NCBI GenBank assembly: GCA_006218065.1
Contig: VBWE01000002.1
Span: 85,973 to 149,972 of the forward strand
Length of the DNA: 64,000 bases
Direction: 5' to 3'
Origin: Bacteroidota bacterium
GTDB lineage: Bacteria; Bacteroidota; Bacteroidia; Palsa-965
The translations under genes were made by a program, and so were the position numbers. The notes below the pieces were generated by a model. That model had not been told where the DNA came from and made no database searches. It saw nothing but the letters and a program-made list of their open reading frames with translations. Shown here piece after piece: positions 1 to 64,000 of this stretch; the stretch's first letter is position 1; the number at the start of each line of letters is the position of its first letter.

Positions 1-301
1 CGGATACGCTTGGCAATCTCCGAAGCGATATGCGCGAGTTTTTGCTTCCCATCGCGCACCATGCGGCTTGCCTCGGCTGAAAGAGCCGCAGGCTGCAAAA
101 ACTGATGGGTATAGAGGATGAGCTTTTGATACTCTGCTCTGATGCTGCCGACATACGGATCAAGATTCGTGTCGGTTGGAACGGGCCGGTTGTCTTTGGC
201 AAAATGTCGCGCATCTTTCTGCGCTGTTTCTTTCAACTCTCCGTGCTTCTTTGCGATTGTGCGTTCAAGTTCCGGGCTTGTTGTTCTCTTCACGTCTTTC
301 A
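1..301 (-). CDS. hypothetical protein, N-terminal ~100 aa only (gene runs off window start)
   Basis: Minus-strand ORF with ATG at 299-301 (MKDVKRTTSPELERTIAKKHGELKE...) and no in-window stop. Its 5' UTR (AAAAACGAAAGCC-ATG-AA) and the upstream 33-bp motif are near-identical to those of the next gene. Absent from the ORF track because it is open at the window edge. Confidence 0.35.
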
Positions 302-332
302 TGGCTTTCGTTTTTAAGGTTCTTGTGTACAG

Positions 333-365
333 ATATATACTTTGGCGTAACAGGATTTCTGACAC
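333..365 (-). promoter_or_regulatory. conserved 33-bp motif, copy 1 (ATATATAC-N3-GGCGTAACAGG-N5-TGACA on + strand), about 30 nt upstream of the minus-strand ATG
   Basis: One of three near-identical motif copies (333-365, 793-825, 1623-1655), each just upstream of a minus-strand start codon. In gene orientation it reads TGTCA-N5-CCTGTTACGC-N4-GTATATAT, followed by a conserved AAAAAC..GCC-ATG leader. Confidence 0.5.
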
Positions 366-366
366 G

Positions 367-768
367 TCAACGGGTTCGAGTCGGTTCTTTGCTTCTGCTG
401 ACTCGCAGGCTTTTGAGCGATTGTTTTCGTTCCGCTTCCTGTGGAGTGAGCTGCTCCTTTTCGACTTCTTGGTTATGGTGAAGGAGAATTGCCGCGAGCT
501 TTTCGCGTTCCTGATAGATATTCCGCTTCAGTTCATGGAGCTTTGCTGTAGGAGCGAGAAAGGTGTTCCCTGTTACATCAGTAGCTCGATATGAGGACAC
601 TTCCATGTGTGGATCATATTCTTTGTAAATGCGACCACCAACAGCAAAGTGTTTGCCCGGTGTTTTTACAAGAATGGCAATGAAGTGTTGCCCCTTTTTC
701 CAGACAGGATACTCGTGGAAACGCATCTGGATATCGTTGTTCTCGGTATTCTTTTTTTCTTGGTTCAT
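367..768 (-). CDS. small hypothetical protein, paralog 1 of a tandem family (KGQ...EYDP...D-TGN signature)
   Basis: ORF 367..831(-) trimmed to the internal ATG at 768 (MNQEKKNTENN...), because the 5' extension would read through the conserved upstream motif. Shares F-EY...KGQ...I-AI...G...EYDP...D(V/M)TGN with the next two genes. Glu/Lys-rich coiled-coil-like C-terminus. Confidence 0.5.
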   Translation of the reverse strand: MNQEKKNTENNDIQMRFHEYPVWKKGQHFIAILVKTPGKHFAVGGRIYKEYDPHMEVSSYRATDVTGNTFLAPTAKLHELKRNIYQEREKLAAILLHHNQEVEKEQLTPQEAERKQSLKSLRVSRSKEPTRTR

Positions 769-792
769 GGCTTCGGTTTTTGGTACGTGGAT

Positions 793-825
793 ATATATAC
801 CCGAGCGTAACAGGCCCTCTGACAT
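793..825 (-). promoter_or_regulatory. conserved 33-bp motif, copy 2
   Basis: ATATATAC-ccg-aGCGTAACAGG-ccctc-TGACA, about 24 nt upstream of the ATG at 768. The leader CAAAAACCGAAGCCATGAA matches copy 1. Confidence 0.5.
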
Positions 826-845
826 CACCATGAACTTTTATTGTG

Positions 846-1280
846 TTACCGTTCTTGACCCTTGCCTTTTTTCTCCCGCGTATTTCGGATCTCCTGTATA
901 TCGTTGGTTTTTTCGTCAAGATTCTGTTCCGGTTCTTCGGGGCTTGGTTCCTGATTCTCTAAAGCTTGAGTCTGTTCTTGTAATTTTTCAAGCCGCTCAT
1001 CCGCAAGACGGCGAGCGTTTTCTTTCAAATAGTTCTTTTGCTGGTAATCAGTCGGGGTCGGTTGGGTCAGTTCATTACCATCCATGTCTTTGGCGACATG
1101 CGACCACTTTTTGCTTTCGGGATCGTATTCGGTGAAAACTTGTCCGACTGGCACTTCGGTTGTTCCGTCGGGCATGATGAAGATTGCGTCGATACGGCGT
1201 TGGCCTTTCGCATACTTGGTGTATTCGACGAACTTGAGCTGATTATATGGCCCTTTCGGGGTGCTTGTTTCTGGTTGCAT
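846..1280 (-). CDS. small hypothetical protein, paralog 2 of tandem family
   Basis: 144-aa ORF. LKFVEYTKYAKGQRRIDAIFIMPDGTTEVPVGQVFTEYDPESKKWSHVAKDMDGNEL aligns with paralog 1. Acidic/coiled-coil C-terminus. Only 21 bp downstream of paralog 3, so probably co-transcribed. Confidence 0.5.
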   Translation of the reverse strand: MQPETSTPKGPYNQLKFVEYTKYAKGQRRIDAIFIMPDGTTEVPVGQVFTEYDPESKKWSHVAKDMDGNELTQPTPTDYQQKNYLKENARRLADERLEKLQEQTQALENQEPSPEEPEQNLDEKTNDIQEIRNTREKKGKGQER

Positions 1281-1301
1281 AGTGTTTTGTGTTAATGATT
1301 G

Positions 1302-1598
1302 TTAGTGTGCCGACAGGGTTAATAGTATCTGTGCAGCGTTATTGATAATGACTTCTCGCAGTCCTTTGAGTGTTGTGCTTTCTGCGAGTATGACTGTTCC
1401 GGTCATGTCCTTGAGGAGATACGCAGGATTATTTGTTTCGGAATCGTACACGATATATGTCCGGGCTTGCGTGCCGTGGCCACCCTGTTTCCCTCGGTGA
1501 ATCGTGGTTCTTAAATAATAGTTCTCGTAATCTGTACCGGGCAGAAATGTGACCCATAGGCCTTCTGTTCCTGTATTCTTTTCTTCTGTTTTCATCAC
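1302..1598 (-). CDS. small hypothetical protein, paralog 3 of tandem family
   Basis: 98-aa ORF (MMKTEEKNTG...) with the same core (YIVYDSETNNPAYLLKDMTGTV). Preceded by motif copy 3. Confidence 0.45.
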   Translation of the reverse strand: MMKTEEKNTGTEGLWVTFLPGTDYENYYLRTTIHRGKQGGHGTQARTYIVYDSETNNPAYLLKDMTGTVILAESTTLKGLREVIINNAAQILLTLSAH

Positions 1599-1622
1599 GA
1601 ACCTGTTTTAGTTTGTATACAT

Positions 1623-1655
1623 ACATATACCAAGGCGTAACAGGAGTCATGACAC
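1623..1655 (-). promoter_or_regulatory. conserved 33-bp motif, copy 3
   Basis: ACATATAC-caa-gGCGTAACAGG-agtca-TGACA, about 24 nt upstream of the ATG at 1598. Confidence 0.5.
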
Positions 1656-1671
1656 AGACTCTTGATTATTC

Positions 1672-1708
1672 TTGAGTGCGGAAAAAGCTCAGAAATTGAG
1701 TGCGGAAA
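1672..1708 (+). repeat. direct repeat TTGAGTGCGGAAA x2 (24-bp spacing), possible integrase arm-type sites
   Basis: Exact 13-mer at 1672-1684 and 1696-1708, immediately upstream of the tRNA 3'-half remnant. Confidence 0.35.
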
Positions 1709-1787
1709 TACGGGTAGATACTCCTTAATGCAGGATGATGCAATGCCTGTTTATGCGGGATTACGCAAGATTAGGGACAGAGCAGGG

Positions 1788-1831
1788 CGCTGTTAATCAT
1801 GGGGTCCCTGGTTCGAGCCCAGGAGGGGGAG
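1788..1831 (+). tRNA. partial tRNA: tRNA-Asn(GUU)-like 3' half (anticodon loop CTGTTAA through T-arm and acceptor 3' strand), no 5' half; probable att-site remnant
   Basis: CTGTTAA-tcatg-gggtc-CCTGG-TTCGAGC-CCAGG-AGGGGGA-G has correct tRNA spacing: anticodon loop, 5-nt 3' stem strand, 5-nt variable loop, 17-nt T-arm with canonical TTCGAGC loop, 7-nt acceptor strand and discriminator. No complementary 5' acceptor strand (TCCCCCT) or D-arm exists in the 100 nt upstream. Confidence 0.5.
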
Positions 1832-1839
1832 CTTCACTA

Positions 1840-1878
1840 AATGCCTGAGAGAGAAATCTTTCAGGCATTTTTGTTTTT
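1840..1878 (+). terminator. rho-independent terminator (AATGCCTGA...TCAGGCATT + T-run)
   Basis: 9-bp perfect stem, 12-nt loop, followed by TTTTGTTTTT. Sits 8 nt after the tRNA-like 3' end, like a native tRNA terminator. Confidence 0.6.
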
Positions 1879-2146
1879 GGTCTGCGGAGTCTGTGAGCAG
1901 AAAAATCGGTCAAGGGGCGAATCAAGGAGCGGCATTTTTCAAATTACCGGTCAATCGTGATGTTTTTTTGCGGCTTTTCTGTTGCTCGAACGGGTAAGAT
2001 TTCAGTAGGTGTTTCCTTCTCTTTTCTGGCTCTTTGTTTTCAGCCTTTTCCTCGAGTGCTTCAAGGATGTATTGAAAGGTTCAAACTATTATTTGGAAAA
2101 TAGCCTCAGGGATTATACTTTCATAAAAAATTAATCCTTTTCAATT

Positions 2147-2443
2147 ATGGCAACAAAGAAAAAGGAAGAAACTCCTGTTACAAATTCAAACATTAATACA
2201 AATAACAATACGAACAATATAAATCTCAATGTAAAAGTTGAGCAGCCAAAACCAGATAGAAGATCACCCTCCCCTCCAAAAAAGAAGCCGAATTGGGTTG
2301 TAAAAACGATTGTTATCGGCATTATCGGTCTCGTACTTTCCCTTCTGGGTGTTTATCTCAAAAGAACATTAGACGGAGGACACGGCAGTGTGCCGGGAGT
2401 GCATAGCGAAATAGCCAATACATCAAAAAATGATTTCACTTGA
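2147..2443 (+). CDS. hypothetical Asn/Lys-rich low-complexity protein with one C-terminal TM helix
   Basis: 98-aa ORF in a low-GC islet. N-terminal NTNNNTNNIN low complexity, KKKPNWVVKTIVIGIIGLVLSLLGVYL helix. Confidence 0.35.
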   Translation: MATKKKEETPVTNSNINTNNNTNNINLNVKVEQPKPDRRSPSPPKKKPNWVVKTIVIGIIGLVLSLLGVYLKRTLDGGHGSVPGVHSEIANTSKNDFT

Positions 2444-2961
2444 AAACTCCTCTGCAAATGAAAAACACACTACGCATTTCTACGATTCTGCTTTTCGGAA
2501 TCACTCTACTGCTTATAGATGGATGCAAAAAAGAAGGGCCACAAGGCCCAGCCGGAAATGCCAATGTTGTCTCCCATACCTTTTCTGCCTCCTCCTGGTT
2601 ATGGAGTTCGCCAAATTATTATGTTGATTTCACGGTACCTGAACTGACTTCATCGAATATCAATGAGGCTGCCGTTATGGTGTATTTCAGTACCGTTGCT
2701 GGGAATTGGATTGCAGTGCCCTACACGCAATACAATTCGCCATATGATTACTTTATGAATTTTTTAACTGCCGTTAATACTGTTGAAGTAAGGTGGTTTT
2801 ATGACAGTTCACTAAGCAGTGGAAATGATCCAAACGTATATTATGGAACGACGGTTCAATTCAAGATTGTCATTATTCCTCCTGGAATACGAAAAGCAAA
2901 TCCTGATTTGGATTTGACGAATTATCAAGCGGTAAAACTGCAGTTTGGTTTATTGGATTAA
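2440..2961 (+). CDS. hypothetical lipoprotein (lipobox LLIDGC, short collagen-like GPQGPAG)
   Basis: 173-aa ORF with a 4-nt overlap to the previous ORF. Signal peptide plus Cys lipobox. AT-rich codon usage unlike the rest of the window. Confidence 0.45.
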   Translation: MKTPLQMKNTLRISTILLFGITLLLIDGCKKEGPQGPAGNANVVSHTFSASSWLWSSPNYYVDFTVPELTSSNINEAAVMVYFSTVAGNWIAVPYTQYNSPYDYFMNFLTAVNTVEVRWFYDSSLSSGNDPNVYYGTTVQFKIVIIPPGIRKANPDLDLTNYQAVKLQFGLLD

Positions 2962-2972
2962 ATGTAATAGTC

Positions 2973-3161
2973 TTAATCAAAAATCAACGATTCTCCACAA
3001 AATACATCTCCATCACCCCCTTGTTCTTCGCCTCGATTTTCCCCCGCGGCGCCCTGTAATTCCAGGTGCAGGGAATCAATGACAGCCTGGTTTCCGCTCT
3101 GCGAGAGGCCGGGACACAAAAAAGTCACTACTGCTGCAAGCAGTAAAGCGATTTTTTTCAT
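2973..3161 (-). CDS. small secreted hypothetical protein
   Basis: Internal start MKKIALLLAAVVTFLCPGLSQ (signal peptide) within ORF 2973..3236. Confidence 0.25.
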   Translation of the reverse strand: MKKIALLLAAVVTFLCPGLSQSGNQAVIDSLHLELQGAAGENRGEEQGGDGDVFCGESLIFD

Positions 3162-3363
3162 GTAAAAAGGATAGCGGCCTCTCCTGTCGGGTTTCTCCTT
3201 GTGAAAGTGGGGAAAATTAGCTTTCCACGAACCCACCGCTCCCGGAAAGCTAAGAAGCCAAAGCTTTCCGCGGAACGGACGTTTTCATGGTCGCTGACAG
3301 GGCTTCCCGCAAACAAGCGGCGCTTTCAAAATTGCTTTTGACACCCTGTTTTGAAAATTCGTT

Positions 3364-5112
3364 TTACTTCGTCTTGATCAGCTTCCGGATCGTTTTCCCG
3401 GATTTCGTGATCACGGTCACATAATACGTTCCCGCAGCAAGATTGCTTTTCAGCGTAACCGGTACACGCTGCGCGTGCGTCTTTACTTCAATACGCTCGA
3501 GCAGTTGCCCGTTGCTGCTGCTTATGATGATGCAATCGCCCGTTTCGAAATGGTGATTGATCCACTCCACGGTGATCATGCTCTCGGCCGGGTTCGGGTA
3601 AATGAAAATTTCTTCTGCATCCTGTTTCGCCGGGATGCCGGTTACGCCGCTGCCTTCGGTGATGGTGATGAACTGGTCTGCGGAAATGTTCGTGTATGTT
3701 TCCGCCGTTTGCCCCAGCCATTCCACGATCACGCTGTCGATCATTGTCGCATTACCCAGTCCGAAATGCGCGCGCAGGTCGTGTTGTCCGCAATACGAAG
3801 TCTGCGCCGAAATTTCGCGGAGCTGCCAGGTCGGAACGCCGTTGATCACCGCATGTACGCGGATCTTCGTGCCGATCGCTGCGCGGTTGGTGTTCGTTCC
3901 CGCCAGCCTGATCGTGATCCAGTGATTCGAATTGCCGTCGTTGTGGTATAAAAAGTCGTTTTCATCCATGCTGTTGAAACGACAGGTAGCCACGGCAAGG
4001 TCTTCGAAACCGTCGTTGTCGTAATCGCCGAAAGCGCATCCGTACGACCAGGCCGAATCGTTGGCGAGGATGCTCGTGCTGTTTCGCGTAAAACTGCCGT
4101 TGCCGTTGTTCAGGTAAAAAAAGTTTACCAGCCGGGCCGGTGTCGTGAATGCATTGGTCACAAAAAGATCCAGGTCCCCGTCGTTGTCCACATCCGACCA
4201 GTCGGAACTGAACGAATTTCCGCCGCTGTTCGAAACCGTATCCGAAACGATCTTGGTAAAATTGAAATTTCCGTCGTTGCGGAAGAGCGCGTTATTGCCC
4301 TGGTCGTTGGCGAGAAAAACATCGAGGTCGCCGTCGTTATCGTAATCGCCCCAGCTGCCGCTCATGGTTTTTCCGCCGTCGGTCAGCAGCGCGCCGGTAG
4401 TAATGGAAGTGAAATTTCCGCCACCGTCGTTACGATACAGGTTTTCATTCTGCCCGCTTTCGTTCGTCACAAAAAGATCGAGATCGTTGTCGCTGTCGAT
4501 GTCCGTCCAGTTCACGCAACGCGATTCACGCTGATCGGTCACGGGCGAACCGGTGAGAATTTTCGTGAACGTATGATCGCCGTTATTGTGATAGAGGAAA
4601 TTCCGCATCGTTCCGGCGCTGTTGGTGACATACATGTCCACGTACCCGTCGTTATCGTAATCGCCCCAGGAACCGGTTTCGGAATAACCGCCATCCGTTA
4701 CGATATCGCCGGTTTGAAATATCAGGAAACCGACGAAGAGCGTGCCCCGGTAAAGCATATTGTTTACGTTGTACCAGTTTGCCACGAAACAATCAAGCAC
4801 ACCGTCGTTGTCGTAATCGGCAAAAGTGGCGCCGTCGGAAGGTTTTCCGTCGTTGACGATCGTGTCAAGACTATTTTCAGGAATAAATGTCCCGTTACCG
4901 ATATTCAGATATAACATATTGTCCTGTCCGCCCGAAGGACCGTTCGTGATGAAACAATCTACCAGGTTGTCGTTGTTCACATCCACCCAGTTCACCGAAC
5001 GCGAATCACCCGGCGTATTGACCAGCGGCCCGGTCGTGACTTTGGTAAAATTCTGCGCGGAAGAAACAGCGACCGCAAAGCAAACAGCGAAAAGAGTAAA
5101 AGTCGTTTTCAT
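3364..5112 (-). CDS. FG-GAP/VCBS (CRTAC1/ASPIC-like) repeat protein with T9SS C-terminal sorting domain
   Basis: Repeated DxDxDGxxD motifs (GDYDNDG, DVDNDGDLD, TDIDSDNDLD). Signal peptide MKTTFTLFAVCFAVAVSSAQ at the internal start. C-terminus IYPNPAESMITVEW...GTYYVTVITKSGKTIRKLIKTK is typical of a Por_Secre_tail. Confidence 0.7.
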   Translation of the reverse strand: MKTTFTLFAVCFAVAVSSAQNFTKVTTGPLVNTPGDSRSVNWVDVNNDNLVDCFITNGPSGGQDNMLYLNIGNGTFIPENSLDTIVNDGKPSDGATFADYDNDGVLDCFVANWYNVNNMLYRGTLFVGFLIFQTGDIVTDGGYSETGSWGDYDNDGYVDMYVTNSAGTMRNFLYHNNGDHTFTKILTGSPVTDQRESRCVNWTDIDSDNDLDLFVTNESGQNENLYRNDGGGNFTSITTGALLTDGGKTMSGSWGDYDNDGDLDVFLANDQGNNALFRNDGNFNFTKIVSDTVSNSGGNSFSSDWSDVDNDGDLDLFVTNAFTTPARLVNFFYLNNGNGSFTRNSTSILANDSAWSYGCAFGDYDNDGFEDLAVATCRFNSMDENDFLYHNDGNSNHWITIRLAGTNTNRAAIGTKIRVHAVINGVPTWQLREISAQTSYCGQHDLRAHFGLGNATMIDSVIVEWLGQTAETYTNISADQFITITEGSGVTGIPAKQDAEEIFIYPNPAESMITVEWINHHFETGDCIIISSSNGQLLERIEVKTHAQRVPVTLKSNLAAGTYYVTVITKSGKTIRKLIKTK

Positions 5113-5350
5113 GGACATGATTTTAACGCAAGAATAAGCATCGGGAACCAGCGCATGCAGGAAAGTCGCCATCCGCCCGGACGTCTTTGACCAACAGCAG
5201 GAAAAGTAACCCGAGTGTCGTTGGTCTGTTCCGGGAAGTATTTCAGGCCGGGGAAAATACCGTTCGTATATTTCAACCTGTTTTCCGGCGGAAAAGCGGA
5301 AATTTGAGTCGCAGGTTTTTTTATCTGAAAGATGATGTATTTCATTAACA

Positions 5351-5429
5351 CAACCACGGAGGCACGGAGAGCACAGAGGAACACGGAGACTCTCTGTGCC
5401 TCTCCGTGTCCTCCGTGCCTCCGTGGTTG
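5351..5429. repeat. 79-bp palindrome built from CACGGAG-like heptamers (19-bp perfect arms CAACCACGGAGGCACGGAG)
   Basis: Arms at 5351-5369 and 5411-5429 are exact reverse complements. The interior is a scrambled array of cacggag/cacagag units. Lies between divergent gene starts at 5112 and 5458. Confidence 0.55.
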
Positions 5430-5457
5430 TTTTGTCCCTCGGTAATTCCCCTGACTA

Positions 5458-6534
5458 ATGACCAAACGAATCCTGCTCCATCTTGCGTTCTGGCTGATCT
5501 ATTTCTGCATCGTCCTTTATAACGACTTATTTCTCTCCGCTTCTTTTCTTGCCAATCCTTCCTGGCCCTGGGCGTCGAAAGCAATCCTGGCGCAATCACT
5601 CCTGCTGCTGATCAAAATCGCGACCGTTTATTATACGCTTTACCTACTCATCCCGCACTGGATGAAAGCGCGGTCGAAAATCGTTCCCGTGCTCGAAACG
5701 CTGGCTTTGTGTATCGTTGCGCTGGTGCTTTACCGGCTTATGATCCAGGTGGTTATCTGGAAATGGATTTACAATTCCGAAGCGGCGCTGAACAACCTTT
5801 CTTTCGTTGCGCGCGCTTTCCATTCGCTGCTCGACATCCTGCAGGTGGCAGGTGTTGCCGCGGCGATCAAACTGCTGCGCCTGCGCCTGGCTGCCGCGCA
5901 AAAAGAAAAAGCGCTCGTCAGGGAAAAATTGTCTTCCGAAATTCTGCACCTGAAATCACAGGTCAACCCGCATTTCCTTTTTAATTCACTGAACAGCGTT
6001 TTTGCGCTTTCGCGGATGCAGTCGGAAAAAACGCCCGACCTGGTCATGCGGCTTTCCAATATCCTGCGGTATATGCTTTACCAGTCGGAGAAAGAATTCA
6101 GCACGATCGGCGAAGAAGTAAAGATCATCCGCGATTATATTGAACTGCAGCAGCTTCGTTTCGGCGACCGCGTAACAGTAAAAACGGAGATCAATATCGA
6201 TGAACCTGCTGCACAGATCACGCCGCTGCTGCTTTTGCCGCTGGTGGAAAACGCATTCAAGCACGGGGTCGGCGGCGTAGCCGGGAATACGGAGATCAGC
6301 ATACGGATCGCTTTCCGCGACGGCCGGCTGGTGATGCAAACCGGTAACGCAGTATCCGCAGAAAATACGCCGGAAACCGGTGAAACAGGAATCGGCCTGT
6401 CGAATATCCGCCGGCAGCTGGAGTTGTTGTACAAGGACTATACCTTTACTGCAGAAAAAAAAGAACAGGTTTTTTCCGTTAACCTGCACATCAATATAAA
6501 ATCGTATGCCGGGACTGAACTGTATCATCATTGA
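5458..6534 (+). CDS. LytS/YehU-family sensor histidine kinase (5-6 TM plus His_kinase/HATPase)
   Basis: N-terminal polytopic membrane region, QVNPHFLFNSLNSV (LytS-type H-box), and a C-terminal GxG ATPase region. Confidence 0.75.
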   Translation: MTKRILLHLAFWLIYFCIVLYNDLFLSASFLANPSWPWASKAILAQSLLLLIKIATVYYTLYLLIPHWMKARSKIVPVLETLALCIVALVLYRLMIQVVIWKWIYNSEAALNNLSFVARAFHSLLDILQVAGVAAAIKLLRLRLAAAQKEKALVREKLSSEILHLKSQVNPHFLFNSLNSVFALSRMQSEKTPDLVMRLSNILRYMLYQSEKEFSTIGEEVKIIRDYIELQQLRFGDRVTVKTEINIDEPAAQITPLLLLPLVENAFKHGVGGVAGNTEISIRIAFRDGRLVMQTGNAVSAENTPETGETGIGLSNIRRQLELLYKDYTFTAEKKEQVFSVNLHINIKSYAGTELYHH

Positions 6535-7207
6535 AGACGAGCCGCTGGCCGCAGGCATCATGCGCGATTATGTGCTGCAGGTTCCCGGGCTCGTGCTGCA
6601 GGGCGTTTACGGCGACGTGATCGCTGCGGGGGAGAAACTGCGCCAGGAAAAAACGGATATTATTTTTCTCGATATCAGCCTGCCGAAGATCAGCGGCCTG
6701 GAGTTTATCCGGGCGAACAAAAAAATGCCGCACATTATCATCACCACAGCGTATCACCAGTACGCGGTGGAAGGATTCAACCTCAGCGTGGCGGATTACC
6801 TGCTCAAGCCCATCGACTTTCCGCGCTTTTTGCAGGCGGTGAACAAAGTGTTCGCGCTGACAACCGGCGGGCAGAAAGAAACGGAAACGACCGGGAAGGA
6901 TTTTCGCTTTTTTATTTCGGACAAGAAAAAAATCAAAATCTTCACCCGCGATATTATTTACGTGGAAGCCCTGAAAGATTACGTGAAAATCCACACACCC
7001 GAAACGGTGGTGGTTACGAAAATGCAGATCGGGCAGGTGGAGCAGGAGCTCGGTGCCCTGAATTTCCTGCGCATCCACAAATCGTTTCTTGTCAACCTCG
7101 ATCACCTTACCGCCTACAATGCGCAGGAAATGGAACTCGGCAAACACAAAGTTCCCATCGGCCGCACCTACGCCGAAATGCTGCGGAGCAGGATGGGAGA
7201 TGCCTGA
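6506..7207 (+). CDS. LytTR-family response regulator
   Basis: REC domain (IIEDEPLA...DIIFLDISLP, K-P motif) plus a C-terminal LytTR DNA-binding fold (KIKIFTRDIIYVEALKDYVKIHT...FLRIHKSFLVN). 29-nt overlap with the upstream kinase. Confidence 0.8.
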   Translation: MPGLNCIIIEDEPLAAGIMRDYVLQVPGLVLQGVYGDVIAAGEKLRQEKTDIIFLDISLPKISGLEFIRANKKMPHIIITTAYHQYAVEGFNLSVADYLLKPIDFPRFLQAVNKVFALTTGGQKETETTGKDFRFFISDKKKIKIFTRDIIYVEALKDYVKIHTPETVVVTKMQIGQVEQELGALNFLRIHKSFLVNLDHLTAYNAQEMELGKHKVPIGRTYAEMLRSRMGDA

Positions 7208-7261
7208 CAGGCTTACCATCTTTTAACAATCGGCTTTGGAAAACAGGCCGGGAGCCGCATT

Positions 7262-7290
7262 GAAATCGTTATTTTTATGCAAACGATTTC
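7262..7290. promoter_or_regulatory. 9-bp inverted repeat GAAATCGTT-N11-AACGATTTC upstream of the AraC-family gene
   Basis: Perfect IR about 20-45 bp upstream of the ATG at 7307. No T-run, so operator-like rather than a terminator. Confidence 0.3.
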
Positions 7291-7306
7291 CGCTTAATCC
7301 GCGTCC

Positions 7307-8251
7307 ATGAGCATGAGCTGGTGTCCGTATTGTAATAGTGTTCAAAGCATGCTGCTGGGGCATGTGTATTGCTCGCGGCAATCCAAAGGCATGGGCACGC
7401 TCGAAACCGGCACGCTCTTCATCAAGGCGAAATCGCTGGAAGAAACCGACGATCATATTTCCCGGCTTTCCATCCGCTGCATGCTCAACGGCGAGCAGCG
7501 CTACCGGGTGGGCGGCCATGAACACCTGGTGAACCCAAACAATTACCTGGTGGTGAACCAGGGCCAGCGGTACCAGACTTCGTTCGAAGGAAAAGAAGAC
7601 CAGGAAATGATCCTCGTCGCTTTTCGTCCCGGCTTTGCGGAAAATCTTTTGCATGCATTGTCCACACCGGAAGACGTGCTGCTTGAAAATCCTTTTGAAC
7701 CCTCCACAGGTCCGGTGCTTTTTTTCGAGAAGACGTACGAGATGGATCCGCTGGTACTCGCACTTTTCCGGCGGCTGAGAAAACTGATCAATACCGACCG
7801 CGCAACGAAACAGGTGGCGGACCTGGACGGCATTTATACTGCGCTGCTCGGCCGCCTGCTGCAGGTGCACCGCAAACAGGGCGAGCTGATCGGGAAAATC
7901 GGCAGCAGCAAAAAATCGACGCGTGTGGAATTATTCCGCAGGCTCAGCATCGCCCGCGATTATATGGAAGCGCACGCCGGCGAAATGCTGAAGCTCGACG
8001 ATATTGCGCACGAAGCCTGTCTTTCGGTGCATCATTTCAAACGTACGTTCAAGGAACTTTACGGACTCAGTCCGCATCGTTTTCTCATCGGCAAAAGAAT
8101 CGAAAAAGCGGAGCGCCTGCTCCGGGGTTCGCCCCTGCCGGTGGACGAAATATGCGCGGCCACGGGTTTTGAAGACACCAGTTCATTTATCCGCCTCTTC
8201 CGGCAGCAAACCGGCCGGACTCCCGGCGCGTTCCGCCGCGAAAAAAAATAG
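7307..8251 (+). CDS. AraC-family transcriptional regulator (cupin-like N-domain plus HTH_AraC)
   Basis: C-terminal HHFKRTFKELYGLSPHRFLIGKRIEKAERLL...GFEDTSSFIRLFRQQTGRTPGAFRR is a canonical AraC double HTH. Start codon uncertain (alternatives at 7349 and 7391). Confidence 0.75.
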   Translation: MSMSWCPYCNSVQSMLLGHVYCSRQSKGMGTLETGTLFIKAKSLEETDDHISRLSIRCMLNGEQRYRVGGHEHLVNPNNYLVVNQGQRYQTSFEGKEDQEMILVAFRPGFAENLLHALSTPEDVLLENPFEPSTGPVLFFEKTYEMDPLVLALFRRLRKLINTDRATKQVADLDGIYTALLGRLLQVHRKQGELIGKIGSSKKSTRVELFRRLSIARDYMEAHAGEMLKLDDIAHEACLSVHHFKRTFKELYGLSPHRFLIGKRIEKAERLLRGSPLPVDEICAATGFEDTSSFIRLFRQQTGRTPGAFRREKK

Positions 8252-8319
8252 CCTTTTTCGCATATCGCCCCGGTATGCTTACGGGTAACTTTGATGATAC
8301 CCAATATTATTTTCAGGCG

Positions 8320-9633
8320 ATGAAAAAAACACTTCTTGTACTGGCGCTTACCTGGATTGCTTCCGCGGCTTTTTGCCAGCAGCTTCAGCGCCGGGTTTAT
8401 CTCGGCATCCGGATGGAAAACCTGACGGAAGACAGTAAAAAAATAATGGGTCTCGGCGACCTGAACGGCGTACTGATCAGGGAAGTGCTGCCCCGTTCGA
8501 CGGCCGAAGCAGCAAAATTCAAAAAAGGCGACATCCTGCTTTCACTCGACGGGGCCGGTGTGAATTCCACGCAGAGCGTACTTTCCGTGCTTGCCGGGAA
8601 AAACGGCGGCCAGTCGTTCAGCTATGAAATTTACCGGGAGAAGAAAACCATCAAAGGCAAAGCGGTTTTCAAAACATTCCCGGAAGAAAAATACGCCGAC
8701 CTCGATGTGGAATACACCGACTCGAAAAGCGCGATCGGCATGCAGCGCACGATCATCACCAAACCGAAAACGGCAGGAAAGAAACCGGTTGTGGCTTTCA
8801 TCGGCGGTATCGGCTGCTACTCGCTCGACATGCCGATGGATACCGGGCGCAGCGAAGTGCAGCTCATGCTCAGGCTTTCGCGTGCGGGATTTCTTTGCGC
8901 ACGGCTCGAAAAACCCGGCATGGGCGATAATGCACGGCACTGCAAGGCCTGCAACGAAGTGAGTTTTAAAGAAGAAACAGACGGGTATATCGCCGCGGTG
9001 CAAGCGCTCAAGGCGAGAAGCGATGTGGATTCCAACGCGGTTTTTATTTTCGGTCACAGCATGGGCGGCGTATTCGCCCCGCTCATCGCGCAGCAAACGG
9101 CGCTGAAAGGCATTATCGCCTATGGCACGCTCGGTTCGAATTTTATCGAATACATCGCCAAAACCCGCCGCACGATCGGGGAAGCATACAACATGTCGCC
9201 CGAAGAAACCGACGAACTGGTCAAGGATTTTTGCGAATGCTCCGGGTATTATTTCGTAGAAAAGATGAGCACTGCCGAGGCTGCGAAGAAAAAAGCGGTT
9301 TGCGGCGAGTACATGGGAATTTTCGATCTGCGTTCGCGCGCGTACAACGATGAGCTGTATGCGCTCAATATTCCCGGCATATGGAAACCGTTCACCGGGA
9401 AAGCGCTGCTCGTCTGGGGCGAAAGCGATTATATCTCGGCGAAAGAGGATCACCAGATCATTTCCGGCGCTGTGAATTATTATCATAAAGGGAACGCGGA
9501 AATGATCTTGGTCCGCAGCGCAGATCACGCGATGAATACCGCTGCCGGCTTCGCGGAATCACAGCGCGGCGTAGGGCCGTATAATCCCGAAGTGGGTAAA
9601 ATCATTCTCGACTGGCTGAAAAAGCAGGCATAA
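8320..9633 (+). CDS. secreted PDZ-domain alpha/beta-hydrolase (S9/dienelactone-hydrolase-like serine hydrolase)
   Basis: Signal peptide MKKTLLVLALTWIASAAFCQQ. PDZ-like KKGDILLSLDGAGV. Nucleophile elbow FGHSMGG with a downstream His. Confidence 0.65.
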   Translation: MKKTLLVLALTWIASAAFCQQLQRRVYLGIRMENLTEDSKKIMGLGDLNGVLIREVLPRSTAEAAKFKKGDILLSLDGAGVNSTQSVLSVLAGKNGGQSFSYEIYREKKTIKGKAVFKTFPEEKYADLDVEYTDSKSAIGMQRTIITKPKTAGKKPVVAFIGGIGCYSLDMPMDTGRSEVQLMLRLSRAGFLCARLEKPGMGDNARHCKACNEVSFKEETDGYIAAVQALKARSDVDSNAVFIFGHSMGGVFAPLIAQQTALKGIIAYGTLGSNFIEYIAKTRRTIGEAYNMSPEETDELVKDFCECSGYYFVEKMSTAEAAKKKAVCGEYMGIFDLRSRAYNDELYALNIPGIWKPFTGKALLVWGESDYISAKEDHQIISGAVNYYHKGNAEMILVRSADHAMNTAAGFAESQRGVGPYNPEVGKIILDWLKKQA

Positions 9634-9636
9634 AGG

Positions 9637-10983
9637 ATGACGAAAAACAAAACCGGTTTGGGTGTACTGCTGCTGCTGGCCTGGTCGCTGCTTTTTTCGG
9701 GCCGTGCGGAGAAAGAAACGTTTGCCGTTTTTGTAAAAACGTTTTCCGGCGAATACACGCAATTAAATGTCCCGGGAATAGCATACGATTACCGGGAGTA
9801 TTTCAACGCCATTCCCGGTCCCGCGCAGTTGGACGCGCAGCAGGCTTTTTTTGAAAAGAAAAAAACAGCGCTGAATAATTTTTCCCGCGCGCAGTTGAAA
9901 CCCGTCGCGCAGGTTACGTTCGATCACCTGCAATACGAGATCGGTTTCAACCTCGAACGTATCGCACTCGAAAAATCCTGGGTGGCTGCCGGCCGGAAAT
10001 TGCCGGATGACGGCTTGTTTGCGCTGGAGAACCGGAAAGCCTGGTATGCGTACTTCATCAAAAAATTTACCAGCCTGGATTATACGCCGGAAGAAATCAT
10101 GTCCTTCGGATTGCAGGAAGTGAAACGCGTGCAGGGCGAGATCAACCGCATAAGGATGGAAACGGGCTTCACCGACAGTCTTGCTTTTGTGAAACATCTC
10201 GTCGGCGAAAAATTCATCATTACGGATAAAAAGAAATTGCAGGAAATTTTCGCACGGACCGACAGTGCGATCCGCAAAAACCTGGCTGCGTTTACCGGCG
10301 ACGCCAACCCGCCTGCCGTTTTTCCCATGGAGTGGCCGGACGCCGGCGCCAATACGCCGCCCGGGATGTACACGAACCACGAAGAAAATCCGTACGGCAA
10401 AGATGTGTTCCTGTATAATTTTTTCGGCGGACATTATAACAGCCGGGCGATCGAATGGCTTTACATGCACGAAGCCATACCGGGTCACCACCTGCAATGG
10501 TCGCTGCGGAATGATGAACAGAAAGACCCACTGCAAGATCTTTTTCTGTACCCCGGTAATTTCGAAGGCTGGGCCTGCTATGTGGAATACTACGGCAAAT
10601 CGCTCGGCGTATTTCGTGATCCGTACAGTGAGCTGGGCAAGTGGGAATGGGATCTGGTGCGCTCGGCAAGACTGGTGATTGAAACCGGGATTCATTACTA
10701 CGGCTGGACCAGGGAGCAGGCGCTGGCGTACTGGAAGAAAAATATTCCGGCACAGGACGATATCGCCGAACGCGAAGTAACCCGCGTAACCAACTGGCCG
10801 GCGCAGGCCATCAGCTACAAGATCGGTGCGGATTGCCTGGCGAAGATCAAAGAAGAAACAAAAAAGAAATACGGAAACGCGTTCAGCGAAGCCCGCTTTA
10901 ACCGCGCGTATTTATCTTTCGGTATGCGCCCGCTCGACGTGGTGAAAAATAATTTTGAGAATATGTACGCCGCCGGGAAATAA
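9637..10983 (+). CDS. DUF885-family protein (putative secreted metallopeptidase-like)
   Basis: Signal peptide, then the HEAIPGHHLQ motif typical of DUF885. 4-nt spacing from the upstream gene. Confidence 0.6.
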   Translation: MTKNKTGLGVLLLLAWSLLFSGRAEKETFAVFVKTFSGEYTQLNVPGIAYDYREYFNAIPGPAQLDAQQAFFEKKKTALNNFSRAQLKPVAQVTFDHLQYEIGFNLERIALEKSWVAAGRKLPDDGLFALENRKAWYAYFIKKFTSLDYTPEEIMSFGLQEVKRVQGEINRIRMETGFTDSLAFVKHLVGEKFIITDKKKLQEIFARTDSAIRKNLAAFTGDANPPAVFPMEWPDAGANTPPGMYTNHEENPYGKDVFLYNFFGGHYNSRAIEWLYMHEAIPGHHLQWSLRNDEQKDPLQDLFLYPGNFEGWACYVEYYGKSLGVFRDPYSELGKWEWDLVRSARLVIETGIHYYGWTREQALAYWKKNIPAQDDIAEREVTRVTNWPAQAISYKIGADCLAKIKEETKKKYGNAFSEARFNRAYLSFGMRPLDVVKNNFENMYAAGK

Positions 10984-11008
10984 AAATCTGCGGACAAAAC
11001 AGGAAAAG

Positions 11009-11923
11009 ATGAATATCAGTACGATTGTATTTTTTTTCGGAGCCCTGGGCGGGATGCTGAGTTCCTGCGCGCAAACACCGGACAACAAAACAACATCGCC
11101 GGAAAAAGAAGCGTGCAAAGTATTACTCGGAAAAGACGGGACGGAATACGCTTACCCGCGCCTGTCCAAAGACAAAAAAACGATTTTGTACCAGTCGAAC
11201 GAAACCGGGAAATGGCAGTTGTCCATACTGGATATCGCTGCGGGCAGCCGCAAAGCGATTACGCGCGACACGTTCAACAATAATTTTCCCGACTGGAGCG
11301 CCGACAACCGGTTGGTGGCCTTTGTAAGCGACCGCGACGGCAACGAAGAAATTTACCTGGTTCATGCGGATGGCAGCAACCTGCAGCGGATCACCAGCGA
11401 TGCGGGGCGCGACATCCATCCGTATTTCAGCCCGGACGGAAAATATATCCTGTTCAACTCCACCCGCGGAAACGAATCGCTCGACATTTACCGGTACACG
11501 ATTGAAACCGGGAAAGTCGAACGCCTGACGCAAACGAACGACGATGAAACCTGCGCGCGTTATTCGCCGGATATGACCCGGATCGTTTACCTGAGAAACG
11601 GCCCGACGATGGACGACGTATTCGAACTCGATATGTCGAATTTCCTGGGCGAGAACATTACGAAAACGCCCACTGTGCCCGACGGCTGGCCGATGTACGG
11701 CAACAACGGGAAGTGGATCTATTATTCTTCGATGGAGTCGGGCACGTATTGCATTTACCGGGTGAAGACGGCCGGCGGTTCAAAACAGCAACTTACAACA
11801 GCGCTTTTCGGGGAAGAAGACGCGCGGGTGTATATTTCTGCCGACGGAAAGACGATGATCTACAACAAACGCAAAGGAAACGGGATCGATATACGCAGCT
11901 GCGAAATCGTTTCCCCGCGCTAA
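11009..11923 (+). CDS. TolB-like / PD40 WD40-like beta-propeller repeat lipoprotein
   Basis: Repeated PD40 motifs (PDWSADNRLVAFVSDRDGNEEIYLV, YFSPDGKYILFNSTRG, RYSPDMTRIVYLRNG). Signal peptide plus Cys (LSSCAQ). Confidence 0.7.
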   Translation: MNISTIVFFFGALGGMLSSCAQTPDNKTTSPEKEACKVLLGKDGTEYAYPRLSKDKKTILYQSNETGKWQLSILDIAAGSRKAITRDTFNNNFPDWSADNRLVAFVSDRDGNEEIYLVHADGSNLQRITSDAGRDIHPYFSPDGKYILFNSTRGNESLDIYRYTIETGKVERLTQTNDDETCARYSPDMTRIVYLRNGPTMDDVFELDMSNFLGENITKTPTVPDGWPMYGNNGKWIYYSSMESGTYCIYRVKTAGGSKQQLTTALFGEEDARVYISADGKTMIYNKRKGNGIDIRSCEIVSPR

Positions 11924-12252
11924 GGATTTTTGTCAACCACTACGGCTGTTCCGTAAGCCAGCACTTCGGTAATGCCGTTCCCGACTTCGTTCGCATCATA
12001 ACGCATGCCGACAATCCCGTTGGCACCCATCTGCGCAGCCTGATGAATCATCAGGTTGTAAGCTTCCTGCCTTGCTTTTTCACAGAGCTCGGTATAAAGC
12101 GTAATGTTGCCGCCCACCAGCGCCTGGAACCCCGCGCCGATATTGCCGAAAATGCTCCGCGAACGCACGGTTACCCCGCGCACCATGCCGAGCTGTTTTT
12201 TAATCGTATAGCCTTCGATAGTAAAAGTCGTTGAGATAAGAGCCTGGTCCAT
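11920..12252 (-). CDS. ybjQ: YbjQ/UPF0145 family protein (putative heavy-metal-binding)
   Basis: 110 aa. MVRGVTVRSRSIFGNIGAG...ANGIVGMRYDANEVGNGITEVLAYGTAVVV is a very close match to the YbjQ family. Confidence 0.85.
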   Translation of the reverse strand: MDQALISTTFTIEGYTIKKQLGMVRGVTVRSRSIFGNIGAGFQALVGGNITLYTELCEKARQEAYNLMIHQAAQMGANGIVGMRYDANEVGNGITEVLAYGTAVVVDKNP

Positions 12253-12347
12253 TTTTTTGGTTTTGTAGAATAATACAACAGGTGAAAACGGTTTTTGTTT
12301 TCAATAGGGAAAAATTGCTTGAAGGACGGGATCGTTGTATTTGTTTT

Positions 12348-12454
12348 CCAGATATGAGATGTGAGACAACTCCCTTTGCTTGCGGGGCGACCGTCCCTTT
12401 TACTTGTCAGGTCGGGCGCCGTCTCATATCTCAAGTCTCACATCTCATATCTGG
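12348..12454. repeat. inverted-repeat element: 20-bp perfect arms CCAGATATGAGATGTGAGAC flanking a 67-bp GC-rich core
   Basis: Arms at 12348-12367 and 12435-12454 are exact reverse complements. An extra partial arm copy lies at 12421-12434. Sits between the stop of the gene at 12486 and the ybjQ start. Confidence 0.6.
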
Positions 12455-12485
12455 AAAACAGACTTTAGTTTCCAGGCACAAAAAA

Positions 12486-13457
12486 TCAATTCCCGAGCAG
12501 CACTTTTTTCGTGATCCGGGTGCTGTTGATTTCCAGCGTAACGAAATAAATGCCCGGAGAAACCACACCCAGCTGCAGGCGGTCCTGCTGTAAAACGGCG
12601 CTCACGGTACGGCCGGTGATATCCGTAACGGCGTTGAATGTAAATGCCTTTCCCTTGCTGTCAATTACCAGTTCATTGTTCGGCGCGACGTAAATATTGA
12701 CGAGCTGCGCGGCGATTTCGTTCATGCCCTGAGGCGCTTCCAGCAGTGCGATATCATCCACCGCAAAAGAAGGATCCGATCCCTGGCTATCGTTGTCGTT
12801 GGTCCAGGTGAAACCGATTTTTACGTTGCCGTTGTTGTTGGCGCTTGCCGGAAGGTTGACGGAATATTCGAACCAGGTGGCGCCCGGAAGCTGGCAGGGG
12901 CCCAGCGTTGTTTTCGCCAGCGCATCGATCATCGTCCAGGTCGCGCCGCCATCCGGAGAATACACCATAGTGGCATCGTCGCCTGTGCCTTCGCCGTTTT
13001 CATAATATACGAAGGCCGCCACGATATTCGTTTTACCGAGACAGTTGATGATGGGCGACATTACGCGCTTGTTGGTCGTGGAGCAAATGTTGAATCCGCA
13101 GAACGCACCGGTCAGGTACGTGGACCCGGTATCGGCGCCGATGCTGACAACATTGGGAATAACCACGGCCGCATTGCCGATGTGCAGCGACCGGTCGGTG
13201 GTGGTGTTCACGATACAATTGTCCGAACAATTGCCTCCGCCTGTTCCGGAAGCCGTGGCGCTTACAAACCACATGTCGGCGTGCGTATCATTCGTCCCGG
13301 TAGTGGCTTCGGTCCAGTTCCCGTTGATGCTGGCAAAAGCAGTCGGTGTTTGCCCGCGGCTGCACCCCGTTCCGAAATTCTCGGACCAGAAAGCGGATTG
13401 TGAAAACCCGGTTGCGGCAAAAAACAATGCAAAAGTTGAAACGTAGAGTTTTTTCAT
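12486..13457 (-). CDS. secreted protein with T9SS C-terminal sorting domain
   Basis: Signal peptide MKKLYVSTFALFFAATGFSQ. C-terminal GIYFVTLEINSTRITKKVLLGN (Por_Secre_tail). Confidence 0.65.
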   Translation of the reverse strand: MKKLYVSTFALFFAATGFSQSAFWSENFGTGCSRGQTPTAFASINGNWTEATTGTNDTHADMWFVSATASGTGGGNCSDNCIVNTTTDRSLHIGNAAVVIPNVVSIGADTGSTYLTGAFCGFNICSTTNKRVMSPIINCLGKTNIVAAFVYYENGEGTGDDATMVYSPDGGATWTMIDALAKTTLGPCQLPGATWFEYSVNLPASANNNGNVKIGFTWTNDNDSQGSDPSFAVDDIALLEAPQGMNEIAAQLVNIYVAPNNELVIDSKGKAFTFNAVTDITGRTVSAVLQQDRLQLGVVSPGIYFVTLEINSTRITKKVLLGN

Positions 13458-13508
13458 GGCTATAGTTTATGGTTCGACATTCAAGTTACGTTAAATTCAT
13501 CAATTGAT

Positions 13509-13620
13509 CGATTTGAAAATTTGAAAATGAACCGATTTGAAAATTCCGTGCGCACAAACTGCCTCCCCAAAGCGCTCCTGGGCTGGCCTGTGTGAAAGGA
13601 ATCTTCAAATTTTCAAATCG
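13509..13620. repeat. inverted-repeat element: arms CGATTTGAAAATTTGAA(A/G) flanking a 77-bp core, plus an internal direct copy
   Basis: Left arm 13509-13525, right arm 13603-13620 (reverse complement). A direct copy CGATTTGAAAATT lies at 13533-13545. Same architecture as the 12348-12454 element, about 55 bp upstream of the minus-strand start at 13457. Confidence 0.55.
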
Positions 13621-13641
13621 GGTAATTGGAAAACAGATTGC

Positions 13642-14688
13642 CTAACTAAATTTCCAGTTGTACTTATCCAGGTCCTGGATACTGTGTATGAGCAGCCGGA
13701 TGGAATTGGCGATATCATCCTTGTCGGCCATTTCGATCACCTGGTGAATGTGACGGCAGGGAATCGAAACGGCGCCGGAGATCGATCCGCCGGGCGTAAA
13801 ACGCTGCATCGCCGCGGTATCCGTTCCGCCTGCGGGAAGAATTTCCATCTGGTACGGAATCTTGTGTTTTTCCGCGGTCTGGCGCATATAGTCCACCATC
13901 CGGTAATCGCTGATGGACGAAGCGTCCATGATTTTGATGGCGGCGCCTTTGCCGAGCTGCGTAACCATTTCATGCGCTTTTGCACCGGGCACGTCATATG
14001 CCAGCGTAACGTCGAGACCGAAACCGAAATCCGGCTGAACATCCAGTGATGAAGCCACTGCACCGCGGATACCGACTTCTTCCTGTACGGTGAAAACGGC
14101 GTAAACATCATACACCGGGTTTTTCAGCGCGCGCAGGGTTTCGATGAGAATGAAAACGGAAACGCGGTTGTCGAGCGATTTGCAGTTTACGCAGTTCCCC
14201 ATTTCAATCAGCTCGCGCTCGCGTGTAACGGTGTCGCCCACGCGGACGTATTTTTCCACTTCTTTTTTCGGCAGGCCGAGATCGATAAAATAATCGCTGA
14301 TCGGCATCATTTTCCCGCGTTCTTCCGGGCTCATGATATGAATGGGTTTGCAGCCCATCACGCCGATAAGGTCTTTCCGGCCGTGCACGATAACGCGCTG
14401 CGCCGTAAGTGTTTTCGGATCGAAGCCGCCCAGCGGGATGAAATGCAGGAATCCTTTATCGTCGACATGCGTGACGATAAAACCGATCTCGTCCATATGC
14501 GCGGCGATCATTACTTTTTTCGGCTTCTTTCCTTTTTTCAGGGCGATCACGTTGCCCATATTGTCCGTGCGGATTTCGTCGGCCAGTTTGGAAATTTCTT
14601 TTATGACCAGTTCGCGTACCCGTTGCTCGTGGCCGGGTGCGCCGGCGATTTCGCAGATTTGTTTGAGAAGTTTTACGTTGATTGACAT
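13642..14688 (-). CDS. M42 family metallopeptidase (glutamyl aminopeptidase / FrvX-like)
   Basis: N-terminus LLKQICEIAGAPGHEQRVRELV, HMDEIGFIV and the metal-binding pattern characteristic of M42. Confidence 0.8.
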   Translation of the reverse strand: MSINVKLLKQICEIAGAPGHEQRVRELVIKEISKLADEIRTDNMGNVIALKKGKKPKKVMIAAHMDEIGFIVTHVDDKGFLHFIPLGGFDPKTLTAQRVIVHGRKDLIGVMGCKPIHIMSPEERGKMMPISDYFIDLGLPKKEVEKYVRVGDTVTRERELIEMGNCVNCKSLDNRVSVFILIETLRALKNPVYDVYAVFTVQEEVGIRGAVASSLDVQPDFGFGLDVTLAYDVPGAKAHEMVTQLGKGAAIKIMDASSISDYRMVDYMRQTAEKHKIPYQMEILPAGGTDTAAMQRFTPGGSISGAVSIPCRHIHQVIEMADKDDIANSIRLLIHSIQDLDKYNWKFS

Positions 14689-14708
14689 AGGAAATGGTTT
14701 GTGGTTCC

Positions 14709-14735
14709 TTAGGGTCGACCAGTGGTCGACCCTTA
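14709..14735 (-). terminator. hairpin AGGGTCGACC-AGT-GGTCGACCCT downstream of pyk (no clear U-tract)
   Basis: 10-bp stem with a 3-nt loop containing two SalI-like palindromes. Could instead be an operator for the downstream M42 gene. Confidence 0.3.
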
Positions 14736-14783
14736 CGAAGATTGAGTTACAATTTCTTTTTACGGGTCGCTCCCGGTGAAATT

Positions 14784-16247
14784 TTAATCCACCAGCGTCA
14801 GTTTGATCATATTCGATTTTCCTTTTTCATTGAGCGGGATGCTGGCGATATTGATAATGTAATCATTCGTAGCTACATACCCGGCTCTTTTCAGGATGAA
14901 TTTGATATCGGCGATCGTATGGTCGGTGCTGATATTTTTATCGTAGTAAAATCCGCGCACGCCCCAAACCAGGTTGAGCTGGGTGAGGATGGCGTAATTC
15001 CCGGTGAACACGAATACGCTTGCTTTCGGGCGGTAGCTCGAGATGCGGAAAGCCGTGTAGCCCGAATGCGTCATGGTGATGATGGCCGTAGCATTCGTCT
15101 GTTTGGCGAGTTGTCCGCCGGCGTAACAGATCTGGTCCGAGATCTGCCGGTCGCTGGTACTCATCAGCGGGGGACGCTCCATATAATAAATGTCGCGCTC
15201 CTGTTCGATATGCGCGATGATTTTCGACATGGCGCTGATCACGCGCGCGGGATGTTTCCCCACGGACGTTTCACCGCTGAGCATCACGGCATCCGCGCCG
15301 TCCATTACGGAATTGGCTACGTCGTTCACTTCGGCGCGTGTGGGTGAAGGATTCGTGATCATGCTTTCCATCATCTGCGTGGCGATGATCACGGGCTTCG
15401 ACGCTTCGAGACATTTTTTCACGAGCATTTTCTGGATCACCGGTACACGTTCCATCGGGACTTCCACGCCCAGGTCGCCGCGCGCCACCATCAGGCCGTC
15501 GGTTTCACGGATAATGTGGTCGATGTCGTTCAGCGCTTCCGGTTTCTCGATTTTCGCGATCACGCGCGCCGTACTTTCCGGGTCGATCTGCCGGATGATG
15601 TGTTTCAGCTCGATGATATCATGACCCGAGCGGACGAACGAAAGCCCGATCCAGTCGATGCGGTGCTCGATGGCGAACGTAAGATCGCGCAGATCTTTTT
15701 CCGTCAGGCAGGGCAGCGAAACTTTGGTATTCGGCAGGTTGACGCCTTTTTTGGAAGAGAGTATGCCGCCGTGTTCCACTACGGCGACAACTTCGTCGGT
15801 GCCGTTTGTGCTCACCGTGCGCAGGATCAGTTTCCCGTCATCCACCAGGATATTTTCTCCCGGCTTTACGTCCTTCGGAAACTGCGGGTAGGTAATGTAC
15901 ACCTTCTGCGCATTGCCGGTCATTTGTTTCGTGGTGAAAATGATCTCTGCGCCGGGAACGAGTTCCACGCCGTTGTTCTCGATTTCCCCGATGCGGAGTT
16001 TGGGTCCCTGCAGGTCGGCGAGCATGGCGATGTGCGTCCCCAGTTTCCGGTTTACCTCGCGGATGTTTTTAATGACCGATTCCACCGCGGCATAATCGCC
16101 GTGCGAAAAATTGATGCGGAATACGTCGGCGCCGGCGATAACCATTTCCTCCAGCATTTCTGCCGAAGAAGAGGCGGGGCCGATAGTAGCGACAATCTTG
16201 GTGCGGTTATATGCGATGCGGTGTGCGACCGGGTTTTGTTCTTCCAT
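14784..16247 (-). CDS. pyk: pyruvate kinase
   Basis: KIVATIGPAS...MVARGDLGVE and the full PK barrel plus C-terminal domain, 487 aa. Confidence 0.95.
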   Translation of the reverse strand: MEEQNPVAHRIAYNRTKIVATIGPASSSAEMLEEMVIAGADVFRINFSHGDYAAVESVIKNIREVNRKLGTHIAMLADLQGPKLRIGEIENNGVELVPGAEIIFTTKQMTGNAQKVYITYPQFPKDVKPGENILVDDGKLILRTVSTNGTDEVVAVVEHGGILSSKKGVNLPNTKVSLPCLTEKDLRDLTFAIEHRIDWIGLSFVRSGHDIIELKHIIRQIDPESTARVIAKIEKPEALNDIDHIIRETDGLMVARGDLGVEVPMERVPVIQKMLVKKCLEASKPVIIATQMMESMITNPSPTRAEVNDVANSVMDGADAVMLSGETSVGKHPARVISAMSKIIAHIEQERDIYYMERPPLMSTSDRQISDQICYAGGQLAKQTNATAIITMTHSGYTAFRISSYRPKASVFVFTGNYAILTQLNLVWGVRGFYYDKNISTDHTIADIKFILKRAGYVATNDYIINIASIPLNEKGKSNMIKLTLVD

Positions 16248-16334
16248 AATTTTAAAATGTTTTCCTCACGGGGTGTGAGCTGCACGAAGATACGGAATCG
16301 TAATCCGTTGCTGGTATACCATATATTTGTTCCA

Positions 16335-16754
16335 TCAGAATACCAGGTTTTGTTTCGATTTGAGCTCGGCCGGAACAAGTGCGAAAGCTGTTAACACGAA
16401 AGGAATATTTTTGATCGCCTGCAGCATGCGCGCTTCATCGTCTTTCCCGAAAGGGCCTTTTGCTGTGAAAAAATAATCGGCATGTTTCTGTTCCGGCACA
16501 AGCAGTCCGCTTCCGCTGCGGTTGCCCACGATAAAACAGGCCGTATCGTTTTCCGGATTTTCATGCGCGTATAAACTGAAGCTGGCCGGGGGATCTTCTT
16601 TTTTCAGGCTGATCTGCAGCGGTTCCGCACGCGCCATATCAATGGAAAGCGCCTGGTTCATCGCCCAGCAAAGCCGGTAGTCCTTCTCGTGGCAGGAAAT
16701 ACCGATGAGAATAAAATCGTAATCGTATTCTATATCGAGCCGGAATTTGCTCAA
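16335..16754 (-). CDS. IPExxxVDY family protein
   Basis: 139 aa with LVPEQKHADYFF matching the IPExxxVDY signature. This family is often found near pyk in Bacteroidota. Confidence 0.55.
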   Translation of the reverse strand: MSKFRLDIEYDYDFILIGISCHEKDYRLCWAMNQALSIDMARAEPLQISLKKEDPPASFSLYAHENPENDTACFIVGNRSGSGLLVPEQKHADYFFTAKGPFGKDDEARMLQAIKNIPFVLTAFALVPAELKSKQNLVF

Positions 16755-17093
16755 GGGATGTTTTTTTGATCGATGTAAAGTTAAAAGAATGCCGTATTGA
16801 TGCAGCTACCGCTTATGTAAATTAAAAACGACCCACGTGTTACCGCAAATCAGTTGCCGGGGAACGTTTTCGACCAGAAAACCAACAATCCCGGTTGCCC
16901 GGAATATACTCCCGCACGAAGCAGGATATACGCCGGTAAAAACGCCGGATAAATTAACAGTGCAGGAGGAAATACAAAAGCTGCACCGGGACAGATGTTT
17001 TCACGAAATAAAAACAGGCGATAAAAAACGAATCTCCTGCCGCAGTCAACTTCCCCGAACAGGAATTTCGTTCAATTCCGGGAGGTGTAATAA

Positions 17094-17107
17094 GTTGATA
17101 TATCAAC
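17094..17107. promoter_or_regulatory. perfect 14-bp palindrome GTTGATATATCAAC about 115 bp upstream of the outer-membrane barrel gene
   Basis: Exact palindrome in the 465-bp intergenic region. Candidate repressor operator. Confidence 0.3.
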
Positions 17108-17220
17108 ATATTTTTGACCCGGAAAATCTTTCGGCAGGCATTGTAAACCACTGAACAATGTATTGTACCGCTTGAACAAAATCCCTTTCTCCCCGGGAAA
17201 AGACGGCGCATTTTTGTAAC

Positions 17221-19656
17221 ATGAAAAACTCCGCCGCGATTTTGTTTTTCCTCTCCAGCGTAATCATCGCCCACGCCCAGTCGCCTGCCCCGGGAGTAAT
17301 CAAAGGGAAGGCGGTGGATGACAAACAGGTACCCGTTCCATTCGCTACAGTACTGCTGAAATCGGCCGGCGACTCTGCTTTATATAAAGGAGAACTCGCC
17401 GACGAGGACGGAAATTTTATACTGGAACAGGTAAAGCCCGGCAATTATTTTCTCGAACTGCGGGCGATCAATTATACGCCCGTTGTACGCAACGACCTGC
17501 GCCTGGAGGAAAACGGCCCGGGGATCGACCTGGCGAATATGATACTGCCGCCGCTTGCACAGGCGATCGGCGAAGTGGAAGTGAAAGCGGACAAGCCGTT
17601 CATCGAGCGGCAGGTTGACCGGACCGTGGTGAACGTGGAAAACAGCATCATCCATGTGAACTCTTCGGTGATCGAAGTGCTGGAAAAATTACCCGGCGTA
17701 ATGGTGAGCCAGGAAGGCATCATCAGCCTGAAAGGAAAACAAGGTGTAATCGTAACCATTGACAATAAACCGACCGGCCTGAGCGGACAGGACCTGGCGA
17801 ATATGCTGCGCGGCCTGTCCTCGTCGAATATCCAGAAGATCGAGATCATCACCAATCCCCCGGCGCGGTATGATGCTGCCGGAAGCGCAGGGATCATCAA
17901 CATCGTGATGAAGAAAAACCGGAAAGAAGGTTTCAGCGGCAGCGTGAGTGCGGGATACGGCCAGGGCCGTTATGAAAAATACAACAGCGGGGTCAACCTG
18001 GCTTTCCGCAGGAACAAAAGCAATTATTACCTGAGCTATTCTTTTTCGCACCGCAAAGGATTCAACAACCTGGTGCTGACGCGTAATTTTTTCAATGGAG
18101 ATACGCTGAACACGGTTTTTGAAACGGACGACTATATCCTTTTCCCGTTCAATACGCATACGCCGCGCATGGGCGCGGATTTCGATCTTTCTTCGCGCAC
18201 TTCGCTTTCGCTGCTGGCCACGGGCGTGGTGAATCATTTCAACCCGACGGCGAACAACCATACCGATATTTTGAACGGGCAGGATGAATTAGTCAGCAGT
18301 TACGATTTCATCAACCATTCGCAGGATAAATGGTACAACTACGCCGGCAACACGCAAATCCGCCACCGTTTTGATACCACGGGCCAGGAGCTGACGGCCG
18401 ATCTCGATTATGCGCGCTACTGGAACAATACGGATCAGCAGTTCACCACCACGCAATACGATTCGGCAGGAAACTACGCGGGACAATCGACGCTGGTGGG
18501 CGACCAGGACGGCGCACTCGTTATTTATTCGGCGAAAACGGATTATACCAAACCGCTGAAAAACAATGCGCGTTTCGATGCCGGGTTAAAATCGAGTTAC
18601 GTGGAAGCGGATAACAACGTGCTGTTCTACAATAAACAAAACGAACTGCTGGTGCTCGACAGTACGATCAGCAATCATTTCCTGTATTCGGAAAATATCA
18701 ACGCGGCGTATATCAACTACCGGAAAGAATTCAAGAAGCTCACCATGCAGCTCGGCCTGCGCGGAGAACAGACCGTAGCCAAAGGTGAGCAGCAGATTAC
18801 CGGGCAGAAATTCCGCCGCGATTACCTGCAGCCGTTCCCGTCCGTTTTCTTCGATTATAAACTCAGCGAGAAACACGGTTTGAACCTCAGCCTCAGCCGC
18901 CGCATCGACCGGCCCGCATACCAGCAGATGAACCCGTTCAGGAGACTGATCGACGCCACCACCTATGCCGAAGGAAATCCGTACCTGCTGCCGCAGCTCA
19001 CTTATAATGCGGAACTGACCTACACGTTCAAAGAATCGTTTTTCGCTACGCTCGGCTACAGTTTCACCACCGATAACATCACCGAGGCACTTATCCAGGA
19101 TAATATCAGCAGGCTGACGGTTCAGACGACCGTGAACCTGGCCCGGTTTCATTACTACAGCCTGAACCTGAATTATTCCAAAAAACTCACCGAGTGGTGG
19201 ACAACGAATACCAGTCTTTTATCTTACTACGGTATTTATACGGGAACGATCAACCAGTTCACCATCAACCAGGGAATTCCGTCGTTCTACCTGAATACGA
19301 ACAACAGTTTCCCGCTCACGAAAACAATATCGATGGAACTCGGGTTCATGTACAGTCATCGTATGCTTTATGGTGTTACCACGCTTCTCCCGAATTACAA
19401 CCTGACTGCCGGCGTACAGTTTTCGCTTTTCAAAAAACGTGGATCACTAACGATCAACGGAAACGACCTGCTCTGGAAAGCTTACCCGAGCGGTGTTACG
19501 CATTTCGGGAACGTGGACGAGTACTGGACGGCGATACGCGATACACGCCAGGTAAATATAAATTTCAGTTACCGTTTCGGAAAAGGCCAGGCCGGCCGGA
19601 TGCGCCGCAATACCGGAGCGGATGAAGAAAAGGGACGGACGAGCGTAAGCGGATAA
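17221..19656 (+). CDS. TonB-dependent-receptor-like outer membrane beta-barrel protein with N-terminal carboxypeptidase-regulatory-like domain
   Basis: Signal peptide. CarbopepD_reg-like VIKGKAVDDKQVPVPFATVLL. Plug-like region, long beta-barrel, aromatic C-terminal strand. Confidence 0.75.
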   Translation: MKNSAAILFFLSSVIIAHAQSPAPGVIKGKAVDDKQVPVPFATVLLKSAGDSALYKGELADEDGNFILEQVKPGNYFLELRAINYTPVVRNDLRLEENGPGIDLANMILPPLAQAIGEVEVKADKPFIERQVDRTVVNVENSIIHVNSSVIEVLEKLPGVMVSQEGIISLKGKQGVIVTIDNKPTGLSGQDLANMLRGLSSSNIQKIEIITNPPARYDAAGSAGIINIVMKKNRKEGFSGSVSAGYGQGRYEKYNSGVNLAFRRNKSNYYLSYSFSHRKGFNNLVLTRNFFNGDTLNTVFETDDYILFPFNTHTPRMGADFDLSSRTSLSLLATGVVNHFNPTANNHTDILNGQDELVSSYDFINHSQDKWYNYAGNTQIRHRFDTTGQELTADLDYARYWNNTDQQFTTTQYDSAGNYAGQSTLVGDQDGALVIYSAKTDYTKPLKNNARFDAGLKSSYVEADNNVLFYNKQNELLVLDSTISNHFLYSENINAAYINYRKEFKKLTMQLGLRGEQTVAKGEQQITGQKFRRDYLQPFPSVFFDYKLSEKHGLNLSLSRRIDRPAYQQMNPFRRLIDATTYAEGNPYLLPQLTYNAELTYTFKESFFATLGYSFTTDNITEALIQDNISRLTVQTTVNLARFHYYSLNLNYSKKLTEWWTTNTSLLSYYGIYTGTINQFTINQGIPSFYLNTNNSFPLTKTISMELGFMYSHRMLYGVTTLLPNYNLTAGVQFSLFKKRGSLTINGNDLLWKAYPSGVTHFGNVDEYWTAIRDTRQVNINFSYRFGKGQAGRMRRNTGADEEKGRTSVSG

Positions 19657-19666
19657 AGTAATCCGT

Positions 19667-19895
19667 TTAAAATTCCTCCGCAGAGCCGTTTTACAGGAAA
19701 ACAGTTGCTGCAGGTCGGAATAGATCCAGTCGGCAGCAGCAGTAGCAGTCAGCATGGCTTAAACCCGGAGTAAGTATATCTTGACGACATCCCTGTAATA
19801 CGGAGACTGCCACTGCCGACTGCCGCTGAATAAAAGACTATTCCGACGTATAATTAAAGACTTTGCTGTAAAACGGCTCTGCGGAGGAATTTTAA
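19667..19895. repeat. 229-bp palindromic repeat element with 30-bp perfect terminal inverted repeats (TTAAAATTCCTCCGCAGAGCCGTTTTACAG) between convergent genes
   Basis: Left arm 19667-19696 and right arm 19866-19895 are exact reverse complements. Interior has nested inverted repeats (gtcggaatag/ctattccgac, cagtcggcagcag/gactgccactgcc). Contains the 18-mer GACTGCCACTGCCGACTG also found at 25739-25756. The right arm overlaps the stop codon of the gene ending at 19892. Confidence 0.65.
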
Positions 19896-22306
19896 ATTCT
19901 CACACCGATCACGCATACATCATCCACCTGGTCGAGCGAACCGCGCCAGCTTTCAAACGACCGGTTCAGCAGGTCGAGTTGTTCATCCATCGGTTTGCGG
20001 CAATTGGCGAGCAGCAGTTCCTGCAGCGGACGGTACTTGAATTTTTTTCCTTTCGGTCCGCCGAACTGGTCGGGAAAACCGTCGGTGAGCAGGTAAAGAC
20101 AATCGCCGGGCTGCACGAAAACTTCCTGCGTGCGGAAAGGCCGCGCCGAATCGAACTGACCGATCGGCTGTTTGTCGGGAGCCAGTTCTTCAATAGCCGT
20201 TCCGTCTTTGCGGATGATCCAGAGCGGGTTGTTCGCGCCTGCCCAAAGGATTTGCGAGTTTTCCCGGTTGAAACAGCAGAGCGAAATGTCCATCCCGTCT
20301 TTTACTTCACTTTCGCTTTTCGCAAATGTTTCGATGACGAGTTCGCGGACTTTGTCGAGGATTTTCCCCGGTTCGGTAATGCCGAATTCATTCACCGTGC
20401 GGTTGAGCGCGTTGGAACAAACCACGCTCACCATCGCGCCCGGAACGCCGTGCCCGGTACAGTCGGCCGCAGCGAATAGTATTAATTTACTGGTCAGGTC
20501 GAGCGGAGTCGGATTTGATTTTTCACTGGTCAGGTCGAGCGCCTGCCCGCCGTACGACTTTGGGAGGCGGGGAGTCGAGACCTCCATCCAGTAAAAATCA
20601 CCCGCCACGATATCTTTCGGCCTGTACATCACAAAACTTTCCGGCAAAAAACTCCGCCACAGTTTTTCCGGCGGAAGAATAGCATCCTGCAGGCGCTTGG
20701 CGTATGTAATGCTGTCGGTGATCTCTTTGTTTTTTTCTTCCACGATGTCGCGCTGGTGCTGCACTTCTTCTTTCTGGCGCGAAATGACGGTGTTCTGTTC
20801 GGCAAGCTGCACGTTCGCTTTCTTTTTCTGCCGGTACCCACGGAAAGCCACAGCCAGCAGCACCAGCAGCAGGAGCGAACCGATGAGCACGGCGAATAGC
20901 TGCTGCGCGCGTTTTTTATTCTGTTCGTCGAGCTTGCCGCGCTCGGCCTGTTCTTTCTGCAGCTGCACGGTTTTAACCTGCTGATCGAGTTTGAGCAGTT
21001 CGTTCTGCTTGCGGTTCGATTCCGATTCGGCTTCCGCTTTCTGCAGCTGGATCGCTTTCATCTCGGCTTCTTTGTTCAGCAGCGCCAGGGCCTGTTCTTT
21101 GCGCAGCTGGTCGGCATGGGCTTTTTCAAGTTCCAGCGCAGTCAGCCTGTTTTTCTGGCCGAGCAGTACGATCTCGCTTTCTTTCTTTTCGGTTTCGTAC
21201 TTGGTCTGCATTTCGGCCAGCGTCTTACTGCGGTCGTAATTGAAAAGCGAATCGCGGATACGGGAATTGACGTAAATAAAATCGGCGGCTTCTTTGTATT
21301 TCCCCAGGTTATAATATTCATTCCCGACATTGAAAGAAGAAGAACGCATGACCGGCAGATCGCCCACCTCGCTGCTGATCCGGTACGATTCGAGGAAATA
21401 ATCGATGGCCTTCTCTTTTTTATTGTCGCTCTTCGCCATGATCTGCCCGGCGGAATTCAGGCTGTTTGCCAGTCCGCGTTTGTCGCCAATCTCTTTCTGC
21501 AGGCTGATACATTCTTCGAGATACGTAATGGCCTGCGGGTATTCCTGGTAATCGAGATAAACATTGGAAAGATTACTGAGCGAAGCAGCCAGCGATTTTT
21601 TATCGTTCAGTTTTCGTTTAACGGCAAGTCCTTCATCCAGGTAGTGAATCGCGCTGTCCTTATTCGAGATCGCGTGGTACGCCATGCCGATATTGTTCGC
21701 GCAGATTCCCGCGCCGCGCGTATCGCCGATCTTTTTGCAGAGCCGGTACGACTGGCTGTAATAGTCGATCGCCGCTTTTTTGTTGCCGGAATAATTGTAC
21801 ACCCCGCCGATGTTCATCAGCGTGTATGCCTTGCTGCCCGCCTGCGTTTTTTCATCGTAATGCGGCAGCACCTCGAGAAAGTTTTTCAGCGCGAGATCGT
21901 ATTTCGACAGGTTGAAGTAAATGATGCCGAGACTGTTCAGGCAGGCCGAGATTCCGCCCGCGTCGGGAATCGAACGGTTGATAGCCAGCGCTTCTTCGAT
22001 ATTACTGATCGCTTTTTTGTAATCGCCGTGCTCGTCGTAATATATTCCGATGATCCGCAGGCAATATGCTTCGCACCAATTATAATTTGTTTTCCGTGCA
22101 AGTGAGATCGACTCCTGCGCGTACTTCAGGCATTGGTCGGGATCGTCATGCTGCACGGCCAGGGCCAGTTCGCGCAGGATATCGGCTTTGTCGCGGTCGC
22201 CGGCTGTTTTCAGCGCGGTTTTCAGGCTGTCGATGTTCTGGCTGCAAAGCGGGAACGCGAAAAACGTCCAGGCAAAAATGAAAGCAAAAATCCGCGGAAA
22301 CAGCAT
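19892..22306 (-). CDS. TPR-repeat sensor protein with coiled-coil, one TM, and C-terminal PP2C/SpoIIE-family Ser/Thr phosphatase domain
   Basis: Multiple TPR units (AYTLMNIGGVYNYSGNKKAAIDYYSQS...). Long EQ-rich coiled coil. TM helix LIGSLLLLVLLAVAF. SpoIIE-like GDFYWM...DCTGHGVPGAMVS...LLTDGF. Start trimmed to MLFPRIFAFIF. Confidence 0.7.
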   Translation of the reverse strand: MLFPRIFAFIFAWTFFAFPLCSQNIDSLKTALKTAGDRDKADILRELALAVQHDDPDQCLKYAQESISLARKTNYNWCEAYCLRIIGIYYDEHGDYKKAISNIEEALAINRSIPDAGGISACLNSLGIIYFNLSKYDLALKNFLEVLPHYDEKTQAGSKAYTLMNIGGVYNYSGNKKAAIDYYSQSYRLCKKIGDTRGAGICANNIGMAYHAISNKDSAIHYLDEGLAVKRKLNDKKSLAASLSNLSNVYLDYQEYPQAITYLEECISLQKEIGDKRGLANSLNSAGQIMAKSDNKKEKAIDYFLESYRISSEVGDLPVMRSSSFNVGNEYYNLGKYKEAADFIYVNSRIRDSLFNYDRSKTLAEMQTKYETEKKESEIVLLGQKNRLTALELEKAHADQLRKEQALALLNKEAEMKAIQLQKAEAESESNRKQNELLKLDQQVKTVQLQKEQAERGKLDEQNKKRAQQLFAVLIGSLLLLVLLAVAFRGYRQKKKANVQLAEQNTVISRQKEEVQHQRDIVEEKNKEITDSITYAKRLQDAILPPEKLWRSFLPESFVMYRPKDIVAGDFYWMEVSTPRLPKSYGGQALDLTSEKSNPTPLDLTSKLILFAAADCTGHGVPGAMVSVVCSNALNRTVNEFGITEPGKILDKVRELVIETFAKSESEVKDGMDISLCCFNRENSQILWAGANNPLWIIRKDGTAIEELAPDKQPIGQFDSARPFRTQEVFVQPGDCLYLLTDGFPDQFGGPKGKKFKYRPLQELLLANCRKPMDEQLDLLNRSFESWRGSLDQVDDVCVIGVRI

Positions 22307-22477
22307 AGGACAGGAGTAACAAATCAAAGATCGTGAATTCGCCCGGATAGCCCGCAGAACGACTTTTCCCCGGGCCGCCGCCCATAATTTGTAACATCCG
22401 GGAGTTTTCATGTAACCAGCGGTGCGGGATGCCGGTAAATACGGGGTATTTTTGAAAAGTTCCCAAAACCTCACCCC

Positions 22478-25400
22478 ATGAAAAAAATCTGTACGGTACT
22501 GTTGTTCTGTTTTGCAGCCCTGGGCCTTTCTGCACAGTCCGGCTGGACGATCGTTTCCCAGAATTACTGGCTCAACGATGTTTTTGCGATCGATGCGGAT
22601 ACGGTGATCGCGGTCGGAAACGGCGGAAGAGTAATGCGCTCAACCGACGGCGGACAAAACTGGAAATACCTCAAGGTTCCGACATACCTCGATCTGAACG
22701 GGGTGTATTTTATTTCGCAAACCACGGGCTACATCTGCGGCGATAATGGGATACTCCTGAAGTCCACCAACAGCGGGATTTCCTGGTCGACACAAAGCAC
22801 TTCGACGCTGAGCGAACTGGAAGATATTTTTTTCGTGAACGCGAACGTCGGTTTTATGGTCGGTGAAGGCGACAAGTTTATGAAAACCACCAACGGCGGC
22901 GTGAGCTGGACGAATAATACCGTTATCTCTTCGTTTAACTGGCTCTACGGGGTGCATTTTGTGAGTGCGGATACCGGCTGGGTTTGCGGAGCCTACGGAG
23001 AAGTTTACTACACGGCCAATGGCGGGTCGAGCTGGTCGAACAGGAGTTACAGCACAGGCTACACGTTTACTTCCGTGTTTTTTCTGAACGCAACTACCGG
23101 GTATGTTTCCGGCCTTGGTCCGGGCACGTTGCGAACAGTCAATAGCGGAACCAACTGGACCCAGACGGGCGAATTATTCAAGAAAATGTATTTCGCAAAC
23201 AGTACAACCGGCTGGGGAATAACGCACGACACGATTAAAAAAACCACGGATGGCGGGCTCTCCTGGATGGTGCAGGTCAACCCGACTGCCATACAGATCA
23301 ACGCGGTTCATTTTAACGGGCTGAACAACGGCGCGATTGCGGGATCCGGAGAAATTCTGCATACGCTTAACGGCGGTGCAAACTGGAATGTGGACGGAAC
23401 AGACGTGACCAACGCCATTTATGAAGATGCGTTTTTCGCGAACTCCGGCCTGGGCTGGGTTGTCGGGAACAACCATGTTTTCAAAACGGGCAGCGGGGGC
23501 ACAAGCTGGACGGATACGACCCTGAATGTGTTTTACATGAAGTGTGTGCATTTCATCAATCCCGATACGGGCTGGGCAGGATCGCTCGCGAGCTCGGGAA
23601 ATGGAAAACTCTGGCGTACGATGGACGGCGGAACAAACTGGAGCCTGGTCAGCAGCACTACGACAGACGATGTCTGGTTCACGGACTTCAACAACGGGTT
23701 CCGGATCAACAGCTATACTTCGCAGTTTGAAAAAACAACCAACAGCGGCGCAAACTGGACCAACATATCGTCTTTCAGCGGCTTCGAAGGAGAAATTTAT
23801 TTCCCGAACGCCACTACCGGGTATTGCTACAACAACGGAAGCCAGCATTTCAAAACGATCAACGGCGGAGCTACCTGGACAAATCCCAATCCGCAGATCG
23901 GTCTCGGCGTACATTTCGCCACGCCGCTGAAAGGCTGGGTGGTCGGCAATAATGGCATGATCCAGAGGACCAACGATGGCGGCCTTACCTGGTACACGCA
24001 AACCAGCGGAGTAAACTTTCCGCTTCATGATATTTGTTTCAGTGATGAAACGCATGGCGTTGTTACAGGGTTCAACGGCATTCTGTTGGAAACGAGTAAC
24101 GGCGGTTATACCTGGACACCGGTGGACATAACCAACCAGGAAATGTATGGAATTCATTTCCCGGACGCCGCAACCGGTTATGCCGTGGGAATGGACGGAA
24201 CGATATTGAAAAAAGACAATTCCTCTGCGCCGGTATGCGCCCTCAATTCCGATTTCACTTGTCCCGCGCAGGCATTTAACGGCGATACGCTCACGTTCAA
24301 TTTTACGGGCTACGGCGCCGCAGCATACAGCTGGACAGACAACAGCGCCGTTTTTTCCACCTCGCCGAATGCCACACTGGTTGTGAATTCGAGCGGAACA
24401 CATACCATTTGCCTTACGGTTACCAGCGGCGGATGCACGGATGTTTTCTGCAAAACATTTTCGGCTTACAACTGCGAAACGCAGTGGATTCAGAAAAGAG
24501 ATTTCTCCGGGGCCGGCAGAACAGAGGCTGCGTCATTTACCGTTGGAAGTAAAGGATACCTTGTAGGTGGCTGGAATTCGATGAGTGATACCTGGGAGTA
24601 TGATATGAATGCCGATACCTGGACGCAAAAAGCCAATATTCCCGCCGGACGATACGGAGCATACAGTTTTGCATCCGCCACGAAAGGTTATGTGGCCTGC
24701 GGGTATTCGCCATCATTTTCACTGCAGAATGATCTGTGGGAGTACGATCCAACCGGCAATTCCTGGTTGCAGAAAACAAGTTTGCCCGCTGCGGCGCGCG
24801 CGGAAGGATCGGCGTTCATGATCGGCGGAAAAGCATACCTGTGTTACGGTACCAGCACTTCTGGTTATACCCTCGAAACCTGGGAATATGATCCGGCTAC
24901 CGACAACTGGATGCAGAAATCGAATATCGGCAGCGCGGGCAAAAGATATACGGCCTCGTTTACTGTCGCAGGAAAAGGATACGTCGTGGGAGGCGCGTCT
25001 TTGTCATCCACGTACACCAATGATACCTGGGAATATGATCCTGTTTCGGATTCCTGGTTGGTGCGCGCGGTTCTCCCGGATTACCGCAGGGGTGCGATCG
25101 GGTTCGGGCATGGTCCTTACGGTTATTTGTTCACAGGGAAAAATGGTACAAACAGTTATTCCGCTTCCGGTTTTCGTTTCGACCCGGTATCCAATTCCTG
25201 GCAGCCGATGTCGTCGAACGTAGGTTCCGCCGGCCGCGAATTTGCCTGCGTGTTTCAGAATTCGTCTAGCGTGTACGTCGCTTCCGGCGCCGGGTTTAAC
25301 GGCAGCGATATGACCACCTGGCAATTTAAATTTTGCGGCCCCCCGCTTGCTGCCCAGGCAATTGAAGCGGAAGAAAGCGGACTGTACCTTTATCCGAATC

Positions 25401-25615
25401 CGGGAAGCGATATGCTTAGCTTCCGCCTCGAACACGGAGGAGAACGGATTTCGAAAATCATGCTGTATGATTTGTCGGGCAGGCTGGTGACAGAAACTGC
25501 TGTTCATGCCGTGTCGGGATCGTGTAATGTGTCTGCACTTCTGCCGGGGATTTATCTTTACAAAGCAGAGACCGATAAGAACCGGCAGCTTTACGGGAAG
25601 TGGATAAAGCGATAA
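22478..25615 (+). CDS. Ycf48/BNR (sialidase-like) and Kelch beta-propeller repeat protein with T9SS C-terminal sorting domain
   Basis: About 20 S-x-D-x-G-x-(T/S/N)-W units (TDGGQNW, TNGGVSW, ...). A C-terminal Kelch-like block (GKGYVVGG, GKAYLCYG). CTD LYLYPNPGSDMLSFRLEH...GIYLYKAETDKNRQL. Confidence 0.7.
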   Translation: MKKICTVLLFCFAALGLSAQSGWTIVSQNYWLNDVFAIDADTVIAVGNGGRVMRSTDGGQNWKYLKVPTYLDLNGVYFISQTTGYICGDNGILLKSTNSGISWSTQSTSTLSELEDIFFVNANVGFMVGEGDKFMKTTNGGVSWTNNTVISSFNWLYGVHFVSADTGWVCGAYGEVYYTANGGSSWSNRSYSTGYTFTSVFFLNATTGYVSGLGPGTLRTVNSGTNWTQTGELFKKMYFANSTTGWGITHDTIKKTTDGGLSWMVQVNPTAIQINAVHFNGLNNGAIAGSGEILHTLNGGANWNVDGTDVTNAIYEDAFFANSGLGWVVGNNHVFKTGSGGTSWTDTTLNVFYMKCVHFINPDTGWAGSLASSGNGKLWRTMDGGTNWSLVSSTTTDDVWFTDFNNGFRINSYTSQFEKTTNSGANWTNISSFSGFEGEIYFPNATTGYCYNNGSQHFKTINGGATWTNPNPQIGLGVHFATPLKGWVVGNNGMIQRTNDGGLTWYTQTSGVNFPLHDICFSDETHGVVTGFNGILLETSNGGYTWTPVDITNQEMYGIHFPDAATGYAVGMDGTILKKDNSSAPVCALNSDFTCPAQAFNGDTLTFNFTGYGAAAYSWTDNSAVFSTSPNATLVVNSSGTHTICLTVTSGGCTDVFCKTFSAYNCETQWIQKRDFSGAGRTEAASFTVGSKGYLVGGWNSMSDTWEYDMNADTWTQKANIPAGRYGAYSFASATKGYVACGYSPSFSLQNDLWEYDPTGNSWLQKTSLPAAARAEGSAFMIGGKAYLCYGTSTSGYTLETWEYDPATDNWMQKSNIGSAGKRYTASFTVAGKGYVVGGASLSSTYTNDTWEYDPVSDSWLVRAVLPDYRRGAIGFGHGPYGYLFTGKNGTNSYSASGFRFDPVSNSWQPMSSNVGSAGREFACVFQNSSSVYVASGAGFNGSDMTTWQFKFCGPPLAAQAIEAEESGLYLYPNPGSDMLSFRLEHGGERISKIMLYDLSGRLVTETAVHAVSGSCNVSALLPGIYLYKAETDKNRQLYGKWIKR

Positions 25616-25624
25616 CAGGTAGTC

Positions 25625-25770
25625 GATCCAATGTAGCAGTACATTTAATCGCTACTATGTAGGGGCGATTCATTGAATCGCCCCTACGAAGTATGTACTG
25701 ATAGCAATCGGTACCTATTTATGGATGCCCGGGAACATGACTGCCACTGCCGACTGTATCTGTTCCGACG
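25625..25770. repeat. palindromic repeat element, second member of the family at 19667-19895
   Basis: Perfect 29-bp palindrome GTAGGGGCGATTCA-T-TGAATCGCCCCTAC (25659-25687) inside a larger imperfect palindrome. Shares GACTGCCACTGCCGACTG (25739-25756) and a TTCCGACG tail with the 19.8-kb element. Confidence 0.55.
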
Positions 25771-25819
25771 AAAAACAGTCTTCCCGGGTAACGGTTACAA
25801 GGAAGAATTTAAACAAATA

Positions 25820-27406
25820 TTATTCCTCCGGCTGAGAATACCACGTACGATACCAGCGGCTGAACAGGAAAGCAATGCTGATCAGCAGCAGGGCCGCTCC
25901 GCCATACTGCGCAAGCGCGTAATGCAGATCTTCATTGGCGAAAACCCGGTCGTATTCTTCGGGAGCATCCGGGCGATACGGGTGAAGCTTGTGCATCCAG
26001 GAATAATACAGCCCGACGATGATCAGGGGAATGAAGTATGTCATCCAGAATGTAAAATTCAGCGCGATGCCTTTTACCAGGCTGCGGACCCGTGACATCC
26101 CGATGGTGACGGATATGGCGAGAAAAACCGCATAATAAACAAGCAGCACAACCAATATGCCGCGTTCATGGAAACGGGTAACCGCGAGAAACAAACCGGT
26201 AAGAATAGCGATGATGATACCGGCTAGTATCGAAAGGAAAAAAGTTTTGACGGTGGAATGCCGGAAAGCGAAGAGCAGTAAAACCTGGCAGAGTACGAAG
26301 TAAAAAGTGAACAGGGCAAGGCTTTTAACATTCTCCGTGTCGAAACGGTGCTTCCGGGACATGATGTTTTTCATCGCATGATCCATCGACCACGTATCGT
26401 ATTTCCTGTTGATATATTCCGACAGGTTCGATCCGTCGGTCGCTATTTCCACAATACCATAATAGTTATGGTTTATCACATAATTCCAGGAGCTCATCGG
26501 GAGCCGGTATTTTGCGTTCATTTTCCGTATGCGCGATGTTGCTTCTTCTTCCGAATACTTCGGATTGTCGCGATAAATAAGATAGTACAAGTCGAGCGTG
26601 GTGAACAAACGCTTGCGTGAATCGTCGTAAGCGGAATGTGACTCCGGTTCCATGGAGAACTCGTTGTAATGTGAGTACCACGGTGCGACATGCTGCAGTT
26701 TGGTAAACGTAAAAAGCACGTACGTGTTGAAATCGATTTTCTGCACGCTGTCGGCTTCCGCCATGCGCCATTCGTAATCATTCTGCTCACGCCAGGCGTA
26801 TGTCGTGCTGTTGGCCCGTGGCTCGCCATCATTCCTGGCACGGAGTTCGGCATTTTTCTGCTCGGCTTCTTCACTCGATCCGACGAGAATGATCGTATCA
26901 ATTTTGATACTCAGTTCGAAGGAATTTTTAACCAGCAGGCCTACGCAATAATTGACATCGTTGGCATCGCGGATTACTTCTTCGTCGGTAAACGTAGCAT
27001 CCGCTTTTTGTTTTTCCGTAACGAACGGAATATAGACGAGCACGGTTAAAACGAAAATCGTGAGATAAAAAACCAGGAAATTCCGGAGACGATCTCCCGG
27101 GGCGAGCGTTCCGAAGCGTTTGAACACGTTGAAACGGAAAAGATAAACTAACCAGAAAATCAGCCCGATGCCGGAAATCAAAGCGCCTGCCGTGACCCAT
27201 AAGCCCACCATGCTCGTTGAACGCGGGTCGTCGGGCATCACCAGGCATATCGCGTAAAACGCCGCCGCGAATAGCAGCGCATAATACAGCACCATATGCG
27301 TGCGTGCCGACCAGGTATCCGGATAGTTTTTCAGCAGCCACTGATCGAACCTGGAAAGCGCCTTCGGCGCAAGCGGCCGTTTCGGGAAATTATGTTCAGG
27401 GTTCAT
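25820..27406 (-). CDS. large polytopic membrane protein of unknown function (about 12 TM; possible ABC-transporter-associated permease)
   Basis: Start taken at MNPEHNFPKRP so that it abuts the upstream ATPase gene. Many hydrophobic helices. No recognisable catalytic motifs. Confidence 0.5.
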   Translation of the reverse strand: MNPEHNFPKRPLAPKALSRFDQWLLKNYPDTWSARTHMVLYYALLFAAAFYAICLVMPDDPRSTSMVGLWVTAGALISGIGLIFWLVYLFRFNVFKRFGTLAPGDRLRNFLVFYLTIFVLTVLVYIPFVTEKQKADATFTDEEVIRDANDVNYCVGLLVKNSFELSIKIDTIILVGSSEEAEQKNAELRARNDGEPRANSTTYAWREQNDYEWRMAEADSVQKIDFNTYVLFTFTKLQHVAPWYSHYNEFSMEPESHSAYDDSRKRLFTTLDLYYLIYRDNPKYSEEEATSRIRKMNAKYRLPMSSWNYVINHNYYGIVEIATDGSNLSEYINRKYDTWSMDHAMKNIMSRKHRFDTENVKSLALFTFYFVLCQVLLLFAFRHSTVKTFFLSILAGIIIAILTGLFLAVTRFHERGILVVLLVYYAVFLAISVTIGMSRVRSLVKGIALNFTFWMTYFIPLIIVGLYYSWMHKLHPYRPDAPEEYDRVFANEDLHYALAQYGGAALLLISIAFLFSRWYRTWYSQPEE

Positions 27407-27408
27407 CT

Positions 27409-28557
27409 TCAGAAAAGGCGTTTGGTAGAAAGCGAAATGTCTCTGCAATACGAAATCGGGATGCCGGCGATTACCAGTTGTTTGATCATTTCCTGTACCG
27501 GGTGCTGGTGCGAAACCACGGTGAAAAATCCGCCGTTAAAATGTACCTGCGCTTCGAGTACCGTGAGCGCCTGGGCGATTTCTTCGCGCGTAGCCGGGGT
27601 TTCCAGCTCGAGCGCGAAACCGAGTGAACGCACATCCGTTTTCCCGGTCTGGTAAATACACTGACCCTGCCGGATCAGCATCACCGAATCGGCGGCCTTT
27701 TCTACTTCGTGCAACTGCTGGGAAGTGAGCAGCACGGTCATCCGGTTCACTGCCGACTTCACGAGAAAACGCAGGTCGCTGAGCAAAGTCTGCTGCGCGT
27801 GAATATCCAGGTTGGCGAGCGGCTCGTCCAGGATCAGCACACGCGGCTGCTGCAAAAGCACGCGCGCAATTTCAAAACGTGTGCGGTACCCGCTGCTGAT
27901 CTGGTTCCACGTAAGTTCTGCAAACCCGGCCAGGCCGAAACGTTCCAGCATAAATCCGACCATCAGGTCGTTTTCTTCACCTTTAACTCCCGAAATGGCT
28001 GCCGAAAAATGCAGGTTGTCTTTCAGCCTGCCGTACCAGCGCGGGATGCGCTGCGGGATAAAAGCGACGCGGTTTTTCAGCGTATAAAAATCGTGATCCG
28101 GCAAACCCGCAAAACTGATTTTTCCCGAATCGATGGCGAGCTGCCCGGCCAGGCAACGCAGGAGCGTGGTTTTCCCGTTCCCGTTTTCGCCCACTACGCC
28201 GAGTATCTGCCCGGCATAAAGATCGAGGCTGGTCGGTTTCATGCTGAAAGCGCCGCTGCTATATGTTTTGGAAACGCCGTGCGCCTGCATCAGCAGCGAA
28301 TCGCCCGGCGCCGCGGGATAAGTCGCTTTGGAAAGTTCATGCAGCAGTGTGCGCGACTCCTGCGCCAGGTCTTCGTTCCAGGGATTCACGGGATTCGCGT
28401 TACGGGCGATCCTGAACCGGCTGCTCAACTGCATGGCGCGCAGCATAAGTTCACGCTGCTTCGAATCAAGCGCAAGGTCCATCATTCTTCGTACCGCCAG
28501 CGGATGGTCGCCGTGCCGGAGAAAAACGTCGATTTCGGAAAGGGCTGTATGGCTCAT
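27409..28557 (-). CDS. ABC transporter ATP-binding protein with about 85-aa N-terminal extension
   Basis: Walker A GENGNGKTT, signature LSGGYRTRFEIARVLL-like (ISSGYRTRFEIARVL), Walker B ILILDEP, H-loop. Confidence 0.75.
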   Translation of the reverse strand: MSHTALSEIDVFLRHGDHPLAVRRMMDLALDSKQRELMLRAMQLSSRFRIARNANPVNPWNEDLAQESRTLLHELSKATYPAAPGDSLLMQAHGVSKTYSSGAFSMKPTSLDLYAGQILGVVGENGNGKTTLLRCLAGQLAIDSGKISFAGLPDHDFYTLKNRVAFIPQRIPRWYGRLKDNLHFSAAISGVKGEENDLMVGFMLERFGLAGFAELTWNQISSGYRTRFEIARVLLQQPRVLILDEPLANLDIHAQQTLLSDLRFLVKSAVNRMTVLLTSQQLHEVEKAADSVMLIRQGQCIYQTGKTDVRSLGFALELETPATREEIAQALTVLEAQVHFNGGFFTVVSHQHPVQEMIKQLVIAGIPISYCRDISLSTKRLF

Positions 28558-28759
28558 GGAGGAGTATTAAAAGATCATGCAACTTACTGAAATTAGAGAA
28601 TCGCGGATGTTAATAGTTGCAAAGAAAAGAGTGATGGAGAACCTGGAAGACGAAACGTAAAATGCAAAATGTCAAATGATAAAATCCAAAGTGAATCGCC
28701 CTTTTACATTTGATATTCAGCGTTTGGTATTTGAAATTGGTTCCCGGAAAAATTTACGA

Positions 28760-29605
28760 CTAATCGAAACAGTTGAACGTGCTGCCGTCGTAGCTGGCAA
28801 ACACCATGCTCGGATGCGAGTCAAGATGAAAAACGTTTCCTTTGTGGTCGATAGCAATCGCGCCGGCGAACCCGTCGATTTCTTTCAGCTCGGCGAACGT
28901 TTTGCGAAATGCGTTTTCGATGTCCATGCCGTCGGAAATGCGCGTTACGATTTTGGTTGCAACGGCCGTGCTTACAATGTCTTCACCCACGCCCGTGCAG
29001 CTTACGCCGCAAAACCCGTTCGCATAATTTCCCGCCGTGGTGGCCGAATCGGAAATGCGACCGGGAATTTCAAATCCTTTTCCGCCGGTAGATGTCGCCG
29101 CAGCGATATGGCCTTTCGCATCGAAAGCGACGCAGCCCACCGTGCCGGTTACTTTTGCCGCGCGTTTTTTTTCCTCGTACTCTTTTCTGCGCTGGGGAAT
29201 TTCCGTGCTGAAAACCGGGAACCCGTTTTCCCGCGCAAAGCGCGTAGCGCCTGCTCCGCCCAGCACGCGGTCGTCGGCCGGGAATAATTTTTCAGCTACG
29301 CGGATCGGGTTTTTCACTTCCTCGATATTGATCACCCCGCTGAACCGCTGCGAAACACCGTCCATAATAGATGCGCTCATCCGGATCACGCCGTCGCTCT
29401 GGATCTGCGAACCGGTTCCCGCATTGAAAAGCGGATCGTCTTCCAGTTGCGCCACGGCATGAATCACCGTTTCGAAAGCGGAATGTGCCCGGAGAAATTC
29501 GTATGAAGACGTGATGATCCGCTTCAGCGCTTCCTGCTTGGCCAGCTTGGTCTCCGCGCTCTGCGACGACTCGCTGAAAAATCCGCCGTGTATGATCAGT
29601 TTCAT
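28760..29605 (-). CDS. isoaspartyl dipeptidase / L-asparaginase (Ntn-hydrolase, plant-type asparaginase family)
   Basis: GAGATRF, the autoproteolytic GTVGCVAFD with Thr nucleophile, and GGKGFEIPGRISDS are all conserved. Confidence 0.8.
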   Translation of the reverse strand: MKLIIHGGFFSESSQSAETKLAKQEALKRIITSSYEFLRAHSAFETVIHAVAQLEDDPLFNAGTGSQIQSDGVIRMSASIMDGVSQRFSGVINIEEVKNPIRVAEKLFPADDRVLGGAGATRFARENGFPVFSTEIPQRRKEYEEKKRAAKVTGTVGCVAFDAKGHIAAATSTGGKGFEIPGRISDSATTAGNYANGFCGVSCTGVGEDIVSTAVATKIVTRISDGMDIENAFRKTFAELKEIDGFAGAIAIDHKGNVFHLDSHPSMVFASYDGSTFNCFD

Positions 29606-29762
29606 GAGTCGGGTTTAAAAGGTTCCATTAAAAAGTAATCGATCTAAAATGTCCGGCCTGCCGGACGAGAGAGCACGTTCAAAAGTATATTTAAAAAGAA
29701 CGTCAGCTTAGGCTGAAAGCCGAACCGGCATCCTCTCCTTAGGAGAGGAAGGAGGTGAGACT

Positions 29763-30635
29763 TTACACATGCTGCGACGAATGAATACTCATATTATGCG
29801 TACTCAAATCGTACCGGTCGAACATGCTCATCACGTGTACCACTAAATTCTTGATGGAAACCGGCTGCCCGAGTTCCACCGCCGTCAGGTTCGTGTCTTT
29901 AATATGACGTCCGTCGACAAGAATAACAAGTCCCGAGCCGATGGCTTCCATGTTTTTCCCTTCGGTGATCAGCAGGCCGGTGTCTTCACCAAGCCCGATG
30001 CCGAGCACTTTCGGATTTCCGACCACCACCTGGAAAAGGCGACCGATGCGGCCACGCTGTACAAAGTGCGTATCGATCACCACATCGTCGATCAGGCCCA
30101 GGCCGCTGGTGATTTTCACTTCGCCTTTGAGCAACGCTTCCTGGCTGGAGCCCTGGTAAATCATATTGTTGGATGCCGCCGCGGCGCCTGCGGATGTTCC
30201 CGCGAAAATAAATTCTTCCTCCTTGTATTTCCGGAGCAGGATATCATGAAAAGCCGTTCCGCCGAGAATTGATGTAAGCCGCAGCTGATCGCCGCCGGTA
30301 AACATCACCACGTCGCATTTTTCGAGACGCTCCAGGTGCGCGGGATCGATCGCCTGTTCCCGGTTTTCGATATGCATCACGCCCACATGCTCCGCACCCA
30401 GGTATTCAAACGCTTTGGCATATTCGGGGCCCACTTCGCGCGGAATTTTGGAAGCGGTGGTGACGATTTCGATTGGTGATTTTTCCTTGTGCAGCGATTC
30501 TACAATGATACGCTTCAGGATACCGGTCTCGAAAAAGTTCAGGTTCTTTTCAACCTGCTTGTCGAAATTTTTCTCGGTGAAACTCCCTTTATCAACAGCG
30601 CCGCCAACGATGACCAGCTTCCCTTTTGGATTCAT
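29763..30635 (-). CDS. cphB: cyanophycinase (peptidase S51)
   Basis: KLVIVGGAVDKG...FTGGDQ...FAGTSAGAAAASN matches the CphB catalytic Ser region. Lies next to cphA and the isoaspartyl dipeptidase gene. Confidence 0.8.
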   Translation of the reverse strand: MNPKGKLVIVGGAVDKGSFTEKNFDKQVEKNLNFFETGILKRIIVESLHKEKSPIEIVTTASKIPREVGPEYAKAFEYLGAEHVGVMHIENREQAIDPAHLERLEKCDVVMFTGGDQLRLTSILGGTAFHDILLRKYKEEEFIFAGTSAGAAAASNNMIYQGSSQEALLKGEVKITSGLGLIDDVVIDTHFVQRGRIGRLFQVVVGNPKVLGIGLGEDTGLLITEGKNMEAIGSGLVILVDGRHIKDTNLTAVELGQPVSIKNLVVHVMSMFDRYDLSTHNMSIHSSQHV

Positions 30636-30710
30636 GATGCAAAATTAACATAGAAGAGCTTGTGTAAAACCGTGTCTTCATAAATTTTTAGTAACTGGTG
30701 CGGTAGCCTT

Positions 30711-30860
30711 TCGATTTAATTTCGAATGACGAATGCCGAAGGGCGAATTCAGTTAGCGTCTTCGCGACGAAGACTGTAAACGCTTTTAACCGCGAAGGCG
30801 CTAAGACGCTAACGTATATTTCAATTCGCAATTCGGCATTCGCCCTTCGGAATTCGAAAT
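30711..30860. promoter_or_regulatory. about 150-bp imperfect palindrome in the divergent cphB/cphA promoter region
   Basis: Left arm cgaatgacgaatgccgaagggcgaattc...gttagcgtcttcgcg. Right arm cgcgaaggcgctaagacgctaac...gaattcgcaattcggcattcgcccttcggaattcg. Shuffled but clearly complementary blocks. Confidence 0.45.
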
Positions 30861-30921
30861 TGGTCGCAGGGATTTATACAGGCTTTTTGATAAATTTACC
30901 GTTCACGAAAACGCAGACACG

Positions 30922-33537
30922 GTGAAAATACTGAGCATTCAAGCATTGCGGGGCCCGAATATATGGAGCGTAAACCGGAAAAAACTGATCCAGATGCGCC
31001 TCGATCTCGAGGATATGGAGCAAAAACCGACCGATAAAATACCCGGTTTCCGGCAGCGGCTTGAAGCGATGTTTCCTTCCATGATCGAGCACCGTTGCTC
31101 GGAAGGCGAGCGGGGAGGTTTTTTTCACCGCATTGATCGCGGCACCTGGATGGGACATGTGATCGAGCATATCGCGCTCGAAACGCAGAGTCTCGCCGGT
31201 ATGGAAACCGGTTTCGGCAGAACGCGTGAAACGAATACGCCGGGTATTTATAACGTGGTATTCAGTTACGTTGAAGAAAAAGTCGGCATGTTCGCGGCGG
31301 AATCTGCCGTGCGCATTGCCGAAGCGCTGGTCAGCGGCGTGGAATACGATCTGCAGGCCGACCTGAAAAAAATGCGCGAGATACGCGAAGACGTCCGCCT
31401 CGGGCCCAGCACCGGCAGCATCGTAGACGAAGCCGTGGCCCGCGATATCCCGTGGATCCGCCTCGGTTCGAATTCGCTGGTCCAGCTCGGCTACGGTGTG
31501 AACCAGATGCGTTTCCAGGCGACGATCACCTGCAAAACCAGCAATATCGCCGTCGATATCGCCTGCAACAAAGAAGAAACCAAGCGCATGCTCGACGCCG
31601 CAAATATTCCCGTGGCCAAAGGCGATATCTGCGTGGATGAAGAAGACCTCGAAGCCACGATAAAACGAATCAGTTACCCGATCGTGATCAAGCCGCTCGA
31701 CGGGAACCACGGCAAAGGCGCCTCGATCAACATCACGAAATGGGAAGATGCCGTGGAAGGTCTCACCCATGCGAAAAAATACAGCCGCCGGGTTATCGTC
31801 GAACGTTTCATCACCGGCTTTGATTTTCGTATTCTCGTTATCGACAATAAAGTAGTGGCTGCCGCCCAGCGTGTACCTGCGCACGTAAAAGGCGACGGCA
31901 GGCACACCATCCAGCAGCTCATCGACGCCGAAAACAAAGATTCGCGCCGCGGGTACGGGCATGAAAATGTACTGACCGAAATTTCCGTCGACCGCGACAC
32001 GACAGATTTGCTCGAAAAGAAAAACTATACGCTGGAAACCGTTCCCGCGGCAGGCGAAATTGTTTACCTGAAATCAACAGCCAACCTGAGCACCGGCGGC
32101 ACGTCAATCGACGTAACGGATATGATGCACCCGGAAAATATTTTTCTCGCCGAACGCATCGCACGCGTGATCGGGCTGGACGTTTGCGGAATCGATATCA
32201 TGGCGAAAAACCTGACGCAGCCGCTGAAAGAAAACGGCGGCGTGATCCTGGAAGTGAACGCTGCGCCCGGTTTCCGCATGCACCTCGCACCTTCGGAAGG
32301 ACTGCCGCGCAACGTGGCCGCGCCGGTAATCGATATGCTTTACCCGCCGGGAAAACCGAGCCGCATCCCGATTTTCGCGGTGACGGGAACGAACGGGAAA
32401 ACCACGACCACGCGACTGCTCGCGCACATTGTGAAATACAACGGGTACAAAGTTGGTTACACGACTTCCGACGGTATTTACGTGCAGAACCACATGCTCG
32501 AAAAAGGCGATACTACCGGCCCGATCAGCGCGGAATTCATCCTGAAAGATCCGACCGTTGAATTCGCCGTGCTCGAAACGGCGCGGGGCGGTATTTTGCG
32601 GGCGGGACTCGGGTTCAGCCGCTGCGATATCGGCATCATCACGAATATCCAGGAAGACCATCTCGGCCTGAGCGATATCGATACGCTGGAAGATCTCGCG
32701 CGCGTGAAAAGCGTGGTGGTGAACAGCGTGAAAAACACTGGCTGGGCCATTCTGAATGCCGAAGACGCCTATTGCCTGAAGATCGCGGAAACGCTGAGCT
32801 GCAATGTAGCCCTGTTCAGTATGAACGAACATTGCGATGCCATCGTGCAGCATTGCCGGAAAGGCGGGATCGCCGCGATTTACGAAAACGGTTTTATCAC
32901 GATCAAAAAAGGCGACTGGAAAATACGGCTTGATAAAGCCACGCACATCCCGCTCACCATGGGCGGAAAAGCGAAGTTTATGATCGCCAATGTTCTTGCG
33001 GCCACGCTTGCGGCGTATTTGTACGGCTTCAAAACGGAGGACATCAAAACTTCGCTCACCACATTTATTCCCGGCGCAGCGCAGACTCCGGGCCGCATGA
33101 ATGTTTTTAATTTCAAAAAATTCACCGTGATGATCGACTTTGCGCATAACCCGGCCGGGTATCTCGGCATCGAGGATTATATGCAGAGCGTGACTTCTGC
33201 GCATAAAGTGGGCATCATCGCCGGCGTGGGCGACCGCCGCGACAGCGATATCCGCGAATGCGGCACGATTGCAGCGCGCATGTTCGATCACATCATCATC
33301 CGCCAGGAAAAACATTTGCGCGGAAGAACCGAAGAAGAGATCATCAACCTGATCCTCGAAGGCATCAACGCGGCGGATAAAAAAGTGACTTACGAGATCA
33401 TCCCGAAAGAAACCGAAGCGATCAAGCACGCCATCAGCATCGCGAAAGAAGGGACGTTTATCGTCGCGCTGAGCGATGTGGTGACCAACGCGATCGACAT
33501 CGTGCAGCAGTACCTGGATAAGGAAAACGAAAGCTGA
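30922..33537 (+). CDS. cphA: cyanophycin synthetase (ATP-grasp plus Mur-ligase-like domains)
   Basis: N-terminus MKILSIQALRGPNIWS matches the canonical CphA start; GTG start at 30922. ATP-grasp and Mur ligase (GTNGKTTT) motifs. 871 aa. Confidence 0.9.
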   Translation: MKILSIQALRGPNIWSVNRKKLIQMRLDLEDMEQKPTDKIPGFRQRLEAMFPSMIEHRCSEGERGGFFHRIDRGTWMGHVIEHIALETQSLAGMETGFGRTRETNTPGIYNVVFSYVEEKVGMFAAESAVRIAEALVSGVEYDLQADLKKMREIREDVRLGPSTGSIVDEAVARDIPWIRLGSNSLVQLGYGVNQMRFQATITCKTSNIAVDIACNKEETKRMLDAANIPVAKGDICVDEEDLEATIKRISYPIVIKPLDGNHGKGASINITKWEDAVEGLTHAKKYSRRVIVERFITGFDFRILVIDNKVVAAAQRVPAHVKGDGRHTIQQLIDAENKDSRRGYGHENVLTEISVDRDTTDLLEKKNYTLETVPAAGEIVYLKSTANLSTGGTSIDVTDMMHPENIFLAERIARVIGLDVCGIDIMAKNLTQPLKENGGVILEVNAAPGFRMHLAPSEGLPRNVAAPVIDMLYPPGKPSRIPIFAVTGTNGKTTTTRLLAHIVKYNGYKVGYTTSDGIYVQNHMLEKGDTTGPISAEFILKDPTVEFAVLETARGGILRAGLGFSRCDIGIITNIQEDHLGLSDIDTLEDLARVKSVVVNSVKNTGWAILNAEDAYCLKIAETLSCNVALFSMNEHCDAIVQHCRKGGIAAIYENGFITIKKGDWKIRLDKATHIPLTMGGKAKFMIANVLAATLAAYLYGFKTEDIKTSLTTFIPGAAQTPGRMNVFNFKKFTVMIDFAHNPAGYLGIEDYMQSVTSAHKVGIIAGVGDRRDSDIRECGTIAARMFDHIIIRQEKHLRGRTEEEIINLILEGINAADKKVTYEIIPKETEAIKHAISIAKEGTFIVALSDVVTNAIDIVQQYLDKENES

Positions 33538-33540
33538 TCT

Positions 33541-34011
33541 TCAGCGCGGGTTTTTCATCCGGAAATGCAGGATGAACGAAACTGCCGATGCAAATGTCAG
33601 CAACACGCCCAGCCAGAGCAATCCTTCGAACAGGACCAGCGAAAGCGGTTCATGCATGACGTTATAAGGAAGGTAAAACTCGAACCAGGGAATCGTCATC
33701 AGCCAGTTCAGCAGTCCGAATGTAATTCCTTTCCGGAACCAGCCACCTTTCAGTTTATCGCTGAGAAAAGCAAAAACCAGCACACCGATACTGCTGATCA
33801 TATAAATTCCGCAGAGAAGCAGGTTCGGTTCCGTTGCAACACGCGGAAGCGGTTCGGTTATAAACACCCCGATGAATTTTTCGCTTTGTATCCCGGGATC
33901 GGCCAGGATATGCTGCGCGCCCGAGTAAATGAAAAAAAACAGGAACGCTCCGTACCAGGCCATTCCCCCGGCCAGCAGCGCAAGAATAATCCGCGTGATT
34001 TTTCTGTTCAT
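33541..34011 (-). CDS. hypothetical membrane protein (4-5 TM)
   Basis: Start trimmed to MNRKITRIILALLAGG. Hydrophobic throughout. Confidence 0.45.
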   Translation of the reverse strand: MNRKITRIILALLAGGMAWYGAFLFFFIYSGAQHILADPGIQSEKFIGVFITEPLPRVATEPNLLLCGIYMISSIGVLVFAFLSDKLKGGWFRKGITFGLLNWLMTIPWFEFYLPYNVMHEPLSLVLFEGLLWLGVLLTFASAVSFILHFRMKNPR

Positions 34012-34204
34012 GCGGAAAAGTATAAAATCAGCCCGCCTGCCGGCGGATTTATTATACGACCGGCGGTTTGTTTTTCCGGGAGGCTGAAAACAGCGGAGAA
34101 TGGTTCGGCATGGCAATTTCCCGGCGTTTTTTGCGTTTACAAGTCACAAACCACGAACCTGCGGATTATGGAATACACGTACTTTAAGCAAACCTGCTCC
34201 GCGT

Positions 34205-35344
34205 ATGAAGTATTTGATCTCCATCCCGCTTCTGCTCCTGGTCACCGGCCTCCGCGCCAATCCTACCGTCCAGCAGCGCATTTACCTGGCCTCGCAGCTC
34301 GATGAACTCCTCCGGCAATCCCGGGCCGATTCCGTTCTGCTTGTTGAACGCATGGCTGCGCTTGAATTTCACCGGATGATCAACGCGTACCGCCGCGAAC
34401 AGAAAACCGATACGCTTCAATGGAACGATACCCTCTGGATGGCTTCGCGCAACCATTGCCTGTGGATGTGCAGGAACAACAAACTTTCGCATAACCAGGA
34501 AGCGAGCACGGAACTTTTTTCCGGCGTGCGTCCCGGCGACCGGTACGATTACGTGGTGAACGGAAACGGCAGGCACAGCTGGTCGGGTGAAAATGCGCTT
34601 TACAACTGGAGCGGGAATGACGGAGAAAAAGAAAACGCGTATAAAGCGATTGCCCGCGAATCGTTCAACCAATGGAAAAACTCGCCGGGACATAATAAGA
34701 ATATGCTGAATCCGTCGAGCAAAGTGCACGGCACCGCGTTTATAATTGAACAGAAAAACGGCCGCACCTGGGGCACCGACCTGTTTGCCTACAGTCCGCG
34801 CGGATCGTATTATAATAAGCCGGTTAAAAATTCAAACCAGCCGAAATCGATCACCGTCGTGGAAAATACACCGGCGGAGAAAAAAACAACCGCGGCCGGT
34901 ACGCCGAAAAAAATCGAGCCGTCCAAAGTCCGTATACAGTTGTCGGACGGACTTTACGGAAACCAGAAAACGATAAAAGACGATGTCCTCGCCGCGGCTG
35001 CCGCAGAACATGCACGCTATCTCTCGCTCAACAAATCTGCCGGGCATGTGCAGGTCAAAGGGAAAAATTATTTCACGGGCGTTGACCCGCGGCATCGTGT
35101 AATTGCCGCTTCGCACGGTTTCGATAAGATCCGTTACCGGAAAAAATCCGTAGTGGAATCTGTAACCGTGATCGAAATAAAAAGCGAGCAGTTCAACCTG
35201 AACAATACGATCAAAAGTATCTGGCAGGCCTGGGAACAGGAAAACCCCGGCCAGGAAAAATCCGCTCCCGCCGGTATCGGCATCGAAGTGAAGCGGGTGA
35301 AGGATACGCTGAAGATTTATGCGGTTAAGCTGACTTCAGCATAA
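34205..35344 (+). CDS. secreted CAP (SCP/PR-1) domain protein with a second CAP-like C-terminal domain
   Basis: Signal peptide MKYLISIPLLLLVTGLRA. CAP motifs around GENALYNWSG...SFNQWKNSPGHNKNML. Confidence 0.6.
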   Translation: MKYLISIPLLLLVTGLRANPTVQQRIYLASQLDELLRQSRADSVLLVERMAALEFHRMINAYRREQKTDTLQWNDTLWMASRNHCLWMCRNNKLSHNQEASTELFSGVRPGDRYDYVVNGNGRHSWSGENALYNWSGNDGEKENAYKAIARESFNQWKNSPGHNKNMLNPSSKVHGTAFIIEQKNGRTWGTDLFAYSPRGSYYNKPVKNSNQPKSITVVENTPAEKKTTAAGTPKKIEPSKVRIQLSDGLYGNQKTIKDDVLAAAAAEHARYLSLNKSAGHVQVKGKNYFTGVDPRHRVIAASHGFDKIRYRKKSVVESVTVIEIKSEQFNLNNTIKSIWQAWEQENPGQEKSAPAGIGIEVKRVKDTLKIYAVKLTSA

Positions 35345-35387
35345 AAAAACGCCGTCCCGGTAATTACCAGGGCGGCATTTTTATTTA
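35343..35387. terminator. bidirectional rho-independent terminator between convergent CAP-domain gene and rtcB
   Basis: A-run, GCCGTCCCGG-taatta-CCAGGGCGGC hairpin, T-run. U-tracts on both strands. Confidence 0.6.
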
Positions 35388-35392
35388 CACAA

Positions 35393-36820
35393 TCAATCTT
35401 CACGGCTTCCGTCATCCGCCATGCGCACCATTTTCGGTGTGAAGGTCGCGATCACGTCCACCAGCTCCTGCTGTGCAGCCATCACCGTGCGGATGTCTTT
35501 GTACGCCATCGGCGCTTCATCCAGTCCCGCACCGATGAGCGTTACACCGTGCTCTTTCAGCACTGCGCGCATTTCCGCACCGGTGATGTTTTTGATGGCC
35601 TGCGTACGGCTCATCTGGCGGCCTGCGCCGTGTGAAGCGGAATTGATAGCTGAAGCTTCTCCTTTTCCGCGCACCAGGAATCCCGGCGCAGTCATCGATC
35701 CCGGGATGATGCCCATCACGTCTTTCGATGCCGGCGTAGCGCCTTTGCGGTGCACGATCACGTCCTGCCCGTTCCAGGTTTCTTTCCAGGCGAAGTTGTG
35801 GTGGTTTTCCACTTTCGCCAGCACGGTTGCGCCGATCGCTTTCACCAGGCGCTCGTGGATCACTTCGTGGCAGGCCGAAGCATAATCACCGGCGAGGTTC
35901 ATCGCCAGCCAGTACTCCTGGCCTTCTGCGCTGTCTAGGTCCAGCCAGGCGAGGTTCACCGCTTCTTTCGGCAGTTTGCAAAGCGACTTCGCCAGTTTGG
36001 TGTAATACCCGGCAACCGTAGCGCCGAAACCGCGCGAACCGGAATGCGTGAGCAGGGCAAGGTATTTCCCTTTGCGGATATTCAGTTTGGCATCATCGGT
36101 TTCAAATTCGATGATACCCCATTCCGCGAAATGGTTTCCGCCGCCGGAAGTTCCCAGCTGCGAAGCGGCTTTCTCAAAAAGTCCTTTGATGAACGGCGTC
36201 GCGTTAAACTCATCGCGTGCGAGGATCGCATGATCGGCTTTGTGTTTCCCGTTCCATCCTGCACCCGCACCGAATTTGGTGAAAGCGATCAGTTCGCGCT
36301 TATACATGTTTTCATTTTGCAGGAAGTGATTTTCCGGGATATCGAAAACCGACAAAGCCATACGGCAGCCGATATCCACACCCACGCCGTACGGAATCAC
36401 CGTGTTGTTCGTGGCCAGCACACCGCCGATCGGCAGTCCGTATCCCTGGTGCGCGTCCGGCATTAAAGCGCCGGCCACGGTAACCGGGAGTTTCATCGCC
36501 ACGTCCATCTGCGCGATTGCACCCGGTTCGATATTTCCTGCGCCGAAAACCGTATATGCCCCGGCAGTTTCGTTCAATGCAATTTCTGCGGTATCATCTT
36601 CTTCCGGCTTTTCAACCAGGTCGCTTGCAACAGCGGATAAAACGGTATCGTCCAGGAAATTCTCCGGCGACTGTACCAGTTTCACGAGGATAGCGAGCAC
36701 TTCTTCGCGCGACAGGTTGCGGTAGTGCTGATCGATCGTACGGATCGCCGTTCCGATCGCTTTTCCCTCCGGGAAGCCGATGTTTTTCAGGTCTTCTCCT
36801 TTAATGTTCAGCTTGTTCAT
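35393..36820 (-). CDS. rtcB: RtcB-family RNA 3'-phosphate ligase
   Basis: 475 aa with conserved RtcB blocks (HGAGR at SASHGAGRQMSR, metal-binding His/Asp/Cys positions, C-terminal His). Confidence 0.9.
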   Translation of the reverse strand: MNKLNIKGEDLKNIGFPEGKAIGTAIRTIDQHYRNLSREEVLAILVKLVQSPENFLDDTVLSAVASDLVEKPEEDDTAEIALNETAGAYTVFGAGNIEPGAIAQMDVAMKLPVTVAGALMPDAHQGYGLPIGGVLATNNTVIPYGVGVDIGCRMALSVFDIPENHFLQNENMYKRELIAFTKFGAGAGWNGKHKADHAILARDEFNATPFIKGLFEKAASQLGTSGGGNHFAEWGIIEFETDDAKLNIRKGKYLALLTHSGSRGFGATVAGYYTKLAKSLCKLPKEAVNLAWLDLDSAEGQEYWLAMNLAGDYASACHEVIHERLVKAIGATVLAKVENHHNFAWKETWNGQDVIVHRKGATPASKDVMGIIPGSMTAPGFLVRGKGEASAINSASHGAGRQMSRTQAIKNITGAEMRAVLKEHGVTLIGAGLDEAPMAYKDIRTVMAAQQELVDVIATFTPKMVRMADDGSRED

Positions 36821-36949
36821 CGTGTTTTGTTTTTATTTGATGAAGCAAAGTACCGGCAGCACTGCGCAAAGTAATTGCGCAGATGAAAAATAATTTGTTA
36901 AAATTACTCTCGCATTTAAAAGTACGTGCTTTTGCCCTCTTCCGGCGGG

Positions 36950-36990
36950 TTGAAAAAAGTGGGACCGGCCTGCCGAAGCAAACCGGTCCC
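36950..36990 (-). terminator. rho-independent terminator after the SPFH gene (GGGACCGG...CCGGTCCC plus UUUUUU on minus strand)
   Basis: 8-bp GC stem with a 14-nt loop. Followed on the minus strand by ACTTTTTTCAA. Confidence 0.55.
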
Positions 36991-37039
36991 GGGGTTAAGC
37001 GGGTGAAACACCCGCAGGGATTCACGTTAATGCCGGGAC

Positions 37040-38143
37040 TTATTTTTGTTCCGGTACGAAGAGCTGCCTGAGCTGATCGGAAAGCTGGCTGTTTCCGGAT
37101 ACGGAGATGGTGTTGATTTTCTCCGCGATCTTTTCCACGAATTCCATTTCCTTCAACCTGAACAGCATCTGGTTTTCTTCCATCAGCTTTGCGGTGTTCA
37201 GCAGGCTGCGCGTCGAAGCGGTTTCTTCACGTCTCATGATGGTGTTGGCCTGCGCTTTCTTTTCGGCCACCAGCACGCGGTTCATGATTTCTTTCACTTC
37301 ACCGGGAAGAATAATATCCCGGATACCGCAGTTCAGGATTACCGTACCAAGCGCCTCTGCCTCGGCTGTGATCGTGCTGCGGACAGCATCGGCCACACCG
37401 TCTTTCCGGTCGAGCAGTTCATCGAGCGTAAGTTTGCCGACGAATTCCCTCAGCTTCAGCTGGAGCAGGACGTAAAGCTGCTTTTCGAAATCTTTGTTTT
37501 CGGTGAGCGCTTTTTCCACGTCCTTCACCCGGTACTGGGCGAACATACTCAGTCGCAGGCTGGCTTTGTCGCGGGTCAGCAATTCCTGGCCGGCGATTTC
37601 AAGCTGCACCTGCCGCATATCCGCTTTCAGCACGGCAACCATCGTGTCGTTCTTCCAGAAAAAATAGTTGCCCGGTTCGAGCGTTTGTTCGAGCTTACCG
37701 TTTACCAGGAGCAGACCTTTTTCCCAGGATTCGACCGTGTACACACGGATGAACTGGACCAGTTCCCTGCGCTGGAGCAGGGCAGGACCGAACTCCGCAG
37801 GAATACGGATTTCGTTCGTATCGGCAGTTACGAAATTTCTGTTTACTACGCCTTTCCAGAAAACGTATTTGCCTACCGTGAGAATCGATTTCACGATACC
37901 GTCTTCAAAACGGACGGCGATCTCGTTGTCTTTCACGATCACGACTTCCAGGGCTTCGGCCAGCCCGGCGTTTTTCAGCAAAAGGTTCAGGTCATGCCGC
38001 GACGTAAAGGGCTGCGTCATGTCATATACTTCCACGCGGTCGAACGGGGAGAGGAAGTACAAACCTTCGCGGAGTACTTTTTTCAGCGCGCCGTTCCGGA
38101 ATACCAGTCCGGCTTTGTACGCATTGATTCTTACGATAGTCAT
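37040..38143 (-). CDS. cytoplasmic SPFH/band-7 (slipin/flotillin-like) domain protein with repeated N-terminal beta-motifs
   Basis: C-terminal half has SPFH features (SLRLSMFAQYRV...TAEAEALGTVILNCGIRDIILPGEV...AEKKAQANTIMRRE). No N-terminal TM. The N-terminal 150 aa carries three G(K/N)Y(V/F)FWK-like repeats. Confidence 0.6.
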   Translation of the reverse strand: MTIVRINAYKAGLVFRNGALKKVLREGLYFLSPFDRVEVYDMTQPFTSRHDLNLLLKNAGLAEALEVVIVKDNEIAVRFEDGIVKSILTVGKYVFWKGVVNRNFVTADTNEIRIPAEFGPALLQRRELVQFIRVYTVESWEKGLLLVNGKLEQTLEPGNYFFWKNDTMVAVLKADMRQVQLEIAGQELLTRDKASLRLSMFAQYRVKDVEKALTENKDFEKQLYVLLQLKLREFVGKLTLDELLDRKDGVADAVRSTITAEAEALGTVILNCGIRDIILPGEVKEIMNRVLVAEKKAQANTIMRREETASTRSLLNTAKLMEENQMLFRLKEMEFVEKIAEKINTISVSGNSQLSDQLRQLFVPEQK

Positions 38144-38419
38144 ATTACTCGGTATTAAAAATTACAGTTCAAAAATCCCGGGTGCAGTTCGGAGTAGCCC
38201 ATCCATTGCAGGGGGGAATCGGCTTGAGCGGAGATTTGCCGTTTTGTTTCGATGAATCGGTTTTATCACTCATCCAAAGAAAACAACGCATGCTTCGCGG
38301 TATCTGCTTTTTCACTGACCCTGGTCCGGATTGTCCTGCCCGCCGGAGCGGACACGACCGGGTTACTCCTCCCCGGCAACCGGTTCTGCCATTTTTATAG
38401 AAGAGGCAGGCTTCTTACC

Positions 38420-38490
38420 CTGGATTAACAGTCCAGTGCTCTAACCAACTGAGCTATCCGAAAGATGGTCGGAACGGGATTCGAACCCGT
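38420..38490 (-). ncRNA. circularly permuted tRNA-Asn-like element (T-arm, acceptor-like hairpin, D-arm, GUU anticodon arm); candidate Y-RNA/YrlA-like tRNA mimic upstream of the SPFH-rtcB genes
   Basis: Minus strand reads ACGGG-TTCGAAT-CCCGT (canonical T-arm), TCCGA-CCATCTT-TCGGA (5-bp acceptor-like stem closed by a loop beginning CCA), TA, GCTC-AGTTGGTTA-GAGC (canonical D-arm), A, CTGGA-CTGTTAA-TCCAG (anticodon arm, GUU). All loops are canonical only on the minus strand. The 5'-to-3' order is T-arm before D-arm, which is a circular permutation of a tRNA. No 7-bp acceptor pairing is possible, so it is not a tRNA gene. Confidence 0.55.
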
Positions 38491-38623
38491 GACACTTGGT
38501 GCAGATACAGGTTATACAGACAGCATATTGCCATCGAAAACATCGGGCAACACTGCGGGGCCGTCAAAGACCCGCGCCGGGTTCATGCATAGCTGTGATC
38601 AGCGGTGCAAAGGTTTCCGGAAA

Positions 38624-38748
38624 CTGCGCAAGCTACCTGCGCAGCAAATGTTTTTCCGGAAAAACAATTTAAAATGCTGGTAATGAAGCGGAAAAAATGC
38701 ACCTGGTTCCGGGCAGCAGGATTAATTACGCAAGTACATTGCGCAGTT
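38624..38748. promoter_or_regulatory. two copies of a 23-bp unit (CTGCGCAAGCTACCTGCGCAGCA at 38624-38646, TTACGCAAGTACATTGCGCAGTT at 38726-38748), each an inverted repeat of GCGCAAG/TGCGCAG; candidate operator of the divergent WYL regulator
   Basis: Units are 16/23 identical and internally palindromic (TGCGCA...TGCGCA). Located in the 645-bp divergent intergenic region between the ncRNA/SPFH/rtcB side and the WYL gene. TTCCGGAA palindromes also occur at 38615 and 38654. Confidence 0.4.
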
Positions 38749-38787
38749 GTCGTGATAGACTATCTTTAAAACAGCAAAAACAAAAGT

Positions 38788-39804
38788 ATGTCCATCAATA
38801 AACTCGCCCTGATCCGTTATAAAACGATCGACAACTGCCTGCAGAACCGTTTCCGGAAATGGACGCTGGAAGACCTGATCGAAGCCTGTTCGGAAGCGGT
38901 GTACGAATACGAAGGCATTACATCCGGCGTGAGCCGGCGGACCGTGCAGCTCGATATCCAGAACATGCGCAGCGAAAAACTGGGTTATAATGCACCGATC
39001 ATCGTAACGGATAAAAAATATTACAGCTACGAAGAAAAGAACTACAGCATCACGAATACGCCGCTCACGCAGCAGGATCTCGGAACGCTGAATGAGGTGC
39101 TCGGTGTGCTGAAGCAGTTCAAGGGTTTCGGTTATTTCCAGGAACTGACGGGCATGGTTACACGGCTGGAAGATAAACTGTACAAGCAGCAGCACAAAGG
39201 CCGTTCGTACATCGACTTCGAGAAAAACGAATTACTGAAAGGACTCAGCTACATCGATCCGCTGCACAAAGCGATTCTCGCGAAAAAAACGATCGAGTTG
39301 GTTTATAAATCCTTCAAAGCGAAAGACGCCAGCACGATCGTTTTTTATCCATACCTGCTTAAAGAATACCGCAACCGCTGGTTCATACTGGGCTCCAACG
39401 TGAAAGGCCGCCGCGCGCTGATCCTCGCACTCGACCGTATCGAACAGATGCGCGAACTGGAATCGGTGAAGTATGTTAAATGCGCGTTTGATGTAAGCAC
39501 GTACTTTGATGATACGATCGGGGTTTCCAAAGTCCCCAACCAGAAAGCGCAGCTCATCGTGATGCAGATCAACAACGAACATGCGCCGTATGTGATCACC
39601 AAGCCGATGCACCACAGCCAGCAGGTTTTAAAACAGGACGCCGCAGGCATGATCTTCTCCATCGAAGTGATCTGGAATTTCGAACTGGAGCGCGAAATTC
39701 TCGGTATGGGCGAAAACCTGAAAGTCCTCAGTCCGCGCAGGCTCGCCGGGAAAATCCAGTCGAGGATGAAACGGGCTGCAGAGCATTACCGGGATAAAAG
39801 ATAA
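38788..39804 (+). CDS. WYL-domain transcriptional regulator (N-terminal HTH, central WYL, C-terminal WCX-like extension)
   Basis: HTH region at the N-terminus. WYL signature IVFYPYLLKEYRNRWFILG. About 100-aa C-terminal extension. 338 aa. Confidence 0.75.
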   Translation: MSINKLALIRYKTIDNCLQNRFRKWTLEDLIEACSEAVYEYEGITSGVSRRTVQLDIQNMRSEKLGYNAPIIVTDKKYYSYEEKNYSITNTPLTQQDLGTLNEVLGVLKQFKGFGYFQELTGMVTRLEDKLYKQQHKGRSYIDFEKNELLKGLSYIDPLHKAILAKKTIELVYKSFKAKDASTIVFYPYLLKEYRNRWFILGSNVKGRRALILALDRIEQMRELESVKYVKCAFDVSTYFDDTIGVSKVPNQKAQLIVMQINNEHAPYVITKPMHHSQQVLKQDAAGMIFSIEVIWNFELEREILGMGENLKVLSPRRLAGKIQSRMKRAAEHYRDKR

Positions 39805-39946
39805 AAAACAGTATTCGTAGAAACTGTTTAACCCTGATAGCTATCGGGATCCTGCGGAATGAAGCGTGCTCCCAACTCCGAACTGGTAAAACAGACGTAT
39901 TGGATCGTTTACCTGTATTTCCACGAGCATAATTTTAAACAACTTC

Positions 39947-41008
39947 TTACTTCCCGTCGTTCTTGATGAAGTTTCTCAGGTCATCTTTCTCGCTGCTGAA
40001 TGTCAGCTCGTCCACCAGTTTATAGTAGTTGTTTTTGTCGGTGCATTTGGCGTAAAGCGATTTGAACGTGGAGAGCTTTTCGGTACCGAACGGAAATTCT
40101 TTCGAGATCGTGCGGATCTGCGCCACGCTGAAGCAGCGGTCTTTGGCGAGCAGTTTCACGATGCCCATTTTATCGTCGGCAAAATGTTTCGCCTGGATGT
40201 CTTTCAGGATGCCGTTGAAATCAGGATCAGTAACCAGGCAGACCGGCGGCGGCGGCGTGAGATACGCTTTGGCATAGTTGATCCATTCATTCTGCGAAGC
40301 CGTCGTCGAAAACAAAACGATACCGCTTTGGTAGTTTTCCTGGTCGTACACGCGGGCGAAAGTGTTCATCAGCACCCGCAGCTTCAGCGATTCCGACTGC
40401 ATCAGCGAGGTGAGTTTCATGATATGCGCAAAAGCCAGGCAGTGCTGATCCGCCGCGGTTTGTATGGCTACGTATTTCGATTCATCCGTAGGCTGGATAA
40501 AAACATTTTGTGCGATGGTTTTGAAAGACTCTTCCGAAACCACCGGGCCGGTGCAGCCTGTTTTCCCTTTATAAGGACTGAAGCCCGGGTAAGCATAATT
40601 GGGAAACACGGGAGTCTGTACGATTGAAACCGGCGTGACTACTGCGACCGTTTTTTTGTTTACATAATCATACAAACGGAAAGCCCATGAAAACGTTCCG
40701 AAGGCATCGTACACATCGAAAAAATTTGCCGGGTCGGTGGTATGCGCATAGGCTGTTTTGCAGAAATCAAGGCGATACGAATCTTCTGTGAAAAGCATGG
40801 CGAGATTTTTCACCTGGGCCGATGTAAAACAATTGCTGCTTGCGAACGGAAGCGCTTTATTCAGTTTTTGCTGGTTGCTCTGCTGTATCGCGATCTGGTT
40901 GAACCCGCTCTGGAACAAAGCGTCCGAAATCGGGTTGGTGCAATTTTGCGAATACCCGAAACGGGCGAAGAGCAGGCAGAATAAAATGACGGGAGTAAAG
41001 TTTTTCAT
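39947..41008 (-). CDS. hypothetical secreted protein (possibly a DUF4476-type domain)
   Basis: Signal peptide MKNFTPVILFCLLFARFGYSQ. No catalytic motifs recognised. Confidence 0.45.
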   Translation of the reverse strand: MKNFTPVILFCLLFARFGYSQNCTNPISDALFQSGFNQIAIQQSNQQKLNKALPFASSNCFTSAQVKNLAMLFTEDSYRLDFCKTAYAHTTDPANFFDVYDAFGTFSWAFRLYDYVNKKTVAVVTPVSIVQTPVFPNYAYPGFSPYKGKTGCTGPVVSEESFKTIAQNVFIQPTDESKYVAIQTAADQHCLAFAHIMKLTSLMQSESLKLRVLMNTFARVYDQENYQSGIVLFSTTASQNEWINYAKAYLTPPPPVCLVTDPDFNGILKDIQAKHFADDKMGIVKLLAKDRCFSVAQIRTISKEFPFGTEKLSTFKSLYAKCTDKNNYYKLVDELTFSSEKDDLRNFIKNDGK

Positions 41009-41165
41009 GATCTTTTTTCTGGGTATAGACAATTACTGTACCAAAGAACGGATAATATTTGTTTTCGGCAAACGGGAACATCCCGTTTTTACCACTTCCG
41101 GAATCAGGCAAATGGATTTATCTTGCATCGGGATTCGTAAAAAACAATTTCATAAATCAAGCACC

Positions 41166-41795
41166 ATGCCGAAAACAAACTGGCCCTCCGCAGTCAAGCC
41201 CCTGTTGAAAAAATACAAAGGGAAACCGCACCCGCTGGAATACAAAAACATATACCAGCTCGTCGTGATGGTAGTTTTGTCGGCCCAGGATTCGGATAAA
41301 AACATCAACAAGCTCGCTCCCGACCTGTTCAAGGCGTTCCCGAATATGAAAGCGCTGGCCCGGGCGGATGAAGAGGCGCTTTTCCCGTTCATCCGTAAAG
41401 TGCGGAACTTCGGCAATAAAACGAAATGGCTGCTGCAGATTGCGCAAACGGTTAAAGACGACAAAAAAATTCCGCTTACGATGGAAGAGCTGACCGCCCT
41501 GCCGGGTATCGGCCGCAAATCGGCCAACGTAATTATGCGCGGAGCCGGAGTAAAAGCGGAAGGCGTGATCGTCGATCTCCACGTGGTTCGCGTCGCTCCG
41601 CGTATCGGGATCGCGGCGGGAACCGATCCGAAAAAAATCGAAAAACAGATCATGGAAACGATCCCGGGAAAAGACTGGGGTGAAATCGGTATGGCTATTT
41701 CATTCCTCGGGCGCGAAACGTGCAGGCCCACAAATCCCGATCATGCGAAATGCGTGGTGCGGGAATCCTGCGCATTTTTTAAAACCGGGAAATAA
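41166..41795 (+). CDS. nth: endonuclease III-family HhH-GPD DNA glycosylase
   Basis: Start trimmed to MPKTNWPSAV (ORF 40758.. has a spurious 136-aa extension that overlaps the upstream gene). HhH LTALPGIGRKSANVIM with a catalytic Lys. C-terminal Cys-rich cluster region. Confidence 0.8.
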   Translation: MPKTNWPSAVKPLLKKYKGKPHPLEYKNIYQLVVMVVLSAQDSDKNINKLAPDLFKAFPNMKALARADEEALFPFIRKVRNFGNKTKWLLQIAQTVKDDKKIPLTMEELTALPGIGRKSANVIMRGAGVKAEGVIVDLHVVRVAPRIGIAAGTDPKKIEKQIMETIPGKDWGEIGMAISFLGRETCRPTNPDHAKCVVRESCAFFKTGK

Positions 41796-41861
41796 CCGGC
41801 GTTCCGTTTTTTTATTAATTTCAGAAATTATTTATCCGTCTTACCCTAAAACAAAATTATT

Positions 41862-42866
41862 ATGCTCATCTGGAGAGGTTCCGGGATTGCTATTCCCATC
41901 GTTATTTTCATCAACTTCCTGATCGTCGGTCTTTGGTATGAAGATCATACGCTCGGCAATTACGCAGAGAACGGCTGGGTTTGTTTTTATTCGGCCATTA
42001 TTACGCTGCTGCACGGACTTCTCGTGCTGCCGAATAAAAAAGATCCGCAGGAAGGCGGGGAAGAACCGCCTGCGTCGCTCAACGATCACTCGTTCTTTTA
42101 TATCCCGGTAATTTTCTGGGCACTTATTCTCGGCGCGCTGAGTGCATACTTCCTGTTTTCAGGTGGCGGCAAACAGGCAAGACCCAAGGCCGGAACCCCG
42201 GTTAAGGAAACGCCGGCAGTGCAGATGAGAACGGTGCACATCCTGAATCCTACCAAAGATTCTTTGCTCGTCGCGATTTCTTCGGCCGCCGGGTATTATA
42301 AAGAAGAGATCATCAAACCGCTTACGTATATCGAGCGGGATCTCGCCGTCGGATCGTACTCATTCGGCGGATTCAATATGCAGGATACGTTCCTGTACAA
42401 ACTTCCGTCGGCCGCCCTGCACAGCGATACCAAGCGCTGCGTGAAAGTGAAAAACAAAAAGGGACAGGAATATTACGAACGGATTCTGCGCGCGCCCACG
42501 CCTTCGAAAAATGATTACGATGATGCCTGGGTGATTGTGGATACGGAACGCAAACTGATTGTGCTGGATGTTACCGCCGTGTGCATAAAAGGAATCACGA
42601 AAGCCCGCGTGGAAGGTGTGGACTGGACGAAAAAGATCGAACAGCAATTCAACGGAAGCGACCTTGCGGAACCTTTGTACGGCAAAGATCCCGGTAAAGG
42701 ATCGTTTACGGTATTGAATATCGGCAAGGATATTCCCGAAAGCATCGGCAACAACGAGCGTGTGTTTATTCTTTTCTCCGCTCCGCCCGACAGGGAACTG
42801 ACCAACGAATACCTGGCGAACAAGGTGGCCAAGCTTTGCCCGGCTATTCCAAAGGAAAAGGAATAA
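41862..42866 (+). CDS. hypothetical membrane protein (2-3 N-terminal TM plus soluble domain)
   Basis: 334-aa ORF. N-terminal hydrophobic helices. No recognisable domain. Confidence 0.45.
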   Translation: MLIWRGSGIAIPIVIFINFLIVGLWYEDHTLGNYAENGWVCFYSAIITLLHGLLVLPNKKDPQEGGEEPPASLNDHSFFYIPVIFWALILGALSAYFLFSGGGKQARPKAGTPVKETPAVQMRTVHILNPTKDSLLVAISSAAGYYKEEIIKPLTYIERDLAVGSYSFGGFNMQDTFLYKLPSAALHSDTKRCVKVKNKKGQEYYERILRAPTPSKNDYDDAWVIVDTERKLIVLDVTAVCIKGITKARVEGVDWTKKIEQQFNGSDLAEPLYGKDPGKGSFTVLNIGKDIPESIGNNERVFILFSAPPDRELTNEYLANKVAKLCPAIPKEKE

Positions 42867-42904
42867 GAAAGCGACTTTCGCTTTTTATCCGCAAGTGTTT
42901 GCGG

Positions 42905-43315
42905 TTAAACGGAAAAATGCCGGTGCATGATTTCCTCCACGATCTCGCCGGTGAGCGGTTTGTTGAGGAAACCGGCGACTTCTTTTATGCCGCTCGCTCT
43001 TTTTTTATCATCCGGGTTTGCGGAGGTGGTTAAAATATAAACCAGCGGATCGTGCTCGCGCGATTTTTTTGATTCGTGAAATTTCTTCAAAAAATCCCAG
43101 CCGCTCATCCCCGGCATATTGAGATCGAGGAAAACAAGATCGGGGTTTTCACAGCCCTCGATTTTAGGGCAATCTAATAATTGAAGGGCCTCTTTTACGG
43201 TTTCGGCAATCTCGATATTTTTCGAAACGGCATGATCTTCCAGGATGATCCTATGCAAAAAATTGGTCGGTTCATCGTCATCAATCAGCAGGATGCAGTC
43301 CAGCTTTTTTGTCAT
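42905..43315 (-). CDS. single-domain response regulator (CheY-like receiver)
   Basis: Start trimmed to MTKKLDCILLIDDDE. DD...D...K receiver residues. Last gene of the cheR-cheB-kinase operon. Confidence 0.75.
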   Translation of the reverse strand: MTKKLDCILLIDDDEPTNFLHRIILEDHAVSKNIEIAETVKEALQLLDCPKIEGCENPDLVFLDLNMPGMSGWDFLKKFHESKKSREHDPLVYILTTSANPDDKKRASGIKEVAGFLNKPLTGEIVEEIMHRHFSV

Positions 43316-43320
43316 AAGTT

Positions 43321-44490
43321 TTATTTTTTGCGTATTGTTATATAAAACGTACTCCCGGCGCCCGGGTTCGATTCCACCCAAAGATGACCTTCGTGCAGTT
43401 CGGCGATTTTTTTGCAGTGCGCAAGACCGATCCCGTTCCCTTCAAATTCTTTCCGGGTGTGCAGCCTCTGAAAGATGATAAAAATTTTCTCATAAAACTC
43501 AGGTTCAATCCCGATCCCGTTGTCTTTTACGGAAAATTTCCAGTGACGGTTTTCTTCCGTCGCAGCAATTTCGATTTCAGGGGCGGTTTCTTTTTTTCTG
43601 AATTTCAGGGCATTGGTGATGAGATTCTGGAACAGTTGTTTCAGTTCGGTGGGATAAACAGAGAATGCGGGTAAGGGGCGGACGGTGATCCGCGCTTTAT
43701 TTTCCTTTATAACAGTATCCAGGTCAACGAGCAGATCGGCTACCAACTGGTTGCAGTCGGTCATCTCCCGGTGTTTTTCTTTCCCGATCCTCGAATATTC
43801 CAGTAATCCCGTAATAAGCGTGCGCATGCGGTCGGTGGATTTGCTGATATGGTCGAGGTAAAGCAAAGACCTTCCTTCGAGCGTATCCCCGATTTCTTTG
43901 CTAAGCAAAGCGACATAACTGGATGTTGTCCGGAGCGGTTCCTGCAGGTCATGCGAAGCGATATACGCGAATTGCTCCAATTCTTCATTTTTTCTTTTTA
44001 CCACATCGAGGATGTTTTCCAGCTCGCGGTTCGCATCTTCCAGTTCGCGGGTACGTGTCTGAACGCGCTGTTCCAGGTCTTTATTCAGGTCGTAGAGCGC
44101 AATTTCCTGCTGGTGTTTTTCGATGAAGAACTTCACCTTATTGATCAGTATTTCGGGCTGAAACGGCTTGGTAATAAAACTGAAGGCCCCGGATTCATAT
44201 CCTTTAAAAACATTCAGGTTGTCCGTGTAAACGGCGGAGATGAATATAAAAGGCAGGCGCGCTGTTTTTTCTTCTTCCCGCAGGATGCTGGCCAGTTCAT
44301 AACCGTCCATCTCGGGCATTTGTATATCCAGCAGGGCCAAAGCAAAATCGTGGCGCAGGGTGGCTTTCAGCGCGTCGTTGCCGTTCGTGGCTTCCACCAG
44401 TTCCAGGTCGAGGTTTTTCAGCACGGTACGCAGCGCCACCAGGTTCTCTACCTTGTCGTCGACGATTAATATTTTAGGTTTCGTATTCAT
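43321..44490 (-). CDS. hybrid response regulator-histidine kinase (REC, HisKA, HATPase)
   Basis: N-terminal REC (KILIVDDKVENL...LLDIQMPEMDG). H-box IASHDLQEPLR. G1/G2 ATPase boxes. Confidence 0.8.
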   Translation of the reverse strand: MNTKPKILIVDDKVENLVALRTVLKNLDLELVEATNGNDALKATLRHDFALALLDIQMPEMDGYELASILREEEKTARLPFIFISAVYTDNLNVFKGYESGAFSFITKPFQPEILINKVKFFIEKHQQEIALYDLNKDLEQRVQTRTRELEDANRELENILDVVKRKNEELEQFAYIASHDLQEPLRTTSSYVALLSKEIGDTLEGRSLLYLDHISKSTDRMRTLITGLLEYSRIGKEKHREMTDCNQLVADLLVDLDTVIKENKARITVRPLPAFSVYPTELKQLFQNLITNALKFRKKETAPEIEIAATEENRHWKFSVKDNGIGIEPEFYEKIFIIFQRLHTRKEFEGNGIGLAHCKKIAELHEGHLWVESNPGAGSTFYITIRKK

Positions 44491-44499
44491 ACGCCTGTC

Positions 44500-47400
44500 T
44501 TACATATTTTTACTTAACCACACCCGCATCAGCGACAGCAGGCGTTCGATATCGACCGGTTTTGTAATGTAATCATTGGCCCCGGCGTCGATGCACTTTT
44601 GTTTATCGTCTTTCATGGCTTTCGCCGTAAGGGCGATCACGGGGAGATTTTTAAATTTTTCCTGGAGCCGTATGCGCCGCATCGCTTCGTAACCGTCCAT
44701 TTCCGGCATCATGATGTCCATCAGCACCAGGTCGATATCATGATGCTGCTCCAGCATCTCCAGCGCGTTTCTCCCGTTTTCCGCCTTTATTATTTCCATG
44801 CCGCGTTCTTTCAGCACTTTGGATAGTGCGAATACATTGCGCATATCGTCATCCACCAACAGAATTTTTTTCGCCCTCAGGATGGTTTCCTTGTCGTACA
44901 AACCGGTAATGATCTGCCGTTTCTGTTCCGGCATGTTGCTGATGGTCCGGTGCAGGAAAAGAGCCGTTTCGTCCAGCAGGCGTTCTTCCGAGCGCACTCC
45001 TTTTATAATGATACTTTCCGCATATTTCTGCAGCTCCTCGTTTTCCTCCTTCGTGAGCTCTTTGCCGGTGTAAATGATAATAGGCGGAATATGCCGTCCT
45101 TCCAGTTTTTCCAGTTTGTAAATCAGTTCAAAGCCATTCATGTCCGGCAGCCCGATATCCAGCACGATACAGTCGATGTGATTTTCTTTGTAAATGGACA
45201 GCGCCTCTTTTCCGCTTTCCGCTTCGAAGCATTGCACATCGCCGTTGCCGATCAGTTTTCGTATGGCCTTCCTGGAATTCTGATCATCTTCCACGATCAG
45301 CAGGTTTTTCATTTGCCGGTTCACGAAATTTTCGATCCGGTCGAATGCATCGTCCATGTCCTTTTTGTTCACCGGTTTCATGAGGTATTCCACGGCTCCT
45401 TCTTTTATCGTGTCGAGCGAACGCTCATTTACGGATATGATATGAACAGGTATATGCCGCAAAGCAGGATTGCTTTTTAATTCGGCCAGCACTTTTTGCC
45501 CGCTCATACCGGGTAAATCCAGGTCGAGGATAATGGCCTGCGGCTTGTATTTTTCGACAAGCACCAGCCCGTCCTCTCCCGTGGCCGCCGCAAGACAGCG
45601 GAATCCTTTACTGTTCGCCTGCTTCAGCAATATGCCGGCAAATTTCAGATCGTCTTCAATGATCAGGACGACTTTATCGTCTTTCGAGATGGATGCGCGG
45701 TCGTCCGCTATGGTCGGGTAATTCAAAAAGCTGCTGTTCTTTTCGGCATGCTTAGCAAACAGGTTTTGTTCCGGCTTGTTCACGGCCGCCGTTCTGCCGG
45801 GATCGCGTTCGGCCTGTATTTCCACCGGGATGATCAGTGAAAACGAGGATCCTGCGTGCAGTTTGCTGGCCAGTTTGATCTCGCCGCCCAGCAGTTTTGC
45901 CAGTTCGCGCGAAATGGAAAGACCCAAGCCCGTGCCGCCGTATTTCCGCGAAGTTCCCCCGTCGGCCTGCTGGAAAGCTTCGAATATCGCCATCTGCTTT
46001 TCCTCTTCTATGCCGATGCCCGTATCCGTAACGGAAATGATCAGCGTATTTTCGGTATGCCTGCCGGCATGGATTTCCACGCTGCCTTTCTCCGTGAACT
46101 TGATGGCATTCGACAGCAGGTTTTTCAGGATCTGGCTCAGGCGCTGCGAGTCGGTGCGGATAAACTCGGGCAAATCGCCGTCGAATTTTGAACCGAGCAC
46201 CAGTCCTTTCTGATCGGCATGGAATTTAAAATCACGGAGCAGTTCGCCGACAAAATCCCGGACGGAAATCCGCTCCACGCTTATTTCCATCTTCCCTGCT
46301 TCAATCTTGGAAAGGTCGAGCACTTCGTTGATCAGTGTAAGCAGGTCGCGGCCGCTTTTATAAATAATCTCGGCGCTTTCGACCTGCTCTTTATCCAGGT
46401 TTTTGCTTTTATTGTCCGACAGGTCTTTGGAGAGGATGAGCAAACTGTTGAGCGGCGTTCGTAATTCGTGCGACATGTTTGCCAGGAATTCCGACTTGTA
46501 CCGGCTGCTTATTTCCAGTTGTTTCGTTTTTTGTTCGATATCGGATTTGGCGGCCTGCACTTCTTTGTTTTTTATTTCCAGCGACTGCGTCTGCTCTTCC
46601 AGCTCTTCGTTGGTCATTTGCAGTTCTTCCTGCTGCTGTTTCAGGTTTTGCGCCTGTTCTTCCAGCTCCTCATTCATCTGTTTCAGTTCTTCCTGCTGCG
46701 ACTGGAGTTCTTCACCCTGTACTTGTGTTTCTTCCAGCAGTTCCTGTATCCGTTTCCGGGCTATGGCTGAATTGACGCTTATAGCGATACTTTCTACGGA
46801 AGCGTTGACGAATTCTTTTTCTGTTTCGGTGAAGTGTTCCAGCTTGCCGATTTCGATCACGCCCAGGACCTTGCCTTCAAATGAAAAGGGTGTGATCAGG
46901 AGATTCCTGGGTTTGGCATGCAGCACGGAAGAGGTGATGCGCAATTGTTCTTCGGCTACATCCTTCAGCAATATCTGCCTCGATTCGTGCGCGGCCTGGC
47001 CGATCAGGCCTTCGTTCCAGGTGAATTTTTCTTTCGTGTCCCCGGGAGATGCAAAAGCATACCGACCGCTGAGCACGAATGTGTTTTCTTTGTCGCTGAA
47101 CAGGTAAACCGCGCCGATGTCTCCATCCAGGTAGCCGGCTAAAAAAGTGATCGTATTCGCAGCCAGTTCTTCGATACCCTGGTCGCCGGCCAGTTTTTCG
47201 TTGAGCTGGTTTTTCCCCGTGGAAAGCCAGTTATGTCTTTCATTGGCGGCCGTGCTTTCGCGCAACGATTCCGTCATTTTCTTCAATGCATTTCCTAAAG
47301 TGTCTTTATCCGATCTTGGCGTAAAATCCGTTGCATAATTCCCGGAAGCAACACTATTTGCATTTGCCGTTACTTCCCGGAAGCTGTCATTAACACTGAT

Positions 47401-48147
47401 CAGGGAATTAAATATGGGCCGTAATTCATCAACAATGGCATCTTCCGGTTTGCTGTCGGTGAATTCCCGGCTGGCGATTTTTTCCGCTTCTGCTGTTATA
47501 GAAGAAATCCGCTTGGTAATACCCTGTATGATCCAATAGGAAATGAAAATGGAAAACAGGATGCAGGCGATGATCAGCCCGATGATCAGGTTCCGGGCAG
47601 TATCGTAGCTGTTGTCGCTCAGCAGTTTGTCGGCCGCCATGCTTTTTGCATTTTTAGTGACAAGCCGTTCCAGTTGCCGGGCCATATCCTCTCTTTTTTC
47701 GCGGGTTTGCACACCGGAAATTTTAAAGGCTTTTTCGTCCTCGTCTTTCATCGCCAGCGAAACGATTTCTTCTATATCTTTTTTAAAGCTGCGGAACGTG
47801 ACGATAAATTCATTTAATATGAGTTTTCCCTTCTCATCCGCCAGTTCCTTTAGCCTGGCAGATTTATTCTCCGCATCTTCTATGCTCTGGTAAATACGAT
47901 CCTTGTATGTGTTTTTTTTAACCGGGTCCTCTTCAAGGATAAGATTCTTTTCATTGCGGGTGACTTCCAGGACAGCGATCTGAAGTTCATGGGACAGGTT
48001 TATTCTTTCTGCAGATACATTGACGATGCCCGACAACCGTTCATTGCCTGCCGAAAATTCGCTGACCATAAACACGGCGGTGGATACGAGCAACAACAAA
48101 ATGACAATGAAACCACCAAGCAGCTTACTTTTAATAGTTATATTCAT
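44500..48147 (-). CDS. large hybrid sensor histidine kinase: MCP-like 4-helix-bundle sensor, TM, HAMP, GAF, coiled coil, HisKA-HATPase, three REC domains
   Basis: 1215 aa. N-terminal periplasmic helical domain between two TM segments. GAF-like region. H-box MSHELRTPLNS. HATPase. Three receiver domains (VLIIEDD..., LLIVEDD..., ILLVDDD...). Confidence 0.8.
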   Translation of the reverse strand: MNITIKSKLLGGFIVILLLLVSTAVFMVSEFSAGNERLSGIVNVSAERINLSHELQIAVLEVTRNEKNLILEEDPVKKNTYKDRIYQSIEDAENKSARLKELADEKGKLILNEFIVTFRSFKKDIEEIVSLAMKDEDEKAFKISGVQTREKREDMARQLERLVTKNAKSMAADKLLSDNSYDTARNLIIGLIIACILFSIFISYWIIQGITKRISSITAEAEKIASREFTDSKPEDAIVDELRPIFNSLISVNDSFREVTANANSVASGNYATDFTPRSDKDTLGNALKKMTESLRESTAANERHNWLSTGKNQLNEKLAGDQGIEELAANTITFLAGYLDGDIGAVYLFSDKENTFVLSGRYAFASPGDTKEKFTWNEGLIGQAAHESRQILLKDVAEEQLRITSSVLHAKPRNLLITPFSFEGKVLGVIEIGKLEHFTETEKEFVNASVESIAISVNSAIARKRIQELLEETQVQGEELQSQQEELKQMNEELEEQAQNLKQQQEELQMTNEELEEQTQSLEIKNKEVQAAKSDIEQKTKQLEISSRYKSEFLANMSHELRTPLNSLLILSKDLSDNKSKNLDKEQVESAEIIYKSGRDLLTLINEVLDLSKIEAGKMEISVERISVRDFVGELLRDFKFHADQKGLVLGSKFDGDLPEFIRTDSQRLSQILKNLLSNAIKFTEKGSVEIHAGRHTENTLIISVTDTGIGIEEEKQMAIFEAFQQADGGTSRKYGGTGLGLSISRELAKLLGGEIKLASKLHAGSSFSLIIPVEIQAERDPGRTAAVNKPEQNLFAKHAEKNSSFLNYPTIADDRASISKDDKVVLIIEDDLKFAGILLKQANSKGFRCLAAATGEDGLVLVEKYKPQAIILDLDLPGMSGQKVLAELKSNPALRHIPVHIISVNERSLDTIKEGAVEYLMKPVNKKDMDDAFDRIENFVNRQMKNLLIVEDDQNSRKAIRKLIGNGDVQCFEAESGKEALSIYKENHIDCIVLDIGLPDMNGFELIYKLEKLEGRHIPPIIIYTGKELTKEENEELQKYAESIIIKGVRSEERLLDETALFLHRTISNMPEQKRQIITGLYDKETILRAKKILLVDDDMRNVFALSKVLKERGMEIIKAENGRNALEMLEQHHDIDLVLMDIMMPEMDGYEAMRRIRLQEKFKNLPVIALTAKAMKDDKQKCIDAGANDYITKPVDIERLLSLMRVWLSKNM

Positions 48148-48169
48148 AACAAGATGAATTTTGATATTG

Positions 48170-48730
48170 TTAATATAGCTTTAAAAGTAAATTTATGATA
48201 TTTTCCAACGGTAAAACGTAATCTATCGCGGTGTTTGCAATCACCGAAGCCGGCATCAAAGGAGATTCCGCGGTTTCCGGGTCCTGCACGATCGCCAGGC
48301 CCCCGCATGCTTTTACTTTTTGCATCCCGGCTGTTCCGTCGGCGTTCGACCCGGTAAGTATGATGCCGATCAGCTTGTCTTTATACGCTTCGGCTGCGGA
48401 TTCAAAAAGCACGTCGATGGATGGCCGGGCAAAATTCACGCGTTCACTGGCGGCCAGGGAAAAGGTTTTGTCTTTTTCAACCAGCAGGTGGTAATTGGGC
48501 GGAGCGATATACGTATGACCGGGTTCGATTTTTTCTTTTTCGTCCGCTTCTTTTATATGGAGTTTGCTCTTATCGTTTAAAAGATCGATCCACTGGCTGT
48601 CGGACCGCGAACCGACGTGCTGCACAACGATAATCGGAATGGAAAAGCCGGGCGGTAAAGCGGAAAACAAAAACGTCAGGGCATTCAGCCCGCCAGAAGA
48701 AGCGCCGATCACAATCGCTTCGTATTTCAT
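48170..48730 (-). CDS. cheB: chemotaxis-type protein-glutamate methylesterase (CheB catalytic domain, no REC)
   Basis: IGASSGG...IVVQH...GTAG motifs containing the Ser-His-Asp catalytic triad of the CheB methylesterase. Confidence 0.8.
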   Translation of the reverse strand: MKYEAIVIGASSGGLNALTFLFSALPPGFSIPIIVVQHVGSRSDSQWIDLLNDKSKLHIKEADEKEKIEPGHTYIAPPNYHLLVEKDKTFSLAASERVNFARPSIDVLFESAAEAYKDKLIGIILTGSNADGTAGMQKVKACGGLAIVQDPETAESPLMPASVIANTAIDYVLPLENIINLLLKLY

Positions 48731-49554
48731 TCATACTTCTTTTTGAATATTCTTCGCTTTTGATCCAGCACGGCATATTCTCCCTGCAAATCACTGAACC
48801 GCAGGCTTTCTTTTGATCCCAGGCACAGGACTCCACCGTTGGTCAGGCTGTCGTAAAAAAGTTTCTGCACTTTATTCTGCAGGCTCCTTTCGAAGTAAAT
48901 CAGCACATTCCTGCACAGTACCAGGTGCACTTCGGCAAACACGCTGTCGGTAACCAGGTTGTGATTGGCCCAGACGATATTCTTTTTCAAGGCCTGGTTT
49001 ATAATGGCCATATCATAGCTGGAAGTATAATAACCGGCAAAAGATTCTTTTCCTCCCGACAACTGGTAATTCAGCGTGTACTCTTTCATCAGCCCGGCGG
49101 GGAAAATCCCTTCTTTCGCCTTATTCAGCGCTTGCTGGTTAAAATCGGTAGCGTAAATCGTGGTCCGTTCATACAAACCTTCCTCGCGCAGGATGATCGC
49201 CATGGAATAGGCCTCTTCTCCTGTCGAGCAGCCGGCGTGCCATATTTTTATGAAAGGATATGTTTTTAAAACCGGGATCACTTTTTCCCGCAATGCTTTG
49301 TAAAAATCCGGGTCGCGAAACATTTCGGTTACCGTTATCGACAGATCCTGTATGAGCAGCGAAGCAAATGATTTATCATGAAGCACAAAATCCTGCATTT
49401 GAGAAATACTTCCCAGGCCGGACAGGGTCAACCGGTTCATAATTCTTCGCCGGATATGCGCTTCGGAATATTGCCGGAAATCATACCCGTATTTTTTGTA
49501 AACGGCATCCAGCAGCAATGAAATTTCAATGTCTGAAGTGTCTTTATATTCCAT
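48727..49554 (-). CDS. cheR: chemotaxis-type protein-glutamate O-methyltransferase
   Basis: CheR N-terminal helical domain plus SAM-binding IWHAGCSTGEEAYSMAIIL. 4-nt overlap with cheB. Confidence 0.85.
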   Translation of the reverse strand: MEYKDTSDIEISLLLDAVYKKYGYDFRQYSEAHIRRRIMNRLTLSGLGSISQMQDFVLHDKSFASLLIQDLSITVTEMFRDPDFYKALREKVIPVLKTYPFIKIWHAGCSTGEEAYSMAIILREEGLYERTTIYATDFNQQALNKAKEGIFPAGLMKEYTLNYQLSGGKESFAGYYTSSYDMAIINQALKKNIVWANHNLVTDSVFAEVHLVLCRNVLIYFERSLQNKVQKLFYDSLTNGGVLCLGSKESLRFSDLQGEYAVLDQKRRIFKKKYE

Positions 49555-49717
49555 TACGCCTGCTGACTATCACGGATACTGCAAAAAAACAACTGCCTCA
49601 TGCAGGTAAAAATAATGAAATACTTGTCATTGCAGGGAATATAATGGAGAAACGGGAATGGAAATACCTTTTCAAGGATCCCCGGCAATATATTTCACCG
49701 GTGCGCTCACAGAGGAA

Positions 49718-50479
49718 TCAATCCTGCCTTCCTTTCAGTACATCCAGAATCTCCTGCTTTTTCCTCCTCGAGATTTCGAAACAGAATTGATTATTGACAG
49801 TCAGCATACACGGTTCGCCCTTGCTGTAATCGTTGATGAAGTTCACGTTGACGATGTACTGTTTGTTTATCCGTACAAATTGCCGGTAGCCTTCCAGCAG
49901 GTCTTCAAATTCCCCCAGGTTTTTAGACGACGTAAAAAATTCATTCGACGAAGTGACGATCTGTGTATAGTTTCGTTCGGCCTGCATATGGGTAATATCC
50001 CGGAGCGGCAGCAAAACGACCGTATCATTTTTATGAACGGCCAGTTTTTTTTCGATGTCCTCCCGCTCCAGGTGGATAATGAGGTTGACCAGTTGCTTTT
50101 GCCGCACTTCTTTTTTTTCAACAACTTTTTCCAGTCGGGCGACGGTTGTTTTCAGTTCATTTATTTCAACGGGTTTCAGCAGGTAATCCAGCGCATTGAA
50201 TTTAATGGCTTCGATCGCATACTCATCATAACTGGTTACGAAAATAACTTCGAAAGGAATTTCGATAAATTTTTTCAGGATGGCGAACCCGTTGTCGCCC
50301 GGCATTTGTATATCCAGGAATATCACCTGCGGTTTATGATCGATAATCATTTTATAGGCGGCAGATACGTTGGACGCTTCTCCGCAGATGTCGATACCCG
50401 GGCAATGCTGTTCTGCAAGCTTCCGGAGCACACTGCGGCTGTCCGCCTCATCATCGATAATAAGCGCTTTTAATTTCAT
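49718..50479 (-). CDS. LytTR-family response regulator
   Basis: REC (ALIIDDEAD...IFLDIQMPG) plus LytTR domain. Immediately downstream of the propeller kinase. Confidence 0.8.
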   Translation of the reverse strand: MKLKALIIDDEADSRSVLRKLAEQHCPGIDICGEASNVSAAYKMIIDHKPQVIFLDIQMPGDNGFAILKKFIEIPFEVIFVTSYDEYAIEAIKFNALDYLLKPVEINELKTTVARLEKVVEKKEVRQKQLVNLIIHLEREDIEKKLAVHKNDTVVLLPLRDITHMQAERNYTQIVTSSNEFFTSSKNLGEFEDLLEGYRQFVRINKQYIVNVNFINDYSKGEPCMLTVNNQFCFEISRRKKQEILDVLKGRQD

Positions 50480-50480
50480 G

Positions 50481-53429
50481 TCAGTATTTCAAGGGTAAGA
50501 ATAATTGCACACGTGTTCCGCAGGGAGTTTTCTCCCCGTTGTATAAATCGGCGACCACGATCCTGGAATCTTTATACCCGATGGCCTTGAGTGTTTCCAG
50601 CCGTTCCTGCGAAAGCGCCATGCCGATCGATTCATGGCTTCCGCGCTTTTTGATTTCCATGGCCCTGGCGCGCCCCACGCCGTTATCTTCAATGGTGATA
50701 ACCAGTTCTTCATTTTGCAAAGCCATGCCGATCAGCAGTTTTCCTTCACCCGTCGCTTCCATATTCATGATGCCGTGCCAGATGGCGTTCTCGACAAAAG
50801 GCTGGATGAGCATGACGGGAATTTTAATTTCTTCCACCGGGAGGTTCGGTTCTATGATTACCTGGCAGGAAAACCGGTTTTTGAACCTGCGCTGTTCCAG
50901 CTCGGTATACAATTCAAGCATTTCCAGTTCCTTTTCCAGGCTGATGGTATTTCGCCTGGAGTTGGTCAGGATTTTCCGGATGAGGCTGCTGAATTTCGTG
51001 AGGTAATCATACGCGTATTCTGTCTCGTTGTTCAGCACATAATTCTGTATGCTGTTAATGGCATTGAAAATAAAATGTGGGTTCATTTGCGCCCGTATGG
51101 CCGACATCTGGTATTCGGCAACGAGTTTGTTCAGCGCGGTTTTTTCAGCCTCTTTTTTCCTGATCACCCGCAGCCGCCACACAACCAGCGCAACCACAGG
51201 AATACCCGCCCCGGCGATGAGAAAGAGTATAAACCACCAGCTTTCCCAGAAAGGTTGCCTGATAACGAAGCGATAAACGGCGGGCATTGTACTGCGAACT
51301 CCTTCGGATGTAACAGCTACAGCTTCCAGGAAATATGTTCCGCCGCCGAGATTGCTGAATGATAATTCACCGGTACGGCTTGTTCGCCAGTTCGTGTCGA
51401 GTCCGCTCAGCCTGTAGAGGTAATACAGGTTTTCGGGATTGCGATAAGTAATGCCTTCGAGATGAAAAGATAAATTGTTTTCCCGGTGCGAAAACGAATT
51501 TCTCCCGGTCACTTTTTTTGTGTCGTTATATACGTTCAGCAGGTAAACCGGGGGAGCCGGGAGCCGGTAATCGAGTTCGCTCATGTTTGCAGCACAGAGC
51601 CCTTTTTGCGTGGATAAATAAATTTCATCCCCGAGGATGGCGAGCAGAAGTATTTCTTCGTTGAGCAAACCGTGCTCGGTTCCGTAAACGGAAACGGTTG
51701 TTCCGCCGCTCTTCCTGCGGATACAGCAAAGTCCGGCATTGGTAGCCAGCCACGGATTGTTTTCATCGTCGAAAGCGATATCGTAACAGATACCCGAAGG
51801 AAGCCCGTCTGTAATACTATAATGGCGCTGGATTTCCGGGCCCTTCAGTTGCATCACGCCATCACCGTGTGTGCACACCCAGATATTTCCCAACCGGTCG
51901 CGTTTCAGCCGGTTCACTTTGCACGATACCTGTTTTACCTGTACGAGGCGATTGTTTTCACGTATGTACATACCGCTATGTGTTGCGACATAGATGGTTC
52001 CATCGTTATCAATCCCTATATCCTTGCCTCTGCCGGGCAAAGTCATATCCGTGAAAATGGAATCATTCCGCATATAGCACAGGTATTGGAATGTAATTCC
52101 CCAGATTTTTTTATCAGGGCCGGTTGCCAGGTTATAGAGCGTCGTCTTACTGTACAGGGAATCCGGGATAGATTTTACAGGGCGAAAATTTTTGTCCAGC
52201 CTCAACGTTCCGCCGGGCCCCGAGGAGTATACAAACTCATCCTGCACGATATAGGTTTGTTTCTCGTTACGGAAATCGCCTCCTGTAAGTGATTCAAACA
52301 CATTATAAGTGTTTTTGTCGCTGAACAGGTACGGGCGGTTGTCAGCGGTATTCGCAAGAACATGTGAACCGACCGTATGCAGTGCGGATAATTTTATGCC
52401 CAGGTTTTTCTCGCCGGGATAGGCCACAGTATTCAGCGATGCGGCGTATTGCACGCCATCGGAGAGCGTGCCCGCCCAGATTCCGCCTTCGTGATCCATA
52501 AGAATCCCGGCAGGAGAATAGTGTTGAAGCAAATGAAAAGGCGTTTTCGACAAATCGCCGTCCGGGTAATAAAAAACACCGTTCTGGAACATGGTTATCC
52601 AGATACCCCCGTTCCTGTCCTGGTACATGGAAATAAGCCGTGCCGGCAGATCTAAAGTATCGGAACTTCCGTCGGGACTTATCGCAAAAACCTTGTCCCA
52701 GAAACCGATCAGCACACGCCCGTCAGCCAGCCCGGTGGATTTGAAAACCGCGAGAGCGGAAACGCGGATCATTTCGAAATCGAAACGAAGAAAACGTTTC
52801 CCCTTTTCCGTTTCGAGGCAAAGCGTGTACACGTCGTCTGCTGTCAGCACATGTGAACTGTAATCGGTGTAATTGGCGCAGTGCGTTTCTCCATGCATGG
52901 TTTTTACCCAAAGCAGGGCGCTGTCGGGTGCGGGAAGAAATGTGAGACGGCTCAGCGTTTTTTTATCGAGCGTAAAAAAACCTGCTTGTGTGCCGAGTAA
53001 AAGCTCGTCTTTATTATAATCGGCGATGCTTTTGATAAACCGGCTTCCGTTCCGGAGTTTTTTTGCGAGAGAATCGCTAACCGGTGTGGTGAATGCCGAA
53101 TCGTTTTTAATATACCCGAGCCGGGAATTGCTGGTTATGTAAAACACACGCCCCTGTTCGTCCTCATACGTATCAAAAACCGTATTGTCCGTCAACCCGT
53201 TTGCCGTAGTGAATGTTTTGAATGAACGGCCGTTGAACCTGGTCAGCCCGACGTTGGTACTGATCCACAAGTACTTTTTCGAATCCTGTTTCACCGTAAA
53301 ACATTCGCTGCCGGGTAGCCCGTTTCCCGGCAGAAGGGGACGGAAAACGAACTGTTGCCCGGAAAGAGCAGCCAGTTGAAATAATAAGGCAAACGAACAG
53401 ATCAACCGCACGAACATGAGTACAAACAT
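50481..53429 (-). CDS. sensor histidine kinase with periplasmic two-component-regulator beta-propeller/Y_Y_Y domains, one TM, and LytS-type kinase core
   Basis: 982 aa. Long beta-propeller ligand-binding region with a Y_Y_Y-like module before the TM FILFLIAGAGIPVVALVVW. H-box NPHFIFNAINSIQNYV. HATPase. Confidence 0.8.
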   Translation of the reverse strand: MFVLMFVRLICSFALLFQLAALSGQQFVFRPLLPGNGLPGSECFTVKQDSKKYLWISTNVGLTRFNGRSFKTFTTANGLTDNTVFDTYEDEQGRVFYITSNSRLGYIKNDSAFTTPVSDSLAKKLRNGSRFIKSIADYNKDELLLGTQAGFFTLDKKTLSRLTFLPAPDSALLWVKTMHGETHCANYTDYSSHVLTADDVYTLCLETEKGKRFLRFDFEMIRVSALAVFKSTGLADGRVLIGFWDKVFAISPDGSSDTLDLPARLISMYQDRNGGIWITMFQNGVFYYPDGDLSKTPFHLLQHYSPAGILMDHEGGIWAGTLSDGVQYAASLNTVAYPGEKNLGIKLSALHTVGSHVLANTADNRPYLFSDKNTYNVFESLTGGDFRNEKQTYIVQDEFVYSSGPGGTLRLDKNFRPVKSIPDSLYSKTTLYNLATGPDKKIWGITFQYLCYMRNDSIFTDMTLPGRGKDIGIDNDGTIYVATHSGMYIRENNRLVQVKQVSCKVNRLKRDRLGNIWVCTHGDGVMQLKGPEIQRHYSITDGLPSGICYDIAFDDENNPWLATNAGLCCIRRKSGGTTVSVYGTEHGLLNEEILLLAILGDEIYLSTQKGLCAANMSELDYRLPAPPVYLLNVYNDTKKVTGRNSFSHRENNLSFHLEGITYRNPENLYYLYRLSGLDTNWRTSRTGELSFSNLGGGTYFLEAVAVTSEGVRSTMPAVYRFVIRQPFWESWWFILFLIAGAGIPVVALVVWRLRVIRKKEAEKTALNKLVAEYQMSAIRAQMNPHFIFNAINSIQNYVLNNETEYAYDYLTKFSSLIRKILTNSRRNTISLEKELEMLELYTELEQRRFKNRFSCQVIIEPNLPVEEIKIPVMLIQPFVENAIWHGIMNMEATGEGKLLIGMALQNEELVITIEDNGVGRARAMEIKKRGSHESIGMALSQERLETLKAIGYKDSRIVVADLYNGEKTPCGTRVQLFLPLKY

Positions 53430-53563
53430 AATTGATCGGTCATGTCGTTGCCAAAAAAATACATGCGTGTGTAAAAAACTGATCCTGCGGCGGCGATATC
53501 AAATAAACACATTATAATTTTATTGCCCTCCAATCGGAGGGTATAGTTCAATAAAAAGAAATC

Positions 53564-55663
53564 ATGAAAAAAACCTGGAACCTGTTGTTGCTATTGCAAC
53601 TTATTGTCATCTCGCCGTTGAATGCGCAATCTCCTGTTTATGATTGGGGTAAACGCTTGCAGAGTAATAGTTCCGGCGGCGCAATCTGCACGTCCATTGC
53701 TGCAGAGTATTCGCTGGGATCGATTAACAGCCCGGCTGCGATCACGAATATTTACGTAACCGGGAAGTTTATAGGAAACATTACAATTCCTGAGCTCAAT
53801 AACCTGGTATTAACCAGCCAGGGCGGGCATGATATTTTCGTTCTCAAAATCAATGCTTCCGGGTCTGTTATCTATGCAACAACAATCGGCAGCCCGGCGA
53901 CCGATGATGAGGGTAATGACATTTGTGTTCAGCGGAATTTCAGCGGAACAGTTACAGCCGTATATGTAACAGGAAAGAGCAACGGAAAATTTCTGCTGGC
54001 CAAGCTCAATGCCGACCTCACCGCCCCGGCGAATAACCGGGTTTTCACAACGGTGTATCCTTCCGGGTATGCTACAGGCAGGGGCATCGTGATCAACGGC
54101 AGCACGCTTTATGTAACAGGTTCAATTACGGGGACCGGGCAGATCGATTTTTACGATTACCTCAACAATACCATTTCGGTTTATACGAATATCACGCCTG
54201 CCAACACAAAAGAACTAATGGTTTGCTCATTCAATACAAGCTTAATGCCCCTGGCCGGTATTGTGCCTTATGCAAGTACCGGGGATAATGAAGCTTTTGA
54301 TATTGCTTTCGGCAACAACCGGTTATTCATTACAGGCTATTTTATGAATACGGTGCAGTTCAGCAGCAACGGGGCTTCATCACTTGGTCCCAGTTCCGGA
54401 ACGAGAGATATTTTCCTGGCGAATCTCAATCCCAACCTGAGCGGATTGGGTTTCGATAAAACAGATCAGAAAAGGGCAGGGGGAAACCAGCAGAATGATC
54501 TGAATGGATACACCATCCAGGATATCGGTTATTCAGTAGCTTATGCCACCAATGCTGTATACCTGGCCGGGGGAGTAAGTCCTAATGTAACTGCGAATGT
54601 AGATAACTCCGCCGCTTTTACAGGCAGTGGATTTATGGCCAAGTTTCCGTACACGCCGGCCACGGCCACACTCGGAAATGTTACCTACGTATGTAAAATA
54701 ACAAGTAATGTAAACGGAGATGCTACAAGACCTTATGGACTTACCACTGATCCGGATGCCAATATCCTGGTCACCGGAATTGGCAGCCCTGGCGGGAAGG
54801 TGTACGATGCAGGTGGTATAACGAACATCCTTATTCCCGGCAGTACAGCTGTACCGGATCCCTGCGGCTTCATCTGTAAATTTAACAGTGCTGGCAGCCT
54901 GCTCTGGAATGAGCGCATCAACCAGCAGGTATTCGATCAGGTATATAGTGTAAGCACAAAATGCGGCCAGGCCGTGCTGGCTTCTAAATGCGATATTTAT
55001 CATGTCGGAGAACTTTCCACAACAAATTCGACAACATTCGGAACAAATCCCCCGTTCCATATTCCGAATCAATTCTACGGTTGTAATGCTTTCGTCGCCA
55101 AAGCGTCCAATACGATGACCATGGATAACGATACCACGGTATGCTTCAATACTCCAACGGCGTATCTTATTCTTTCCGCAAACGGAGCATCGAACTATAA
55201 CTGGACGGTTTCACCGAGCACCGGTGTAACAATAACAACACCCGCTTCGGCATCGCCGACTGTAACAATAACATCACCGGGAACCTATACTTTTACCTGT
55301 ACTACATCAATCAACTATGGCTCATCTGCAGCCTGCCAGCAAACGGGTTCGTGTATTGTCACAGCTATGTATTGTCCTACAGTCCAGTCAGGCAAAGCAA
55401 GCGCCGGATTGGTTTCACCTGACGTTATAGTCTGGCCTAATCCGGGTTCGGATATATTCACTGTTAATTGGAAAGGTGTTGATCATTATGAGATTGAGGT
55501 GTATGATATGATAGGAAGACTGGCGGGCAGGCAAAAAAGCGCGGGAGAAACTACTCCTGTCAATCTTGCTGCTGCGGAACTGCCCTACGGAATTTATATA
55601 CTAAAACTCACTGCCCCGGGAGGTCTCTCGCATATTGAAAGAATTGTATATCAGCGACCATAA
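53564..55663 (+). CDS. secreted beta-propeller-like repeat protein with T9SS C-terminal sorting domain
   Basis: Signal peptide. Repetitive YVTG/FITG blocks. CTD VWPNPGSDIFTVNW...GIYILKLTAPGGLSHIERIVYQRP. Confidence 0.65.
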   Translation: MKKTWNLLLLLQLIVISPLNAQSPVYDWGKRLQSNSSGGAICTSIAAEYSLGSINSPAAITNIYVTGKFIGNITIPELNNLVLTSQGGHDIFVLKINASGSVIYATTIGSPATDDEGNDICVQRNFSGTVTAVYVTGKSNGKFLLAKLNADLTAPANNRVFTTVYPSGYATGRGIVINGSTLYVTGSITGTGQIDFYDYLNNTISVYTNITPANTKELMVCSFNTSLMPLAGIVPYASTGDNEAFDIAFGNNRLFITGYFMNTVQFSSNGASSLGPSSGTRDIFLANLNPNLSGLGFDKTDQKRAGGNQQNDLNGYTIQDIGYSVAYATNAVYLAGGVSPNVTANVDNSAAFTGSGFMAKFPYTPATATLGNVTYVCKITSNVNGDATRPYGLTTDPDANILVTGIGSPGGKVYDAGGITNILIPGSTAVPDPCGFICKFNSAGSLLWNERINQQVFDQVYSVSTKCGQAVLASKCDIYHVGELSTTNSTTFGTNPPFHIPNQFYGCNAFVAKASNTMTMDNDTTVCFNTPTAYLILSANGASNYNWTVSPSTGVTITTPASASPTVTITSPGTYTFTCTTSINYGSSAACQQTGSCIVTAMYCPTVQSGKASAGLVSPDVIVWPNPGSDIFTVNWKGVDHYEIEVYDMIGRLAGRQKSAGETTPVNLAAAELPYGIYILKLTAPGGLSHIERIVYQRP

Positions 55664-55858
55664 AAAATTAATTCTGATTACCGGGCGAGTGTTTTAATTT
55701 GTTAACCCCAGGAGTTCAATACGATTAATAGCCCCGGGATTGGTCCGTGCGAAGAAATCCGGGAAGTCAATTCAGATAAGTGAAGTATTGAAAAGCAAAA
55801 AACCATCAACTGATGGTTTTTTGCTTTTTGGAATGTTGTTTAAAAACTACTTACTCCG

Positions 55859-58856
55859 TCATTTCGTCACAATCACCCGCTGGCTGCTGCGCTGACCGTC
55901 TGCGGTAATAACGGTAACCATATAAACTCCGGCCTCAGCAATCGCCAACATCGGCTGCGCCATTGGTGTGAATCTGCAGAGTAAACGTTCCGTTGTTCGG
56001 GTTCGGGAATACGGTGAATTGCTGTGTAGCAACTGCGGATGCGGAAATTCCTGTGCAGGCATCCACCCAAATCGAATCGGTAGCGATGCCTGTGCAACCG
56101 GCCGAATCCATGTATGTGTACGTGATCAGGTGTGTACCGAGACCGGCTGTTGCCGGATCAAACAGGTTTCCGGTTACGCCGTTGCCGCTCCAGGTTCCTC
56201 CGGCCGGTGATTCACCGCTCAGCGTTAATGCAGCGTCTGCGAGGCAGACAGTGTCCTGTGTTACCGATAAAGTAACTGCCGGGGCATTCGGATCATTCAG
56301 CGTTGCGCTTGTTGTTGTGGTGCAGCCGTTCGCATCGGTGATTGTGCAGGAGTACACACCAGCGCCCAGGCCGGAAATATCTTCGGTGCTTGCAGTTGTA
56401 CTCCACAGGTAAGTGTATCCTGTCGTTCCGCCGGTGATCGTGATATCGACCGATCCGTTGGTTCCTGCGCAGGTTGTGGGGTTGACGGCCGCCGCAACAG
56501 ATGCAGCAAGCAGGAGCGGTTCGCTGATGACGACTGTTCCGCTGTCGATGCAACCGTTGGCGTCGGTGAGTATGCCCGAGTAAGTTCCTGCCGGTAAGCC
56601 GGTGAGATCTTCCGTTGTAAATGCTCCGCTGTTCCAGTTGAATGTAAACGGTCCTGTTCCACCGGCTACGGTAAGATCGATCGATCCGTCGGAACCGCCG
56701 TTGCACGAAACGTTCACCGATGTAGCCGAAGTGGAAATAGCTGCCGGTTCAGTAACGGTAATTGTCGTTGTGCCTGTGCAACCGTTTGCATCCGTTACCG
56801 TGTAAGAATAAGTTCCCGCAATTACGGTGAACATTCCTTCGCCGGTGTATGGAGAAGTTCCGCCTGCGCCAACAACCGTGATGTCGGCAGAATCACCGTT
56901 ACACAAAACAGTTGTTGCCGAAGATGTCGGAGCAACTACTGTGGGTTCGGTAATGGTGATCGTTGTTGTACCCGTGCATCCGTTTGCATCGGTTACGGTG
57001 TAATTGTAAGTTCCTGCGGTTACCGTGAAGGTTCCTTCGCCGGTGTATGGAGAAGTTCCACCTGCACCAACGACTGTGATGCCCGCAGAACCGCCGGTGC
57101 ATAAAACAGCTGTTGCCGAAGACGTCGGTGCAACTACTGTGGGTTCGGTAATGGTGATCGTTGTTGTAGCCGTGCACCCGTTTGCATCCGTAACCGTACA
57201 GGTGTACGTTCCCGCGATGAGACCGGAAGCCGCCGCGGCAGTTCCGCCGGAAGGAGCCCAGTTATAAGAGTATGCTGTTGTTCCGCCGGATGCAGAAACC
57301 GCGGCAGTTCCGTCATTTGTGCCGAAGCAGGATGTGTTGGTCTGCGATGCTGCGGAAACAACAAGGGCAGTGGGCTGGGTAATGCTGAAAGTTTGTGTTG
57401 CAATACAAGCGTTCGCATCGGTAACGGTACAGGTCCATGTACCGGAAGCAAGGCCGGTAACAGAAGCTGTTCCGTCGCCGGTCGGGTTTCCGGGCGTCCA
57501 GTTGTAAGAGTAGGCTGTTGTACCGCCGCTCACGGTAACTGAAGCCGCGCCATTCGATCCGCCGTTGCATGAAATATTTGTCTGCGATGCAGCGGAAGCA
57601 ACGAGTACGGCGGGTTGTGTGATGTTGAAAGTTTGCGTTGCAGTGCAGGAACTCGCATCCGTAACGGTGCAGGTCCATGTTCCGGCAGTTAGTCCCGTTA
57701 CACTGGTCGTCCCGTCGCCGGCCGGATTACCGGGAGTCCAATTATAAGTGTAAGGACCGGCGCCGCCGGAGGCCATATTGACAGAAGCGGCCCCGTTCGA
57801 TCCGCCATTGCACAAAATGTTGGTTTGTGATGCAACTGTAAATGATACTGCCGTCGGTTGTGTAAGGGTGAATGATTTTATTCCCACTGCGCCATTGGCA
57901 TCCGTAACGGTGCAGGTCCATGTTCCGGCTGCAAGACCTGTAACCGTTGCTGTGCCGTCGCCGGCCGGATTACCGGGTGTCCAATCGTAGGAATAAGGCG
58001 CGAGCCCGCAACCGACACTAACTGCAATAGAACCGTTTGAACCGCCGTTGCAGGAAATGTTTGTCAGCGCGCTCGTACATATCGACAACGGGTTAGGAGT
58101 CGAAAAGCCGCTGACCACGCCACCTGGCGCTACCCAGTTGGACGCTGCACCATTTAAAGTAAAACCGGTCAGTGTACCATTGTTCGAATTTCCGGAAGCA
58201 TCTGTCAACGTAGTGACGCCGGCGTTATTTCCCCCGGCTGTTCCCTGGTTAAAATGGTAATTTGCCACAAGTCCGGGCGCTGTTGTCGGAATTTCGCAAT
58301 TTTTATACGCGCTGATTTCGCATGGTGTGCGTGCAATATTCCAGATTCGAAGTTCGTCCATGCTTCCTGCATAATATTCCCCGCCGCAAAAGGAACAGGT
58401 TACTCCTATCCGGAAGTTTACAGTAGACGGGACATTGTGCCCGGACCCCGGATTATCCTGCCCGATTAAACAACCATCCACATACACCGCTCTTGTGGTT
58501 CCATCAAACGTAGTGGCGACATGATGCCAGTTTCCATCATATAAATTAACCGGGCTTGTACTCGGATTCAAATCATTTCCCCACCAATATGCGTAAAGGG
58601 TTCCCGGGCTTCCGAACCGAAACGCATTGATCTGGTTTGTGCCTCCATAGTTTCCCCAGCCGATAAATCCCCCGTTAAGTGCGGACGGCTTTATCAGTAA
58701 CTCAATTGTGTAGGGAGAGTTTCCGATAGGAATGTTCGTTAATGGTCCGAATGTAACGATGTTGCCGGCGTTGAAGTTCAGGGCTGCTCCGGTCTGAGCC
58801 TTTAAGGTTGCAATTCCCAAAAAAAGGGTTGCGAATAGTGTAAAACATTTTTTCAT
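55859..58856 (-). CDS. SprB-repeat cell-surface adhesin with N-terminal LamG-like domain and T9SS CTD; CTD interrupted by an apparent single-nucleotide frameshift (ORF 55935..58856 continued by ORF 55859..56062)
   Basis: Signal peptide. ConA-like/LamG region. About 7 SprB repeats (C-GG-NG...PY-Y-W...G...). The T9SS CTD begins FTVFPNPNNGTFTLQI in one frame and finishes GVYMVTVITADGQRSSQRVIVTK in the adjacent frame. Confidence 0.6.
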
Positions 58857-59015
58857 GTTGCGCAGGATTGGATTTATTTTTTAAACCAGTCCGAAAAGTA
58901 GAAGCCTGCCCATTACCAAAAAAATATCTGGTACGAGATGCAGAATGGTGTATATGAAATGCAGGAGCCTGCCGCAGGCTGCGCTTTCACAGGATCAAAA
59001 CCGGTTGTAGAACCG

Positions 59016-59030
59016 GTCACAATTTGTGAC
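59016..59030. promoter_or_regulatory. perfect 15-bp palindrome GTCACAATTTGTGAC about 160 bp upstream of the SprB-repeat gene
   Basis: Exact dyad (TCACA-N5-TGTGA), flanked by an AACCGGTT palindrome. Intergenic region. Confidence 0.3.
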
Positions 59031-59072
59031 CAGTTCATTGTAAAATGCAGGTGTGAAAAGGATTAAATCCGG

Positions 59073-61100
59073 CTAGCTGATTTGTTTGCGTGCAGACGCA
59101 TCAAGAAAGGTAAATGAGAATGCCGCCGCCCGGGTACCGGTTATTTCCACGGTTCCTTTCAGTTGCTTGCACAACTGGCGCACGAGGCGGATGCCGAGGG
59201 AATTGATCGTTTTCAGATCGAAATCGGCAGGCAAACCGGGACCGTTGTCCGAGAACAGCATCCTGTAATGACCGGGAGCGGTTTGTTCTACCGACAGTTG
59301 AACGACAATTGTGTCGCCATTGTTTGCCGCGTATTTCAGGGAATTGGTAAGCAGTTCATTGACGATGAGTCCCACGGAAATCGCCGTATCCAGGTCGAGC
59401 TGCAGCGTTGCGGGCTGCACGCTGATTTTTACTTCCGCAGGATGTTCTTTCAGCGTGTTCGTGAGATTATCCGTGAGTAAGGTGAGATATTCCTGCAACT
59501 GCACCGAGGCGATATCGTTCGTGTGATACAGTTGCTGGTGGACCAGCGAGATCGATTTCACGCGCAGGAGGCTTTCCTGCAGGGCTGCGGAAAGTTCCGG
59601 CCGCTGCACCGCGTTCATCTGCAGGTTGAGCATGCTCGAGATCAGCTGAAGATTGTTTTTCACCCGGTGATGAATTTCACTCAGGAAAACATCCTTGTCT
59701 GCCGACTGCTGCGCAATGACTTTGTTCTTCAGCAGCAATTCCGCGCCGGCTTTTTTCTTCTGGCGGTAAGCATAATAGGCGACCAGGATGATGATCAGCA
59801 ACGCAGTGATTATAGCCGCAGAAAACAGGAGCATGTCTTTCTTTGATTTTTTTTCTTCTTCAATCTGTGCGGCCTGCTCCTTTGTTTTATACTTTTTTTC
59901 CAGCTCCATCAAACCCAGCTGGTACATGCGCTCGGCGTTTTCCATCGCGTCCACCTGCGTATTGATGGCTACGCTGTCGCGGTAAATATTGGCCGTATCC
60001 ATGTAACGGAGCGCAAGCTGGTATTGCCCGCGGAGAGCTGTCGCCTGGCTGTAAACGCTGTAGAATTCCTGCAGGTGAAGATTGTTTTTCTGCGCACGCG
60101 CAATCGCATATAGTCTTCGGGCATAAGGTTCGGCTTTACCCGGATTCTCTTTCGAAACATACAGGTTGGCCAGTTTGATCAGGGCTTTCGGGGCATAGGT
60201 TTTCGCACCGACGGAATCGTATACATGAAGCGCTTCCAGCAAATATTTTTCCGCCGTATCCGCCTTGCCGGAATTCTGCGCATGCGCCCCGATCAGTGCA
60301 CAGGCTTCTGCGTAGGTTTTATCTTTCCCGTTCGTATTCATGATGGTATATAATGCGAGCCGGTCGTAACGCTCTGCCTCATCATACATTTCCAGCCGGA
60401 AATATACTTCACCAAGGTTTCCGTAGATGGCCGGAAGGGCTTTGCATTTGGGAACAAGCAGTGCAAATTTCAGCGCAGTGTCCAGGTGATTCCTGGCCAG
60501 TTGCAGGATATTGTCCCCGTGCGGTATCTGGGCGTGCGACCCGAGATAAATGCCGGCGAGATCGGTATGCACAATCGATTTCAGTTCGTTGTCTTCGCTT
60601 TTATGCGCAGCCCGGATGGCGTCCAGGCTCGATTTTATCGCGACAGGATACGCACCGAGAATCTGGTAAAACCGCGCTTTGGTAGTCAGCGCCTTGGCCT
60701 CGCGCGCCGGATCGCCGGCCTGCTGCCCGAGTTCGATCGCACGATCGTACATGATTATGCACGAATCGAATTTGTTGATGTTGCGCATCACGTTGCCCAG
60801 CGTAAGACATCCATGCGACATGCGGGAGTAATTTCCAGCGAGACTGTCGATACGTATCGCTTCGGATGCAAGTTTCTGCGCTTCACCGGGATTTTTGAAA
60901 CGCAGCAGGTGCGCAAGGTCGAGACTGAGACGCGCTTTCGCGGAATCGCTTTTGACTGCGGCGAGTCCGGCGCGCAGTTTTTGCTCTTTCGGATCTTCCT
61001 TCTGCGCAGCAAGCGGTGTGCCCACGGAAATACAACACATCACCAGGAGCAGGCGCATGATCATCACAAAACGTAATGTGAGTGCCGGTGTTTTCAACAT
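59073..61100 (-). CDS. TPR-repeat sensor histidine kinase (HisKA_2-type H-box plus HATPase_c)
   Basis: Signal peptide/TM. About 8 TPR units. TM LLFSAAIITALLIIILVAYYAY. H-box EIHHRVKNNLQLISSML. ATPase region. Confidence 0.75.
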   Translation of the reverse strand: MLKTPALTLRFVMIMRLLLVMCCISVGTPLAAQKEDPKEQKLRAGLAAVKSDSAKARLSLDLAHLLRFKNPGEAQKLASEAIRIDSLAGNYSRMSHGCLTLGNVMRNINKFDSCIIMYDRAIELGQQAGDPAREAKALTTKARFYQILGAYPVAIKSSLDAIRAAHKSEDNELKSIVHTDLAGIYLGSHAQIPHGDNILQLARNHLDTALKFALLVPKCKALPAIYGNLGEVYFRLEMYDEAERYDRLALYTIMNTNGKDKTYAEACALIGAHAQNSGKADTAEKYLLEALHVYDSVGAKTYAPKALIKLANLYVSKENPGKAEPYARRLYAIARAQKNNLHLQEFYSVYSQATALRGQYQLALRYMDTANIYRDSVAINTQVDAMENAERMYQLGLMELEKKYKTKEQAAQIEEEKKSKKDMLLFSAAIITALLIIILVAYYAYRQKKKAGAELLLKNKVIAQQSADKDVFLSEIHHRVKNNLQLISSMLNLQMNAVQRPELSAALQESLLRVKSISLVHQQLYHTNDIASVQLQEYLTLLTDNLTNTLKEHPAEVKISVQPATLQLDLDTAISVGLIVNELLTNSLKYAANNGDTIVVQLSVEQTAPGHYRMLFSDNGPGLPADFDLKTINSLGIRLVRQLCKQLKGTVEITGTRAAAFSFTFLDASARKQIS

Positions 61101-61215
61101 GTTCAGCCGGAAATAATGCCGGATGTGAATTTCAGGTAAAAAAAGCTATTCCCTGTTGCCGCTGGGACGAAATGCCGAATTCTGTATATGACCGTAGCCC
61201 GGCCCGGCGGTTCTC

Positions 61216-61947
61216 TCAGCGAATACGGTTTGTAAGCGAAAGCACATCTTCCCGGAAACTCCGGCTGAGCGGGATTTCGGTTCCGTTAATCGTCACACTT
61301 TCGGTTGCAACGGCATCAATATGTTTCGGAACGACCATGAAGGACTTGTGCGTTTGTACGAAATAATTTTCCGGGAAATTGGAAAGCAGTTCCTTGAAAC
61401 TCATACGCACCGTATGCTTGCCCGCAGCCGTATGAATGTGTATGTAGTTCAGATCCGACTCGATCCACAGTACATCGGCAACCGGGACTTTCACATACTG
61501 CCGGTTTGATTTCACCATGATGCAACCGTCCGGCTTTACCTGTGCGGCTGCGGGGGTGCGGGTCGCCTGGTAATTGACAATAGCTGTTTCAATGGCTGCG
61601 AAAAGATTGTCTTTGGCAAACGGCTTGAGCAGGTACCCGTTCGGCTGGGTTTTTCCTGAACGAACCACCGTTGCTTTATCTGCGTGAGAGGTTACGAAAA
61701 CAATCGGGATATCATAATGGGTCCGGATATGTTCCGCCAGGTCAACACCGTCGCGATCACCGCCCAGGTTAATGTCCAGCAGGGCCAGGTCGGGCCGCTC
61801 ATCCGCAAGAATACGTACGGCGTTCGCATAGTCTCCGGCGCTTTCCGCTGCCTGGTAACCCAACTGCCGGATCATATCTTCCATATCCATGGAAACGATC
61901 TGGTCGTCTTCAACAATAAGAATGCGTAAAGGATTTTGCGAAGGCAT
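61216..61947 (-). CDS. LytTR-family response regulator
   Basis: REC (ILIVEDDQIV...LLDINLGGDRDG) plus LytTR. Paired with the upstream TPR kinase. Confidence 0.8.
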   Translation of the reverse strand: MPSQNPLRILIVEDDQIVSMDMEDMIRQLGYQAAESAGDYANAVRILADERPDLALLDINLGGDRDGVDLAEHIRTHYDIPIVFVTSHADKATVVRSGKTQPNGYLLKPFAKDNLFAAIETAIVNYQATRTPAAAQVKPDGCIMVKSNRQYVKVPVADVLWIESDLNYIHIHTAAGKHTVRMSFKELLSNFPENYFVQTHKSFMVVPKHIDAVATESVTINGTEIPLSRSFREDVLSLTNRIR

Positions 61948-62093
61948 AGTATTGGCGGAATAAATATAGCGATTGTCCGCAAAAACAAGGACAGAACGGG
62001 CGCATATATTGTAGTACCGGCAAAGTAAAAACCCGCTTTCATTATTTATATAGGAATCAGTAATCCCGGGCGAATCCGCGATTCCGCCTCCCC

Positions 62094-63242
62094 TTATGCC
62101 CCGAAAGCCGTGCTCAGCTGGAACATAGGAAGGTACATGGCTACCAGGATCACCGCCACAAGCAAACCCAGGACGATGATCATCACCGGTTCCACCACGC
62201 TGCCGATGATGGATGTTTCATGATCGATTTCCTCGGTATATTGCTTCGAAAGTTTCCCGAAAATCAGGTCGAGCTGGTTTACTTCTTCCGCCACGCGCAG
62301 CAGCGAAACCATCCGGCGGTTGAAAACCGGGAACTGTGCAAGACTTTCATGCAGGCTTTTCCCGTGCAGGATATCGTCGCGGACTTTTTCCAGCGCCATT
62401 TCGATCGGGTAATAACCGACCATTTTTTCCACCAGTTCCAGCGCATTCACCAGCGGGGTTTTGGCTACGGTAAGCAGGTGCATGGCATGGCAGAAACGTT
62501 CGAGGTAAATTTTCTGAACCAGCTTCCCGAAATACGGCAGGCGCAAAACAAAGGCCGAAGAAAATTTCCGGTACCAGCTTTGTTTTCGCTGGGCGTAGCA
62601 GAAAATAAGCAAGCCGAAAACGGCGAGAAAAAAATACCCGGAATACGCAGAGAACGATTCCGAAAGGGAAATGATGCCTTTCGTCAGCGGCGGAAGTTCC
62701 TGCTTGAATCGCTTGAAGACGTCGGCGAACATGGGAACGACGAACTTCATCATGAAAAAAACGACGAGCACCGCCGCACCCAGCACAACCATCGGGTAGG
62801 AGAGTGCGCCGCTTACTTTCCGCCGCTGCTTGATTTTTTTGGTGAAGTAATCCGCGAGATCGTTCAGCACTTCGGCCATGCGGCCGGTTTCTTCGCCGAT
62901 GCGGATGCTGTAAAATTCGTAAGCGGAAAACCTGCCGGTAGCCTGCAGTGCATCCGAAAGGCTGCTCCCGTTGATCACCGCGGTGCGTATCCCGTTCAGC
63001 AGTTGACGTTCGGCGGCCTTCGGCTGTTCCTGTTCGATCAGTTCCAGCGCCGTTTTGATATCGATACCGGCTGCGAGTAAAAGATTCAGCTCAGCGTAGA
63101 AACGTTCTTTCTTTTTGTCGCCGAAACTTTTGCCGAAAAGCCGGATGTCTTTATTCAGCAGTTCGGAAATGGAACTGCCGGCCGGGGCGTCTTTTTCCTT
63201 CGCCTGTTTTTGTTTCACCTGCCTGATGTCGATGCCGGCCAT
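62094..63242 (-). CDS. type II secretion / type IV pilus platform protein (GspF/PilC family)
   Basis: Two T2SSF repeats with three TM segments. 382 aa. Confidence 0.75.
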   Translation of the reverse strand: MAGIDIRQVKQKQAKEKDAPAGSSISELLNKDIRLFGKSFGDKKKERFYAELNLLLAAGIDIKTALELIEQEQPKAAERQLLNGIRTAVINGSSLSDALQATGRFSAYEFYSIRIGEETGRMAEVLNDLADYFTKKIKQRRKVSGALSYPMVVLGAAVLVVFFMMKFVVPMFADVFKRFKQELPPLTKGIISLSESFSAYSGYFFLAVFGLLIFCYAQRKQSWYRKFSSAFVLRLPYFGKLVQKIYLERFCHAMHLLTVAKTPLVNALELVEKMVGYYPIEMALEKVRDDILHGKSLHESLAQFPVFNRRMVSLLRVAEEVNQLDLIFGKLSKQYTEEIDHETSIIGSVVEPVMIIVLGLLVAVILVAMYLPMFQLSTAFGA

Positions 63243-63244
63243 GG

Positions 63245-63736
63245 TTATTCCTCCTCCTGTTTTCGCGCAAACGTCATCCGCACATCCGCCGGGTACGTTT
63301 TCCGGAAACGAAACAATTCCGGTTCGCTGCCGATGCCGGCGGTAAATACAAGTTCTTCCACCGGCAGCAGTTCACTGTTTACCGGTTGGTTTTCATAAAG
63401 CAGTTTGACCTCCGCATGCTTCACGCGGAAAGTATCCGTAACCAGGCTGTCGCGGCGTAAAATATAATCGCCGGCAAAGGTGTAGGCCAGGTTTCTTCCG
63501 CCGGGAAACTGCAAGCGGATCGTTTCGCTGTTGCCGGTGACCAGGGCTGCGCGTTCCATATCTTTTCCAAGCAAACCGTGCAGCCAGGCCGCGTCGCGGA
63601 TCGCCGTATTCATCTGCTGGTAACTGCCGTAACGACCGGCCATCACCTGGTACGCGGTGAACGATGCCGCCACGACAATGCCGCTCAGCACCAGGCCGAC
63701 AAGTAATTCCAGCAGCGTGAATCCTTTGAGCTTCAT
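63245..63736 (-). CDS. prepilin-type N-terminal cleavage/methylation domain protein (pseudopilin/type IV pilin-like)
   Basis: N-terminus MKLKGFTLLELLVGLVLSGIVVAA is a class III signal (G|FTLLE). 3-nt spacing from gspF. Confidence 0.7.
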   Translation of the reverse strand: MKLKGFTLLELLVGLVLSGIVVAASFTAYQVMAGRYGSYQQMNTAIRDAAWLHGLLGKDMERAALVTGNSETIRLQFPGGRNLAYTFAGDYILRRDSLVTDTFRVKHAEVKLLYENQPVNSELLPVEELVFTAGIGSEPELFRFRKTYPADVRMTFARKQEEE

Positions 63737-63972
63737 GGTGCGATGAGTTCGTAATGCGTCGCTAATTTTTTTCCTTCAGCGTCAAATGCTTCGATCAGCA
63801 TCTGCTGCACGTCCGGCGCTTTTTCGTACGGTGAAATAATTTTCACGATACGCAGCGGTTCGGCATCGATTGTTTCGTTTAAAAAACGCTTTTCGGTTTT
63901 TGTCCTTATAGCCGTTTCTTCAACTACCAGTTGCGCACGCAGCCGCAGCCGGTTATTGTCGGTCTGCATCAC
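63733..63972 (-). CDS. hypothetical protein in the T2SS/T4P-like cluster (may extend beyond window end)
   Basis: ORF with GTG start at 63972. 4-nt overlap with the pilin gene. The window ends 28 nt upstream, so the true start is uncertain. Confidence 0.3.
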   Translation of the reverse strand: MMQTDNNRLRLRAQLVVEETAIRTKTEKRFLNETIDAEPLRIVKIISPYEKAPDVQQMLIEAFDAEGKKLATHYELIAP

Positions 63973-64000
63973 GTTCGCGTAAATCGTAATCCCCGCACCG

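Follow-up and report, generated by a model that had tools for sequence, protein, structure and literature searches.

In a 64-kb window of Bacteroidota DNA (the whole stretch analyzed, 64,000 nucleotides of contig VBWE01000002.1), the same short sequence recurs upstream of three neighboring minus-strand genes. This raises the question of whether the sequence is a promoter with a built-in regulator site and which kind of genes it would serve. Mobilizable elements of the Bacteroidota move resistance and defense genes, and the locus, which is part of such an element, offers (i) a compact putative promoter type outside the known Bacteroidota sigma consensus, (ii) a 10-bp candidate operator that would govern three transcription units jointly, and (iii) a protein family bearing the C-terminal tail of the relaxase.

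A bipartite motif is repeated upstream of three minus-strand genes

A pattern search of the 64-kb window retrieved three matches to a 32-bp motif, whereas none of 100 shuffled sequences gave any and none was expected by chance, which confirms the original prediction of three copies upstream of start codons. Written in the direction of the genes, on the minus strand, the motif is TGTCA-N5-CCTGTTACGC-N4-GTATAT(A/G)T. Two copies are exact, and the remaining one has a single mismatch (ACATATAC). The latter is found at positions 1623-1654 (TGTCA, 1654-1650; CCTGTTACGC, 1644-1635; GTATATGT, 1630-1623) and ends 27 nt before the ATG (1595) of gene D (1302-1595, minus strand, 97 amino acids). The second copy, at 793-824 (TGTCA, 824-820; CCTGTTACGC, 814-805; GTATATAT, 800-793), ends 24 nt before the ATG (768) of gene B (367-768, minus strand, 133 amino acids). 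The third, at 333-364 (TGTCA, 364-360; CCTGTTACGC, 354-345; GTATATAT, 340-333), ends 30 nt before the ATG (302) of gene A, of which the window contains the first 100 codons (1-302, minus strand); the full protein is a multi-pass membrane protein of 343 amino acids (L001 1518-2549). All three copies are thus on the coding strand, in intergenic DNA, and 24 to 30 nt from a start codon. Gene C (846-1280, minus strand, 144 amino acids) has no motif upstream, and its start codon lies 21 nt after gene D, as expected for cotranscription of both genes.

The copy preceding gene B falls within an overlong annotated open reading frame (ORF). The deposited NCBI call for this gene is the longest ORF (367-831; FD123_425, 154 amino acids), which runs through the motif. 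The profile of the protein family described below covers just residues 22 to 154 of FD123_425, which supports a start at the ATG at 768 and not at 831; the earlier warning that this paralog would be mis-started was therefore correct.

Conservation within the motif is block-wise. The central 10 bases, CCTGTTACGC, are invariant across the three copies, and the outer boxes are also kept, apart from a single A-to-G change in the copy preceding gene D, whereas none of the nine spacer positions is invariant. Since the paralogs downstream are only 25 to 29% identical, this pattern argues for selection on specific blocks and against a recent duplication or gene conversion. Genes B, C, and, divergently, D are tandem paralogs, and the copies might accordingly be duplication leftovers that were carried along with them and have no present function. 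However, gene A has the motif and is not a paralog, gene C is a paralog and has no motif, and the outer boxes recur in other elements. The block pattern by itself largely refutes this reading, to which we assign a very low probability.

No further copies were found beyond these three in the 64-kb window and ~16 kb of the element, and the exact motif was absent from the three public collections scanned, namely, species-representative genomes, JGI metagenomes, and viral contigs. The exact motif is confined to this element, and the proposal that it is reused genome-wide was not borne out. The conserved AAAAAC leader that had been described downstream of the motif is clear for genes A and B and partial for gene D. 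Leaders of this type precede many genes without a motif in these elements, and an A-rich region at translation starts is ordinary for Bacteroidota (PMC6847099), so that the leader is a generic feature.

The locus lies at the distal end of a probable integrative mobilizable element

A probable integrative mobilizable element (IME) has inserted into a tRNA-Asn gene, and its distal end occupies bases 1 to ~1790 of the window. At 1790-1831 on the plus strand lies the 3' half of tRNA-Asn(GTT), which spans the anticodon loop CTGTTAA through the discriminator base and marks the attR-like junction between element and chromosome. We recognized this half by visual inspection, and a junction comparison across four elements confirmed it; the related elements L013, L018, and L019/L020 are bordered by the same tRNA half, and their junctions fall at the identical base. 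No complete tRNA and no Rfam family were found in positions 1 to 3000. The intrinsic terminator of the displaced tRNA gene follows at 1839-1880 on the plus strand (a 14-pair stem and then a T run), and the tRNA half and terminator together show the integration at a specific site, with a recognizable junction, that characterizes an IME. Near the element end there are two direct copies of TTTCCGCACTCAA (1672-1708, minus strand; L001 112-124 and 136-148), 24 bp apart from start to start. These are candidate arm-type sites for a recombinase or excisionase, and comparable TTCCGCAC(C) pairs are present near the ends of L002, L013, L016, and L019/L020. Moving inward from the junction, the motif copy of gene D, at ~135 bp, is the first promoter-like site encountered. 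In the integrated state, only the att region and the tRNA remnant lie upstream of this copy, and nothing else there could supply transcription.

The element and its relatives have a conserved module order, namely, small proteins, membrane protein, lipoprotein, coupling protein, an accessory factor of 182 amino acids, and relaxase. The last of these, which is also a defining component of an IME, has 277 amino acids (L001 5413-6246) and matches PF03432 with an E value of 2.2e-16. It has 308 homologs at E values of <= 1e-10, and the named ones are labeled Bacteroidia or Bacteroidetes. Unnamed proteins are encoded at L001 6256-7160. Type IV secretion system (T4SS) families other than the coupling protein were found neither in ~16 kb of this element, which was seen in part, nor in 10 to 16 kb of its relatives. 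The cargo includes a CBASS defense system; the element DNA examined (L021) ends within the cargo, and the opposite end lies beyond. In L011, the small genes are immediately preceded by a gene for a 472-amino-acid protein with a faint tyrosine recombinase match, an integrase gene lies 10 kb upstream in L009, and related elements encode an ArdC-type antirestriction protein near the small genes. In all related elements, the gene A protein is encoded adjacent to the small genes. Its relatives were absent from genome contigs, and metagenomes added only L016 and L017, the former having the module without the small genes and without the motif. Plasmid records gave no matches in tblastn searches with C and A.

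We compared this element with NBU1, NBU2, Tn4555, and Tn4399 (reviewed in PMC5704250) in terms of site and gene content, not of protein sequence. Like these elements, it is chromosomal, resides at the 3' part of a tRNA gene, has a MobA/VirD2-type relaxase and an accessory factor, contains no mating-pore genes in the ~16 kb seen, and carries cargo, which here is CBASS. Unlike them, it encodes its own VirD4-type coupling protein, the 343-amino-acid membrane protein, and a lipoprotein, as well as a small-protein array and DUF6908/ArdC proteins with a common C-terminal tail.

The relaxase also bears on the function of the motif, since it belongs to the MobA/VirD2 family PF03432 and could have a DNA-processing site here, either nick-like or, given the cassette-like arrangement of the small genes, an integron attC-like recombination site. 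MOB-P nic sites and T-DNA borders have the core ATCCTG. We take the CCTG|T of the motif to resemble this core, and copy A does read ATCCTGT. However, CCTG alone is common to the three copies, neither an adjacent oriT-type inverted repeat nor an attC-like palindrome is present, and three transfer origins at a fixed distance from start codons are implausible. A role in DNA processing is thus highly unlikely.

The outer boxes recur in related elements

In four related elements, namely, L005 (two sites), L006, L018, and L019, the corresponding small genes are likewise preceded by the box pair TGTCW-N18-19-GTATRT, on the plus strand every time and in intergenic DNA. In total, there are just 8 such sites in 5 elements, and TGTCW precedes GTATRT by 18 to 19 bp at all of them; the chance rate is 0.13 matches per 64 kb. 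One stray match besides, in L009, is on the opposite strand and within a gene. Against a promoter common to the family, the elements L009, L011, and L013 contain family genes but not the bipartite motif. Unlike the outer boxes, the central 10-mer is confined to the present element, as would be expected for an operator. A search for intra-element repeats revealed no multicopy upstream repeat of this sort in other elements, and small genes of L013 and L005 are preceded by differently spaced TGTCACGC repeats. This conservation pattern fits a putative family-specific promoter that carries a putative element-specific operator.

A putative promoter with a candidate operator in its spacer

We propose, at what we consider about even chances, that the three copies are promoters of the first genes of the mobilization module and that the 10-mer in the spacer is a regulator site, promoter activity and operator role being putative. 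There would be three transcription units, namely, D-C, B, and a third that runs from A through the coupling protein and relaxase genes. The RNA polymerase holoenzyme would contact TGTCA and GTATAT, which are separated by 19 bp, and the spacer 10-mer CCTGTTACGC would be the binding site for an element-specific regulator, so that one protein could control all three units together. Transcripts would begin a few bases past GTATAT and have A-rich leaders of 15 to 25 nt with no Shine-Dalgarno sequence, which is normal for the phylum. The original prediction of a promoter with a built-in regulator site is consistent with the coding-strand orientation, the intergenic position, the promoter-like distance, and the recurrence of the boxes in four relatives, but it finds no counterpart in a known sigma consensus. 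A scan of positions 1 to 2200 revealed no Escherichia coli sigma-70 site (TTGACA, 16- to 18-bp spacer, TATAAT) at any motif copy. The Bacteroidota sigma-A consensus is -33 TTTG / -7 TAnnTTTG (PMC6847099, PMC9723704), and the best alignments to the -7 box (TAnnTTTG, or TAHHTTTG), which are TATGTATG for D, TATATCTG for A, and TATATATC for B, lack TTTG. The spacing of TGTCA and GTATAT equals that of the Bacteroidota -33/-7 elements; the upstream box is expected ~19 to 21 bp from the -7 box and was found at 18 to 19 bp, with a sequence other than TTTG. The motif resembles a Bacteroidota primary-sigma promoter (PMC6847099, PMC9723704) in having two boxes ~19 to 20 bp apart near a start codon, an A-rich leader, and no Shine-Dalgarno sequence, and it differs in the boxes themselves, TGTCW and GTATRT, the downstream one being without TTTG. 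The boxes do not match alternative Flavobacterium motifs (sigma-54; TAnnTTGY; ECF with CGT).

As to the regulator, nothing points to either LytTR or ECF proteins, which had been suggested as candidates. A LytTR site consists of two 9-bp direct repeats, [TA][AC][CA]GTTN[AG][TG], separated by 12 bp. In the motif, the starts of TGTCA and TGTTA are 12 bp apart, compared with ~21 bp, a T precedes GTT, and conservation in related elements does not extend to the TGTTA half; the claim of a direct repeat one helical turn apart fails on the same spacing and the same half. The Bacteroidota SOS (LexA-like) box is a palindrome, GGA-N5-TCC or CTAA-N5-TTAG (PMC8565304), and the motif contains neither form. 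The element proteins that were scanned included no sigma factor or recognizable DNA-binding regulator; weak RHH/NikA hints were confined to the relaxosome accessory protein. The central 10-mer CCTGTTACGC is not palindromic, and for sites of dimeric repressors, a nonpalindromic sequence is unusual. The KorA/KorB operators of IncP plasmids are repeated at several backbone promoters. The present arrangement is similar in that one short identical sequence is found in several putative promoters of one element, which allows coordinated control, and different in that the 10-mer is asymmetric, has only three copies, and is a putative operator predicted from sequence.

Two other functions were weighed against a promoter-operator. 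(i) The whole motif may be a binding-site array outside any promoter for an element-encoded or host DNA-binding protein, for example, an activator site preceding a promoter of unrecognized type or a site for a silencer or nucleoid-type protein or for a relaxosome or excision accessory factor, with the outer boxes as half-sites and the center as the specificity determinant. The block-wise conservation would agree with this, as would boxes that fit no known sigma consensus (PMC6847099), the short local palindromes of which TGTCA is part (GTCATGAC in copy D and TGACgtGTCA in copy A), and the differently spaced TGTCACGC repeats preceding small genes in L013 and L005. However, the fixed distance to the start codon and the strict strand orientation suit a promoter better, GTATAT, the sole strongly AT-rich block of the motif, is at a -10-like distance, and there is no candidate binding protein among the element proteins scanned. 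We therefore regard such an array as unlikely. (ii) The motif may act in RNA within one long transcript, where, as a processing site, translational operator, or small-RNA target, it would adjust how strongly the genes are expressed relative to one another. It is located between co-oriented genes, copy A begins 2 nt past the stop codon of gene B, and a terminator scan detected no terminators between the genes of the array; the last point also counts against the promoter reading, since B and A could be transcribed without promoters of their own. However, the copies have no common fold (consensus energy, -4.9 kcal/mol; differing minimum-energy folds; z-scores of -2.0, 0.1, and -0.7), and copy D heads the array, a position that a long transcript from upstream would probably not reach in the integrated state. 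An action in RNA is hence improbable.

The small proteins share a C-terminal tail with the relaxase

The proteins encoded by genes B, C, and D, whose genes would be served by the putative promoters, belong to a family of at least 148 clusters that was found only beside the coupling protein and relaxase. The divergent member D matched a family profile built without the window proteins at an E value of 3.4e-4. The paralogs had been described as not assignable to a known family, and indeed no library names them: Pfam, NCBIfam, and PHROGs contain no model for the family, and neither PDB nor BFVD gave a significant fold match. The structure model of the gene C protein has a pLDDT of 85.6. The top PDB fold match was an integron cassette protein with a nonsignificant E value of 0.5. 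Giant Kelch, DUF11, and MBG surface proteins matched the family profile over short repeated stretches only, best within positions 14 to 77, and we judged this to be Ig-like repeat resemblance and not homology of function.

A tail of the form h-x-x-h-R-x8-14-h-x-R-COOH is present at the extreme C terminus of family members, including C (...IQEIRNTREKKGKGQER) and B (...LKSLRVSRSKEPTRTR) and excluding D, of the neighboring DUF6908 and ArdC proteins, and of relaxases, and it comes in basic or acidic versions. Arg is the final residue in 101 of 146 representatives of the family and in 71 of 120 relaxases. When a profile was built from the 28 C-terminal residues of the relaxases, it matched 84 of 146 family proteins, compared with 2 of 105 background ORFs. 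The shared tail is a candidate transfer signal, and if it is one, it would provide a sequence rule for finding conjugation-delivered proteins in Bacteroidota. More tentatively, and with a probability that we consider rather low, the small paralogs, DUF6908, and ArdC-type proteins may be conjugation passengers; the tail would then be a previously undescribed coupling-protein signal, the proteins would be injected with the DNA, and the promoter-operator would load the donor in step with transfer. Were this the case, the injected proteins might, for example, blunt recipient defenses or help establishment.

Known C-terminal T4SS signals include the Arg-rich tail of Agrobacterium VirB/D4 substrates and, in Bartonella, the BID domain and charged tail shared by effectors and relaxases. 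Like these, the present tail is a charged extreme C terminus common to a relaxase and unrelated small proteins encoded beside a coupling protein; unlike these, it has another sequence pattern and belongs to another phylum and mating-pore type, and it is a candidate signal deduced from protein sequences. Antidefense genes cluster in the leading region of conjugative plasmids (PMC11541004). Unlike in those regions, no hairpin-type single-strand promoter was seen here, and the likeness is one of gene arrangement: uncharacterized small genes are found at one side of the transfer module, and related elements encode an ArdC-type protein.

Organization of the element at the window start

At the window start lies the regulatory front end of a Bacteroidota mobilizable element, in a variant not described before. 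A promoter-like signal, specific to this element family and with a 10-bp core private to this element, is placed before an unnamed, element-restricted protein family. We assign positions 1 to ~1790 to the distal end of a Bacteroidota integrative mobilizable element because mobilization genes lie beyond the window edge, a tRNA half marks the junction, and putative arm-site repeats are present; elements of this general kind have been reviewed (PMC5704250). The region is present in identical copy on two contigs, L001 (Logan) and L021 (ENA), both of which extend past the window edge. The gene order on L001, read from the element end, is D, C, B, A, a 231-amino-acid (aa) protein with a lipoprotein-type N terminus, a VirD4/TraG-type coupling protein (PF02534, E 1.2e-56), a 182-aa protein giving weak hints of ribbon-helix-helix/NikA, and a MobA/VirD2-type relaxase (PF03432, E 2.2e-16; L001 5413-6246). 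At full length, gene A encodes a multi-pass membrane protein of 343 aa. Cargo beyond the relaxase includes a CBASS system (E2, DncV-like nucleotidyltransferase, SAVED); this anti-phage E2-CBASS cargo, at L021 16436-19243, adjoins a protein kinase and a DnaJ-domain protein. Two related elements (L018 and L019) carry NACHT/STAND NTPases, and the source names are "Bacteroidetes bacterium" and "Bacteroidia bacterium."

The plus strand at 1790-1831 reads CTGTTAATCATGGGGTCCCTGGTTCGAGCCCAGGAGGGGGAG, which corresponds to the anticodon loop with anticodon GTT, the variable region, the T arm, and the 3' acceptor strand of tRNA-Asn. No whole tRNA was detected at the junction, and the bases 5' of 1790 cannot form an anticodon stem by pairing. 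At 1839-1870 there is a strong intrinsic terminator, and the tRNA-Asn(GTT) 3' half and terminator together form the element junction (1790-1880). The same tRNA half adjoins the related elements L013, L018, and L019/L020, and in each of these sequence identity breaks off at one shared position, 5' of CTGTTAATC; L002 adjoins a different tRNA-like 3' end, read as tRNA-Tyr. Two copies of TTTCCGCACTCAA are located ~100 bp inside the junction (1672-1708), and comparable direct-repeat pairs of TTCCGCAC(C) occur ~100 bp in from the ends of L002 (~60-160), L013 (~9890-9915), L016 (3882-3902), and L019 (127-157). These paired repeats are probably arm-type sites for a recombinase or excisionase. Single extra copies of TTCCGCAC(C) are inconsistently placed, as exemplified by L001 3340-3354, which precedes the gene for the coupling protein.

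A repeated promoter-like motif precedes the small genes

The whole 64-kb window was searched with the pattern ATATATAC-N3-RGCGTAACAGG-N5-TGACA, allowing up to 3 mismatches. This returned three matches, compared to none in 100 shuffles, and confirmed the original observation of a repeated motif before minus-strand start codons. All copies are on the minus strand: (i) an exact copy at 333-364 ends 30 nt before the ATG at 302 of gene A (1-302, truncated by the window edge); (ii) another exact copy, at 793-824, ends 24 nt before the ATG at 768 of gene B (367-768, 133 aa); and (iii) a copy with one mismatch at 1623-1654 ends 27 nt before the ATG at 1595 of gene D (1302-1595, 97 aa). Gene C (846-1280, minus strand, 144 aa) lacks the motif; its start is 21 nt past D. 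For gene B, the deposited annotation, FD123_425, is the longest ORF (367-831, 154 aa), which passes through the motif. Since the family profile covers only residues 22 to 154 of this call, and the family alignment agrees, we place the start at the ATG at 768, so that, as anticipated, the automated call begins 21 codons early.

Read on the minus strand, the copies have the form TGTCA-N5-CCTGTTACGC-N4-GTATAT(A/G)T, with all 10 central bases and none of the 9 spacer positions invariant. This block-wise conservation contradicts the view that the copies are leftovers of neutral duplication, as does the fact that gene A has the motif though it is not a paralog, whereas gene C is a paralog yet lacks it. 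Action at the RNA level is unlikely, since the three copies have no common fold (consensus, -4.9 kcal/mol; z-scores of -2.0, 0.1, and -0.7). Only the CCTG|T core hints at a nick-like site for the relaxase or a cassette recombination site, and the inverted repeats expected of such a site are absent. Unrelated to these findings is a 43-nt inverted repeat at 5347-5433 (81% complementary, 1 nt between arms, CACGGAG-like units), where 285 bp separate the divergent genes at 3364-5172 (minus) and 5458-6534 (plus).

No further copy of the exact motif was found in the remaining window sequence, in ~16 kb of the element, or in three public collections; the motif is not a regulon signal used across the genome. 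The outer boxes, in the form TGTCW-N18-19-GTATRT, recur before the equivalent small genes of L005 (twice), L006, L018, and L019, where they are on the coding strand, intergenic, and 25 to 73 nt before the ATG; the chance expectation is 0.13 matches per 64 kb. The sole stray match, in L009, is on the opposite strand within a gene. The spacers in these other elements are unrelated to CCTGTTACGC. Because the boxes recur and their spacers do not, we read the motif as two layers, namely, a family-wide bipartite signal and an element-specific 10-mer. The 10-mer was kept identical in the three copies even though the downstream paralogs have diverged to 25 to 29% identity. Family genes are present and the bipartite motif absent in L009, L011, and L013. 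Other TGTCA-containing repeats, with a spacing shorter than that of the bipartite motif, were seen upstream of small genes in L005 (TGTCA-N10-TATATC at 1100-1120 and 1745-1775) and in L013 (TGTCACGC-N5-TGTA-N5-6-TAGTG, twice, at 10460-10560).

The proposal of a promoter with a built-in regulator site is favored by the conserved boxes, their positions, and a spacing equal to that of Bacteroidota -33/-7 promoter elements. Against it, the boxes match no known sigma consensus: they fit neither TTGACA/TATAAT nor the Bacteroidota TTTG/TAnnTTTG consensus and alternative Flavobacterium motifs mapped previously (PMC6847099, PMC9723704). On this sequence evidence, the chances appear evenly balanced that the motif comprises promoter boxes with an operator in the spacer, that would jointly control three units: D-C, B, and the genes from A onward. 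The main rival, a protein-binding array that is not a promoter, seems to us fairly improbable. Also weighing against the promoter reading are the asymmetry of the 10-mer, the elements that have family genes but no bipartite motif, and the lack of a sigma factor or clear regulator gene in the part of the element seen. The motif does not fit a LytTR-type repeat, contrary to the LytTR regulator suggested initially, nor does it fit the Bacteroidota SOS boxes GGA-N5-TCC and CTAA-N5-TTAG (PMC8565304).

The leader AAAAAC-N-GAAGCC-ATG had also been considered part of the unit. Its A-run spans positions -9 to -13 for genes B and A and -11 to -14 for D; an excess of A from -14 to -11 is normal for translation start regions of this phylum, which lacks Shine-Dalgarno sequences (PMC6847099). 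Closely similar leaders (TAAAAAC..AA..C ATG) precede many motif-less genes of these elements. The leader is thus unremarkable and does not belong to any special regulatory unit. Overall, the original interpretation is partly supported.

An unnamed protein family heads the mobilization module

Proteins B, C, and D matched no Pfam, PHROG, or NCBIfam model. A word-indexed search recovered only proteins of two elements; an exhaustive profile search retrieved 148 cluster representatives at E <= 1e-3, 51 of them at E <= 1e-10. The alignment shows a ~90-residue N-terminal domain (consensus F.EY...KGQHFITV...G...IGRI.REYD.E.KK..Y.A.D..GN..F....L..LKK.F.E....LA), a variable charged linker, and a conserved extreme C terminus. 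The confident AlphaFold model of C (mean pLDDT, 85.6; core, >95) shows four strands and then a long helix. Foldseek searches with it against PDB and BFVD returned nothing significant, and C had no sequence match in the PDB. Wherever the genomic context of a member reached neighboring genes, that member opened the same module, in the order one or more small proteins, optionally DUF6908, ~350-aa membrane protein, ~240-aa protein, coupling protein, accessory protein, and relaxase. This recurrence indicates that B, C, and D are not fragments of one disrupted longer gene. The small genes are absent altogether from the related module of L016. Several members have a tandem duplication of the domain, such as P0006 (260 aa; L011 10001-10783), and P0066 (319 aa) is a fusion of DUF6908 to the family domain; these architectures support the idea that DUF6908 and the family are functionally linked. 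The giant surface proteins P0037, P0101, P0105, and P0140 (Kelch, DUF11, MBG, YDG) match the profile up to 14 times each. These matches are short, with the best stretches within profile positions 14 to 77, and probably reflect generic Ig-like repeat resemblance rather than a common function.

A C-terminal tail is shared with relaxases

The conserved C terminus follows the pattern h-x-x-h-R, 8 to 14 residues, and h-x-R-COOH, and is also found outside the family, in neighboring DUF6908 proteins, ArdC/MPTase proteins, and relaxases. A terminal Arg is present in 101 of 146 family representatives (background Arg frequency, 6.4%), in all four DUF6908 proteins (L005, L006, L011, and L018), and in two of three ArdC/MPTase proteins; the third, that of L018, ends in ...MIRMRGREEELRK. 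Most relaxases carry the tail, including that of the window element (...ENDLQNVRRKGERKMER); among 120 relaxase homologs, 71 have the terminal Arg and 80 have h-x-x-h-R at the right distance. Tail-bearing loci include window 846-900 (C) and 367-420 (B), L001 5413-6246, L005 7848-8828, L009 15882-16859, and L018 280-1962. Gene D lacks the tail. None of the membrane proteins, lipoproteins, coupling proteins, or accessory factors of these elements has the full tail, and cargo proteins lack it too, with at most an occasional chance terminal Arg. A profile built solely from the last 28 residues of relaxases matched 84 of the 146 family proteins, 19 of them at E <= 0.01, versus 2 of the 105 background ORFs, neither of them at E <= 0.01. 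Among substrates of coupling proteins, relaxases are the canonical ones, and charged C-terminal signals common to relaxases and effectors occur in other phyla, as in Agrobacterium VirB/D4 and the Bartonella BID plus tail. For these reasons, and by analogy, we tentatively regard the tail as a candidate coupling-protein recognition signal and the small proteins as candidate co-transferred proteins, a reading that we consider possible but rather doubtful.

Follow-up and report, generated by a model that had tools for sequence, protein, structure and literature searches.

A displaced 3′ half of tRNA-Asn(GTT) as the very probable attR end of a 34.8-kb integrative mobilizable element in an uncultured Bacteroidota genome

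The window analyzed here is a 64,000-nucleotide stretch of a contig from an uncultured Bacteroidota genome. Positions are counted from its first base, and negative positions lie to the left of it. At its left edge the window carries a run of small genes on the minus strand, followed by a pair of exact repeats, part of a tRNA and a terminator, all on the plus strand:

1..302, minus strand: 5′ part of the p343 gene (343 aa), which extends past the window start in the L001/L114 gene calls
367..831, minus strand: w154, paralogous small protein, with a probable true start at 771
846..1280, minus strand: w144, paralogous small protein
1302..1598, minus strand: w98, member of the same paralogous small-protein family and first gene inside the right end of the proposed element
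1672..1684, plus strand: TTGAGTGCGGAAA, predicted arm-type repeat 1 of the P arm, exact repeat
1696..1708, plus strand: TTGAGTGCGGAAA, predicted arm-type repeat 2 of the P arm, exact repeat
1774..1784, plus strand: GGGACAGAGCA, D-arm-like remnant in the element-side flank, matching tRNA sequence GGTTAGAGCA at 8 of 10 positions
1790..1832, plus strand: predicted attR core, a displaced tRNA-Asn(GTT) 3′ end of 43 nt that begins with the anticodon loop and includes the base after the discriminator
1839..1880, plus strand: intrinsic terminator (terminator scan), a 14-pair hairpin at 1839-1870 followed by a T-run
1883..1903, plus strand: TGCGGAGTCTGTGAGCAGAAA, degenerate arm-like sequence outside the element, matching the attL P′ arm sequence TGCGGAATCTGAGTGCGGAAA at 17 of 21 positions

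The sequence at 1790-1832 (CTGTTAATCATGGGGTCCCTGGTTCGAGCCCAGGAGGGGGAGC) is identical at all 43 positions to bases 33-75 of the 75-nt tRNA-Asn(GTT) genes found by ARAGORN and BLAST at about 100 Bacteroidota loci. It comprises the anticodon loop (CTGTTAA) from its first base, the variable loop, the T-arm, the 3′ strand of the acceptor stem and the discriminator, and BLAST matches to tRNA-Asn genes invariably started at 1790, the first base of the anticodon loop. The initial annotation had placed a tRNA 3′ half at 1788-1831; the fragment is real, but its coordinates are corrected to 1790-1832. The same annotation had noted the lack of a 5′ half, and this holds: ARAGORN called zero tRNA genes in the whole window, and Rfam gave no tRNA match in 1500-2100 even at E ≤ 10. 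The annotation had named a complete tRNA spanning 1750-1831 as the finding that would overturn its reading, and the ARAGORN run that it proposed called none there. A complete or cryptic tRNA at 1750-1832 was likewise ruled out as a candidate, both programs being empty. With the 5′ half of the cloverleaf missing in both searches, the sequence does not qualify as a functional tRNA gene. Alignment with intact tRNAs and comparison of the junctions left the D-arm-like GGGACAGAGCA as the sole tRNA-like trace upstream of 1790, and it is followed by GGGCG where the 5′ strand of the anticodon stem would be expected. The half-tRNA should not be annotated as a tRNA gene or pseudogene.

The distribution of this sequence was assessed by scanning one genome per species with a 34-nt part of the core, which yielded 111 stretches, nearly all from Bacteroidota. 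For about 100 of these, ARAGORN placed a 75-nt tRNA-Asn(GTT) on the matching sequence, while 10 of the 111 carried the core sequence without a tRNA call. In seven of these ten, identity to the tRNA starts at the boundary base seen in the window or one base before it, and the upstream flanks are unrelated. Two loci (L002 and L073) have an upstream gene of about 400 aa, on the element side and at a distance of 100-200 bp; it has an integrase-like N-terminus and is a putative integrase, and the ORFs at both loci and other such ORFs are mutually similar. The last 43 bp of tRNA-Asn therefore serve repeatedly as an attachment site in Bacteroidota.

A strong, native-looking terminator had been reported 8 nt after the fragment. 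The hairpin (14 pairs, 5 of them G-C) and the T-run that follows it (TTGTTTTT) are present as described, and intact tRNA-Asn genes of other genomes have a hairpin and T-run at the equivalent place, one such locus (L038) being 87% identical over 1790-1872. However, the gap is 6-7 nt rather than 8, and this terminator may not be the chromosome's original one. An older element is hinted at by the combination of the arm-like sequence at 1883-1903, whose local alignment score was reached by 7 of 1000 shuffles, and low G+C across 1.9-3.1 kb, and 1883-1903 is possibly a relic of an earlier related element. Genes in the right flank showed no informative synteny with tRNA-Asn loci of other genomes, and no integrase remnant was found between w98 and the fragment or just to the right of the fragment.

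One may ask whether the 43-nt module and its terminator form a functional tRNA half or tRNA-like RNA, transcribed as a regulatory or decoy molecule. The good terminator after the fragment would suit such a role, as would the presence of a genuine tRNA mimic elsewhere in the window. Against this, the fragment has no promoter-like site before it and matches no Rfam family. Its perfect identity with the resident tRNA and its boundary at the start of the anticodon loop are what recombination predicts, and the same boundary is found in independent elements with unrelated flanks. We consider a functional RNA highly improbable.

The tRNA mimic just mentioned lies at 38416-38511 on the minus strand, where the initial annotation had seen a permuted tRNA that shares the CTGTTAATC nonamer with the fragment. 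A 501-nt search with Rfam matched YrlA (Y RNA-like) at 39.8 bits against a gathering score of 69 (E=2e-7), the match covering the T-arm, a capped acceptor-like hairpin and the D-arm. Band-7 and RtcB genes lie downstream of the element, with a WYL regulator opposite it. Mimicry of tRNAs has been described for bacterial Y RNAs (PMC4201824), and the 38.4-kb element is predicted to be a YrlA-like Y RNA beside RtcB instead of a permuted tRNA. The nonamer does occur there, as an Asn-type anticodon loop on the minus strand, but it has no bearing on the att site, the element being an unrelated YrlA-like RNA. A link between the two was rejected, as the acceptor, T-arm and anticodon stem differ and the strand is opposite; the 38.4-kb element is not an att site.

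We then turned to the DNA left of the window. The starting point was a Logan contig (L001), identified through the window's small proteins, whose sequence is reverse-complementary to the window and runs on past its start; a VirD4/TraG-type coupling protein and a MobA/VirD2-type relaxase are encoded on it. The walk leftward used ENA contig ERZ27284376:k119_135821 (L114, L117, L135), reached through identical proteins returned by searches. This contig is a separate assembly of the same population, with 0 mismatches in the 953 bp of window overlap that were checked, and identical proteins in matching order are found on a 306,696-bp NCBI MAG contig, whose proteins include TND10140.1 and TND10144.1. 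The first 30.7 kb to the left contained no tRNA, no core 22-mer at ≤3 mismatches and no short-word BLAST match. At -33079..-33005 on the plus strand (L135 14161-14235, minus strand), ARAGORN called an intact 75-nt tRNA-Asn(GTT). It is on the same strand as the fragment, and its last 43 bp (-33047..-33005) are identical to 1790-1832. The identity between the two ends stops exactly at both edges, giving a repeat period, and thereby an element length, of 34,837 bp and a right border at 1789/1790. The hairpin and T-run that follow the attL tRNA-Asn differ from those at attR and are element-borne. No further tRNA-Asn fragment was found between the two cores.

The arrangement has traits by which Islander recognizes islands: the fragment is identical to part of an intact tRNA on the same replicon and in direct orientation (both plus), the target gene is regenerated intact by island sequence, and a tyrosine integrase gene is located inside the island near one end. 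The geometry of a displaced tRNA-Asn 3′ end, proposed initially from the right end only, is thus matched by the same 43-mer in an intact gene. That proposal had placed the intact tRNA and the integrase of a leftward-extending element beyond the window start and would have been undermined had neither appeared within about 100 kb; both were located within 35 kb, the integrase gene (485 aa) being 112 bp from the tRNA. From left to right, the contents of the element are as follows:

-32892..-31435, minus strand: Int485, tyrosine integrase of 485 aa (PF00589, PF13102)
Left, recombination end: tRNA-Asn, Int485, an ECF-sigma-like protein and a Dam methylase
Next rightward, accessory genes: small ORFs, a 289-aa XerC/D-like recombinase and a NYN nuclease
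Next rightward, chromosomal-looking block: an S8 peptidase with a T9SS sorting domain and a thioredoxin-like protein
Next rightward, regulators and defence: two HTH proteins, RadC, CapP/CapH-like regulators, DnaJ and a Ser/Thr kinase
Next rightward, type II CBASS: a SAVED-HNH effector, a CD-NTase and an E2 protein
Next rightward, past CBASS: a caspase-like protein and several genes of unknown function
Right end, backbone: relaxase, p182, coupling protein, p231, p343, w154, w144 and w98, followed by the arm repeats and the fragment

The Int485 gene is transcribed toward the attL tRNA. Its product matched PF00589 (Phage_integrase) at 33.3 bits (cut-off 27.1) as well as PF13102 (Phage_int_SAM_5). 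In an alignment of four sequences, Int485 and three homologues, R301, K330, R411, H433 and Y443 were invariant, and so were four N-terminal cysteines (C23, C26, C34 and C44). Box I aligns weakly with box I of lambda Int. Residues 1-130 matched no Pfam or NCBIfam model and no known arm-binding family, a search of viral contigs gave no relatives, and we found no published description of the Int485 lineage and its tRNA-Asn target in uncultured Bacteroidota. Other candidates for the responsible integrase were considered and rejected. The 289-aa XerC/D-like recombinase (-27621..-26752) has no adjoining tRNA and no arm motif nearby. As hidden integrases, p343, p231, p492 and the small proteins were dismissed in the absence of family matches, and tblastn found no similarity between them and the integrases of other tRNA-Asn elements.

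The two exact repeats that had been noted 80-120 bp upstream of the fragment correspond to the TTGAGTGCGGAAA 13-mers, which have a spacing of 24 and end 106 and 82 bp before the core. There is no third exact copy in the window, and the four occurrences at ≤2 mismatches are not above chance (20 of 100 shuffles). The window alone is insufficient to prove a function for these repeats; that proof comes from the copies at the far end of the element. There, the P′ arm contains three same-strand (GA)GTGCGGAA-type copies at -32923..-32895, in the stretch (GGTGCGGAATCTGAGTGCGGAAATGCGGAAAA) between the Int485 stop codon and the element-borne tRNA terminator. In the 103.7-kb composite sequence, GAGTGCGGAAA occurs three times, on one strand and always within about 120 bp of the two cores, and GTGCGGAA occurs nine times, four of them at the element ends.

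A second MAG, DASTSF01, encodes a 44%-identical integrase beside an intact tRNA-Asn (L028) and has the displaced fragment on another contig (L032). Both of its ends carry (T)CAGCGCGGAA repeats at positions equivalent to those of the window element, with three AGCGCGGA copies at attL (L028) and two exact CAGCGCGGAA copies and one partial copy at attR (L032). A repeated non-core motif is therefore present in both arms and co-varies with the integrase, as is characteristic of heterobivalent integrases. Because the motif changes together with the integrase between the window element and DASTSF01, we read the (GA)GTGCGGAA repeats as predicted arm-type sites, two in the P arm and three in the P′ arm. 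An arm-type role for the 13-mers had already been suggested from the right end, and the recurrence of three copies of the motif beside the integrase at attL bears it out.

Could the junction instead result from an assembly error, in which contigs of two Bacteroidota genomes were joined at the conserved tRNA-Asn 3′ sequence? The 43-mer is identical in many Bacteroidota, and Logan k=31 contigs do end inside it, at window positions 1819 and 1803. However, a join at a common tRNA would yield a whole tRNA and not a precise 3′ part. An independent assembly spans the junction, and its name (k119_135821) suggests k=119, which is longer than the repeat. The arm motif on the element side also matches the attL motif 35 kb away. 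In light of these observations, we regard a chimera as extremely improbable. No empty site or excised circle was found; contigs with the flank gene at 2147-2443 are short and end inside the repeat.

The right-hand genes indicate how the element may be transferred. The relaxase is of the MobA/VirD2 type (PF03432, 60.8 bits) with a weak NCBIfam match to TraI/MobA(P), and the coupling protein is of the VirD4/TraG type (PF02534, 192.9 bits; NF045973, 233 bits). Of the roughly 40 genes from attL to attR, several of them unannotated, none matched a T4SS/Tra family. Because the element has its own relaxase and no mating-pore genes were found, it is classified, from gene content, as an integrative mobilizable element (IME). 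G+C is 37-50% overall in the interior, with the defence region at 37-43% and the backbone at about 50%, compared with about 52% in the chromosome to the right; the chromosomal-looking block reaches 53%. The second recombinase and this block indicate that the island may be composite, or that it may have captured host DNA.

The gene p343 heads a conserved block, p343-p231-coupling protein-p182-relaxase. Homologues of p343 that are 35-39% identical occur with the gene order kept in L121, L123, L129 and L131-L133, and coupling proteins about 60% identical were found in 13 metagenomic loci that keep the order of the block. The proteins w98, w144 and w154 are paralogues of one another and of p222 of L123, and w98 matched no Pfam or NCBIfam model. 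A w154-like gene is found upstream of the mobilization block, beside the p343 homologue, in both L123 and L133. The initial annotation had taken the small genes of 1-1660 for the cargo edge of the element. Their family is instead shared by related metagenomic elements as backbone, and the genes belong to the conserved island backbone, being neither cargo nor chromosome. L123 has a 33%-identical integrase immediately ahead of its w154-like gene, with the same mobilization block following. If attL were joined to attR, Int485 would come to lie directly upstream of w98, and this links the two island ends, since closure of the circle gives the integrase-backbone order of L123. Other relatives of the backbone are located beside nuo genes (L121) or beside rve/IstB genes (L124), and no tRNA-Asn fragment adjoins the related mobilization backbones in metagenomes.

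The second recombinase, the chromosomal-looking genes and the strongly varying G+C of the interval are also what one would expect if the fragment were an orphan, that is, the scar of a decayed old element, with the DNA to its left a later patchwork and the distant tRNA and integrase belonging to a different, later element. No integrase adjoins the fragment, in contrast to L002 and L073, which would fit as well. Yet the two cores are identical at 43 of 43 positions, one rare arm motif flanks both of them and is absent elsewhere, and there is no intervening tRNA-Asn fragment of the kind that tandem accretion would leave. The integrase-backbone synteny of L123 further joins both ends. An orphan remnant is accordingly judged very unlikely. 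We conclude with high confidence that a 34.8-kb integrative mobilizable element has inserted in a tRNA-Asn(GTT) gene here and that 1790-1832 is its attR core.

Binding, excision and transfer are inferred, and the following history reads the observed sequences, positions, repeats and gene content through the standard model of tRNA-targeting tyrosine integrases. The attP of the circular element would have held a copy of the last 43 bp of tRNA-Asn. Int485 would have carried out strand exchange inside the 43-bp identity block, which opens with the first anticodon-loop base (Islander class A), joining the 5′ part of the chromosomal tRNA to the element's 3′ copy and element-borne terminator and so producing the intact gene at attL. 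The original 3′ 43 nt, with the terminator that follows, would have been displaced 34.8 kb downstream to become attR. By analogy with lambda-type intasomes, which have 2+3 arm sites, the conserved N-terminal domain with the four cysteines may be the part of Int485 that binds the arm sites. Integration would be reversible, with excision predicted to give an attB of ...GGTTAGAGCACATGA-[43-bp core]-TTCACTAAATGCCTGAGAG and, in the excised circle, an attP of ...GGGACAGAGCAGGGCG-[43-bp core]-AGATATAAAGGCTTGGAAG. For transfer, the element would supply a MOBP-type relaxase and a VirD4-type coupling protein and borrow the mating pore of a conjugative element resident in the same cell. Because the cores are identical, the integrase ORF and its catalytic residues are intact and the arms are intact, the element is probably still able to excise.

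These results fix the exact right border and the size of a mobile island in an uncultured Bacteroidota genome, explain the half-tRNA and terminator at 1.8 kb as an island end, and place the small-gene family of 1-1660 in the island backbone and not in the chromosome. They also show that a type II CBASS defence system rides on a probably still-mobile element, and the paired arm-site evidence from two MAGs provides a testable DNA-binding motif for a poorly characterized integrase family. The element is a clean, fully delimited example of the textbook tRNA-island arrangement and leaves the current view of such islands unchanged; what it adds is of some local value: an integrase family paired with an arm motif, a Bacteroidota IME that encodes a coupling protein, and a CBASS carried as cargo. 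More tentatively, and with somewhat less than even confidence, we suggest that it represents an undescribed lineage of Bacteroidota mobilizable islands with three joint traits: a tRNA-Asn-specific integrase family whose conserved four-cysteine N-terminus reads GYGCGGAA arm sites, a mobilization block with its own coupling protein that is swapped between recombination modules (a tyrosine integrase in L123, rve/IstB in L124), and repeated use of one tRNA-Asn site, which would have left the relic at 1883-1903.

The definition of tRNA-gene genomic islands reportedly goes back to Reiter (1989) and Williams (2002). In the Islander scheme, a tyrosine integrase splits a tRNA gene that the island itself restores, so that the regenerated gene and the displaced fragment mark the two ends, and an anticodon-centred class of att sites is included (PMC4383910). 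The window element resembles Islander-type islands of class A in its intact tRNA, 43-bp direct repeat, integrase and fragment starting from the anticodon loop. There is no difference in principle; its target and its integrase lineage, which has weak Pfam scores, were not found described. A second comparison is offered by the attP of lambda, which has arm sites P1, P2 and P′1-3 and is bound by a heterobivalent Int. Both systems have 2+3 arm repeats distinct from the core and about 80-120 bp from it, in both the integrase gene borders on the P′ arm and reads toward it, and box I can be aligned. Unlike in lambda, the core of the window element is inside a tRNA gene, no excisionase was identified among its genes, and the N-terminus of Int485, with its four conserved cysteines, has no detectable similarity to the lambda arm-binding domain.

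Asn tRNA genes are also an insertion hot spot for the Yersinia high-pathogenicity island and other enterobacterial islands, which have P4-type integrases and a short site (about 17 bp) at the extreme 3′ end of the gene. The window element has tRNA-Asn as its target in common with these islands, whereas its identity block is 43 bp long and starts from the anticodon loop, and its integrase is unrelated. Closer in host are the IMEs NBU1, which is about 10 kb in size and targets tRNA-Leu, and NBU2, which targets tRNA-Ser. Like the window element, they have a Bacteroidota host and a tyrosine integrase acting at the 3′ part of a tRNA gene, and they encode their own MOBP-family relaxase, lack mating-pore genes and need a helper conjugative element (PMC5704250). 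Known Bacteroidetes IMEs have a relaxase without a coupling protein (PMC5704250). The window element, in contrast, encodes a VirD4-type coupling protein and to that extent departs from the canonical definition of NBU1-like IMEs, and it is about three times larger than NBU1 and carries defence cargo.

Outside the element, just past the hairpin and T-run (1839-1880) that the initial annotation described as a native-looking terminator, the sequence TGCGGAGTCTGTGAGCAGAAA at 1883-1903 agrees with the attL arm TGCGGAATCTGAGTGCGGAAA at 17 of 21 positions, a score reached by 7 of 1000 shuffles. The G+C content is 39-41% over the 1.2 kb that follow the terminator (1900-3100), where two small genes with no assigned function are found, and about 52% farther on. 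The arm-like stretch and the low-G+C region may be left over from an element that had inserted at this tRNA earlier, in which case the terminator behind the tRNA-Asn fragment may not be native.

At the left end, the first 14 nt of tRNA-Asn and the upstream flank (AACCAGAAATATTCCTCCTTAGCTCA) recur roughly 75 bp 5′ of the intact gene (locus L135), and a G+C-rich hairpin, TCCGCC...GGCGGA, follows this extra copy. Either this region was partly duplicated or the copy is a 5′ remnant of older date. Altered tRNA-Asn-like copies were also detected in two other genomes (loci L032 and L097).

L135 14311-14340 (about window -33184 to -33155): second copy of the tRNA-Asn 5′ end
L032 2380-2451: tRNA-Asn-like copy
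L097 about 4050-4123: tRNA-Asn-like copy

The L032 and L097 copies retain the D-arm (GGTTAGAGC) and the whole sequence from TTAATCATGG on, but a G+C-rich palindrome, TCCGCCGCGGCGGA or TCCCGACGTACGTCGGGA, takes the place of the anticodon stem's 5′ strand. A D-arm-like GGGACAGAGCA is likewise retained in the element-side flank of the window.

Among the right-end backbone genes, the minus strand carries a conserved motif some 45 nt long, GTGTCA-N6-CCTGTTACGC-N5-GTATATAT.

330-370, minus strand: motif copy
790-830, minus strand: motif copy
1615-1660, minus strand: motif copy

Copies precede the p343, w154 and w98 start codons by about 30 nt, and none lies at this place before w144. The motif is probably a common promoter or operator for the backbone genes; the element bearing it also encodes an ECF-sigma-like protein.

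Within the island, an NYN-domain nuclease gene adjoins a gene for a 289-aa XerC/D-like recombinase.

About -27621 to -25978 (L135 7134-8777): NYN nuclease and XerC/D-like recombinase pair

In the related metagenomic locus L123, an NYN gene likewise adjoins the integrase. In one relative, L124 (739-3863), the same coupling protein-relaxase block is located directly downstream of ParB-like, rve transposase and IstB ATPase genes rather than of a tyrosine integrase, and an ArdC anti-restriction gene comes next.

The permuted tRNA-like element near 38.4 kb is situated upstream of Band-7/SPFH and RtcB genes, with a WYL/WCX regulator opposite; the neighbors scanned included no Ro60/TROVE gene.

38416-38511, minus strand: tRNA-like element
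35393-36820, minus strand: surrounding gene
37040-38143, minus strand: surrounding gene
38788-39804, plus strand: surrounding gene

Its parts run from T-arm through a capped acceptor-like hairpin and D-arm to an Asn-type anticodon arm. The Rfam family YrlA (RF02553, Y RNA-like) scores 39.8 bits against it, short of the gathering threshold of 69, with an E-value of 2e-7 when 501 nt were searched.

What the first reader, a model, noticed from the sequence alone, without database searches (positions are those of the whole stretch)
35393..39804. rtcB locus with a circularly permuted tRNA-Asn mimic RNA and a divergent WYL regulator: candidate RNA-repair module that senses tRNA-like RNA
On the minus strand at 38490 to 38420 the RNA reads T-arm (ACGGG-TTCGAAT-CCCGT), a 5-bp acceptor-like hairpin closed by a CCAUCUU loop, a canonical D-arm (GCUC-AGUUGGUUA-GAGC) and a GUU anticodon arm. 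The order is T-arm before D-arm, exactly a circular permutation of a tRNA. All three loops are canonical only in this orientation. No 7-bp acceptor can form, so it is not a tRNA gene and not an integration junction, which would restore normal order. Permuted tRNA-like modules are the hallmark of bacterial Y-RNA-like YrlA RNAs, which sit in rsr-rtcB operons. Here the RNA lies directly upstream of, and co-oriented with, a cytoplasmic SPFH protein gene and rtcB (RNA 3'-P ligase). No Ro/TROVE (rsr) gene is present. The sigma54/CARF activator RtcR seen in enterobacteria is also absent. In its place, the divergent gene is a WYL-domain regulator. WYL domains, like CARF, are predicted nucleic-acid/ligand sensors. 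The divergent intergenic region carries two copies of a palindromic 23-bp unit that could be its operator. The combination of tRNA-mimic ncRNA, SPFH protein, RtcB and a WYL sensor regulator has not been described as a system, as far as I know.
Basis: partly seen in the sequence, partly recalled or inferred. Interest (0 to 1): 0.85.

Follow-up and report, generated by a model that had tools for sequence, protein, structure and literature searches.

The report
tRNA-like leader RNA of SPFH–RtcB operon
A real, conserved RNA that imitates a rearranged tRNA sits in front of a scaffold-protein gene and an RNA-ligase gene under a WYL-type regulator; this kind of RNA-repair module was already predicted by comparative genomics in 2016, so the locus is a new example, not a new system.

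Summary
On the minus strand at 38490-38420 lie a canonical T arm, a loop-closed 5-bp acceptor-like hairpin, a canonical D arm and a GUU anticodon-like arm, in permuted order. ARAGORN calls no tRNA. Rfam YrlA matches at 39.8 bits, below its gathering score of 69.

The element is conserved, not a scar. A covariance model of the module hits the same strand upstream of the orthologous SPFH gene in 78 of 80 Bacteroidota loci, with strong covariation.

It is one domain of a longer leader. Downstream come a conserved H-type pseudoknot and a GAUACC block. Other loci carry 2-5 tandem modules, and some add an atypical tRNA-Tyr-like cloverleaf.

The palindrome is CTRCGCA-N7-TGCGYAG. It occurs in 29 of 30 loci with the divergent WYL gene. 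It sits 10-11 nt upstream of a conserved ACCTTTG box that resembles a Bacteroidota -7 promoter element.

The claim of an undescribed system fails. Burroughs and Aravind (2016), as cited by Wang et al. (2018), described RtcB with a Band-7 protein and a tRNA-like RNA, occasionally YrlA. One locus here carries Ro60/TROVE beside the same modules.

Possibly new details are the WYL operator and promoter geometry, the pseudoknot, and the tight RNA-SPFH linkage. Function remains untested.

The parts
35393..36820 (-). rtcB, an RNA 3'-phosphate/2',3'-cyclic phosphate ligase of 475 aa. About 100 N-terminal residues lie outside the Pfam RtcB match.
   Evidence: Pfam PF01139, E = 1.4e-79, residues 108-465. 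PDB relatives are PH1602 and TTHA1785 RtcB.
37040..38143 (-). SPFH/Band-7 ('slipin') protein of 367 aa. No hydrophobic segment is visible by eye.
   Evidence: Pfam PF01145, E = 4.7e-35. PDB relatives are stomatin, QmcA and HflK. More than 7000 homologues, mostly from Bacteroidota.
38298..38307 (-). Conserved GCAGAUACCG block in the leader, downstream of the pseudoknot.
   Evidence: A GATACC block is present at a similar position in 43 of 81 leaders. It is invariant in the 4-way alignment.
38386..38414 (-). H-type pseudoknot. Hairpin GAAG-CCTGCCT-CTTC is at 38414-38400, the A-rich linker UAUAAAAAU at 38399-38391, and GGCAG at 38390-38386 pairs with loop CUGCC at 38409-38405.
   Evidence: The motif RRAG-N6-8-CTYY-(N)AAAA is found in 59 of 81 leaders. 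Loop and downstream sequence form at least 4 contiguous pairs in 48 of 51 distinct loci, against 26% of mismatched locus pairs, with 40 distinct loop sequences.
38420..38436 (-). Anticodon-arm-like hairpin CUGGA/CUGUUAA/UCCAG, with triplet GUU.
   Evidence: Sequence. Among orthologous loci the hairpin has stem AUGGA/UCCAU and a 7-nt loop. Position 33 is U in 40 of 45, position 37 is a purine in 41 of 45, and the triplet varies.
38438..38454 (-). Canonical D arm GCUC/AGUUGGUUA/GAGC.
   Evidence: The D stem is invariant in 31 aligned modules.
38457..38473 (-). Acceptor-like hairpin UCCGA-CCAUCUU-UCGGA, the acceptor stem closed by a loop.
   Evidence: Six aligned pairs, all showing changes on both sides, with 92% of cells paired.
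38474..38490 (-). Canonical T arm ACGGG/UUCGAAU/CCCGU.
   Evidence: 100% of cells paired, and three pairs show compensatory changes.
38429..38503 (-). Full extent of the permuted (YrlA-like) module as matched by covariance model R1.
   Evidence: 73.6 bits, E = 2.2e-17, and the only hit in the window.
38608..38615 (-). AACCTTTG box resembling a Bacteroidota -7 promoter element. It is the candidate promoter of the RNA-SPFH-rtcB transcript.
   Evidence: ACCTTTG or a close variant lies 10-11 nt after the operator in most WYL-bearing loci. Its identification as a -7 box rests on my own knowledge of the TAnnTTTG consensus.
38624..38644 (.). Operator 2, CTGCGCA-GGTAGCT-TGCGCAG, a perfect 7-bp inverted repeat.
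38726..38746 (.). Operator 1, CTGCGCA-ATGTACT-TGCGTAA, which begins 42 nt upstream of the WYL start codon.
   Evidence: The same motif lies about 35 nt from the WYL start codon in 29 of 30 loci.
38788..39804 (+). Divergent WYL-WCX transcription regulator of 338 aa.
   Evidence: Pfam WYL E = 3.3e-10 and WCX E = 1.1e-08. The N-terminal HTH_11 match is only E = 0.01 and below cut-off. PADLOC WYL E = 4.8e-20. Orthologues at 48-76% identity lie divergent from SPFH in 31 of 80 loci.

Best explanation
This is a Bacteroidota member of the Band-7(SPFH)/RtcB RNA-repair modules catalogued by Burroughs and Aravind (2016). Its cognate tRNA-mimicking RNA here is of the YrlA-like, circularly permuted type.

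Shown here:
- A leader of about 450 nt lies between a conserved operator/promoter and the SPFH start codon.
- The leader contains a tRNA-like domain with a T arm stacked on a loop-closed acceptor stem, a D arm and an anticodon-like arm. The chain enters and leaves the domain at the variable-loop position.
- Downstream follow an H-type pseudoknot and further conserved blocks.
- No terminator-like site is predicted between the RNA and SPFH.
- The RNA, the SPFH gene, and frequently rtcB and the WYL gene, co-occur across Bacteroidota.

Inferred:
- The RNA is made as the 5' part of the SPFH-rtcB transcript and is probably processed to a stable species, as yrlA and yrlB are within the Salmonella rsr-yrlBA-rtcBA operon.
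- It binds the soluble SPFH oligomer the way Y RNA binds Ro60, giving an RNP that presents or holds tRNA-shaped substrates for RtcB, which seals 2',3'-cyclic-phosphate/3'-phosphate and 5'-OH ends.
- The WYL-WCX regulator binds CTRCGCA-N7-TGCGYAG, which occupies the -33 region of the operon promoter and the regulator's own promoter. It switches the operon on when its WYL domain binds a nucleic-acid-derived damage signal. This would be the functional analogue of the CARF domain of RtcR, which responds to tRNA fragments.
For: Anatomy of the module:
- In 31 aligned modules, 91.3% of pair cells are paired, against 70% in shuffles and 38-48% when partners are slid. 164 cells show double changes, against 55 expected.

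Conservation:
- R1 hits lie upstream of SPFH on the same strand in 78 of 80 loci.
- The pseudoknot shows covariation, and the anticodon-loop architecture is conserved.
- rtcB is present in 48 of 80 loci and the WYL gene in 31 of 80.
- RlaP nucleotidyltransferase pairs lie between SPFH and rtcB in other loci. A TROVE plus vWA_Ro60 gene lies next to five such modules in L030, tying the RNA to Ro/Y-RNA biology.

Regulation:
- The operator is conserved in 29 of 30 loci and sits at a fixed 10-11 nt from the ACCTTTG box.
- No minus-strand terminator-like site lies between the RNA and SPFH.

Literature:
- Prior description of Band-7 plus RtcB plus a tRNA-like RNA, and of YrlA next to Band-7 (10.1101/312249).
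- YrlA anatomy, tRNA-enzyme recognition, and RNase P cleavage of the acceptor-like stem in M. smegmatis (PMC4201824).
- RtcR-CARF responding to tRNA fragments (PMC7790460, abstract).
Against: - There is no expression, processing or binding data of any kind, and the RNA-SPFH interaction is inferred only from linkage.
- rtcB is absent from the fetched flanks of 32 of 80 loci, including many Flavobacterium loci with only the RNA and SPFH. The RNA may therefore serve SPFH, not ligation.
- Conserved blocks continue almost to the SPFH start codon. This fits a cis-acting leader as well as a released ncRNA.
- The window's closing stem is weak (3 bp in the family register), so its fold differs from YrlA.
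- The ligand of the WYL domain is unknown, and whether the regulator represses or activates cannot be told from sequence.
- The primary 2016 paper could not be read. Equivalence to its 'b7a-tRNA' or to its 'YrlA next to Band-7' class rests on a secondary summary.
Confidence: 0.6

Rival explanations
1. The leader is a cis-acting sensor or bait. It presents a generic tRNA shape with an exposed anticodon-like loop to invading anticodon nucleases or to tRNA-processing enzymes. Cleavage or binding within the leader then changes the stability or translation of the SPFH-rtcB mRNA, or produces the cyclic-phosphate fragment that the WYL domain senses. RtcB would reseal the bait.
For: The RNA is always in cis, directly upstream of and co-oriented with SPFH, with no terminator-like site in between. 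Conserved blocks run to within about 80 nt of the start codon. The anticodon-like loop keeps U33 and a purine at 37 while the triplet varies freely, as expected for a shape mimic instead of a decoder. RtcR is activated by tRNA fragments in Salmonella (PMC7790460).
Against: No nuclease, cleavage site or expression platform (terminator, or a helix sequestering the ribosome-binding site) was identified. Many first modules lack an anticodon arm altogether and end in a closing stem. Variation of the triplet could simply be neutral.
Confidence: 0.2
2. It is a bona fide YrlA that works with a Ro60/Rsr protein encoded elsewhere in the genome. SPFH and RtcB would be only neighbours.
For: Rfam YrlA is the best non-tRNA match, E = 4.8e-07. 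L030 has TROVE plus vWA_Ro60 adjacent to the same modules.
Against: The score is far below the YrlA gathering threshold in the window, and no YrlA hit reached gathering in 13 related loci. TROVE was found in only 1 of 80 loci and not in the 64-kb window. The 5' Rsr-binding motif GNCGAA(N)G is absent from the leader. Linkage to SPFH holds in 78 of 80 loci.
Confidence: 0.07
3. It is a permuted tRNA gene in the Cyanidioschyzon sense. The transcript would be circularised (here by RtcB) and re-opened at the acceptor loop to give a functional tRNA-Asn.
For: The order is 3' half then 5' half, with the break in the variable loop. A CCA follows the 3' acceptor strand, and an RNA ligase gene lies in the operon. 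M. smegmatis YrlA is cut by RNase P and receives CCA (PMC4201824).
Against: The acceptor has only 5 bp and no discriminator base. The CCA and the GUU triplet are not conserved in orthologous loci. Most modules have no anticodon arm. The 3' end continues into a conserved pseudoknot.
Confidence: 0.03
4. It is a non-functional remnant of rearranged tandem tRNA genes or of an integration event.
For: Genuine tRNA genes and arrays lie in the same intergenic region in many related loci, so raw material for such rearrangements is nearby.
Against: The module is conserved in 78 of 80 loci across several Bacteroidota orders, with compensatory changes in three helices. There is a single copy in the window, and no repeat of it elsewhere.
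Confidence: 0.02

Closest known systems
Band-7(SPFH)-RtcB RNA-repair systems with a cognate tRNA-like RNA ('b7a-tRNA'; occasionally YrlA). Burroughs and Aravind, Nucleic Acids Res 2016, as summarised in bioRxiv 10.1101/312249.
   Same: A Band-7 gene lies next to rtcB, with a tRNA-like RNA encoded beside them. RlaP nucleotidyltransferases occur in sister loci. The RNA has never been validated experimentally.
   Different: The window lacks the complete, atypical tRNA-Tyr-like cloverleaf seen in about 14 sister loci, which may be the published b7a-tRNA. It carries only the permuted module plus the pseudoknot. I could not verify from the primary paper whether the WYL regulator, its operator or the pseudoknot were described.
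YrlA (Rfam RF02553), the tRNA-like Y RNA of rsr-(yrlBA)-rtcBA operons (Chen et al. 2014, PMC4201824).
   Same: The order is T arm, loop-closed acceptor-like stem, then D arm, with near-invariant T and D sequences. It is encoded inside an RNA-ligase operon. First modules in sister loci are closed by a covarying stem in the anticodon-stem position, exactly as in YrlA.
   Different: There is no Rsr gene, no GNCGAA(N)G motif and no long 5'/3' Ro-binding stem. The score is below the Rfam gathering threshold. The window's copy keeps a full anticodon-like arm, so the chain enters and leaves at the variable loop. It is followed by a pseudoknot, and its partner protein is SPFH.
RtcR (CARF plus sigma-54 activator) control of rtcBA in enterobacteria (Hughes et al. 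2020, PMC7790460).
   Same: A divergent, ligand-sensing transcription factor sits next to an RtcB operon. The proposed logic is that a damage-derived nucleic-acid signal induces repair genes.
   Different: The regulator here is HTH-WYL-WCX, not CARF-AAA+-HTH. The promoter looks like a housekeeping Bacteroidota promoter, not a sigma-54 promoter. The ligand is unknown.
WYL-domain regulators PafBC, DriD, BrxR and CapW (from my own knowledge).
   Same: The protein has the WYL plus WCX architecture. A palindromic operator lies in the regulator's own divergent promoter region. The operator sits where the upstream promoter element would be, as reported for PafBC-type activation.
   Different: No PDB sequence relative was found at E <= 0.01. 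The operator sequence is different. The controlled genes are for RNA repair, not DNA-damage or phage-defence genes.
Circularly permuted tRNA genes of Cyanidioschyzon merolae, and pseudoknotted viral tRNA-like structures (from my own knowledge).
   Same: The 3' half precedes the 5' half. A pseudoknot adjoins a tRNA-shaped domain.
   Different: There is no evidence for maturation into a decoding tRNA. The acceptor is only 5 bp and loop-closed. The bacterial operon context is also different.

Membership tests
YrlA (Rfam RF02553) | Score at or above the Rfam gathering threshold of 69 bits | tested here: not met
   39.8 bits in the window. No YrlA hit reached gathering in 13 related loci.
YrlA (Rfam RF02553) | Near-invariant T and D stem-loops, with an acceptor-like stem-loop between them (Chen et al. 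2014) | tested here: met
YrlA (Rfam RF02553) | Encoded next to rsr (Ro60/TROVE) | tested here: not met
   tblastn with the L030 TROVE protein finds nothing in the window and only 1 of 80 loci.
YrlA (Rfam RF02553) | 5' GNCGAA(N0-1)G Rsr-binding motif | tested here: not met
   A regex over the leader 38620-38144 (-) gave no match.
YrlA (Rfam RF02553) | tRNA-like domain closed by a stem at the anticodon-stem position that leads to the paired 5'/3' ends | tested here: inconclusive
   The closing stem covaries in the family at 74% paired. In the window only 3 bp fit the register, and a complete anticodon-like hairpin competes with it.
tRNA (RF00005 / ARAGORN) | Cloverleaf with a 7-bp acceptor stem formed by the 5' and 3' ends | tested here: not met
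   ARAGORN finds 0 genes. The Rfam hit of 36.9 bits uses the pseudoknot hairpin as T arm and has two non-standard acceptor pairs marked in the alignment.
Band-7/RtcB RNA-repair system (Burroughs and Aravind 2016) | Band-7/SPFH gene adjacent to an RtcB ligase gene | tested here: met
   Pfam. The arrangement recurs in 48 of 80 loci.
Band-7/RtcB RNA-repair system (Burroughs and Aravind 2016) | Adjacent predicted tRNA-like ncRNA | tested here: met
Band-7/RtcB RNA-repair system (Burroughs and Aravind 2016) | The RNA is the published 'b7a-tRNA' itself | not testable with these tools
   The primary paper is not held. A candidate for it, a covarying atypical tRNA-Tyr-like cloverleaf, is present in about 14 sister loci but absent from the window.
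HTH-WYL-WCX transcription regulators | WYL domain followed by a WCX domain | tested here: met
   PF13280 E = 3.3e-10 and PF25583 E = 1.1e-08.
HTH-WYL-WCX transcription regulators | N-terminal (winged) helix-turn-helix domain | tested here: inconclusive
   HTH_11 E = 0.01, 16 bits, below the cut-off of 25.
HTH-WYL-WCX transcription regulators | Palindromic site in its own promoter region | tested here: met
   Present in 29 of 30 loci. Binding itself was not tested.
RtcB ligase | RtcB catalytic domain | tested here: met
   PF01139, 268.8 bits.
Permuted tRNA genes (C. merolae type) | Matures into a normal-order, aminoacylatable tRNA with a 7-bp acceptor | tested here: not met
   The acceptor has 5 bp. 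The CCA and the anticodon are not conserved. Maturation itself is not testable here.

The most novel reading that the evidence does not exclude
The leader would be a modular tRNA-decoy sensor. SPFH would hold an RNA that displays a generic anticodon loop as bait for anticodon nucleases from phages or competitors. Cleavage would create the 2',3'-cyclic-phosphate fragment that the WYL domain reads to switch on the operon, and RtcB would then reseal both the bait and the cellular tRNAs. This would be a WYL-based, RNA-baited counterpart of RtcR/CARF signalling, with the pseudoknot and the tandem modules tuning bait stability.
Probability: 0.12. Interest if true: 0.8.

Novelty: new member of a known kind. 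Interest (0 to 1): 0.4.

Why it matters
What bacterial RtcB repairs, and why Ro/Y-RNA-like cofactors travel with it, are still open questions. The Band-7-associated tRNA-like RNA has never been shown to exist as a transcript.

This locus and its 80 relatives give a sharply defined, testable object:
- a precise RNA architecture of permuted tRNA domain(s), a covarying pseudoknot and a GAUACC block;
- a protein partner that co-occurs with it in 78 of 80 loci;
- a defined operator/promoter pair for a WYL regulator.

Cultured carriers exist (Chryseolinea, Marivirga, Flavobacterium, Pedobacter, Sphingobacterium). The predictions can therefore be tested directly, and the RNA could be added to Rfam.

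Tried and rejected
- **Primary 2016 paper.** I tried to read it by DOI, PMC id and PubMed id, and it is not held. The 2020 Annual Review is not held either. Literature searches for WYL together with RtcB, SPFH or slipin found no paper describing that combination. This is absence from the held library only.
- **MFE folding.** Folding the 151-nt region gives z = -0.57, which is uninformative. The T, acceptor-like and anticodon-like hairpins appear, but the D arm does not.
- **Promoter scan.** The sigma-70 consensus scan found nothing. This is expected, because Bacteroidota promoters are not covered.
- **Leader downstream of the pseudoknot.** RNAalifold on 4 sequences gave only weak, poorly supported helices. 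I read a possible long-range pairing between AUAUGCUGY (5') and GCAGAUA (3') by eye, with one compensatory change in L030. I did not test it further and do not claim it.
- **Origin from tRNA-Asn.** Alignment of the re-circularised element to the tRNA-Asn genes of three loci showed no special similarity, about 70% identity driven by universal positions. A recent origin from tRNA-Asn is therefore not supported.
- **Other searches.** The WYL protein has no PDB sequence relative at E <= 0.01. The SPFH protein has no relative in viral contigs with a single-protein query. PADLOC gives nothing for SPFH or RtcB.
- **Rejected readings.** I rejected an ordinary tRNA, an att-site scar, and a meaningful 'tRNA-Asn' identity.

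Full report
**1. What is in the sequence**

All RNA features below are read on the minus strand.

| Feature | Coordinates | Sequence |
|---|---|---|
| T arm | 38490-38474 | ACGGG/TTCGAAT/CCCGT |
| Acceptor-like hairpin | 38473-38457 | TCCGA-CCATCTT-TCGGA |
| D arm | 38454-38438 | GCTC/AGTTGGTTA/GAGC |
| Anticodon-like arm | 38436-38420 | CTGGA/CTGTTAA/TCCAG |

- A 7-bp acceptor cannot form.
- ARAGORN reports no tRNA in the whole window.
- Rfam's best non-tRNA match is YrlA: 38511-38416 (-), 39.8 bits, E = 4.8e-07, against a gathering score of 69.
- The Rfam tRNA model reaches 36.9 bits at 38463-38392 (-). It does so only by taking a downstream GAAG-N7-CTTC hairpin as the T arm and a mismatched acceptor.
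- Pfam confirms RtcB (35393-36820, -), Band_7/SPFH (37040-38143, -) and a WYL plus WCX protein (38788-39804, +).
- The flanking genes are a CAP-domain protein and a DUF4476 protein, so this is an ordinary chromosomal context.
- The organism is a Bacteroidetes MAG.

**2. Is the element more than chance or a scar?**

I fetched 80 genome loci anchored only on homologues of the SPFH protein, at 51-62% identity, from several Bacteroidota orders.

- A strict regular expression already found the order T arm, hairpin, D arm on the SPFH strand in 34 of the 80 loci, in nearly all cases 350-550 nt upstream of the SPFH gene.
- I aligned 31 modules (A2). The four-helix structure is a closing stem, the T arm, the acceptor-like hairpin and the D arm.
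- In that alignment 91.3% of cells are paired, against 70.1% in shuffles (0 of 500 shuffles reach it) and 38-48% when partners are slid. 164 cells show double-sided changes, against 55 expected.
- All six pairs of the acceptor-like hairpin and three T-stem pairs show compensatory changes.
- The covariance model R1 built from this alignment scores the window at 73.6 bits, with a single hit in 64 kb.
- R1 finds a module within about 700 nt upstream of SPFH, on the same strand, in 78 of 80 loci. L058 has none, and in L077 it lies 1.6 kb upstream.

**3. The RNA is larger and modular**

- **Tandem modules.** Many loci carry two to five tandem modules.
- **Two module types.** In first modules the D arm is followed by a strand that pairs with the sequence just 5' of the T arm, and this closing stem covaries. 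That is the YrlA topology. The last module is instead followed by an anticodon-arm-like hairpin.
- **The window's version.** The window has only one module, and it is of the 'last' type. Its close relatives L001 and L002 have a first module plus a degenerate second one.
- **Anticodon-like hairpin.** It is conserved, with stem AUGGA/UCCAU, a 7-nt loop, U at position 33 in 40 of 45 loci and a purine at position 37 in 41 of 45. The triplet varies freely (GAA, CAA, AAA, GUU, ACG, GUA, CAU and others). 'Asn' therefore has no special meaning.
- **Pseudoknot.** Next comes a hairpin RRAG-N6-8-CUYY followed by an A-rich linker, present in 59 of 81 leaders. The hairpin loop is complementary to the bases just after the linker. 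At least 4 contiguous pairs form in 48 of 51 distinct loci, against 26% of 2524 mismatched locus pairs, with 40 different loop sequences. This is an H-type pseudoknot. In the window it spans 38414-38386.
- **GAUACC block.** It follows in 43 of 81 leaders, and in the window it is GCAGAUACCG at 38307-38298.
- **No matching Rfam family.** Nothing covers these downstream parts.
- **No terminator.** No terminator-like site lies on the minus strand between the RNA and SPFH.

**4. Regulator and operator**

- Orthologues of the WYL protein, at 48-76% identity over the full length, lie divergently upstream of SPFH in 31 of 80 loci.
- The inverted repeat CTRCGCA-N7-TGCGYAG occurs in 29 of 30 loci where the WYL gene is adjacent. 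It usually lies about 35 nt from the WYL start codon.
- The window has two copies, at 38746-38726 and 38644-38624, as do L001, L002, L004, L049, L055, L057 and L066; L064 also has two copies, but overlapping ones.
- The SPFH-proximal operator sits at a fixed 10-11 nt from a conserved ACCTTTG box, which in the window is at 38615-38608. This box resembles the Bacteroidota -7 element TAnnTTTG, a comparison that rests on my own knowledge.
- The operator thus occupies the -33 region of the promoter of the RNA-SPFH transcript.
- This geometry fits either occlusion (a repressor) or PafBC-like activation from the upstream-element position. Sequence alone cannot decide between them.

**5. Other partners in sister loci**

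- rtcB lies within the fetched flanks in 48 of 80 loci.
- Pairs of RlaP nucleotidyltransferases lie between SPFH and rtcB in L045 and L009, and by tblastn in 8-9 loci overall.
- In L030 a TROVE plus vWA_Ro60 (Rsr) gene sits between the WYL gene and five modules.
- Neither TROVE nor RlaP is detectable in the window, and the Rsr-binding motif GNCGAA(N)G is absent from the leader.
- Many Flavobacterium loci have only the RNA and SPFH.
- The invariant pair is therefore the RNA plus SPFH.

**6. What is already known**

- Wang et al. [quoted passage not shown] - As I recall it, the abstract of the 2016 paper names SPFH/Band-7 modules with 'a novel tRNA-like molecule' as scaffolding cofactors, and also names RlaP. 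The paper itself is not held.
- About 14 of the 80 loci also carry, on the same strand, a complete but atypical tRNA-Tyr-like cloverleaf. It has a 7-bp acceptor, a 5-bp D stem, an invariant CUGUAAA loop and covariation in all four stems. ARAGORN calls it tRNA-Tyr in these loci. Rfam gave it only 41.5 bits in L020, and listed no match at or above the gathering score in L015. This may be the published b7a-tRNA. The window lacks it.
- The window therefore corresponds to the 'YrlA-like RNA next to Band-7' variant of a known, computationally defined system.
- Chen et al. 2014 (PMC4201824) give the YrlA anatomy. They show that tRNA enzymes recognise it (TruB and DusA, plus RNase P and CCA addition in M. 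smegmatis).
- Hughes et al. 2020 (PMC7790460) show that RtcR-CARF responds to damaged tRNA.

**7. Mechanism**

- **Shown:** the anatomy, conservation, linkage and operator/promoter geometry.
- **Inferred:** the RNA is transcribed with SPFH-rtcB and probably processed. It forms an RNP with the soluble SPFH oligomer, analogous to Ro60-Y RNA, which assists RtcB on tRNA-shaped substrates. The WYL regulator couples a nucleic-acid damage signal to transcription.
- **Main rival (probability 0.2):** the leader acts in cis as a bait or sensor.
- **Minor rivals:** YrlA working for a distant Rsr, a maturing permuted tRNA, and a dead remnant. The tests listed in the membership table count against each.

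**8. Verdict**

- Novelty: this is a new member of a known, still experimentally untested kind.
- Details that may be new are the WYL operator/promoter pair, the covarying pseudoknot, the tandem-module architecture and the near-obligate RNA-SPFH linkage.
- Interest is 0.4.

Noticed in passing
L012, L014, L015, L018, L020, L024, L027, L028, L034, L037, L042 (e.g. L015:4066-4149), plus L062: An atypical tRNA-Tyr-like cloverleaf lies co-oriented upstream of the permuted modules. It has a 7-bp acceptor, an unusual 5-bp D stem, an invariant CUGUAAA loop and covariation in all stems. ARAGORN calls it tRNA-Tyr. Rfam's tRNA model gives it a low score (L020, 41.5 bits) or lists nothing at gathering (L015). 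It is possibly the published 'b7a-tRNA', and it is absent from the window.
   Followed up: partly
L010:3453-3774, L013:3199-3806, L028:3741-4444, L041:3098-3943 and 6147-6299, L008:6157-6425, L069, L076, L078: Arrays of 3-6 tRNA genes called by ARAGORN lie co-oriented inside or beside the SPFH operon region in many loci. The anticodons include Asn, Asp, Tyr, Lys, Gln, Glu, Phe, Met, Ile, Pro and Leu. Some have odd T loops, for example the L013 tRNA-Asn. It is unknown whether these are housekeeping copies or spare tRNAs.
   Followed up: no
L030:1821-3338 and 3759-4686: A Ro60-like gene (TROVE plus vWA_Ro60) sits between the WYL gene and five tandem permuted modules, ahead of SPFH. It is the only 1 of 80 loci that joins Ro and SPFH.
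   Followed up: partly
L045:6161-7973, L009:7216-9026, also L008, L014, L031, L049, L055, L066: Two adjacent RlaP (PF10127) nucleotidyltransferase genes are inserted between SPFH and rtcB or placed after rtcB. They are absent from the window.
   Followed up: partly
window 36500-36820 (-): The RtcB protein has an N-terminal extension of about 100 residues outside the Pfam RtcB match. The RtcB homologues matched at 50-78% identity over nearly the full length suggest it is shared. The only hint is a non-significant match to the C-terminal domain of CCA-adding enzymes (tRNA_NucTran2_2, E = 0.16). Other loci carry a different, shorter RtcB clade at about 36% identity.
   Followed up: partly
window 38614-38623 and 38653-38662: Two exact copies of the palindrome TTTCCGGAAA flank operator 2. 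One of them overlaps the ACCTTTG box region. I did not check whether this is conserved elsewhere.
   Followed up: no
window 38466-38468 (-): A CCA follows the 3' acceptor-like strand inside the hairpin loop. It is not conserved in the other 30 aligned modules, so it is probably coincidental.
   Followed up: yes
window 38525-38517 and 38307-38301 (-): A possible long-range helix joins AUAUGCUGU to GCAGAUA and would enclose the whole tRNA-like plus pseudoknot region. One compensatory change is seen in L030 (UAUUCCGC / GCGGAUA). It rests on only four alignable sequences.
   Followed up: partly
L003:4612-4698, L039:4610-4700: ARAGORN calls the last module plus the pseudoknot region a long-arm tRNA (Leu-CAA, Ile-GAU). 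In these loci the acceptor-like hairpin has a full 7 bp with a 3-nt loop.
   Followed up: partly
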